Below the pieces are notes generated by a model, which saw only the letters and a program-made list of their open reading frames with translations, was not told the origin of the DNA and made no database searches. DNA of 64,000 bases from Lingula anatina (Eukaryota > Animalia > Brachiopoda), in contig CM120640.1 of the NCBI GenBank assembly GCA_051362555.1, forward strand, positions 66,008,788 through 66,072,787, read 5' to 3'. Numbering within the stretch: the first letter of the stretch is position 1; each line of letters begins with the position of its first letter. Shown here one piece after another: positions 1 through 64,000 of the stretch. The translations under genes and the position numbers were made by a program.

Positions 1-2148
1 CATGGGGGAGACTGTGTTCTAAAAGATAAAATATGAACAATACTATCAAAGAATACATCACAACTATATAAATGAGCAGCGTGATTAGATTGTCAACTTT
101 AGCGCTACATAAAATGATAAATAAGTGGGATCTGCTTTGGATGTCATTTCAGAAATTATTTTTCTCTAGGCATTAGAAAGCTGATAGACACGTTATTAAA
201 AACTGTCACATGAAATCAGACCAATTCTGTCAGTTTCAGGAGTAGATTGGATTATCTATTTCCAAGATGATACAGGAGTTCAGAATAACACTGTCATAAT
301 ATGCCATGTCTTTTGTAATATGTTATGGGAAAACTGCAAGATCCCCTTGGAGTCAGTAATTACTGTGCTCTAAGAAACTGCTGTCACTTTTGATACAAGT
401 CAGAAAAAATGTTTTGGGGGATTTTGATACTTTCAAAAGTGGCTTTACCAGAAAAACATCCAATGAATGTATCTTGTTTTATTGATTGGTTGATTCATTG
501 ATTGATTAATTAATTTACATTAATTATTATTTGAAAATTGCATACCAAAATATAGGGGGTAAATTTATTTATATGATAAGAATAGATTTTTTCCATGAAC
601 TCTCCAGGGTGTATGGTACTGTTTTCCCCCAGTTCAATAACATTGCTTACATAAGTAGATATATAGTGATATAGTGGAATTTAAGCACAGGGACTGCTGA
701 CACAACAAAACTCTTGGGATAAAGAAAGAAATGGAATGAAAATAACTTTTTAGTCCATTATAATATCCTGGCTATAATAACAAATGGATGTATTAATAGA
801 GATTGATGATGGGCCCTAATTTTACCTCTGCATTCCCAGACAAAACCTGAGGTGATTTCCTTCTACAGTTTGATTACTGATTTATATCTAATCTAGGCCA
901 ATACAATTCTGATTGTGCAGCTTGAAATAAAACTTGTGTAAAACATTCACCAAGCAGATAATGCCATTTCCTTGATGACCTTGCTTCCATGGTTATTTCT
1001 CATCCATTTTTCAAATTGATGCCTTTCCACATTCTCATTGCCTAAAATGGCATGACATACAAATTTGCAAGAGATCTTGATTTCTTAGGTTATATGACTG
1101 TTTCAAAAGTAATTTTAGATAAGACTTGATGTAAATGTATTGTTTTATAGCATCGATGTAAATTATTAAAGGCAATCTCTCTTAATGTCTTGTCTGTACT
1201 AGAGTTGGTACATGCCTCCTAAAGCTTGAATTCACGTGTATATATGTATATCAGTATATGTCATATGAACACTGTCACTATTATTTAGCTAGCTACCTGC
1301 AGCTTTTTCAACTGCTAGCTTATACTGTTTGATTCACAAGGTTCAGGCCTGTTGTACTACTTAAAAGTACACTTTCCTGAAATTAATGGCCACTTGGATT
1401 TTCAGCAATGAGAAAGTGGTAACAGTGTATTTGTCAGTGTAATTTCATCTCCCCATTGCTGCCAAGACATTTCTTACAATAAATCACCACAAAAATGATA
1501 TGGGTTATAGCCTAAGTAAAGGTGGCTTAATTTTTAAAGTACAAATAACATAAAATATATTTCATACACAGTATCATCTTTGTGTGGGTTCATTTGTTTG
1601 AAAGTTGATTTGGGCAATTAAGACCAAAATTTACCAACATACTTATGAATACTAAGACAGAATGAAGTCACCCTTCAAAATGCAATAGTATGAAACACCT
1701 TAACCAAAGCTACAGTGGAAGGATAAACTAGCATAGTAGTGTAATGTTAACCAGGAATGGAGGAAGATAAATTAAACTTTCTGAAAAAAATATTTTTTTT
1801 CATAATTTATTAGAATTCAAAGCACTCCACAAAGCAGTTGCTTTGGCAAAGAGTCGGAGATCTTTAACTTGCTTTTTAAATGCACATCTTTCTGGATAAA
1901 GAATTCTGTAAGCATTCTTATAGTGTATGCATTGTACTATGACCAAGTCAGACATATTATTTCTTTTATGGAATGTGTAATGAGGCATTTGAAATATTGG
2001 TTAAGGTAGTAAAATGTTTTATGACTACTAAATGATAAATATTTATTAATCTGAAGGTTGAAACCTATGTGATTTTGGAGATATTTTATTTTCATGGAGT
2101 TAAAATATACAGTGAAAGCAATCAATTTATCCATGAAATACATAATTC

Positions 2149-2185
2149 CAGCATGTCATTTTTAACCAGCATGTCATTTTTAACC
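2149..2185 (+). repeat. 18-bp tandem duplication
   Basis: (C)CAGCATGTCATTTTTAA twice in tandem. Confidence 0.85.
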
Positions 2186-5100
2186 TTTGTATTGAAGGCC
2201 AAATGGCCATTAAAAAAGCTATTGAGTCAAAACTTGCATTTACCATGGGAATATCATGAAGTGAAATTTTTATCTTATTATATAGGACTGTATCTGAGAT
2301 ATCAAAATTTATGGTTTGGTGCATTTTCTTACATCCACCTTATATATCATTCTAGTTTGTAGCATGCCTCCTCAGAGAGTTTTTGGCAGTCACATCAAAG
2401 GCTACCAGAGGATTAATTAAATTATTATGGTGGATTGGTTATTTAGCCTTGTTATAGTTGTCTGAGTGCTTTTAAGTTAAAACCATGAATATCTCAAAGA
2501 CATGGTACCTTGAAGTATCATTCATTTATTCATCATAAAATTGAATTCATATTTTGAAATTGATAACTGTGCTTAGATTGTTTTTTTTTCTGTGCTGATC
2601 TTGCTTTGAAAGACATTAATATAAGAGCAAAGTAAAACAAGTTGCCTTTGACAAGATGAAATGTCACAGGATTTTTTGTTCTTTCATCCAGCCATGTCTT
2701 GGATATTTTGGCACTGGGTGTTAATCTGATTGATGGTAATTAATAATTTAATAAATTGTTATTTACCATTATCAAGCCCAAGAGTGATTATAGTTTTCCT
2801 AATTTCAGTTCAGGTCAGCAGAGATGAAAAGCTAATATCAAAACAAGCCACTAGATGTCACTGAATGCTGCCCAGATAAAACATTAATGATTGACTCCAA
2901 ACTTAGTCCAACATGCAATAACATATGGTCAGAGTTTGTGCCTGGTGTGTTAATTAGGGAAAACGGGTGATCTGTATTGATTTCTAAATTCTCAAGAGAA
3001 CAGAAGTGTGGAGTTTGTCCATTGGCTTTCTCTCCCCAAGCATCTTGATTTCCTGACTTGTGACCATCATAACCAAGTCTCCTCCATGTAATGATCTGAA
3101 AGAATTATTCAAATATGGTTCGATCTCTTGTAAATTTACCCAGAAGGTTAATTTTCATTGTGAATGTATTATAAACTACGAACTTTGCATGTCCATGTGC
3201 AGGGAAGACTGTTTTGTATGATGGTCTTCAGATCCTGATTCTCTCTCTCTCTCTCTCTGGTTTTTTATTTATTATTTTTTAACTTTTCATTTTATTTATT
3301 TTGTGTGTTTGTGTGTGTGTGGTGGGGGTGGGTGTTTGCACATTACCACATTGTGAACTATGTAATTTTTTAGTTACATGTTCCTTTACTTCAGAAAATC
3401 ATCCTCTTACATAAAAACTGTAAGTGCGTTGACTATTAGATTTGGAGCCCCTATAGGTGTTTGTTCCAGGAGAGCTATTTCTGGGCACTTAGAACAAAAT
3501 GTATTTCGTTCAAGATTTGAAAACAAAATTAATTCAGCTGAATAAGTAGGCTGTGCTATTACTTCATACTTGGAATTATTTCCTTCTGATTTTGGTGTGT
3601 TGTTTCAGGATATGCTGTTATTTTTTGCCAGAATGTTGGGTCATCAAACAAACAATAATTAGGCAATGAAAATTCAGATTTATATCTAATAGGTCTGTCT
3701 TCAGAAGCATGGATCCATGAATCTATCATTGAATTGTATGGTCAGTGGGGCATGCAGCCATGAACTCTGAGGCCATCTAGTGTGAGAGTGGTACCTTACT
3801 GCAGTGTGTCTACTGGGGACAGCAAGTATTTCTGAAACTACCACACAGACAATAGGGGCATTGGACCTTTCTTTTAAGTATTAATTCAAATAATGAAGTA
3901 GAAGGGCCACAAAGTGATTAGTTTATGTGTTTAATACATTATATATATTTTTTTTATTATTATTTGTATTTTTACTTTTAAAGCAAAGTGGTCATAGGTC
4001 ATTTGTTTAAAGAAATCTATTTTGGGGAAAAAGGAACAAAGTTATTGCCAGAAGGAAACTTAATCACATATGGATACTGAGGCATAAGATATCCATTGAT
4101 TTACCAACCTAAATCCTACACTGATGTTGGGTATATTCATCTTCAAACATTGCTTGTCTTGTATCAGATAGCAAGAAATTATGCTTGATGTACATCTGGC
4201 AATTACTCAAGGGGGATAGAAAATGTATGTTTAATTTAACACTGATGCTTAAGTAAATGTCAAATAAGATGAAGAAAGTTCTGATATTTGTTTTGTATCT
4301 GAACACCAAGAGTGAAAAGCATAAATTGGCTTCTTTTTATGGAATATGTAAGTTTTGGTAAGTTTTCAGTGCAGTTGTGGTTGAAATAGAAGTTGGTACT
4401 TTTTACTATATTTCTTTGTGTTTGCAACATATCTAGAATAGTTGTAACTGACTAAAATGTTTAGTAATTCTCTAAGCAAGGTTTTCTTTCTTTCTGTTTT
4501 TGTTTTATTTGACTCTTATTTCCTAATGTAACATGTCCTTAATACCTGATATATATATTCTCAGATAACTGAAAGAACTGGAGACATCAGCTGTGCAGTG
4601 AAAATCCTGTTATTTCTGTCTTCATGAAATAATAATTGGAATTTTGCTTGCTTAACTGTTAGTTTCCCAGCTTCTCCACGACAGACTTCTATCACTGTGT
4701 GATTGATGAGTTTATAAAATGATAATAACATAGCAATGGTTGTGTTCATACGTAATCTAACTGACATGTTACACAAGGCAACAGATTACTGATAGTGGAT
4801 GTTCTGATGAGGTTTCTGTAAAAAGTGGTGGTATTTTGTTTGCTTGTACCAATTTGCAGTAAAATGTTACATCATATAAATGCCAAAAAGTCTTGCTGGA
4901 ATTCTGTGTTCACAAGTAAATGCATGTTCAGGCTCAAGTTTACCAGTGGATAGATTTATTTTTTAAAAAGTCATTTCAGTCAGATATGACTTGTAGAGGC
5001 ATCATTTAAGTTAAAACTCTGTTAGCAATAATATAGTGCTGTGTTGCTATGACTATGTCTTGTAGCATAAAAATAAATTTTTATTCAAAATATTTATTCA

Positions 5101-6434
5101 AATCATTATATTATATATCATTATTATCATATATTTTAATAATATTTAAATAATATCTTAAAACCTTGTAAGTCTGTGTAAATATTTTGTCTTTTAATTT
5201 TCAGTATCATTTGGAGGGTTGATTTAAAGTTTATAAACACTCTCACTAGACTGTATTTTTTTTTATAAGTTTAGCAGCTCTTACCATGATGCAGAAGACT
5301 ACATCAAGATTCTCCATGATGAATTTTCATCTTAAAATGAAGCAGTACATCACTTTTAAATGTGACTAGCAGGGAGGATGGTTAGTATAACTGATTTGTG
5401 TCCCTTAATTATGTATTGGTGATATAGATATCAGTTATTGTTAGGTGAAAAGACAATCCAAGCAGGGGGCAAGGTGCTTTTGTTCTTTGTTTTGGATGTT
5501 GCCTTTTAATCTCTATTGATCAAAATTGAAGTGCCAGTCTGAAGTGTATGCTGTTCAATATTTCCAATCCATAGCTTATTCACTAATTAATTTGCAAACA
5601 CTCTCATTGCTGTAGTTATAGGATATCTACATGTTTCTGCAAAATACAAGGCCAGTTGGGATGGAATTTCATGCCTATGACAAATATTGACTATCTGTCA
5701 ATAACAACAATTTTTATTTTCACCAAGTTAAAAAATTCGTTGGGCACCCTGGGTTCAAGGGGAGGGGAGGCAGGAAGGGAGACTAGGGTTGTAAACAGGG
5801 GGGGGCCAGCTGGTTATGGGCAGTGTTGGGGAGGGGGAGGGTGTGAATATAAACTGCCTTTTTTGGCCAGGAGATCTCCACTCTGATTCAAAGTTTGAAG
5901 TATGTTCAATGCCATTTTAAAGTTGGGTCAACTACGGGGGTTACCCCCACCCCCTTTAAAATTAATAGCTATTGGCCTGCAGACCCAAATGGTGCACCCA
6001 CCCAACCCTTACTGCACTAGTCCCATCCACATGTTCCACATTTCTTGGCACTCTGGTTCCTCTCTTTTTCTGAACATACATATATGTATACCACTTTTAC
6101 AGTGTTTCTCTTCTTTGTTTGTTGTAGCTCAGTAGCACTTTTAAGGTGCCCATATTTCTTTGATTTTTTTTTTTTTCTTTTTAAAGATTTTTTCTTTGTA
6201 ATTCAGAGCTGTGGTGAAAGATGGATTGAAAAATGGAAACAAATATGGCGAGTTCCATACTCAGAAATGCCTAATTTTTGGATAAACCCCCTGTGTCTTC
6301 TTGGCCAAATATCTTTTGAATTTCCAAGCTGCAGAGCTGTACATGAGGGTCTGAAGGGCTGTTCCAAGATGATCTCAAGTTATTGTTCACTTTATAATGG
6401 CTATGTTCACCAGTGAATATCTTTAATAATCTCG

Positions 6435-6458
6435 ATGATGATGATGATGATGATGATG
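6435..6458 (+). repeat. (GAT)n microsatellite
   Basis: About eight GAT/ATG units seen directly. Confidence 0.85.
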
Positions 6459-9400
6459 CAACTATGAAACAGTGCACAGCTTCATGTTATCATTAATACA
6501 CACCTGTTTGCTACCCAGTACACCTTTAAAATAACCTAGTATAAATATTTTGAAAACAGAATGGACCCTCAGAAACCTCAACATGACCAAATGTATGCAT
6601 TTGTGGTAGGCACATCATAACATACAGTTGACGACATTAAATGTGTTCTGTTTTTCTATACCTCATTTCAACCCCATAGCAAGGCTACAACAGACAAGAC
6701 AGTTGCTTTGTCTGGAATTGGTTCAGATTTATCTAACTTAAAAGGTTTGTCCTAAGGAAGTTGCCTGGACCCTCTAGGCAGGGGACAATTTGTCTCTTCA
6801 TTTTTCAGCCCCTAGCAACAGGCTTGGTATTACACTTCTCCTGTAGTCAAGATCGAAAAATGGGTCCTTTAGTTCATCCTCTCTCAGCAGTGCACTTAGT
6901 TCCTACCACTTTCCTCACTCAAGTGTCTCTGTAATAGAATATGTAAAACTGATCAATCAGGGGTCTCCATGCTGCAACCTCCACTGCAGTGGAAGTGAGC
7001 TGGAATTCATTGATTCAGGACTGGCGTGCAATACCTTAACAAGTCTCTAGGAATCACTTGGGACGAGGCCTGCCTTGCAGAGAGGGCTCTGGACTGTCTG
7101 GAGGGGTTACAATTACATGATACATCAATACTGAGTTTTTGAAACATTAATAAGTCCTGTTTTTATTTCTAATTATGTATCTTTGTATATGTATTATGAA
7201 TGGTACTAAGAGTTTCTCTCAGTAAAGATAAACGAGGAGGAATCAATGATTTTGTAGAAAAAAAAAATGGCATTACTTTGGCAGGATGTATGTTTTATAT
7301 TTGGTCTATGTATTTAGAATGCATTTAGAATTCTAATTCTTAAAAGAAATAAATAAACAGTTTTTTTTTAATCTACATTTTTTTCTTCTGTTGTTTTTTG
7401 TTGATTAGAAAACCTGGATCGACTCCAAAATTTCACATTTAATTATCACAACACAGTAGTGTATAAGCAATCTCATTATTGTCAGATGCTGTAACCCCTT
7501 GGGCAACATTAAGCGGGAATTGGAAGTAAAAATGGCCTGTGTTATGAACCGAGTCCCAGCATGGCTGCCGTAATTGTGATCTGAATGCTTAATTGTTTTT
7601 GCTCACGAAATGCATTCTGGTTTGAATGTAATACTGCATATACTCTAAATTTGGGGTTTATATTCCCATAGTTGAAATTTTGTTCATATAAATTGAACAT
7701 ACTGAGACCATGACATCAGAATATTATCAACCAAATGGTTAGTGGATATACAGTATGGATCTCATACATGTACACCATCATATAACAATGTGTAGGTTGG
7801 ATAATTGTCACATAGTCTGGTGAGAGTAAGATGTGAATATCAAACCAGCTGTTGATTCCTTGTATATTAGAGCAAGTTATTTTTATCAGAAAATGGTTAA
7901 TGTAGTTTTTACATGTCAAATATTAAGGTACAATGATGAATTTGAAAACTAAAATGCATTTCTTTTTTGTCTGTGCTGCTCTTAGTTGTTTTTTTTTTCA
8001 TTTACTTATGATTAGAGGTTCAATGACATTTTTTTTTATTTTTATGTTTACAATAGTTTGTACAGTTTTTATTTATTTGGGGAATATTTTGTGCTGCCTT
8101 ATCAAAACGTCCTTGTAACTGTGACAAAATTGACCCTCCCCCCTGTTGTACACGGACAAGTTGGTCTGTTCTGTGCACAATAGTAATGCTAAAACAGCAA
8201 CATTCCTTTTACAGAGTGAGGGACATCAGGCTTATTTAATTGTTTTTTTTTTTTCTTAACACGATAATCATCTGAACTGATTGGTTTCGAAATAATTTTC
8301 TTTTTTCAATGTAATGTTCATTTTGTCTTTTTATATGCTAGAACCCCCCAAAAATGGTTCTCATAATACAGACAGATTGAATGCATACAACCGTTCACAA
8401 GGAATATTACAAGTGAGGAAAAGTGTATCTTTAGGATTTTTGTGTATTTGAAACTGGATAGAGTGATGGTTAAATACCAGAAAATTGTCCATGGCACCAG
8501 GAAAATTCATTATTTGTATCATTTTGCATAATAACTCTATGCTATTGTACACGTCTGTTTGCTGATATTGTCCTAAGGTGCCAATGGTGTAGGCATCATG
8601 GATGTCTCATGGAGGGAGAAAAAAAAGAAACTGCATGGTGGTGAAAGAGCTCATATGGTAGATATGGGCCATTAACTCCGTAATTAGTTTCAGTGAAAGA
8701 CATTTAAGGGAAATGAGATTGCTTTCTGCTGGTGCCAGGCATGTCACCTCGGAAAGCCTACATTTTAATACCTTTGTGCTATTTTTAAATGAGAACTGTG
8801 AGATTTATAGATGTTATGGCTGAGTTTGACAGATCAGGTGTGCGAGTCTCTCTTTTTCTCTTTCAGCTAGATCAATGTAAAAAATCTACTAACTGAAATA
8901 GATGCTGAAGGTGATGAAAAACTTTCATACGTCAGAAGACATGACAACAACTGTATTCTCTTTGCCCCACTCCAGTTGCTGTTCACTTGTATGGATGTAA
9001 TATAATCTGCTGCAAGTAATTTCACTATAACACTTTCAATATCAGATAAGCACATTTTACCTTTATAGTTTTTACTGTTATAGAAAATTCATTATCCCAG
9101 ATAATTACTTTGTTGGTGTATTGTTCATTGTTCTATTTTTGTTTTATATTATTGGGGTATATTTTATCCAATTTAATGGGCTTCCTGTGGTATTTGTGAC
9201 AAAATGAATCATTTGGAACCAATATTCCTGCGGCCTTATACAAGTTTTGAATGTTTGTTAGCCTTCATGACAATGACTAAGGAACCCCAAGATGTTGTTC
9301 TTAGCATCTTTTAAGACCATTTTTTATGTAAATTTGGGCAGTGAAAGGTCATATAGAGTTTCGTTTGAGAACTCAAAACTGGCACTCAGGATCCCTATAC

Positions 9401-9918
9401 CCATGTGTTTACTTTGGAAAAGCCAGATTTCGCACTTGTAAGTTGACTATCACCAAAGTAGAATAGGAAGATGCTATCGAAATTGAACAGAAAGTGTCTA
9501 GTGTATTTTCACAGATTAGTCTATGTGGTACGAATATAAAATAACATTAAAGGTTTTGGAGCCGAAGTCCATCAATATCTATTAGACAATTCAATGGTAT
9601 TTCATTTCACAAGTAATAGCAAGAGATATATTATAATGGCCATCATATATGGCCCCACATAAATCGTCCTTATTTTGTAGTTAACTGGTGCACATCATCA
9701 GGCATGACTCTTTTTTAAAGCAACAAACTTTCAAATTTTTATATTTGTTTACTCCTTAAATTTTTCTCTCTTATATCCAAGTAAAACGCTGAAAACTTGT
9801 AATATTGCCCTATTTTGAAGCACTTACAGTTTGCCCATTAGGTTCCAAACCATATCTTAGTATCTTTCTTTGGTTAAAAAAAAAAAGCATGCTCCTTTTA
9901 TAAATAAGCAGGATTGGA

Positions 9919-10281
9919 TTTTTACCTCTGCCAAGGAGGTTATGTTTTCACCCCTGTTTGTCTGTTTGTTTGTCTGTCATCAACTCAAAAAGTTATGGAC
10001 CGATTTTGATGAAATTTTCAGGAACTGTCAGAAGTGGGCCAAGGAAGAGATGATTAGTTTTTGTTGGTGATCTGGATCAATGATCAATCAATAATAATCA
10101 AAAATCAATCATCAACATAACTCAAAAAGTTATGGACTGATTTTGATGAAATTTTCAGGGTGGGTCAGAAATGGGTTAACTTAGAAGTGATTAGTTTTTG
10201 GTGGTGATCTGGAAAAATAATCAATCAATAATCAATAATAATCGAAAACTGCTGCCTTGGCGGAGGTCTGCTTTTTTAGTT
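9919..10281 (+). mobile_element. Non-autonomous Helentron/DINE-1-like (HINE) element, 3' hairpin apparently lost
   Basis: Subterminal inverted repeats ACCTCTGCCAAGG (9924-36) and CCTTGGCGGAGGT (10255-67); GTYT microsatellite; two internal core repeats AACTCAAAAAGTTATGGACYGATTTTGATGAAATTTTCAGG; T-rich flanks. Confidence 0.8.
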
Positions 10282-13200
10282 TTTATAAAAGTTCTTGTTG
10301 TGCATGTATATGTAAAATGAAACAATGGGGATGGCTTTTTTCCATAAGTGTCTGTATATTTGCGAGGTTTGCTGTCTAGTTTTATTCACTTTTTCTCTAT
10401 TTAGAATAATATTGTAAAGAAGTTAATATGATGAAAAACAAGGAATGCACCTTAGGCAAATAATATAGAAGGATTTGTGTATGTGCTAGCCTACACATTT
10501 TTACTTTGGATAATTGAATTTGAAAGTTTTTCAAAGTAATTATCTTTAGTCGCAAAAGAGGCTGCATGCCAGCAACCAATACAATGTGTAACCAGGTGAT
10601 ACCATTTATTTTACTGGGTGAAAAAAGAATAGTCCAGCACTAAGTGATTACAATTCTCCAAGGATTTCATAGGAAGAGAGACATGCTTATCAATACTCAG
10701 CAGATGCACTGGATGCTGTCATATTGTATTGATGGTATTGTGAAATTTAAAAAAACAGCATTCTTGGAGACATCTGAAACTTGTAGTCCTATAGAATATT
10801 GCATAGAAACAGAAGATATGATTGTCAAATAATATTACAGACAATTGGACAGACACAACTGTACAGATGCCCTGGTTTTATCTTGATCAACAGGGAAATT
10901 GTTTTATTATTGATTAATTTTATCGACTGCTGTTTATGTTCAACTTGAAGTACTTTGGGAAAACTGAGGCAGTGGTTTTGGCCTGCAGAGAATTCCATAG
11001 AAAAACTTGCTCATAAGTGTTGTTTTCCATAATCTGATAATCTTAATAATTCTATGCAACTATTCCCTTTTGACAGAATTTTTTAAACAATTATGCTAGT
11101 AATGCATGGAAGCTTTGAACTTCCACACAGAAGCAATTTCTAAACTAAGTAATACGTTCAGTTTACTTTATCCTACAGTCGACTCACATATTCCTGCTAT
11201 GTCTTACTTCTAACTGATTACAACTGAAGTTTTCTAGTTGGGCATTTTAAATCCCAGCTGTATGTTATTGTTCATATTATTGTAGCTACTGATGTGGATG
11301 GGTGATTTCACTTTTGTTTTGAATATGTACTTTTTTACATTAATAACAACATCAAAAACACTGAGCACTATTTTTATGGCCATTTTTTAATGCCCTGACT
11401 TAATGAGACTATCACAAAGCTTCTCATAAGTTTTTTTTTTTAAGTACAGCATGAGTATGCTGCAGCATGATGAAGGTTATCTCTTCATAAGAAGTGACAT
11501 TGAGAGCCATTAGTCAACAAAATATTCATAAGGTTTTCATTTATGTATGTTTGTTTAGTGGATGATTGGCTAAATTACGTTATAAGTGAACATTCAACCA
11601 TCAGATTCAGGAAATTAAAGCAGTTTCCAGTGCTTTACAACCGCCATCTTTTCTTATCCATGAATTCAGCATCACAATGATGTAAAATGTCATAAAATGA
11701 CAATGTCAGGTTTTCTTTGTTTGCTTATTCTGTGACTATATCTGTGGACTACTCCCCTGCCCATACTGCTGTCCCCACTGCAAGCTAATACTGCTACCCA
11801 TCACAAAGTACAGAGCTTGCATCCACACAGTGGCTTGAGGTCACCTACTGTATTTTCACAGATTTGGCAACCGCTGCTCCAACACTTTTAACTTGTAAAA
11901 GCCAAATGGATTGATAATCAATTATTTTCTTAATGTAAAAGGCACTTGAATAATTTTACATAATTTTGAATAACTTTGCAAAAAAAGGGTGTCACTTCTT
12001 TCTCAAATTTCATTTATGCTTAATTTTCCTTCCACCTCTTCCCACTCCCCCCCCCCTCCCCCCCCCCCCTTAGCCTGACTTTGGGGATAATGGTTCCAGT
12101 CCAGCAAGTTCCTCTCTAAATGGCAAACACTGAGTAAGAGGATGCAAGAATGTTGTATACATGCATTAAAAGATGGGGATTTTAAAAAGTATTTTAAAAT
12201 ATGATAGGAATAACTATATGATACCAGTATGTCAGTATTGAGACATATATTATTGACGTGTGGGTGTAATTTCAGCCTTATTGTTTTCTCCTTAGCAGTC
12301 ACAGATGGGAAGACACCCTTCAAGCAATTTTCATTGTCTGTTTACACTTAAACTCGTATCATGCAGGCATGGGAATTCATCAGACATTAATGTTAACACA
12401 CAACTGGGCACAATCTTATCATAATACCTTGCAATGCGGGTGCTACATTAGATGATGCTCTGCCTCACTGCACATGAAATGATCTAACTAGAAGGTCACA
12501 GGGCTCACCGTGTCTTCTTCAATACTGCAATTTAGCTTACAAATTATCCACTACATTACTAATTCCATCAGCAGCTTAAAAATCAATGTTCATTGAACAA
12601 CTGCTGGATCCTTTTCAAATTCACGACAAGTACTCAAAATGATCTGTTTTTAGACTGTAATTTTTTTTCTTGTCATTGCCTTGTATGTTTTCTTAAGTGA
12701 TGGGATTTTAAGCAATGTGCAAAGATTCTGAGAGTTACCACAGCTTCCTAGTAAATAAGGTATACCAATGAATCTCAAACATTTTTTGCCCATTCACATT
12801 AAAAAGTTATTGGATTTTACAATTGATCAACTTCTGATTTTCATTTTGTAATAATTTTTGATGATTTTTGGCCTTCTTATGAGATTTCATCATTCAGAAA
12901 TTGTTGCAAACCTGTCATAAGGCTGGTAATTGGGATAATTTTTGAAATTCAAATAAACTGAAAGGGCTGTGGGTGATGATGAAGTTTTAATTATAGTAAA
13001 CATCTGTTTGAGCTGTTTTGCATTTTATTTGTAACAATTATAAAAGAAAAACAAATGGTTGATTTTGAGTTCACATCAGTTTTCATGATTTTGATTTTGC
13101 ATGATTGCCATTGACAGCAATGTAAATTATCCCAGTTTTTGTGTAGATTGGTAACAATCAGTTTGTTAATTTTGTCACATGCAGCTCAAGAGATGATCAT

Positions 13201-16200
13201 TACAAGTTTGGACTAAAGTTGAATAACATTAATTTGTCATACATCGTTAAATGCTATCATCCTGTTAATCTTATCATTTATTTATCCATCAAGCTCTCTT
13301 TGTCAATTTGTTGTGTCATTTTTCCACTTCAGTGAATGACCAATGGTGACAGAGCAAATCTGTGATGAATAGTAACACATAATTCAAACCAGAGCAACAC
13401 GGCTGACTGGTAGAACTATTTCTGCTGGTAGACAGTCATTTTATACCTGCACAAAGAACTAAAATCATGGCTGCATTTTTTCCAGGTCAACTGAGTTGGG
13501 AAATTCTTTCATTTGGCTGGAAATTTCCATCTCCCAAGCAGTGGGTCCTTTTTTGTCAATGCTGACTTGATTGGGCAAGGAAATTACAAGAACTTTCTGA
13601 GAATAATCCACATTTAGTTCAGGAAAATTCAGGAAACAAGAATGAAATCAGGCAGAATTAGATCAACAGGAAAAGTCGATAATGTCCATCAGACTGTGCT
13701 TGCCTAATGAAACAGGCTCTGCCAAATAAGTTATATTAGCTAGTTGAATCTGCAGTTGACTTCAGTTTTTCTCAAAGGAGTGCAGTAATTCACCACTATA
13801 GGTGCATGGAAATATTCAACTTGTGCAAAAATACCTAATAATTAAGCAGATTTTCAAAAAAAAAAAAAAAAAGTTTTTTGTTAACATTTTTATTGGCAAA
13901 ATGGTAATTGGGAAATTATTTTTTTAAAATCTGATGTTTTTAAAACTCTGATGTCAACAACATACAATTTACTGCACATTCTTTGTGCAGCAGTTAGGGA
14001 TATTTTGCATTTAAGTCACAAAAACTGAATTTCTACTGAATATTTGTTTAATGGACTTATCTGTGAGAAGGATTAAACACAGTGGACCATATTTAGAATA
14101 AGTTGTAATCAAAATGAATGCCCTTGCTTTAGAATGTCAACCAGTATGGTTGTTAAAAATCCACGTTGGACAAGCTAGCCTGTTGCGAAGTAATGTGATG
14201 ATAGTTCCAACACTTGTATAAAATGGATTAACATTGCAAATTGTTGTGAATGATATCCATTTTTTTTAATGTTAGCATGCTTTATCTGCTGGAGGTGGTT
14301 AATGCCGAGTATCTGAGTAAAGTGAGTATCCACACTGACCAATGAAAGAGGTCAGTCTAAAGTTTTATTAGCAAACAGGATAATTCAAACCTATTATTTC
14401 TTTAAAGTTTGCCCATGGTGAAGGACTTTAATCCTCTGATATTTTTAATGCTGTTTGGGGGTTTAGCGAAATTTAAACAGATTTTAATATTTTTCTTCCA
14501 GAATGCACAGTCCCACGTGCAAGAAGACACACAGTAGAAATTAAAATCCATTCCTCACCCAATTTTTGTTAGTGTCAAAATACATTAGTATTGATATTTC
14601 GGAAGAATGGATTTGTACTTTTGTTAAATTTACCAGTTTGGTCTATATCTGAACCCTTGAGCCAGAGATCTAGAAAAAGCAGGGGGCCATTTTGATTAAA
14701 TGGAATTATCCATGGGAAGAAATTCAATGTATTGACTGCCTTCATTAAGTTTGAGTTTGCCATTAGCAATGAAAGTATTGAATTATTGATTTGTATATCC
14801 AAGAACAGATGTACAAGTTTTCAAATTCCCTACAGCCAAAGCTCTGATTAGACACACTGTTCCCTTAGCTTAATTTCATAGGCTTCAAATCTAATTTCTT
14901 GTCATGAATGATCAATTTTTTCAGTCTTTAATTCATTTGCCAAAGGACAAAAATGTGTGCCTTTTTTTTTCAATTTGTTCCGGCAAAATCCTGCAGCTAT
15001 ATTCATTAATGAGATATATAGTTTGGTTAACTCCCATGTTTTAAGGACAAAGAAAAAATGGTTCACATTGACCTAAATATGGTTGTTCAGGAACATTGAA
15101 TCTTTTCTTGCGTATTTTCTTGTGACGTACAATATTGTTTGTCAATATTTTTTTTACTAAAACAAGTAAAATTTGCAGTAGACCCTACTACTTGCAAGTG
15201 CTGTCTATTCAGATAAACCCCAAAGTCACTGAAAAGTTGAAATATCATGGAATCAGTTGCACTTTTCAAGGCACTTCCTCTTTGCAGACTTCTTGTTGGA
15301 CGTCATCATGTAAGTTGAGGCATCTTTTTCTCTTTGAAGATACAGAAAGAAGCTTTTCAATGTCCTTAAGCTTTCAGCAATTGATTTCTTTTTGAACTTG
15401 CCATACATTCAGAGTTAGGAACTGACTGTTTCAAAAAAACATCCAATAATAGAAGTCATTTTTCCCAATTAATAAGCATTGGTTTTTGTTAAGGGAAGTT
15501 TAATCAAATTTGAAGAGTTCCATTTTAAATTTTAAAACTCGTGATGTCTGTCCAATATTCTCTAAACAACAGTACATATGAGCAATTCTGGAACATAATC
15601 AGAATCATAATGGTCAAGTCTTTTTTTAATTAAGATCATAGTAAATTGGCCACTTCAACACTTCACAGGCAAAATACATTCTTAGTGTAGCACTTTTTTT
15701 TAATTGGTAAATCTCATAGCCGTGTGGATTACACACTTAAGAATAAATTGGGTCTCATGTCTGCAACTGGATTTGGATTTCTTTACCACACAAAGCACTT
15801 CCACAGCCCACCTCTAAAATTTACTATGATAGTACAAATATTCTAAATTAACGCAACGTCAAACAAAAATCCCAAATGAAATCAAACTCCCTAAATCAAA
15901 CAATTACTTCAATTGTCAACTTCTCAATTACTACGGCTTATCCCCCAATAAACTTGCCATCTGCATGCAACATTGCATGTTGGAGGTCAGCTTAATCTTC
16001 TTATGAGAAATAATTACTGCAGCAGGTAAAACTGTCATTTGCCACAGGTGACTGGGTACAAGGTCGTCTACGTCCGGGGAACACTGCTGCATGCTGTCAG
16101 TGAAGGAGAACCGTCCTTTTGAGAAGTGGGATAGATTACAAAGACATTGTTGACCTTGTAACATAGAAGTATATTGATGAATTTTTTTATTTAGTTGTTA

Positions 16201-16719
16201 TGAATAACCACCACACCAGAAAATGCTTAGATGTCCATTTAGTGCTTGTCCAACCTTAATTTGCTACTGGGCAGAATACACACGCTTCTCAAGGACTCCT
16301 TACATCAGGTTCAACTTAAACCTGGAACATTAGTCTTTATATCAAATAACTGAAGAAATGATCTGAAATATCTAAGAATTTTAAAGCTCTTGCAAAAGAA
16401 CCAGCCCTATGCGACTGAAATAATCAAATCTGACGATTTCCATTAGGACAATAATGATGTACTTTCAGCCATGGTTCTTATGCAAGATTATTTCTGTGAT
16501 CACTCAGTTGAGGATGTACATGTTATAGCTATGAGGAAGATCTTGTTCAACTCCGATGTTCTTAATTTTGCTTGACATGATGCAATCAACATTTCCATTG
16601 TGGCATTAATATGTTTGAAAAGATCTGGTGAAAATCCTAACTTTTTGTGAAAGCAGCTAGTGGACCTTTTGGATTTAATAAATTTCTTTTCAAATTATAT
16701 CTATGTTTAGGAAGAGTGA

Positions 16720-19700
16720 ACAAATCAGGGAATGAATTGTTTAATTTACACATCCTACATTTCAAATACGTCAAACATATTTTATTAAGCATGTCCATAA
16801 ATAATGCAGTTTTGTTTTATACCATATTAGTTAACGAAGCAGAAATGAATACAAATGTGCATAATAAGTCACATCCCAATCTGTTCACTGTGACAGCTGT
16901 TCAGGACTTTCATTGTATACTTCATTTACATTGAAATGAGCAGGATTCTATGTAGCTCAATTTTCATGATAATTCACATATCGATAACACGGCAACAATT
17001 AAGCCCAACAGAGTCCTGTTCATATCTTCAGAAGATTTATTCTATGATAGGTCTGACATGTAAAAGTACAAATATTGCGATACAACCAAACTACATAGGA
17101 AAGGACAATCAACAAACAGCTGATTATGTTATTGTGTATATGATTAATTAAGACTTTGGGGTTTCTCGTTACAATAACGTCATATTATGGCATCACCCTA
17201 TATGCATACCTGAATAACATCAAGGGATGATATCTGAGAGATAATGATCACAAAGGACTGTGCTTTGTCAGCCTGAAGCCAGTTAACGCTGGCAAGATAT
17301 GGCTTATACCATCACTTTGTCTAGCCTTGCCTGACCTTTCCTAGATTTCATGTAGCTCTGCCTATGTAAATTACAACCAAGATATAGCTAAAATTTTCAA
17401 TTAACATCTAATCAAGAACAAACATAGCCTTACAATAAACAGGAATTGTCAATGAATTGAACTGGAATGCTAAGAAAGTGTGAACAATTCAGAGTAAAAC
17501 AACTCACTCATGCAACAAAGAGAAGAAAACTGCTAAGAGCATGAATAATATCAATAACTACAATACTCTACAAATATAATAACACTAAAATACAATGCTG
17601 AACAAAGAAAACAAATTCAACTCAACAAATTTGGCCTTCAAACATCATAGATTCTAATTCTCAACTGTTCTACAAAGTGTAAATGGTAGATACTCAACTG
17701 GCCAAGATAAAGCAATGTTGTTTAAAACTAGGATGAACTCCCTAAAATGACGCCATACAATAATTACACAAAAATGTGCCCCACAGTTTTACCCCACCAA
17801 AATCAATTTTTCTTGTCCCCTTTCATCCAATTCGAGTATTTACCATCCAAGCTGGCCAAAGGAAAAAAATTGAAATTGAAGTTAAATGAGATTATACTAG
17901 ATGAAACATTTGTTTAGCCTGCAGAGAAAGCTCACTGCCCCTTCTACTTACTGAGATCCTGATAATGTGAGAATATCCTTTCAGCTTCACACAATACAAT
18001 AACTCTTTACTCTCAAATATTTTGATTATGCTTTTTATACATTTACATGATTTTGCCTTGTATATGAGAAGACTAAACTACAGTGGGTATACCTATATCA
18101 ATATCATGGTACAGCCTTTAAAAGCTGAAAATACCATTATATAACAGACACAAATAGTTCATAGAATAACATGTTGGGCCCTCTTCTAGTACCCAGTTTA
18201 GTTTTAACAACAGGTGTAAGAAACATTCATGTGTAATTCATAGATTCTTTTCTCTTGCATCTCAAAAAATTCCAGTAAAACCACTGGGTATTAAAATCTG
18301 CAATATCAGTAGAAAATGTCAAATACTGGCAATTCCAGGTGTACTTGGTGACTAACATGGAAACTGCATCACTAGGTGAGACAGTTCAACTTGAAGTCGA
18401 GTATTCTTGAACAAAACTGCCTATCACACATGTGGAAAGAATTGCCCACTTTCTGCAGTAATGGACAGCTCAAGAAATTTTATCTATGTTCTACTATTCT
18501 TCACTACTATCTTTGTCCATATTTCCTGGTTTAGAGTGCAAGGTATAAATACTGTATCTAAATGCATGCACTAGCTGACAATTCACTTAAATCTGTCTAA
18601 AATGGGTGTAAATGACAATAGGAATGTTAATTTTTTGGTACATAGTTCACAAAACGACGGGAGACCAACCAATGTAGTCCGTACAGACATTCGTTCAACA
18701 ACAAATAAACATCTCTCATCAACATCTTTACAATGTAACACTGTATATAGGGCAGCATATGTTGGTATCAAAAGTGGCTTTGCATCACATCAGTTCATAT
18801 TTGGCATTCTTGGGTTTTTTTAATGTCTATAATATATATACAAGTCTCAACAGTTCCAACAACTTGTGCGAAATATGTACCTTACCAACGTACATATTTG
18901 TTCCATAATATGCATGTCAATGGAAGAACTAGGAAACGCTGCTACTGCTGCAGAACAAATTATTCGTTGCTTGAAACCTTCTTGCCTTATACTGCAATTC
19001 AGCACATCAGCAGCCATATCATTGGTTGCTATGGTTACAAAATTAAGTAGTCGTCCACTTTGCCAAAGGTTTGTTTGGCAAACTTGGTTCACTTCTTGGA
19101 GATAGGTGATCGTACAACAAACTATCCCTCAAAAATTACCAAGAGTTTTAATACAGGGTTACCATGGCAATGAGAACGATGGTTCCCAGAGCTTCTTTTA
19201 ATAACACTTCATTACCATGGTAACCCCAAATGTGTCCATCCATCACATGCAAATTTAAAACTTCCCTACACTGGAACTGAAAATACTGAATACTACTTAA
19301 TGTTATTATGCTGCTGTCACTCAGAGGCATTCTTCTGCTCTTTTCCATGTCCTGGACCCAAACATAAACTTGGTCTCACGCGAATGTTCAAGAGAGAATA
19401 AAGGAAGCAAAAGGAAAAAAAAATTGTCAACTATTCTGCAATTACTGGGTAGAAGCAGCAAACCAAAGAAGTGTGGTGGCAGTTAGTATGTCAATACTGG
19501 TGTGGTGGTTCAACTCAATGTGGGATCAATAAATAGGAAAAGAAAATATAACAAGAAAATCAGGCAGTAATAAATGATGATGTTATAATGAATAGAATAA
19601 ATAATGAAACAATATGCAAATAAGTATAAAATAATAAGTAAACAAACACAGCAACAAAAGTGTACAGACAAATAAAACTTTAATTGCCTTTGATAAGTAG

Positions 19701-20383
19701 GGTGTGAAAACAAAAGATTGCCACGATCCACAATTTTTTTCCGACTTGTCGGAAATAACTTAAGTATATAATACTGGGAACAGACGAAATTTTCTAATCT
19801 ACTAATGTAGAATGCCTCTAGACAGCTGTCAACATGAACAACAAGTAAAACACTGTCTAAAAGTCAGACACGTCTAAGAAGGAAAGCGGGTTAATGCTGC
19901 TTGATAAAGTGTACAACATATACAAAATCCACAGATTGGATTCTAGTTAAATTAGTCCACATTACATGAACAAATAAATTACAGTTTAAATTACTCTGTC
20001 TTCACTTATATAGAACTGAGTTCATGTTGAACGTTTAAAATTTCTGCAACACAAATAAGATCTTTTACACACATAAGTAAAATGCTCGTTGATATTAAAT
20101 TTTCATGTGTGGATTAAAATCCTTCAGCAGATAAATGAAGTGCCACAGTGTCCTCCTCAATACAGTGCACAGTATTCTGATCTCCATCAACAGTTTTGAG
20201 TGCTTTTTGGCATAATCCTCCCCCCCAAGGGGAATGTCAATAGTCAACAACATGACTAGTCATCAACATGTTCAAAATGAGATTCTTCTCTCTCATCAGC
20301 TAAAGCTCTGTCTTTGATTGTTCTCAGCATAAGAAATGAAATATACATTTATATATAACATATGTATATAAAGTTCTGTCCAC
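16720..20383 (-). other. Putative long U/AU-rich ELAV 3' UTR with tandem poly(A) signals
   Basis: The minus strand is U-rich downstream of the stop. ATTAAA at 19679-84 (followed by a strongly U/GU-rich tract), 19197-202, 19147-52, 18819-24 and 16740-45; AATAAA at 16781-86. The distal end is inferred. Confidence 0.5.
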
Positions 20384-34873
<14,490 letters not shown>

Positions 34874-37800
34874 TTAAATTAACGTAAACAGTCTTAACAT
34901 TTTTTTAATGTTTACCTCACGTCCCATATTTTCAGGTTAAACGTGATAAGCCAGAAGTTGGGTAAGAGAAGAAATATCCACGACTCCAGTAGAGAACAGT
35001 TAAGAGTGTACAAACATGCACAGGGATCCCGGCCGTTTGCGTGGTTTGAGTCATAGCTGCTGGCATGGTTTGGTAATCCGTTTTGAGAAGGTAAACTACA
35101 CTCATGGAATCTCTGGGCCAGTTTAACTGAGTTGTAGGACCCACACTCGCCCCTGCTAGCCCCACATCTACACCGCTCTGCATTTTAATGCAATGTGACC
35201 ATCTGCTAGTTGTAAACCAATTTACCACATTAGAGGATCTGCCAATGAGGTGCTGGCAACCAGAATTTAATGTAGCCTACCAGAAAGGAAGGTTCACCAT
35301 CTGTTCCCAACAGCCACAGTAGGGTTAAAACTCTGTCTACCACCCATTGCAACCATTCTTAAACAATCCAAAGATATTGATTGGCATATTTCTGGAACTG
35401 GAGTTCCTTGCATCAGTGCATTGTGATGAGCAGCAGGGAAGCTCCTGGGGCTATGGACATTGATCTCTCACTATCAAACACAGCAAGAAATATTGGATAA
35501 GGGATTTCTTAGAGACTAGACCTATAAGACTGCTACCAAGGAGGCCTGCTCTTTTCTCACACTCCAATTATTACTGGTGCAGAAATACACTGATGTTCAA
35601 TTAACTGATCAGAGTTCTGTAGCAAAGAAGATAAGAAATTCCATTTACTTTGGACATAAGACTTGGGACCTAATATGGTAATTATAACAATCTTCATTAG
35701 GAAAAACCAGCTGTACCTTCTTCTTTATATTTCCCTAGTCACATATTGCCAAATAAGAAAAAAAAAAACCCATCAAACCTGCACCTACAGTTCAAACTGA
35801 AATATTTCCAGAATACTCTCTTGGGTTTCTACGATGTTATTTCATTTTTTTTTTTTTTTCAATTGTAAAGGTTTTTACTAAAAAATAATAAAAAGACCTT
35901 AAAATACAACATTTGATATCACCCCATGGAGTTGAAATATTGGCTGCCTAATATGAAGAGAAATGTTAGAGAGAAGCAAGGACATTGATGTGATTCACAA
36001 GGATTCAGTCAATTTGTAACTTTACATGGCCCATCAAAACAGACTTCCAGCTAAGAGAATGTTAAGTCTTTTGGAAATCACACCCTCACGTCTCTTCAAA
36101 TCAAACTCTCCCAATAGCTGGGATTTCACTCCACTGCCCACTAAATATTCTCTCGAATGACTTTCTATTTGATATAATCTGAATCTGTGGGCAATTTGGA
36201 ATTTTTGAAGAATAAGAAGCAAAAGAGCCATGCAGTATTGATCAATCAATTGATCTAAAACTTCATTTTAAAGCCACCAAATCAATAGTGTTCACAAAAC
36301 AACATCAGTGTGTGCTGTTATTGAATTTCTCCACCCATTCCTTTGACGTCATCTGCTTATTCTACTTCTTAATCAAACTTAATCAGGCAAATGTGAAACT
36401 GCCAGAAATGCAGTTACAGTGTTAGGCAATTTTAGTAATTGCCCTCACATCTGTGCAAGCACAATTCTTCCACTTCAACATGGAGAGTGGTCCTATTGAC
36501 ATCATCGGTTGAACATCTCTTCACTATTAAACTGTCATAAGAGGTGCTACATATGCTAAAATATTCACAATGGGCAGAGTTAGTTCATCAATAAAATGAT
36601 TTCCTGCTGAATATGATGTCTTATGCTGATAGCTCTGAATGGCGACTTAAGAATTATATACAGTATACCAGTTGAGTATACCAATTTTTCATCAAAAGAT
36701 TTATGAGAAAAAACACAAAATGAAACAGAAGTCTGAAGATGACTAAATATGTGGATTGACATACCAGTGGAAAGACAATTACCTTAGTAGATGATGCAGA
36801 TCTCATTACAGCAAACAGTCTTTACTTCTTGATAAATAATAAATAGGAGCCGCAGCAAGCTGTCAAGTAACATCTTAGACCCTCATGTAAAATGAGTTTC
36901 AGATGCAGTACAAAGCCATGATGGTATTATTATAACAATCTGCATTTCTAATTGCACAATTCAGCAATCTGCTTGTATGTAGAGAATTTCTTCGTCTATT
37001 TGTCTAATGGTCCACATACGCAATCAATACTAAAACCGACGGTTATGCAGTATTGATCTGTATGCATTAAAAGGGAAGAAAACCGCCAACAAACCTACAA
37101 AAATGCTAAGACCATTCCCTGCTTTTATTCCTCCAACTAATCTTAGGGAGACTAATTCAGTGTTATCCTTAATTAAATTCCATCTACTATAAATAATCTG
37201 AACAGCACAGCTATAAACTGTTAATGTGGATAATCAAATTATAAGCTCAATTCCACTGTAGCAGCCATCTGTGGGTCACATGCACAGAACATCTGCCTGA
37301 ATCAGACACCTTCATTTTTCTTACTTCAAAGTCATTCATAGTCATAGAAAAAGAGAATCATCTGCAAGATAATCAATACTCTGCAAAAAGGATCAACTTC
37401 TTTACAGTTCCCCAAGCAATAGAAAAGCCAGTTAATTATAATTTAAGTTATGAACATGTATTGACTATGGTACCTGATATACCATACACCAAGCCATGCT
37501 TAATGGCAATTTATCTTTCTCTTCCACCTTTTGTCATTATTTAACACGTGTAATACATGATCATGGGACACTCCTTAACACCCATTACCAAACTTTACTA
37601 TTTGCTAATCTAAACAAATGCTCTGTCTAGATTACATTTACCTTGAAGCAGGACCTTTAGAATCAGAGATAGGTTGGCCATCAAACAACAGTTTTGGTGC
37701 TTCAGCCCATTTGTTTATGTACCTGGGATTAGAAACATTTAGGTGCTGGATGCATAAACCTTTCACATCACATAGACATGCCCATCTATTTCTAGGAAGA

Positions 37801-39501
37801 TGAATACCACGAATTAAGTATGACATCATGCAGCAGTCACTTTCTATGGCACTTTCTTCAACACAAGATGCCTACTATTTTCATTTTATAAACACCACAA
37901 TACAGTGCCCAACAAAAAGGTTTTTTTTCCCAGAACTGCCTCTGTCATATACATACCTATACCACTACAGACCTTCAAAAGGAAAAATGCACTGGCACCG
38001 AATCATGCTCCAGGCAGATCCTTTTCTTATTAACCTTAAAAATATTTTCGGATATCTAAAATGCTGCCTTATATATTTGTATATATGTAAATATGCATAA
38101 TTTTTTACAAATGGTTTAAATTTACAGCTATTCCAATTTCCTGCTAAGCAGACCTCCCAAATGACAAAACCATATGTTTCAGGTCACAAGGTGTGAGAGG
38201 GGCATCACAACAGAATGACAGCTTAGATTAACAACTTCAAATAGACCTATACTTCCTAAAAAGGATATATTACGTTTGAAATTTCATCCAAGTACATAAA
38301 ATAAGTTCCTTAAATGTTATTTTTCAGTACTTTTTCACTTTGAAATTGCAAAAATACTGCAATGAAATACATAATCATTAATATATCAGTATATCTACTG
38401 TTATTCTATTTCCAAGCCAGCATGGAACATTTAGGCAATACAAGAACACTTAAGCAATTTAAGAGCTTTATCATAAATATGATTTACAAAAAAAAAAAAT
38501 AATAATAATCTACCTCTATAAACCACAGTATCATATTCATATCCACTGTACATTACCAGCCTTAACCTTAAACATATTAACATTCAAGTTTTACTTGACA
38601 GCTTAAGTGGGTGGAAATCCACCAAGCCTAATAAATGCAACCTAGATAATCAGGAACAATAAAATGCTATTGTCATCAGCCTAGCCAAACACTTAGCTTA
38701 ATTGACTTACTTGGATCACAATAATTTGGCCCTGAAGAATAATACAACATAATACTACCTACCAAAGCAAGGTTACATATGTCGGAGGCCAACTGAAGCC
38801 AGCTATGCTATGAGCTCTCCAATATTTCACTGTATGTTAATTGTCTTGGCTCTAAATAATTGATGATCTTCTGAATATTTGATATTTGCAGGCCTATATT
38901 GACATGGAGGCCTGTTATTGAATTTGTTATTTCTTGGACTATAAAGCGCTTACCGCCAATTTACAAAGAATACAAGACAGCTCACTGAAGTATACTGCAC
39001 AATGGCCTTTGTGCTACCGTTGGGATATCCGAGCCACCAAATTGTTCAAGCAAGCCTGGTTTGGTTAATTTTAGACACTGGTTACACGAAGCTGTCAAAC
39101 TGACGACAAACCTTGGTATTTTCATAGATAAGCATTTAACACTACACCTTTAACTGTGTTAAGACCAATTTTCAAACAAATTATGTGATATATGCATTAA
39201 GGACAGCTTAAAGGTGGGACCAACTGCATCATCAAAATGAATATTTTAAGCAACAATATTAAACACTGCCTACTATCACTGTACTAAATGGCATGCACAG
39301 TAGTCCAGACAGCCCACGATCAGAATTCTGTACAACTGAAATCAATCAATTAACACGTTTACACCTTCCACGGGCCAGAGCAGGAAATAAGCCATTGAAT
39401 AGGCAACAGGGATAAGCCGTACTAAACATAAGAAATTAAATGAAAATAAATATTAAGATAACATATTCACAAATAACATAAAAACAAAAGAACTACAATA
39501 C

Positions 39502-39510
39502 CTGCATCAT
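39502..39510 (-). CDS. elav: Candidate ELAV alternative first exon, coding part ATG ATG CAG (MMQ)
   Basis: tttccATGATGCAG|gtattg is a phase-0 donor matching the phase-0 acceptor at 34837. CCAAT, YY1-like and GC-box motifs lie ~200 nt upstream. Confidence 0.55.
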
Positions 39511-39699
39511 GGAAACTTAAAAAGCACGTCAAAAAATAAGCCTGGCTGGCAAAGAAAGCAGTACACAATGGTGTATATGTAGCCACGTGCAGTTCGTGTG
39601 CACAGATGTGAGGAGTCTGTCAGAATGACACATAAATACAAGCCAAGGGAGCTCAAATAACCTTGCCTGCTTCTTTGTTTGAGAAGTGGAAACCTTGAA

Positions 39700-39740
39700 T
39701 TAACCAATCAGCAGCCATCTTTTCATACCCGCCCCTTTGA
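39700..39740 (-). promoter_or_regulatory. Candidate proximal ELAV promoter (CCAAT box, YY1-like AAGATGGCTGC, GC box CCCGCCCC)
   Basis: Plus strand taaCCAATcagcaGCCATCTTttcataCCCGCCCCttt: three promoter motifs within 40 bp, upstream of the MMQ exon. Confidence 0.45.
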
Positions 39741-41924
39741 CAACAATCTCAGGAGGTTTAGAAATGAGCCATCATGTCAGAACAAAAGGGGGAGACAGAC
39801 TGTCAGCAATTTTAAAGCATTCAGCTTAACCATGGCATTGTGAGTGAAGAACAAAACTTTGAAATGCGGCAAATTTTCTATCAGTTCAATTGACCACGCT
39901 GCTTCATTTGTTTTGAGAATAGATGTAGTTTGATGACAAAACAGATCAATAAGCCCACAAATGTAAACTCCATAATGAGCCTGCCTTCTGATCGATCATG
40001 GGGCAACTTTGACCAGAGTTAGTCAATTTTCCTCTCTTTCTTTCACACGGAATAATGTTTAGACAGTAGAATGACAACTAGGACTTATGGGCAACTCTCA
40101 CACCAAGTTCCCTTGCATACAGCACCAAAGAGGTTTTATTCCTCTGCAGCAGAACTATTGATCATTATTGATTATAAAGCTCTCCTTCAGCAAAAACACT
40201 ATTTCTGGGATTTTGGTAATGAATACAGAAAATTGCAAATTTATCTGCGGGTTGCAGGCAGACCAGAGGAGAAGTCATCAATTTCTTTTCTTTAAATCCC
40301 AAAAGGGCCATTCAATGCCCTTGAGAACAGTCAATGAAATGTCAAAACCACGCCAACTGCCAGACCAAATGGGAAAACAATTTCCAGGAGAGTCAGGCCT
40401 ACTTTTTGAAACAACAAACTGTAATTTCTGGCTGATGGCTTACATCAACTACAAGATATTGTGTTTTCATTCTCTCAACATTATCTGAAATTTTCTGCAT
40501 GTCCAAACTTCTCCCAAGAGCATCTGATATGGAATCTTCATTACCAACAGTCTTATGTCGGTGAGCTCCATAGGCTGTGTAGCGTGGTCTGTTATTAAAG
40601 TACTAGGTTGCTCTTGCTCAGAGTTCTCGCTGCAAAAGTTTTTCAATTTCTTGTTTATAGTGTATGAATTTGACATCATATATTTATATTTAAGTATTTA
40701 AAACTATTCATTAAACTCAATCTCAGTATGCAAAACAGACATTTTTAAATAAACCATCTTAAATCCAGTTTACCCTATCATTTAGGTAGAAAAATGTATT
40801 GTTCTTGAGGAAACAATGTAACTTCAAATTATACCGTCCCTTCAACAAATATTAAAATTAATTTAATTATTAATTACAAATGTAAAAATATCCTCAATAT
40901 TTGGATTTCCTTTCTCAAAACAGATATTTGGTTTTTCAATGTAACTCCCAAACTCCCTCTATACGATTCTTTTCTTTTTTCCAACCTTGCACCTGACAAT
41001 TAATTGTATAGAGCACTCAGATTAAATGTGGAAAACTACTGTGTCAGTGCACTAACCTAAGATGAGATATTAATGCTGTCAGGACAAGACAGACCCGTGT
41101 TAACAATAATGTAAATTGTTGATATGTCTGTGGATGTACTGACTTTCCACTATGTAATAAAAATAAAAATATATTCTAGGAGAACAATTTCATTTGTCAA
41201 TTTTCATATTTAGACACTATGCTGCCCAAGCTGTAGGCCTTGGCTGATTGTCCACATGTCAACCAGTGCAAAAAATTGTAGTGGCAATACTGTTAATCAT
41301 ATTAATGAAGGATTTGTAGCACCTACTTTCAAAATTGTAATTTACCAATCCCCACAACATAAACATAAATGGCAAAAACTACAATTTGGAGTTAAAAATT
41401 AAACATTCATTGGAGAAATTTCAAGCCTTTGGAAATGCTAAATGCACTGCTTTAAAATGTCAGTCGATACTATTTTACAAAATTATAATTTGTATCAGTT
41501 TTTCAGTAAATTAGTAATAAACAACATTCAAGGCGCACTCCTATTTCATTTCAAATATTATAATTCATGAATGGATGAGATATTACAGGTATAATATACT
41601 TCCATTTGTCCGTCAGGTATAACGCACATGTTGAAGGGGGTGTGTATCCGTTTACCACGGCACGAGCGAGCTGTCAAAACAGCGTACTGTTAACAAAAGC
41701 CGTACAAAGGCGGTCCCTCCGTCTAACAGACCCGAGTACCAATTTTTGACCACGTGAATGAAAGCACTAATCTTTTCAAATGCTGCGTGGTTTAAAACTT
41801 CACAAATATAGGTTCAATCTAAGCGACACACATCTGCCCACTTGTAACTCAATGTGACAGCAAAAAATCGAATTTTATATAATGTAACGTATACTATAAT
41901 TTCTGAAAACACGTGTCAACTTAC

Positions 41925-42400
41925 CTGTTAGAAAAATGAGCAAATTATTCCCTTAATCTAGATGCAGTAAAAACGGAACACAGGCCAATTAACTGCGACG
42001 TCAAACTGAGTCTTTTATGTTCAATTTTCTCTAATTTCGTTGCTACCGCAAGGTGACTTTTCCAGACTGCGTGTCTCGAATGCTGGACGCGAGGATTCCG
42101 GACGTCCCAGGATATACTCAGAAAAAGTCTACGTTAACAGACTAACTAAAACCCGGGTTAGGCAAATACTCACAAGAAAACTTTAAACATTAACGCCAAA
42201 AATAAGAAAAAGAAGAAAACTGCGACAAATAAATTACTTCGAAGTCCTACAACCAGAAATCAATGTTCTCGCTCCTCGTGCATGGAACCAAATAGCACAA
42301 GCACCTGCTGACCGAAGTTCATTTACTATGAATCACTCCGCACAACGAATGTTGGGCTTCCATCTTGAACAACACAAAATACGTTCAATTCGATGCAATA
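41925..42400 (-). promoter_or_regulatory. Candidate distal non-coding ELAV first exon and CpG-retaining promoter region
   Basis: Consensus donor AACAG|gtaagt at 41925. An in-frame TAA just before the donor makes the exon non-coding. CpG density is visibly higher at ~41600-42400 than in the CpG-depleted gene body. The 5' boundary is approximate. Confidence 0.5.
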
Positions 42401-42516
42401 CAGCATATTTTATTAGCAAATTGATAAACAATTAAAAATCAAAAAAGACAATGTTGCGTTAATCTCATTGCAAAAGACAGAGCACTAACTCTGGCACTAC
42501 CTCTCTGGGTGGAATG

Positions 42517-42879
42517 TGTGACGATGTAGTGTGTTAGATGAGATTATTTTATATTGCTACCGGTAGATGTCTCTGTAAGTAAAGTGTTGTCCGGTGTGCA
42601 AGTTTGAATCTCTCCCGTGATTGGTAACCTAAAGGTAAAACTGTTCACTGTATAGTTGGTTCTGATTGGTAAACGTGTACTATCTGAACTTGTATATAAG
42701 GTGTAACGTGAAATAAATCGATCTCTTTGGCTTCTTTGCGGCTGACTTTGCAGCTCTCTTGGTTCTTTTGGTCCTTCTTTGCGGATCTTTGAGACTCTCT
42801 CTGTGCTTATACTCTGAGACACCAGTAAGTACATTGTTATTTGTACCTTCATAAGGCACTCGGCCGCGAAGGCGTAACA
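42517..42879 (+). repeat. 5' LTR (363 bp)
   Basis: TGTGACGATG...GCGTAACA; two inverted CCAAT (ATTGG) boxes; TATATAA 42693-99; AATAAA 42712-17; GTAAGT donor 42825-30. Identical by eye to the 3' LTR. Confidence 0.97.
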
Positions 42880-42881
42880 AT

Positions 42882-42899
42882 TGGCGCAGTCGACAGGAT
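42882..42899 (+). other. Primer binding site, complementary to a tRNA-Ser 3' end
   Basis: TGGCGCAGTCGACAGGAT begins 2 nt after the LTR. Its complement ATCCTGTCGACTGCG-CCA resembles 3' ends of animal tRNA-Ser with a GCAGTCG acceptor stem. Confidence 0.8.
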
Positions 42900-43075
42900 A
42901 GAGTTTGTGTTGCTTATTAATTGACAGGATAGAATTTTGTGAAGCTAACGTTATTAGAGGATAAAATTTGTGTAGCATATGTTGTTAAATTGACAGGATT
43001 CAATTTGTGTAGCTAACGTTGTCAATTTACGGGATAGAATTTGTGTAGCTTGTGTAGTTAGAGGATAGAATTGGT
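42892..43075 (+). repeat. Degenerate ~27-35 bp tandem repeats in the retrotransposon leader
   Basis: About six copies of (GAC/AG)AGGATAGAATTTGTGTAGC(TAACGTT). Confidence 0.8.
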
Positions 43076-43345
43076 AGTTATTAGTGATATTGGAATTTTT
43101 GAAAAGCTTTGTGTATGACTGAGTGAGAGTTGGAAAGGTAGTGACACGTGTTAGTCGGGACTTGTTGCAAGACGCGAACTAGTCGGAACATATTGCAGTG
43201 ATATTTCAATTACAGTGTTGTTTGATACTCGCGGCAATTCAGTAAATATTGTCAAAGTAGTATACATTTTAGTAGTTTAGAGATATTTTGTATTAATTTT
43301 CTGTTGTGATACTACAACTGCAGAGACACTGCGGACCACTTGTAC

Positions 43346-43402
43346 TGAGTAGTAGTCGGAAAAACCACGTGTAGTGAGTAGTAGTCGGAAAGACCACGTG
43401 TA
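43346..43402 (+). repeat. Tandem duplication (~29 bp) in the retrotransposon leader
   Basis: TGAGTAGTAGTCGGAAAAACCACGTGTAG followed by TGAGTAGTAGTCGGAAAGACCACGTGTA. Confidence 0.85.
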
Positions 43403-43850
43403 TTTACAGGCCCGTGCGTGTAGAGCCTTATGTTGTAATTAGAATACAGAACATTATTTAGTGAGTTTATTTACAAAGAAAAGCATTTATTTACAATAAA
43501 GGTTTCAAATTTGTGTTTTTCACTGACTTGCCGAATGAGGGAGTGAGTGTGAATTGTTTATTGTATATTTTTATCAATATTGCAATAGCATATATTGATA
43601 GAGTACTATTCTACCTTGTTCGTCTGTGTTGAAAGTGTTTCATCATAGGTGTACATGTGAGTAGGTTGAATAGTGTGAGAAATTTGTTTGTATTTACTGT
43701 GAAGTTTAGTAGTGGCTTTTTGCTGAAACTTTCTTCAAACAGTAAAGTGTGGTAGTGGTGAAAGTATTTTATTGTGTAGTTTTTGTGGCACAGCTGCATT
43801 GCTATTATCAATAAAATTGTGTAATAGGTTGTGGGAAACTAGAAGTGAAA

Positions 43851-45821
43851 ATGGCGTCGGGTAATGTAGAAAGCAGTGTTGTGTTGAATGTGCAGACAGC
43901 GTCTGAGACAGAATTGAAAAATTTGAAAGGAATTGGTCCAGTGAAAGCTCATAGATTGGTGTCTTTGAGAAATCAAAAAGGAAAATTGCTGTTGAGTGAT
44001 TTGGAAGAAATTACTGGTATTAGTGTAGCAGAATGGCAGAAATGGGAAAAGAAGGGTAATGTGATTCTGGGTGTAATGGAAGAAAAAGATGAAGGTTCAA
44101 AAGTTGGAGATGAGAAAAAGGAAGAGAGTGTGAATTGGGAAGAAAAGTATAGAAAGTTGATGGAACGATTGAAGGTACAAAATGAAATGATAATAAATCT
44201 TCGAGATGAGGTTGAAGAAGCGGGAGAAAAGATGGAATTTTTATCAAGTGAATTGGAGATAAATGATGCTAAAGTGAAAAAGTTGGAAAATGAAAAGAGT
44301 GAATGGGAAAAAGAGAAATATGCTTTGGAAAATGAAAAGTATAGTTTGGAAAATGAGAAGTGTGATTTGAAAAATGAAAATGATATGTTGAAAGAAAGAA
44401 ATGTGAAAATTCAGAGTGAGTTAGGAAAAACTAAACAAGTGTTGATGAAAAAAGAAATGGAAATGGAAGAAGAGTGTAGAGAGTATTCCACAAAAGAAAT
44501 GATGTTACATGCTCAGGTTGAAACACAAAACGAATTGTTGAGAAAACGTGTAGAAAGTTTGCAGAAGTGTGAAATTGAGAAAATGGATTTGAAATTGCAA
44601 TTGGATGAAATGACAGCACGTCATGATCATTTGCAAACTCAGTATGAAAGAATGCATTTACAACAGGATTTAGAAAAAATTCCAAGGCCAACTCCTAGAA
44701 ATATTAAAACTAGTATATCCACACCTGCACCTAGAAGTAGTAAAAAGAAAAGTTTGGAAACCCCTGTGAAAAAACCAATACTGAAACTAGCAGAGAGTGA
44801 AAGTGATAGTGAAAGCGAAAGTGAAAGTGAATCTGAATTTGAACAGAAAAGAGTTCCTTTAGTTGAAAGAGAAAAAGGACCTGTTCATAAAATGCCTAGT
44901 TTTAGTGGGAATGGAAGAGAAAATTGGGAAGCTTTTGTATTTAAGTTTGAAGGAATGGCAGAAAGATATGGTTGGAATGATAAAAGAAAAACTAGCAGAA
45001 TGATTGAATGTTTGGAAGACAGAGCTCTTGAGTATGCGGTAGAGTTTGGAAACTGCAAATATAAACGTTTGAAAGAAGTGATGTCAAAACGTTTTAGTAT
45101 GAAAGAGTCTGCTTCATCTGCACGCAGAGCACTTCAATCAATGAGGCAGGGTGAAAGTGAATCTTTGCAAGATTTTTCTCATCGTGTGTTCATGGCATCT
45201 AGAGAGGGATATGCAGAAGGTGGTGAAGGAATAGCTGTGGATTCATTTTTGAGAGGGTGTCGTGACAAAGAATCTGCAAAATTGGCTATGGATAAAGAGC
45301 CTAAAGATTTATTTGAAGCTTTAGAGTTTGTGAAAGTTGCAAACAATAACTTCAAAGCTGTGTATGGTACAGGTGGGAGAAATGTGCATATTAGACAAGT
45401 TGGAATGTCTGATCAGAGTGTGGAGAATGGAAGTGGAAATCAATTACTCTACAACATGCAAAAAACCATGTCTGCAATGTGTGATCAGATGAAAAGAATG
45501 AATGACGCATGGGTGTCACCGTCAAATTCTCAGAGAAATTCTGGTAGAATGGTAAAGTCGCCCCAGAATGGAAACATAAATCAAAGTAGAGGGGGTCCAC
45601 CACAATGTTTTAAATGTGGAGAAAGAGGTCATGTTCAGAGGGATTGTAAGAATGAAATTGTAGAACATCCACCTAATCCCAATGTTAATAAAAATGCCAG
45701 CCCAAGTTCTATTTTGATTTGTCATAAATGTGGACAGAGAGGTCACATTCAAACAAATTGCCCTCAAAATAGAGAAATACCAAAGAATCCTCCTCCTGGT
45801 GCAAGAAATTCGGTAAACTAG
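43851..45821 (+). CDS. gag: Gag (656 aa): N-terminal HhH domain, coiled coil, capsid domain, two CCHC zinc knuckles
   Basis: aaaATGGcg start; capsid-like MPSFSGNGRENWEAFVFKFE...LQSMRQGESESLQDF; knuckles CFKCGERGHVQRDC and CHKCGQRGHIQTNC. Confidence 0.92.
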   Translation: MASGNVESSVVLNVQTASETELKNLKGIGPVKAHRLVSLRNQKGKLLLSDLEEITGISVAEWQKWEKKGNVILGVMEEKDEGSKVGDEKKEESVNWEEKYRKLMERLKVQNEMIINLRDEVEEAGEKMEFLSSELEINDAKVKKLENEKSEWEKEKYALENEKYSLENEKCDLKNENDMLKERNVKIQSELGKTKQVLMKKEMEMEEECREYSTKEMMLHAQVETQNELLRKRVESLQKCEIEKMDLKLQLDEMTARHDHLQTQYERMHLQQDLEKIPRPTPRNIKTSISTPAPRSSKKKSLETPVKKPILKLAESESDSESESESESEFEQKRVPLVEREKGPVHKMPSFSGNGRENWEAFVFKFEGMAERYGWNDKRKTSRMIECLEDRALEYAVEFGNCKYKRLKEVMSKRFSMKESASSARRALQSMRQGESESLQDFSHRVFMASREGYAEGGEGIAVDSFLRGCRDKESAKLAMDKEPKDLFEALEFVKVANNNFKAVYGTGGRNVHIRQVGMSDQSVENGSGNQLLYNMQKTMSAMCDQMKRMNDAWVSPSNSQRNSGRMVKSPQNGNINQSRGGPPQCFKCGERGHVQRDCKNEIVEHPPNPNVNKNASPSSILICHKCGQRGHIQTNCPQNREIPKNPPPGARNSVN

Positions 45822-48691
45822 AACGGGACGAATTGACCGACCGGATTTCGGATCCCTTACTTCATGTTGAAGGTCGGATTATGGATAGTGGAAATGTGAA
45901 AATGATGAATGTTGGAGATTTAGTGGGAGAAAATTTTGTGATTCCTGTTAGTGTAGGTGGTGTGAAAACATTAGCAGTTGTGGATACGGCAGCTCAATTT
46001 ACTATCGTAAATAAAAGATTTTATAGTAAATTGCAGGGTGTGCCTGAGTTTTGTGAGACTCTGAAATTAATGCTTGCTGGAAAAAATGCATTTATGATGG
46101 GTCATAGAGTAGAAAATTTGAGTATTGAGATAGATGGGATAGAATATAAAGAAAATGTGTATGTTGCAGATTTGCAAGAAGGAATTGATATGTTGTTGGG
46201 ATTGAAGTTTTTGAAGGAGAGAAATTGTGTGGTGAATTTAGTTGATCAAACATTGATCATTGGAGAAAAATGTGTGCAAGGAAGCATAGAAGTTGAAGGT
46301 GACTCTGATTTGAGTAAAGTGAATGATGAGACAGAAGCTAAAAGTGATGAGAAATGTGTTGATGAAATGGAGAAAGAAGTTGAAATTTGTGAAAATATGG
46401 TGAGAACGAAAAAGAGAATAGTAGTTCCTCCATTGACGGTGATGAGAATTTCTGTTTGTGCAGATTATGAGTTAGAGAAAAAGAAAGAGTACGTGATAGA
46501 ACCTTGTGTTGATAGACAAGTGTTGGTATCTTGTGCATTAGTTAAAGGTGATGATGTTGTTCCTATAGAGATAGTGAATGATGGAGAAAGAAATGCTGTT
46601 TTGAAAGCAGGTAGTGTGTTAGGTGTTATTAAGGAAGTTGAGACAGTTGATTCTGAAGTGAGATGTGAAGATGTAGATGGAAAAGCTAGGGTGTCTGTTG
46701 TGAATAAAGCTGAAATGAAGTTGAAAATAGATGAAAATATGGATAAAGAAGTGATGAGAAGTTTGAAAAGAGATTTGCCTGAACATTTGCAAGATTTATT
46801 TGAAAGATCAAGTGAGGAGCTTGATTCAAATGAAATGGTTGCATTGTGTGAAACTTTGAGAGATTATGAAGATGTATTTGCAAAGCATGATCTTGATTTA
46901 GGGTGCATGAAAGGTGTTAAACATACTATTAACACTGGTATTGCAGCTCCTGTGAAACAGAAATTGCGTAGAACTCCATTGGGAATGGAAGGAGAAGAGA
47001 GAAAGATGCTTGAAAAGTTGTTAGCTTCTGATGTTATTCAGCCATCAAATTCTGAATGGGCTTCTCCACCAGTATTGATAAGAAAGAAAGATGGAAGTGT
47101 TAGATGGTGTGTGGATTATAGGGAATTAAATAGGAAAACTATCAAAGATTCTTATCCTATTCCAAACATTGGTGATTGTTTAGATTGTTTGGCTGGAAAT
47201 CAATTTTTGAGTTTGATTGATATGGCTCAAGGATATTTTCAAATTGAGATTGATGAGAAAGATAGAAATAAAACTGCTTTTATCACCAGATATGGTCTGT
47301 ATGAGCATAAGAGAATGGCTATGGGACTTACCAATTCTCCTGCAAGTTTTTCTAGAGCAATGCAGTTAGTATTGAGAGGTTTGACTTGGGAGAAAGTGTT
47401 AGTGTATCTGGATGATATTACAGTGTTGGGAAAGAATTTTGAAGATCATCTTAAGAATTTGAAAGAGGTTTTGGAGAGATTGCGTTCTTACAACTTGAAG
47501 TTAAAGCCTAAGAAATGTTTTCTTTTCCAAACAAAGTGTGAATTCTTAGGAAAGTCAATCAGTAGAGAAGGTGTTGGTATAACTGAGAGTAAGATTGAGT
47601 GTGTTAGAAAGTGGCCAGTACCTACAAACAAAAAGGAAGTTGAAACGTTTCTTGGTTTCATCAATTATCATAGAGATCATATTCCTCAATTTGCTGAGAA
47701 AACTGCTTGTTTGTATGAGTTGACAGGGAATAAAAGTGTTTTCATTTGGTCAGATGAACATCAAATAGCATTTGAAAGTTTAAAACAAGAGTTAACAACT
47801 GCCCCTTGTTTAGCCTTTCCTTTGTCTGAAGGTGAATTTATACTTGATACAGATGCATCATATTCATGTATAGGAGCAGAACTTTCACAGATACAACATG
47901 GTGAAGAGAAGGTTATTGCTTATGGAAGTAAAATTATGTCACCTATACAGCGGCGTTATTGTACAACTAGAAAAGAGCTCTTGGCTGTTGTAAACTTCTG
48001 TAGACAATATAGACATTATTTGTTGGGAAGAAAGTTCAGAATCCGAACAGATCATCATAGTTTAGTGTGGTTGTTAGGATTTAAAAACCCAGATGGTCAG
48101 TTAGCAAGATGGTTAGAAGAATTATCTCAGTATAATTTTACCATTGAACATAGACCAGGAAAGAAGCATGGAAATGCAGATGCATTATCAAGAATACCTT
48201 TAGCTATAAAAGAATGTGATTGCTATAAGGTAGGAGTGAAATTGAGTGACTTACCCTGTGGAGGATGTCATTATTGTCAGAAAGTACATAAAAATTGGTC
48301 AAGGTTTGAGACTGATGTGAATGATGTAATTCCTCTGGGAAATAAGAAATCGAATGATAATGTAGTTGAATCGAATGCAGTTGGTGATATGAAGAATGAA
48401 ACAAATTGTGAGAAATTGAGTTCAGTTTTGATGTGTCAGAGGGCTGATACAAATGATAAAACTGACAAGAATGAAAGAGATGAATTATGCAATTGGTTGA
48501 AAGGATATGATTTGAAAAAATTGCAGAGAAAAGATGCAGATTTGAAAATAATCATAAGTTGGTTAGAAAATGGTGAACCTAAAGAATCAGAGTTGTATTT
48601 GTGTAGTATGGCAGTGAAAGGATTATGGAATTGCAAAGAGCAATTGATTCTTTTAAATGATGTGTTATATTACAAATGGGAAAAGAAATAA
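45812..48691 (+). CDS. pol: Pol (aspartic protease, reverse transcriptase, RNase H), entered by -1 frameshift; ends before integrase
   Basis: Protease AVVDTAAQ; RT WASPPVLIRKKDGSVRWCVDYRELN, YLDD; RNase H FILDTDAS, ELLAVV, RTDHHSL, NADALSR. The -1 frame is open from GGTAAAC at 45812. Confidence 0.93.
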   Translation, partial: GKLERDELTDRISDPLLHVEGRIMDSGNVKMMNVGDLVGENFVIPVSVGGVKTLAVVDTAAQFTIVNKRFYSKLQGVPEFCETLKLMLAGKNAFMMGHRVENLSIEIDGIEYKENVYVADLQEGIDMLLGLKFLKERNCVVNLVDQTLIIGEKCVQGSIEVEGDSDLSKVNDETEAKSDEKCVDEMEKEVEICENMVRTKKRIVVPPLTVMRISVCADYELEKKKEYVIEPCVDRQVLVSCALVKGDDVVPIEIVNDGERNAVLKAGSVLGVIKEVETVDSEVRCEDVDGKARVSVVNKAEMKLKIDENMDKEVMRSLKRDLPEHLQDLFERSSEELDSNEMVALCETLRDYEDVFAKHDLDLGCMKGVKHTINTGIAAPVKQKLRRTPLGMEGEERKMLEKLLASDVIQPSNSEWASPPVLIRKKDGSVRWCVDYRELNRKTIKDSYPIPNIGDCLDCLAGNQFLSLIDMAQGYFQIEIDEKDRNKTAFITRYGLYEHKRMAMGLTNSPASFSRAMQLVLRGLTWEKVLVYLDDITVLGKNFEDHLKNLKEVLERLRSYNLKLKPKKCFLFQTKCEFLGKSISREGVGITESKIECVRKWPVPTNKKEVETFLGFINYHRDHIPQFAEKTACLYELTGNKSVFIWSDEHQIAFESLKQELTTAPCLAFPLSEGEFILDTDASYSCIGAELSQIQHGEEKVIAYGSKIMSPIQRRYCTTRKELLAVVNFCRQYRHYLLGRKFRIRTDHHSLVWLLGFKNPDGQLARWLEELSQYNFTIEHRPGKKHGNADALSRIPLAIKECDCYKVGVKLSDLPCGGCHYCQKVHKNWSRFETDVNDVIPLGNKKSNDNVVESNAVGDMKNETNCEKLSSVLMCQRADTNDKTDKNERDELCNWLKGYDLKKLQRKDADLKIIISWLENGEPKESELYLCSMAVKGLWNCKEQLILLNDVLYYKWEKK

Positions 48692-48740
48692 GATAGACAT
48701 TTGTGTTTAATTGTACCATAAGATTTGGTCAATGAAGTTT
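48692..48740 (+). pseudogene. Integrase N-terminal remnant
   Basis: The pol frame continues *DRHLCLIVP*DLVNEV, matching the 'LVVPxxLRxEVL' lead-in to the Gypsy integrase HHCC domain, then hits T16. No HHCC or DDE core follows. Confidence 0.75.
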
Positions 48741-48936
48741 TTTTTTTTTTTTTATTTGAATTTGCGTCTTATTTGAATAATATGTGTACATAGTGAATGC
48801 GGCAAGGCTGTAATACTATGTTAATAATGTAAAATTATGTTCGTAATGTAATATGTTAATATTCATTTGAAAGAAAAGCTCATTATCATGTATATTCATT
48901 CAAGAAAATAAACCATTGTATAAGTTTATTTCAGAT

Positions 48937-49606
48937 ATGGATGATCTAGACATGTTAGATGAAGCATGTTTTGTCCCGGATTATGATGACACTGATTTGG
49001 TGGAAGATCCTACTGTCTTAATTGGTGAAGAGGGGGAGGAAGTTACCCACTCAAAGTGCAGAGGGGAGAAACGGAGGAAAGAAGTTCAGTGTGGTTTGTG
49101 TCTGGTGTCCAGTGCTGACCTAAGTAGACATCTTGGACGTCATGTGAAATCTGTTCATTTGCCATGGTATATGACTCCAGGATTGGTGTGCTGGTATTGC
49201 AGATCGATGGAAAAGGACAATTCGCTTTTGCGTAAACGTCATGGTGATGTTCATTCGTGTGGAACTGGTGAATTCGAGAAAAAAACTGTGGATCCAGTTG
49301 GTGAATGGATTTATACATTTCCTGATATTAACATTAAATATGAGAAATATATGGGAGCTGATGGACTATGTGAAAAGTGAAGGACTAGTAATGTTGCCAG
49401 ATAACTGTTCCAAGGAGGACATTGACTTTGTAAAAATATACATTCATGGAAATGGAATGGAGCCTAAGACTGAGATTCTAAATTCTTGGTTGACTTTGTC
49501 TCACTGGAGAACTTTGTATCATCTGTTACAAAAACTTTCATCAGAGGATCGTGAACTCTGTAGTCATTGGTATCGGCGGATGGAATTTACTTTGCTACAT
49601 GGATGA
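48937..49606 (+). CDS. Retrotransposon accessory ORF3, Cys/His-rich, split by a 1-nt frameshift in an A7 run (49279-85)
   Basis: Acceptor tttatttcag|AT ATG; acidic N-terminus; CGLC...RHVKSVHLPWYMTPGLVCWYC; continues in the +1 frame as KKLWIQLVNGFIHFL...LSHWRTLYHLLQKLS. Confidence 0.65.
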
Positions 49607-49981
49607 AAAATGAACTATATAATGATTTTGACATTTCACATTGACATTGTTATCATTAATAATGTTGTTTTGAGCAACTTTGAGTTAAAATCACTTTGTA
49701 TGCTTTTAAAGTTGATTTAAAGTGATAATGGATTTAAAACTTTGTTTTGCATTCCTAAGGATGAACATTTATGCTGAGAGATGGACTTGATTGACTTTGC
49801 TTGTGTTAAAAGTTAAATGTTGAATCTTGGCATAACAAGAATGAACTTATTTGCATTATTTGCTTATTTTAAATATAAAGTAAGATTTCAGTTGTTATAT
49901 TTGTTGAATTGTAGTAATTGTTAGTTTAACAATTTAAAGTAATGGTTTATATTGTAATAATAGGGGGGAGTTTTGTTCGTC

Positions 49982-49995
49982 AAAAGGGGGGAGAG
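49982..49995 (+). other. Polypurine tract
   Basis: AAAAGGGGGGAGAG directly abuts the 3' LTR; a second G-tract (AGGGGGGAG) lies ~20 nt upstream. Confidence 0.9.
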
Positions 49996-50358
49996 TGTGA
50001 CGATGTAGTGTGTTAGATGAGATTATTTTATATTGCTACCGGTAGATGTCTCTGTAAGTAAAGTGTTGTCCGGTGTGCAAGTTTGAATCTCTCCCGTGAT
50101 TGGTAACCTAAAGGTAAAACTGTTCACTGTATAGTTGGTTCTGATTGGTAAACGTGTACTATCTGAACTTGTATATAAGGTGTAACGTGAAATAAATCGA
50201 TCTCTTTGGCTTCTTTGCGGCTGACTTTGCAGCTCTCTTGGTTCTTTTGGTCCTTCTTTGCGGATCTTTGAGACTCTCTCTGTGCTTATACTCTGAGACA
50301 CCAGTAAGTACATTGTTATTTGTACCTTCATAAGGCACTCGGCCGCGAAGGCGTAACA
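49996..50358 (+). repeat. 3' LTR (363 bp)
   Basis: Direct repeat of 42517-42879, preceded by the PPT and followed by TSD AATG. Confidence 0.97.
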
Positions 50359-52327
50359 AATGAAACTGCGACATGCGGTGAATTTGACACATCGGCGGGA
50401 AGATTTCTTATATATTGAGGGGCATCCGTGCGATAGGTTTCTTGCATGTCATGATAAAAGCACCCCGATTATTCTTGTTGTCCCAACGGATTTGCAAGAT
50501 CGTAGCCTTTTTCTCCACTTTTTATTTTGTGCATGGCGCAAGGGCTGTCACGATCGCTGGGTCATCACCACTACTACTAGTGTAGTTAGCATTTATCTCG
50601 GGCTGGTCGCCCAACACTGACTACTAGTCATTCTACGACACATGTGACATTCCCGTGAAACGTTACGTAATACAATGTGACATAGGACCCTTTCTGACTG
50701 GCTGTAAAGACAAAGGACCAAAACACTTGACATATTTGGGGAGGTAAAGCGGGCACTGGCTTATTCAACATGAGAAAATTTTTCTAATAGTGTGTTGGGC
50801 GTCAGCTTGTTTCCCCTAGATCTAGGTAACTGTTTTGGGGGAAAATGGGAGAGCAAGGTAACAAACCCCACGGTGAAAAGACATGTAACCTAAGGAGAAA
50901 AATTAAATCGTTTATGGGTGTCGGAGGACGGTGGGAGGGGGGGGGGTAACCATTCAAAAAAAGAAAATAGACCTTGCGACGCGGAGACGTTGGGGAGAGG
51001 GTCCTCTTATAGCCACCCACTCTTGCTTCCAGCATTATATATAGATGACTGACGTGGTGGGAAAAGGGGGTGGAAGACTAATTCAGTGCACCAGCCCTGA
51101 CCCCTATAACCATGAAAGGGGACAATAATATTTCATATTTTGATAAAATTTTAGGTAACAGTTTGTCAAATTATTTCGTGAGATTCTATGAAAAAACGGA
51201 AATATATGTCGTCCTCAACATTTTTATTACACCATTTTCTAACTATTATTTTCAAGTCTGAAACTCAAAATTAGTTTTTAAAATGAACGTTTTCATTTGG
51301 TTTTGCCAGGATGGATTTTTACGTACATTCTGTGTACTTTCAGTTAGTGTAAAAATACTGGTACGCATTTTTTCAGCAGTCGATTTTTAAATTGCAAGGG
51401 GCTTTGTATGGCATTGAGAAATTAATGCACACAAATGAAATTAAAACAAAAGCAATGGCAGGTAGAAGAGATTTTAACACTTGTCATAGATCGCACAAGA
51501 TGGGTAGGTCCCAATCCTCCTTAGTATTGTAGTTTTTTCTCAGAAAATGATTAAAAATTATTTATTACCGCCTATAGTGACACACTTCATAGACATTACC
51601 AAAAATGCTAACTTTAATATTGACTACAGTATAAAATGTGCAAAACAGCTATAAAACAGAACTGAATGTTCCATAGTCAGACTTTGTGAAATATTCTCGA
51701 GTAAGTTCGTTGGGAACAAAATGTTGGATGTTTAAAATATAGGATTGGAAGTGAATGAAAATAAAAAAAAATTCACTGAAATTTAAATACTGTCTTTTCA
51801 CCAATGTTGCTGTTTCTACATTTTTGACATTTTCTGTACCTTGATAGCAAAATTAGTTTCGACGACGAATTGCAGAAGAGGTTTCATGATAGAGAACTAT
51901 TGATTGTGTCAGCTGCGACTTAAAGCTAGTGACATTTATAAATAACAACCAGACACAATGACGGCGGAGGTGGCATTTGACCAAAACGTCAGAATTCAAC
52001 CAAAGACAAAGGCTTCGAAATTAACATTCACAGATACCATTAAGGATTTTTTGTTGTGTTTTAATTTTTTCAACAGCGACAAGCAAGTGCGGAAAAGTGG
52101 ATTTATTTATAATTCAATTATCAAGCAAACATGGAATTCAAATAATTGAAAAAAGAAATGACACGACACGAAAAGATTATTTTTATCGAGTTAAACATTA
52201 CTCTTTTAACTTTATATTTACTTTTACCTCCCCAACCACCCTTACAACGCCAGCGAAGTCTTCGTATATATCTCGTTCCGCATTTGTACCAATCCTTATT
52301 TTATTGTTAATCCAACTTAGAACCAAG

Positions 52328-52352
52328 ATGGCGGACAAGAAACCCGACTCAG
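52328..52352 (+). CDS. AGBL4: AGBL4 exon 1 (MADKKPDS)
   Basis: caagATGGCGG start context; donor TCAG|gtttgt is phase 1, matching exon 2. Confidence 0.8.
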
Positions 52353-55300
52353 GTTTGTTTATGGTTGTTAAGTGGAATTTCCTGTCAGTTTTCTCACTAT
52401 ACAGTTCAAATGGACAATATATATTGATGTGAAATGTTATGTTAAAGGGATTTATTTGCAATTCTGCTATGCATAATATGCACACGCTTGAAAAGACGGG
52501 AAAGGACTCTACTTAACTTGGCAAATTAGAAGTAACGTAATACAACTTACAAGTAAGCTCACAAGCATCTGTCTGTGCTAGATGATGTCAGTTCTGCTGT
52601 GACTATAAGAGTTCGAATCGAAATGTTTTCTATCTTTTATATGGATTTTGAAGCCTTGTCAATTGCCCTTTACTCCCAAATGAGAGAGGGAGTTTACAAC
52701 TAACACTACAGCATTATGATACAGTAAAACGTGAACTTGTGTCACAATCCAATCGACTGTTTTTATAGAAGTGAGCCCACGATATACGAGCAATCAATGA
52801 ACACAAAATGCCGAATTTAAGTGATCTATGAATGTTTTTTTTTTAATATACGATAATTACCGATTGAAAATTGGGTCCTTCATATAACCAGTACAACAAT
52901 GGAATAATGTCCTAAAAATTATACCTTTTTGGTCATCACATATTTCAGAATTGTATTTTGAGCTTCCAATAATTATTTTGGTGTCCTTTTTGAAAATGAT
53001 TTTTAACTAAATTTAATTATATTTGGCAATTATCAGTAAAATTCATATGAGACTATTTAGGCAACATGCATATTTTGGAAGTTCATATGTACATACCGGG
53101 TATCACTTAAATGACTTTTTAAAATTCACCTGCAGATAAATAACTGGTGATGGACTGGCCCTTTAACAAAACATTGCTCTTTCAAGCATGGAGCCTATTT
53201 GTTATTATAAACCTGCCATTAATATATATTTAGGAAGTGATTCTGAAAGTGCAGATGAACCAGTGGTCGGCAATGTGAACAAGTTTGCAGTTGTACCACC
53301 AGGTTACTCAGGAAGACCTAAAAAGGGACACCTCATTTTTGATGCATGTTTTGAAAGTGGTAAGAAATTGTGTTTACCCCTTGGTATAGAATATGCACTA
53401 ATGTCTAAATTTAGAATTGTTGCTTAGATAATATTGGAACTTATATGAAAAAACAGGCTTTACTGTTACTGGATCCTACCCCTACATGGTAAACACAGGG
53501 AAGTAACTTGAAACTGCAACCTGAAACATACATTTTTGCATACACGTAGCTTCATTACCAAGTTAAGCAAATGTTGGTACCTTGTCTACCATTTAAAGTT
53601 TGTGCCATAATACTTTGATTGGATCATTTTGATTAAAGATAAGGTGATTTCATCATTGATCTCATATAAAAATAATGATTTATTTAGACCAAAATTATTT
53701 ATGTTATAGCTTTAAAATGTGTGTGTTTTATCTTTGTTTACTATTAGGCAACCTTGGAAGAGTGGACTTCATCACAGATTATGAATATGATCTGTTCATC
53801 AGGCCAGATACCTGTAACCCCAGGTTCAGGGTCTGGTTTAATTTCACAGTTGAAAATGTGAAGGCAGACCAGGTCAGATTGTGCAGCTAGAATGATATTG
53901 GCAACTGTACAAAAAATGAATCACACACTAGTAATGTGTGTATCTTTGGCCTTCTTCACATAGAGCTGTAAAGTTTTCTGTATTTGGACTGGTTGGGGGT
54001 ATCATAAGGTGACACTTCCAGGTTACTAAGTTTTCAATTTCTCCAACTGGTCAATACTGAAAACTGTACTGCTTGCTAGGGGCCATAAAAAACCATCATT
54101 TTTAATTTTTACACAGCTAAATAAACTCCAAGTTAACACTTACGTATATCCATTATTTTATATGCATACCTATCATGAAATTGATGAATATCATTTATTT
54201 ATTTATCATTTACGTCCTGTGTGACTTTTTTCTAAATATTCCAGAGAGTTATTTTCAACATAGTCAACTTTAGTAAGACTAAGTCACTGTACAGGGAAGG
54301 TATGACTCCACTGGTTAAATCTACAAGTAGGCCAAAGTGGTAAGCTTAATTCTATATGGTTTGACTAATTTTTTTTTTTTTTTTTTTTTTGTAAACAATT
54401 TAATATTCATACTTGTTAATGTAAAAATTATAATAATAAATAATAATAATTTTATAGTTTCAGAAATTAAGGTTTCCCTTTTTGAGATGTGGAATGCAGA
54501 TGAAATAAAATATTATTCACCTGAGCTTTTTTAAACTTTATTCAGGGTGCGGATACCAACAAAGCATGTGTACTACTACCGCTGTCCAGACCACAGGAAA
54601 AACTATGTCATGTCCTTTGCTTTCTGCTTTGACAAAGAGACTGATGTTTACCAGTTTTCTTACTGTTATCCATATTCTTACACAAGACTACAAAATTATT
54701 TAGACAATATTGAAAAAAGAAACTTAGATTTTGTTCAGAGGGAACTAGTGGCTTTAAGTGTGGTGAGTTAAATTCCTAATTTGAAGCTTTATTTTGTGCT
54801 GTTTAAAATAGTAATTTGATATGTGCTTATGAATTAACATTTGAAGTATGGTGTTTCATTGAAGTAAAGTAATTTCCTATTATATTTAACTTGTTAACAA
54901 ATGCTGCTCTAAGCAAGTAGATGATTAAAAGTACAAGTAAGATTTTGTATATTATGCTTATCTTTTTCCTGAAATTATTTTCCAAGCAACAAAGAAGACT
55001 TGATCTATTGGTGATCACAAACCCAGAAAATTTGGAGCCAGAGGAGAAACAGAAGGTTGTGTTCCTGACAGCAAGAGTTCACCCTGGAGAGACTCCCGCA
55101 TCTTATGTATGTCAAGGTGGGTAGACTTATCCCTGTTTCTGACTATAAAATAAAGTATGCCATGACTGAAGAAAAAATAAGTGCAATTTCAAATTTGTTT
55201 TCCAAAATAACCAAATAAACCTTACTAAAAGGAGTAATATGTATCTTTGCTGAATACTTGGTGATACATTGCTACACCTTATTTATTCTGTTGTATTATT

Positions 55301-58300
55301 TTATTATCAGAAGTCATATTTGAATCTTATTTCCATTTACTGAATTTTGGAGTACAAAAAGAATGTCATAGTGTCAAAATTAACATTATTTATTCTATGA
55401 TCTATGCCTATAGATAATTGTACAGATATATGTAAAAAATTCAGCATTGCAGGAATGCTCTCATTTTCTATTGTTTACTCAGATTGTTCTCAAACATTTT
55501 TTTATTCATTTCAGGCATCATTGATTTTTTAATAAGCTCACATCCTATAGCAAAGATTCTTAGAGATCATCTGGTCTTCAAAATTGTACCCATGTTAAAT
55601 CCTGATGGGGTTTATCTTGGAAATTACAGGTGAGCACAACATATCAGTTACTGATTTGGAATACATCTGGGTAATAAAATATAGTAGTTAAGTCCTACAA
55701 GTGGTGCAAGAAAGGATGCTTGTTGCACAACTAGCATAAAAAGAATAAAGTTTTTGTGAACTTATATATTTTTTTATGTTGTAAAAAAATAAAAAGGCTC
55801 TTAAGTTGTTCAATTCATGGAGATTAAGCAGTTATATATAACATGATTAAAGCAATAGTATACATAATGTATTCTTCACATCAGGTGTTCTCTGATGGGG
55901 TTTGATCTAAACAGGCACTGGATGGAGCCATCCCCCTGGGCACACCCCACACTGTATGCCACCAAGAACCTGCTGTTAGAGATGGACAGGAATGAGGTGA
56001 ATTAGTCAAAAACCTAGTTTGCTAGTTTTAAAAAAATTTGACAAAATTTTTTCCTCCCCTTACACATATATTTTGAAAGGCAGTTTTGACACTGATTTTT
56101 GTATGATCCAGACTGAACAAAGCCTGGGAAGCTTTTACTGAATAAAGGCAATAAAAATCCATCATATGCCTTTTCTGGTTAGATAATTCCCAGAAAAAGG
56201 CAAATTGAATTATTGCAGTAGATGTTCTACAAAACACACATCTGGTATCACCTCAACTTAATCATTCAACTGGAACCTGAATATTTTATCAGAATTTAGG
56301 TGCTGGGAGATAAAGATTTAATTTCAAAGAGTGCAGCTACAAGTATTTGTATTTTCAGGGTTTTTTTTAATATATACTGACAAGGATGTCAGTGGCAGCC
56401 AAGTTTCTTACTTATGGCAACATGAAATTTTCTTCACATGTTACATGAATCTAATATAAGTTATGGGACTGCTTTAATGTAAATCAGTGCAACAAAGATG
56501 CAAGTATGGTCTTTAGTATATATCAGTTACAAGACAGAGTCATGTAGAAGGAACATTATTCAGAACTGTTCATTTTAAAACTACAAGCCATCAAAAAACC
56601 TTGAAATGGCAAGACACTGAATAACAACAATCTGTCCTGATGTTATGGAGAAATTGAATTGGCCAAATGTTTTACTAACTGTAGTCTAAGGATATACTGT
56701 TGATCCCTGTGAGCAATTATATGCATAGACTTTAGGTACTATTCAGTTTGTTTGTTATCTTTTTACATAATTCATATGCATGAAGGTTTATGTCCTCACA
56801 AACACAAAAACTATATACAGTTAAAAGATAATACTTTGATGTCTTAAAACATGCAAAAAATAATTACTACAAATAGATGTATAAATAATGGTTTGTGAAT
56901 TTGATAGTTTTGCTTAAACATTATAGTCCACATTTCACATTCCATTTTTCTGCTGACATCAAAATTAAACTCAAAATAGAATAAGAGCTGGTGGTCTAGG
57001 AGAAGGCTCCCAGTGAACACTTTATAGAATGAGTATAGTTGTCTTTCTAAAGGCTGGTCTTTTAAGACTATCATAAGATGCATGCAACTCACTGATGGCC
57101 CTTCTCACAGGTAATACACAATGCATATGTCTCATTGATGGCCCTGCTTTCAGATAATACACAATACAACACTCACCTAAAAATTTAAATCACTAAAGTC
57201 ATCCAAAGTTTGAGAGCATGTAATACTGGTTAATATTGCGTCCTACATTGGAATAGTCAAACACATTGCCTCTAGTAAAATGTCATATCCTAGCCTTAAA
57301 GGTAAGTCCCAGATCAGTTGGTTCTTAGAGGATACACGCAGTATGTAAATTAACCTCTTTTTATGAAATCATTCAGTTGTGTGAACCCTAAAAATTGTAT
57401 GTGTGGCTCTAATAGGATATATTATGTTTGACTTAAAAATATGACAGTTTTTAGTTGCAGCTGTAGTGGCTCGAAGTATTATGAATATGACAAACAGATG
57501 TTGCCCCTGCAGGCAACTAACAGCAGCATGAAACGGTCCTATTATTTTGACTCATATCCATGATATTCCCACTTGTGACTTCCCACGTTCATTTTATATG
57601 CCAAATTATTATACTTGATCACTCCAAAACCAATAAAACTTTCCTTTGTTACCCTTAAGCACTCACATACTTAAGTTCCATCGGGTTTTAAGTGCGCAGG
57701 CATGTGTGTGCATGTATTGTTGGATGTGTGTAAGCACATGAGAGAGAGAGAGAGGTTTGTGTTTTTCAGCATCTAATATAAGTTCTGGGCCTGCTTTGAT
57801 GTAAATCAGTGCAACAAGGATGGAAGTATGGTCTGAAATAAATCATGTCCATTCAGTTATTTCCTAAGGTCATCAGTGTCACCCATCTTTTGGCTCTTTC
57901 TGTTGAGCCTCCCTATGGGACTCTATCAGATAAAACTATACACCTATCTTCTGGTGATTTATTATGTTAAGCCAAGTTTGATTGCCCTTGCAGTGTTTTA
58001 TCTGATTGTCTGCAAACTTGGAGCTTATTCCTAGTGAAACTATTGTTCTACGTACCGTGTGGGTCAACCCAACTCTGGGGGGACTAGTGATAATACAGGG
58101 GCGGATTTAGGCCATCTTCTGGGTCTTCCGGAAGATGGTCAGATTTTCAAGTTTACATTGACGGGTATCTATTTTTTCTGTCAGAAGACAGTCAAAAACG
58201 GTGGATGGATTAACAAAGATAATTTGGAAGACTGTCAGACAGTTTCTCTGGATCTGCCCTTGATATATACCTACATTGGAAACAAGAGGAGGCATGTTAA

Positions 58301-59314
58301 TCTGTTAAACTGATTGCATTCAGCAAGAGTCCCCAAGGAGTTTGATTATTTTACCTAGTACAATAGTTTCATGGGGAATGAGCCCTTATTGATGTTGCCT
58401 TATTGGGTTTTTTACTGGATGCTGGAGTTCTGATGAATTCACAGTTGCTTGCCTTTCTACTTAGATCACATTATTCATTTGCTTAAAAAAACTGTTGTAG
58501 AAACGCTGTGAAAATAAAAAGGTTCCCACCAATGTCAAAACAATGAACATGTTCTAAAAGGTTCTTAACAAACAAGTACCATACACAAAAGTAGGAGAGA
58601 AATAAGTGTATAACACCTACTTATGAAGTAAGAGTTGGTTTTTGGCACAAAATTCTTCCCTTTCAATTGTTTCTGAAGTATTTTGAGGGTCTTGCCACTT
58701 TCTCCATAGTCCTCAAAGAATTATTTATGTACTAAGGTGCCATACATGGAAATGAGGGGGAAATAGAAAATTAGTAATTTATACCATTTTACTAATACCA
58801 GGTTAGTGCACTCACACACTTTTACTTACTTGTTCCACATGGCAGTTTATCAGGCTCCACTGTTCCTGGATAAAATTTAAAATACAAAAGAATGACAAAA
58901 TTGATATGAAAGTTAATTTTGTTGATATTTGGTTAAATGGATATTTTTATTTGTTTGGTTTATTGAAGAATATAAATGTTTGATCAAAAAGACTAGTTGG
59001 TCTTATGTGAATGATTTATGTTTTATTGCAGTTTGTTCATCAATTACACAATATATTGTATCTTGAAAATTAACTTGCACAATGAAATGGGTCTTTATTG
59101 CTTGATTTCAGAATGTGGAGGTTGATTTCTACATTGATATCCATGCACATTCCACTTTGATGAATGGGTTCATGTATGGCAACGTGTATGATGATTCGGG
59201 AAAATTTGAAAAACATGCAATATTCCCAAAATTGCTAGACCAAAATGCCGAAGATTTCTCATTGAACAACACTAATTTCAATAGAGACAGTGTCAAAGCA
59301 GGGACAGGTCGAAG
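52328..59314 (+). CDS. AGBL4: Cytosolic carboxypeptidase 6 (M14 zinc tubulin deglutamylase), 3'-partial; exons 52328-52352, 53234-53359, 53748-53872, 54245-54339, 54546-54762, 54987-55116, 55515-55629, 55885-55996, 59112-59314
   Basis: Nine GT-AG exons join in frame: [124 protein letters not shown], very close to vertebrate AGBL4. Zinc ligands HxxE and DIHAH are present. Confidence 0.96.
53234..53359 (+). CDS. AGBL4: AGBL4 exon 2
   Basis: tttag|GA AGT GAT...[12 protein letters not shown]|gtaaga. Confidence 0.93.
53748..53872 (+). CDS. AGBL4: AGBL4 exon 3
   Basis: attag|GC AAC CTT = [41 protein letters not shown]|gtcaga. Confidence 0.95.
54245..54339 (+). CDS. AGBL4: AGBL4 exon 4
   Basis: ttccag|[32 protein letters not shown]|gtaagc. 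Confidence 0.95.
54546..54762 (+). CDS. AGBL4: AGBL4 exon 5
   Basis: ttcag|[30 protein letters not shown]...RELVALSV|gtgagt. Confidence 0.95.
54987..55116 (+). CDS. AGBL4: AGBL4 exon 6 (HPGE zinc motif)
   Basis: ttccaag|[13 protein letters not shown]...[18 protein letters not shown]|gtgggt. Confidence 0.93.
55515..55629 (+). CDS. AGBL4: AGBL4 exon 7
   Basis: tttcag|[39 protein letters not shown]|gtgagc. Confidence 0.95.
55885..55996 (+). CDS. AGBL4: AGBL4 exon 8
   Basis: catcag|[38 protein letters not shown]|gtgaat. Confidence 0.95.
56449..57834 (+). repeat. Dispersed 64-bp direct repeat pair (56449-56512 and 57771-57834)
   Basis: ATCTAATATAAGTT(A/C)TGGG(A/C)CTGCTTT(A/G)ATGTAAATCAGTGCAACAA(A/G)GATG(C/G)AAGTATGGTCT, 5 mismatches. 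Confidence 0.85.
58021..58385. mobile_element. Degenerate MITE, possibly PIF/Harbinger-like, in AGBL4 intron 8
   Basis: Imperfect ~34-bp TIRs: GAGCTTATTCCTAGTGAAACTATTGTTCTA vs the reverse complement of the right end, GGGCTCATTCCCCATGAAACTATTGTACTA. Flanks are TTG and TTA. Confidence 0.55.
59112..59314 (+). CDS. AGBL4: AGBL4 exon 9 (DIHAH zinc ligand)
   Basis: tttcag|[28 protein letters not shown]...[13 protein letters not shown]|gtgagg. Confidence 0.95.
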
Positions 59315-59325
59315 GTGAGGACAAA

Positions 59326-59439
59326 ACTCTCTCTCCCTCCCCCCCCCCTCCCCCCCCCCCCCCCGGGCCCTCTCTCTCTTTCTCTCTTTCTTTCTCTCTC
59401 TCTCTCTCTCTCTCTCACGCACACACACACACACACACA
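59326..59439 (+). repeat. Compound simple repeat: poly-C, (CT)n, (CA)n
   Basis: Seen directly, immediately downstream of the AGBL4 exon 9 donor. Confidence 0.9.
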
Positions 59440-59549
59440 TGGATTATTAAAGGTATTTGTGCAGTTAAGAAATACTGGAATTTTGAGTGACAACACTCAA
59501 AAACTGTTAATTACATAGTGTGTCATTAAGTTAATCTAGTAAATTACTT

Positions 59550-59727
59550 GTTTGATAATCCCTTTTGTCCCTCCCAGTGGATTATTTGAAAATTGCTTCC
59601 ACCCCCCAGTGGATAATTTGATAATCCCTTTGCCCCTCCCTCTGTGGATAATTTGATAATCTTTTTGCCCCTCCCCCAGTGAAATTTTGATTGCCCCCCC
59701 CCCCTTGTTGAATAATTTGATTATTCC
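59550..59727 (+). repeat. Degenerate ~33-bp minisatellite
   Basis: About five copies of GGATAATTTGATAATCCCTTTGCCCCTCCCAGT. Confidence 0.75.
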
Positions 59728-62700
59728 TAAAAAGGTATTGCTACCGAAAAGATTTTATCCTAGAGTCACACCTCTTTACTTTTCATGTGGATATTTAAAG
59801 CTTAAACTAAAAGAAAAAAAAATTAAGCAGAATTGTTTCTGACAATTACTTTTTAGGTAAATAATGACAGGTTTTTCTTTGTTGAAGTATTGTTCTTTTC
59901 ATCTCTCACTTATTTTAAAATGCCCTTGTATAGAAGTAGAAAGCTAAATATGTTGTGAGAAATGACAATGAAGGTTTTATCAAGAAAAGAGGAAATAAAG
60001 AAAAAAACTGTTTCCTCCTAAGATTTATTTCTCATAGCACTCAAGGGAAATGGTACACTGTACATAGCTGTACACCCACCCTATTTATAGCATGCACATA
60101 CACAAACATATGCACACACTTGCAGGCAATGAAAAAAAAAGAAAAAAAAAAACGACAGTGCAGTCTCATGCGGTTGACATAGTTAAATTTGAGAGCAGTT
60201 TTTTCTAGATGTCAGGACATTCAGTGATGTTAGACTATCATAATGATCAGTTTATAAAACAGCTAGTGCATTAATGCACACTGCCAGTTAAGATTTACCC
60301 AGTTTGTTCAGCATCATAAATAATCCCAAGGGGTTAAAAAAATAATGGTTAAAATATCTGGTTTCTATCCTCATATCCTATGTTACAGATCTTATCAGAT
60401 CAATATTTCATTGCAAGTTTGATATAGAAATGAATAATACAGCAACTCAGGCAGGCAGTCATGGTGGCATGCAGCTGTTCACCGACCGTGTGTAATGTGC
60501 TTCAATAAGTATGTAGAAATAAAGCCTAAATGAGACCCTAAAGAGCAAAACTATTAAATTCTTTAGAATTCAGTCTGGTTCAGTTTCTCAATTTATAATA
60601 GTCCTTTAATGTGTGAGAAAAGTTATATTTTCCTTTGAATATGTTGATCTAGGTAAAGATAATAGATGTGGATAAATGAATTATATTCATGGAATATTGG
60701 GGAGGAGTTTTGAAAGTAAACATCTGAACCATGGGGTACAAAAGTCTGGATCTGCTGCTACTTGTGATATTATTCCTACAAACAGTCGTATAATGATACT
60801 CCTGAAAAGTTAATGTAACCCCTTTACCAGGTCGGCTTATTAGCGCAGATATCCCTTTCAGTTGAAGTTCGAAGATTAAATATTTTTATGCACTCAAGAA
60901 GCAAATTATGCCCATTTCACCTTAACTAAACATGTCTTAGATGTTGGTAGGTAGCATAGAATTCCAACTTGCTAATGTCAACATTACAACAGCTCAGTTG
61001 AATTTTCTTCAGGTTTATTTTTCTTAGTTGGCACAAAGATATAGATGTAAGGAGCAAAGCAACAGGTTTCGTTAGGGATAAACTATAGGATAGAAACAAC
61101 CCTATACCACTCTACACATTCCGGATATCTCCCCTTTGGCTTGTTTGTTATGAGGAAGTCAAATTTTAGCGCTGATTAACCTCAACCACTGTTGAAACAC
61201 AGTGTTTCCAATTTCTAAACATTAAACTTATGGGAGTAATATTGCATGACTTTGATTAAAAGAGTTAAAGAAACGAGTGAAGAATGTTTCATTCCGCTGC
61301 CAAGTTTATGCATCTTGCGCATAGACACTTTTTTTCAATGTTATTTTATACTGCCGCTCCATGTACGGCAGTCTATGTATTTTTGGAAAGGGAAGAAGGG
61401 AAAGTACTGTCATTAAATAAGACTGCAACTTAGCCGGAGGGGTGGGTATAGACTGTCAGGCAAATTGCACACCTTTTATTTCGATTCTCTGACCCATAAA
61501 GGAAAGGTGATAATATATAGCCTTCAGTTCTTTTCCCTCCAAGCATTTTGCTTGCAGTCTATAGAAGATCTAGAAGCTCAAGTTCCTTTTTTTTAGATTT
61601 TTCATCACTGACATTTAGCTCAGGAACATGCGCTTTTCTTGTGTGATATAGAAAATAAATCTTGCACATAGACGTATGGCAGGCACCAGTTTAATTGGGT
61701 CTTGGAAGCTCCTGTGTGTATGATAAAGATACAGTAACTGTGTCTTGAATAAAGGTGTCAATTAGGATCTGATAACAACACCTTGAAGCCCACTAAATCA
61801 CCCTGCCCCTCAACCCCATATTAATGACCATGCCTGGACAATACTCAGCTGACCAAGCCCTCTGGCCCCCATGGTCATATGTATATATTGTGCCCCTTGA
61901 GGAGGATATGATAAAGGTTGCGTGTAGTAATTACAGTGCATGGTTTTTATGTAGAGTGTAAAAGCTAGCTCTGCTTGCTCATCAGTGCATGGAACAATTT
62001 TCTGACTTCTTTAAGCAGAGTATTGACTTAAAACGATGACAATACACAGTTAAATATTATCTTAACAACAACAACAGCCTTTCCCCCTGCATACTACCTT
62101 ACTAACAGCTGAGTCAGAACAAAGTTCTATCAAACTGAGTGGCTCGAAACATTTCATTTTGATTAAATTGTAGCTTTAATTGCCAGGGAGGGAAAATCTT
62201 TGCCTTACATTTGCCTCAACAGCATGCAGTTTAACTGAGTGAGGCTGACACAGTTTGACACTTGAAAAAACACTTGCAGGATGTGATTTATTGTAGGGAG
62301 GGCAGAAGTTACCACTGATGTGTTTATCTTCACATCTTGAGTCACTTGAATTTCTAATATTTTTGGGGGCTGTAGTGTGTCTGACATACCTGTACTGTTT
62401 TTCTTTAATAATCACATTATAGACAGAAATAGAGCGTATATCAAAAGCTTACCTTTAATGTTTGGTACTTGAGTTGATCCTGGAGCAAGAAGTTTCCCGT
62501 AGTAGGTAATCCACATGTTGTGGTGTGGAGAGCCACACAGTGGAGAAGTCATTGCACACAGACAGGTAGCAAGGCCAGCAGTGATGTTTGGAGTGGACAA
62601 AGAAAGGACAAAAAGGAAAACAAAAGCGAACTTAAAATGTATATAAATGTATTAACAAAAATAATAACTCATTTACACAGTGATCAACTGAGCACTTTCT

Positions 62701-64000
62701 GCACATGGATACAACTAATACCTAACATTCACTGTCTACAGCATTCACGTGTCTAACTGAGACTAGATTATCAGCTAACTTAGTGGTAAGTACGCATTAC
62801 AAAAATGCCAGTAACATACATCTAAGTAAATAAGTGAGAACTGTGATTTAAAAACTGAAACTAAAGCATGACTACATACATAAAACCAAAAATAAACAAC
62901 CAAAGATTACCTTAATGAAGAAGCTTTTCACTTTGGGCATGGTGGGAGACGAGAAGTGGAGAAAACAAAACTAAAACGGAACAGAAAAAAGCAGCTGTAA
63001 AAAAAACAATACACCACACAACTAACTAGTCTGCCAACCCATGCAAATGTTCTCATAAAACGTTCACTGTCTTGCTCCAGGCTTTCACTCTACAAGTGGC
63101 ACTACCTGTGTGTGAGACTGTCAAACCTGACCGTACTGCTTTCCTATTGGCTGATCCAGTCTCCGTGACCTCCGGCCATTCATGTGTTTACACTGGGTCA
63201 ACCAGCTAAAGCAACTTCTAAACAACGGCACTGTTACTTTTTATGATCTCTCAAAGGGGATTTAAGCTCTTTACCTGAGACTAGAATGTTGTTCTTGGGT
63301 TTTCCTTCTCCTGTTTTCATATCTTATGCCTCAATTCACAAGCATGTCAGCTTCTTTGTGGGTAATTACCAAATGAGTAGGGGGAAAGTATGTTTTGGTT
63401 TCAATGGCCAGGGCTGTGGTGAATCTTTGATGTTCTTACACACAATGCTGCACACTCTGAATTCTATTAGTCATGATTCATTTTTCCTGTAATGAAGGCA
63501 TATGATGCTTATTTAAACCTACACAGAGAAATGAGGATGTACTGCTGTTTAAGTACTGTGTATAATTACCTGTCTAAATTGAGTGTCAGCACATTCAGGT
63601 ATGGGCAGGCGGCAGAATGAAAGCATTCAGGTCCACAATAGCTGTAAGTAGAAGTTCTGATATTGAGGTTTATCTTAAAAACATAAATATTGTATGATAA
63701 CAGAAGAAAATTCTACAGAGGAAAATAAAGAGTTCACCGATTAAGTACTTAAATACTCACATCATCATACCAGACCTTTCTGTATCACTTTTACTATGAA
63801 CCAAGGTGAAACTTCTGTTTCCATTTCAAAATACAGACCTTTTGTGTTCATAATATTATGGTTAAATGCTAGGTATGTCATGATATCCCCAGTACATATT
63901 ACTCAGTCTTTACAGTTGAAACCACAGAATGATGCATACATTATTAATAAGACACCTGGCTTCTGAATGCATTAACTTCTAGTTGATAACTGTCATGTTA

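What the first reader, a model, noticed from the sequence alone, without database searches (positions are those of the whole stretch)
43881..44069. Gypsy Gag with an N-terminal ComEA-like helix-hairpin-helix DNA-binding domain
Seen: Gag begins VLNVQTASETELKNLKGIGPVKAHRLVSLRNQKGKLLLSDLEEITGISVAEWQKW. Established: this follows the tandem (HhH)2 pattern of bacterial ComEA and EEPD1-type HHH_3 domains (IN.NTAS.EEL..LPGIG...A..I...R...G......DL..V.GI), which bind dsDNA without sequence specificity. Canonical Ty3/Gypsy Gag has only CA and NC. Inference: a DNA-binding module in the matrix position could tether the particle or pre-integration complex to chromatin, protect or capture cDNA, or aid uptake into new cells. 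It may define an uncharacterised Gypsy lineage.
Basis: partly seen in the sequence, partly recalled or inferred. Interest (0 to 1): 0.8.

Follow-up and report, generated by a model that had tools for sequence, protein, structure and literature searches.

The report
Retrotransposon capsid protein with DNA-grip domain
A young Ty3/Gypsy jumping gene encodes a shell protein that starts with a conserved helix-hairpin-helix domain on a long predicted stalk, which likely grips DNA and may tether the particle to host chromosomes.

Summary
Observation confirmed. Gag (43851-45821, 656 aa) of a 7.8-kb Ty3/Gypsy element (identical 363-nt LTRs, 4-nt target duplication, empty site seen in another run, no integrase in this copy) begins with a ComEA-type helix-hairpin-helix domain. 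It passes Pfam's HHH_3 cut-off, and a model built without any ComEA sequence matches ComEA best. It is in frame with a 174-residue predicted coil, capsid and two zinc knuckles. Both distant Gags whose front end could be read, found through capsid alone (40-47% identical), carry the domain. Differences among copies in its core are 6 silent to 1 replacing. Correction: only the first hairpin is intact. It keeps the lysine ComEA needs for DNA binding; the second hairpin is degenerate. Best mechanism (inferred, about 45%): weak non-specific DNA grips, displayed in hundreds outside the capsid, tether particle or pre-integration complex to chromatin. A role in cell entry has no support. Binding is untested; clade placement and origin are unresolved. 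Five literature searches found no description. This scan noted the same layout before in a sea-urchin element (unchecked note). New variant of a known kind.

The parts
42513..42516 (+). Left target-site duplication (4 nt)
   Evidence: Same 4 nt at 50359-50362; empty site joins 42512 to 50359 in run X2 and in 4 reads of run X12
42517..42879 (+). 5' LTR, 363 nt, TG...CA
   Evidence: 0 mismatches to the 3' LTR
42882..42898 (+). Primer-binding site, tRNA-Ser type
   Evidence: the same 12-nt PBS is typed Ser_AGA_UGA_CGA (1 mismatch) in one row of a supplement of PMC13524379 and 'others' in another
43851..45821 (+). gag, 656 aa, intact
43881..44072 (+). ComEA-type helix-hairpin-helix domain (aa 11-74); first hairpin G27-G29 at 43929-43937, K32 at 43944-43946; second hairpin degenerate
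44136..44657 (+). Predicted continuous helix / coiled coil, aa 96-269, about 26 nm
   Evidence: Model pLDDT about 85-92 over most of it; hydrophobic period 3.5, p=0.0005
44658..44888 (+). Predicted disordered linker: basic tract (11 K/R, 2 D/E in aa 276-316) then acidic Ser-Glu tract
44889..45365 (+). Capsid (CA), aa 347-505
   Evidence: Pfam Retrotrans_gag E 0.0012, below cut-off; top Foldseek rows PNMA2, PEG10, dArc1, Arc, none at E<=0.001
45603..45761 (+). Nucleocapsid: two CX2CX4HX4C zinc knuckles
   Evidence: Pfam zf-CCHC, 2 stretches, E 5e-11
45881..48691 (+). pol: protease, reverse transcriptase, RNase H; ends at a stop with no integrase; -1 frame to gag, open from 45773
48937..49606 (+). 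Third, unexplained reading frame with a weak C2H2 finger, split over two frames in this copy
49982..49995 (+). Polypurine tract
49996..50358 (+). 3' LTR

Best explanation
This Ty3/Gypsy Gag carries a ComEA-type helix-hairpin-helix head on a predicted 26-nm coiled stalk ahead of its capsid domain, and the head likely binds double-stranded DNA without sequence preference, which would tether the particle or pre-integration complex to host chromatin. Shown: domain, frame, order of domains, conservation in distant Gags, silent bias among copies, transcription of the family. Inferred steps: (1) the head binds the DNA backbone through its one intact hairpin and K32; (2) because the capsid N-terminus points outward, heads sit on the outside as spikes and cannot reach the packaged RNA or cDNA; (3) weak single-site binding becomes strong through hundreds of Gag copies and coil-driven pairing; (4) this holds the particle on chromosomes when the nuclear envelope breaks down in dividing germ-line cells, ahead of integration. 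The window copy lacks integrase, so it was most likely moved by an intact relative.
For: Domain and fold. K32 aligns with G. stearothermophilus ComEA K166, whose alanine mutant does not bind DNA, and with V. cholerae K63; G29 and R40 match V. cholerae G60 and R71 by spacing. The position is basic in all three Gag groups (K, R, R), against 38% K/R among 433 non-Gag domains. Residues 22-46 hold 7 K/R and no D/E. Selection: 6 silent to 1 replacing in the core, 1.8 of 7 expected, P about 0.0008; the flanks show 2 to 5. Architecture head-coil-linker-CA recurs in P0151 and P0152. Precedents from passages read: Cer1 Gag has a long N-terminal helix and capsids with 12-19 nm spikes (PMC10309623); Ty3 CA N-terminus runs outward and the capsid has 540 copies (PMC6525542); MLV p12 tethers capsid-containing complexes to mitotic chromatin (PMC6021111, abstract); Kid/KIF22 pairs a coil with an HhH tail that binds chromosome arms (PMC13581288).
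Against: No binding data. The second hairpin is degenerate in all three Gag groups, with an acidic residue where ComEA has T196; V. cholerae ComEA lacking either motif appeared to lose DNA binding. The two distant Gags have Cys at the R40 position, 99% Arg in non-Gag domains, and P0151 has no Pfam HhH match as a whole protein. Fold matches are modest (Foldseek E 0.031; Z 7.1, rmsd 5.0 over 72 residues). If the protease cuts in the linker, the head leaves the capsid before integration. One low-depth rearranged copy in run X10 has deletions inside the domain. Known Gag tethers bind histones, not bare DNA. Only two distant relatives could be read.
Confidence: 0.45

Rival explanations
1. The head-coil-basic-tract piece works in the nucleus before assembly, as uncleaved Gag or a released protein. 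It loads on chromatin near transcribing copies and hands new genomic RNA to Gag for export and packaging.
For: A basic, NLS-like tract follows the coil in a disordered, probably cleavable linker. Cer1 makes a nuclear protein, CERV, that shares N-terminal Gag peptides and is needed for RNA export.
Against: No splice joint into or out of gag was seen in three shallow RNA runs, though depth was low. The basic tract is not evidently conserved in P0151 and P0152.
Confidence: 0.2
2. The head binds RNA or germ-granule material in the cytoplasm and sets where particles assemble or dock.
For: One basic face remains. The Cer1 authors propose granule or microtubule targeting for that Gag's N-terminal domain.
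Against: The closest structural relatives with known ligands bind dsDNA; nucleocapsid already covers RNA binding.
Confidence: 0.15
3. The fold is kept as a protein-protein module (self-association or a host partner) and DNA binding has been lost or is secondary.
For: Second hairpin degenerate; a Trp at position 62 is shared by all three Gag groups and is absent among the 22 non-Gag domains aligned there; R40 is replaced in the distant Gags.
Against: The first hairpin and its basic residue are kept across Gags only 23-30% identical in this domain.
Confidence: 0.15
4. The domain is a passenger, a recent chance fusion with no role.
For: This copy is defective; a broken copy exists; the tree neither shows nor rejects one origin (p-AU 0.41).
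Against: Same place in Gags 40-47% identical in CA; silent bias among copies; sense-biased transcripts over it.
Confidence: 0.05

Closest known systems
Ty3/Gypsy (Metaviridae) LTR retrotransposons, e.g. yeast Ty3
   Same: LTRs, tRNA primer site, polypurine tract, gag with CA and CCHC, pol PR-RT-RH; RT best matches Ty3 (E 1e-68).
   Different: Most members start Gag at CA (PMC6525542, PMC10309623); here about 345 residues precede it, with an HhH head and a long coil. Integrase is absent in this copy.
ComEA DNA-binding domain (Pfam HHH_3 PF12836; PDB 8dss, 8dfk, 2duy)
   Same: Four-helix HhH fold, first GIG hairpin, the critical lysine (K166/K63) and the conserved arginine.
   Different: Second hairpin degenerate; no membrane anchor or oligomerisation domain of ComEA; NCBIfam comE score 39.7 against a cut-off of 152. 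It is a ComEA-like domain, not a ComEA.
Cer1 Gag and CERV of C. elegans (PMC10309623)
   Same: Ty3/Gypsy Gag with a long N-terminal helix before CA; spiked capsids.
   Different: The 'helix-hairpin-helix' in that paper describes CERV's H domain, which holds a potential leucine zipper; the passages read claim no ComEA-type DNA-binding motif.
MLV p12 and foamy virus Gag chromatin-binding sequence (PMC6021111)
   Same: Proposed role: a Gag part that tethers the capsid-containing complex to mitotic chromatin.
   Different: Short peptides that dock on nucleosomes; here a folded domain predicted to bind DNA itself.
Chromokinesin Kid/KIF22 (PMC13581288; PDB 2edu)
   Same: Coiled coil plus HHH-type domain; sequence and fold match to its tail.
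   Different: A host motor with the domain at the C-terminus; no evidence that it is the donor.

Membership tests
Ty3/Gypsy (Metaviridae) | Direct LTRs TG...CA with target-site duplication, PBS and PPT | tested here: met
Ty3/Gypsy (Metaviridae) | Gag with CA fold and CX2CX4HX4C nucleocapsid | tested here: met
   zf-CCHC E 5e-11; CA by weak Pfam hit and by Foldseek rows that are nearly all capsids, none at E<=0.001
Ty3/Gypsy (Metaviridae) | RT/RNase H closest to Ty3/Gypsy | tested here: met
   Ty3 E 1.3e-68, caulimovirus 1.9e-45, retroviruses 4e-25 or weaker; similarity, not a tree
Ty3/Gypsy (Metaviridae) | Pol order PR-RT-RH-IN | tested here: inconclusive
   PR-RT-RH present in order; no integrase match in pol or in the frames behind it
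Named Gypsy clade (Mag A/B/C, MolGy, CsRN1, Cigr, etc.) | Place in an RT/RNase H tree with reference elements | not testable with these tools
   No reference sequences at hand; supplements of PMC6238403 gave names, not sequences
ComEA-type (HhH)2 domain, HHH_3 | Pfam HHH_3 above curated cut-off | tested here: met
   28.9 bits against 27 in whole Gag; 33.6 for aa 1-80
ComEA-type (HhH)2 domain, HHH_3 | Compact four-helix HhH fold | tested here: met
   pLDDT 80, helices 19-23, 29-43, 48-55, 59-67; best match ComEA 8dss, Z 7.1, rmsd 5.0, 72 aligned; 2duy Z 5.7, rmsd 3.0, 61 aligned
ComEA-type (HhH)2 domain, HHH_3 | First hairpin G-h-G and following DNA-contact lysine | tested here: met
   G27-I28-G29, K32; Arg in P0151 and P0152
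ComEA-type (HhH)2 domain, HHH_3 | Second hairpin G-h-G with K/T contacts | tested here: not met
   G-I-S in the window, K-V-G and H-I-P in the relatives; acidic residue at position 61 in all
ComEA-type (HhH)2 domain, HHH_3 | Binds dsDNA without sequence preference | not testable with these tools
   Needs a binding assay
ComEA competence protein | Whole-protein family score; export or membrane anchor | tested here: not met
   TIGR01259 39.7 bits against 152.35; TIGR00426 30.3 against 53.1; the domain starts at residue 9-11 of a Gag
Troyka | Gag finger CX2CX8-10HX4C (PMC12440569) | tested here: not met
   Both fingers are CX2CX4HX4C
Gmr1 clade | Integrase upstream of RT (PMC6238403) | tested here: not met
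   No integrase match between protease and RT in Pfam or PDB

The most novel reading that the evidence does not exclude
A widespread, undescribed lineage of marine-invertebrate Ty3/Gypsy elements (brachiopod here, sea urchin in an unchecked note) builds capsids bristling with hundreds of HhH DNA grips on 26-nm stalks. It is a Gag-encoded tether that binds DNA directly rather than histones, copies the design of a chromokinesin tail, and lets the particle ride germ-line chromosomes through division.
Probability: 0.35. Interest if true: 0.75.

Novelty: new variant of a known kind. Interest (0 to 1): 0.56.

Why it matters
How Ty3/Gypsy particles in animals reach chromatin is poorly known outside a few models. 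A conserved, folded nucleic-acid-binding domain in the matrix position gives a small, soluble target with a predicted key residue, so the question becomes directly testable. It would be a third solution, beside MLV p12 and the foamy virus peptide, to tethering a capsid to chromosomes. It also offers a marker for a lineage that RT-only surveys of marine invertebrates would not have characterised by its Gag.

Tried and rejected
Full-length Gag search: 0 of 7997 candidates scored, probably swamped by coil words. Exhaustive search with aa 1-80: 1310 hits, top 150 listed; 1 of 150 is the Gag relative P0001 and 0 of the other 149 match the CA profile. Repeat-rich HhH proteins fill the list, so single-domain Gag hits would be hidden. 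Viral contigs: 3 loci with a 16-residue hairpin match, not examined further, and none for RT or CA. Metagenome contigs: 1 locus, L004, which starts too close to CA to show the N-terminus. Prokaryote genomes: none. ESM Atlas: no hit at 0.9 or above; leads were generic Gag clusters and HhH clusters. Viral fold library: weak rows only, best E 0.013. Domain tree (3 Gags and 40 of 130 non-Gag domains, 64 columns): unresolved, one origin neither shown nor rejected; no eukaryotic host domains were included. Dimer prediction of aa 5-200: verdict 'no answer', a control scored as high. No RNA holder was listed by the index; RNA runs were added by species label. Frameshift signal at the gag-pol overlap: no canonical slippery heptamer, and folding z = -1.1. 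No whole genome is held, so copies could not be counted. Rejected readings: chance motif, mis-joined frame, bacterial contamination (the domain lies between identical LTRs beside an intron-containing ELAV-like gene), Troyka, Gmr1.

Full report
The observation. Pfam HHH_3 matches residues 9-59 at 28.9 bits (E 1.2e-6), above the curated cut-off of 27, in the same protein as two CCHC knuckles and a weak Retrotrans_gag match. The best PDB sequence matches of the first 80 residues are two ComEA structures, then EEPD1, KIF22 and T. thermophilus ComEA. A profile built only from non-Gag HhH domains scores the window Gag 40.1 bits; 0 of 1000 shuffles reach that. AlphaFold2 on an alignment of four Gag N-termini, with no ComEA row, gives a four-helix domain with mean pLDDT 80. 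Foldseek ranks ComEA first (E 0.031, probability 1.00) and KIF22 second. The Foldseek-independent search over 48,161 chains also ranks ComEA first (Z 7.1, rmsd 5.0, 72 aligned), followed by Tex, T. thermophilus ComEA, PolC, TEFM and KIF22. These scores are modest on their own; the tool notes that Z under 8 can reflect a common arrangement. They agree with the sequence evidence.

The element. Two 363-nt LTRs with 0 mismatches (42517-42879, 49996-50358), a 4-nt target duplication, a primer site and a polypurine tract bound a 7,842-nt element. The primer site's last 12 letters equal a PBS typed as tRNA-Ser in a supplement row of PMC13524379. Pol holds protease, RT and RNase H; its RT matches Ty3 best (E 1.3e-68). 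No integrase was found. The empty site is present in a contig of run X2 and in 4 RNA reads of X12, so the insertion is young and polymorphic. A 95% identical N-terminus is on record as an uncharacterised Lingula anatina RefSeq protein, XP_013422122.1, so the host is likely that brachiopod or a close relative.

Anatomy of Gag. The full-length model (pTM 0.25, so only local features count) shows the HhH head (10-74), a short loop, one helix of 174 residues (96-269), a disordered linker (270-346), a helical capsid region (about 357-505) and the knuckles. The helix has a hydrophobic period of 3.5 (p = 0.0005) and would span about 26 nm. The top Foldseek rows for the whole model are capsids (PNMA2, PEG10, dArc1, Arc), with ComEA at rank 8; none reaches E 0.001.

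Is it a lineage trait? Searches with the capsid region alone, blind to the HhH domain, returned 1 of 573 and 3 of 7991 candidates (P0151, P0152, P0153) and one metagenome locus (L004). Two of these four lack a readable N-terminus: P0153 starts at CA and L004 starts 294 nt before it. The other two, 47% and 40% identical to the window in CA, both begin with the domain and a coil. P0152 reaches Pfam's HHH cut-off (24.0 bits). P0151 has no HhH match as a whole protein but scores 11.4 bits on the independent profile, P0152 19.4, each beyond 0 of 1000 shuffles. P0151 and P0152 are closer to each other (74% in CA), so they are not two independent lineages. A tree of the domain was unresolved (p-AU 0.41 for one clade), so origin and single capture stay open.

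Is it under selection and expressed? Three DNA runs and one RNA run laid on 43820-44120 gave 21 listed differences, 20 in coding sequence. I set aside 6 that come only from one rearranged, low-depth piece with deletions inside the domain. In the core (aa 11-67) the rest are 6 silent and 1 conservative (E61D), against 1.8 of 7 silent expected, P about 0.0008; with the 6 included, 9 to 2. The flanks show 2 silent to 5 replacing. The numbers are small, filtered and not independent. RNA reads over the domain are strand-biased in X13 (about 9-19 against 0-4) and X12 (13.7 against 2.6 in one bin), which in the usual stranded library means sense transcripts; X15 had almost none and X18 few. The reads come from the family, not necessarily this copy.

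Which DNA contacts survive? Aligning to 8dss with the residue numbers of PMC9747964 (passages; offset inferred from chain length, and it also places K195/T196 correctly) puts K32 on K166, whose alanine mutant does not bind DNA. By spacing G29, K32 and R40 match V. cholerae G60, K63 and R71 (PMC3879209, passages). Position 32 is K, R, R in the three Gag groups. The second hairpin differs: G at 56 and 58 in 95% and 87% of non-Gag domains, but G-I-S, K-V-G and H-I-P in the Gags, with D or E at 61 and a shared Trp at 62. The distant Gags also have Cys for R40. So one DNA-contact site is kept and the second is likely lost.

Mechanism. In Ty3 the capsid N-terminus runs outward and the shell has 540 copies (PMC6525542, passages). 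Cer1 Gag has a long N-terminal helix and its capsids carry 12-19 nm spikes (PMC10309623, passages). By inference the heads here stand outside the shell, away from the packaged genome. One weak site repeated hundreds of times would bind by avidity. MLV p12 and the foamy virus peptide tether capsid-containing complexes to mitotic nucleosomes (PMC6021111, abstract), and Kid/KIF22 uses a coil plus an HhH tail to hold chromosome arms (PMC13581288, passages). I therefore favour a chromatin tether (0.45). Rivals are a nuclear RNA hand-over role (0.2), RNA or granule docking (0.15), a protein-binding module (0.15) and a passenger (0.05). None of these steps was tested experimentally. Cell entry has no support.

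Novelty. Five full-text searches combining HhH terms or N-terminal DNA-binding terms with Gag and retrotransposon terms showed no description in their listings: 1, 47 (30 listed), 47 (25 listed), 4 and 0 papers. The one paper holding all terms uses the phrase for CERV's zipper-containing domain. The mollusc and annelid clade surveys (PMC6238403, PMC8556966; passages) classify by RT/RNase H and the passages read do not describe Gag domains. The Troyka paper (PMC12440569, passages) gives a different finger. Repbase, Dfam and most subscription journals were not searchable, and a scanned PDF and a slide file in the supplements of PMC6238403 could not be read, so a database-level mention may exist. 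Verdict: a real, conserved domain fusion; a new variant of Ty3/Gypsy Gag; function inferred; interest 0.56.

Noticed in passing
window 48692-48936: Pol stops after RNase H and a linker; a T run follows near 48740 and no integrase is found, yet the LTRs are identical and the site is polymorphic. This points to a non-autonomous copy moved in trans or deleted very recently. Among listed differences to other copies, gag shows 6 silent of 8 and pol 4 of 11 (drawn from the 40 of 288 rows shown).
   Followed up: partly
window 48937-49606: A third reading frame before the 3' LTR with an acidic start and a weak C2H2 finger (Pfam E 0.083), split over two frames in this copy. Copies in the runs differ by small indels in this stretch. 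No family match in Pfam, NCBIfam or PDB.
   Followed up: partly
window 20384-34708, minus strand: Intron-containing ELAV/Hu-like gene (RRM exons; family name and motifs recalled). The element lies about 8 kb upstream of the first coding exon found, in the opposite orientation; 4 RNA reads cross the empty site, so it may sit in a 5' intron.
   Followed up: partly
window 42892-43072: About 4-5 degenerate copies of a 31-37 nt unit start inside the primer-binding site and repeat its 3' end through the leader; a second 29-nt repeat lies at 43335-43402. The leader is 971 nt with 5 upstream ATGs.
   Followed up: no
window 45773-45883: Gag and pol overlap in the -1 frame with a non-canonical heptamer just before the gag stop; pol also has its own ATG at 45881. 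How pol is made is open.
   Followed up: partly
window about 46240-47070: About 280 residues between protease and RT with no Pfam or PDB match, and a Cys-rich stretch directly after RNase H. Both might serve as lineage markers.
   Followed up: no
window 44283-44406: A 21-nt (one heptad) tandem repeat inside the coil; P0001 diverges from the window Gag here, suggesting that stalk length changes by heptad duplication.
   Followed up: no
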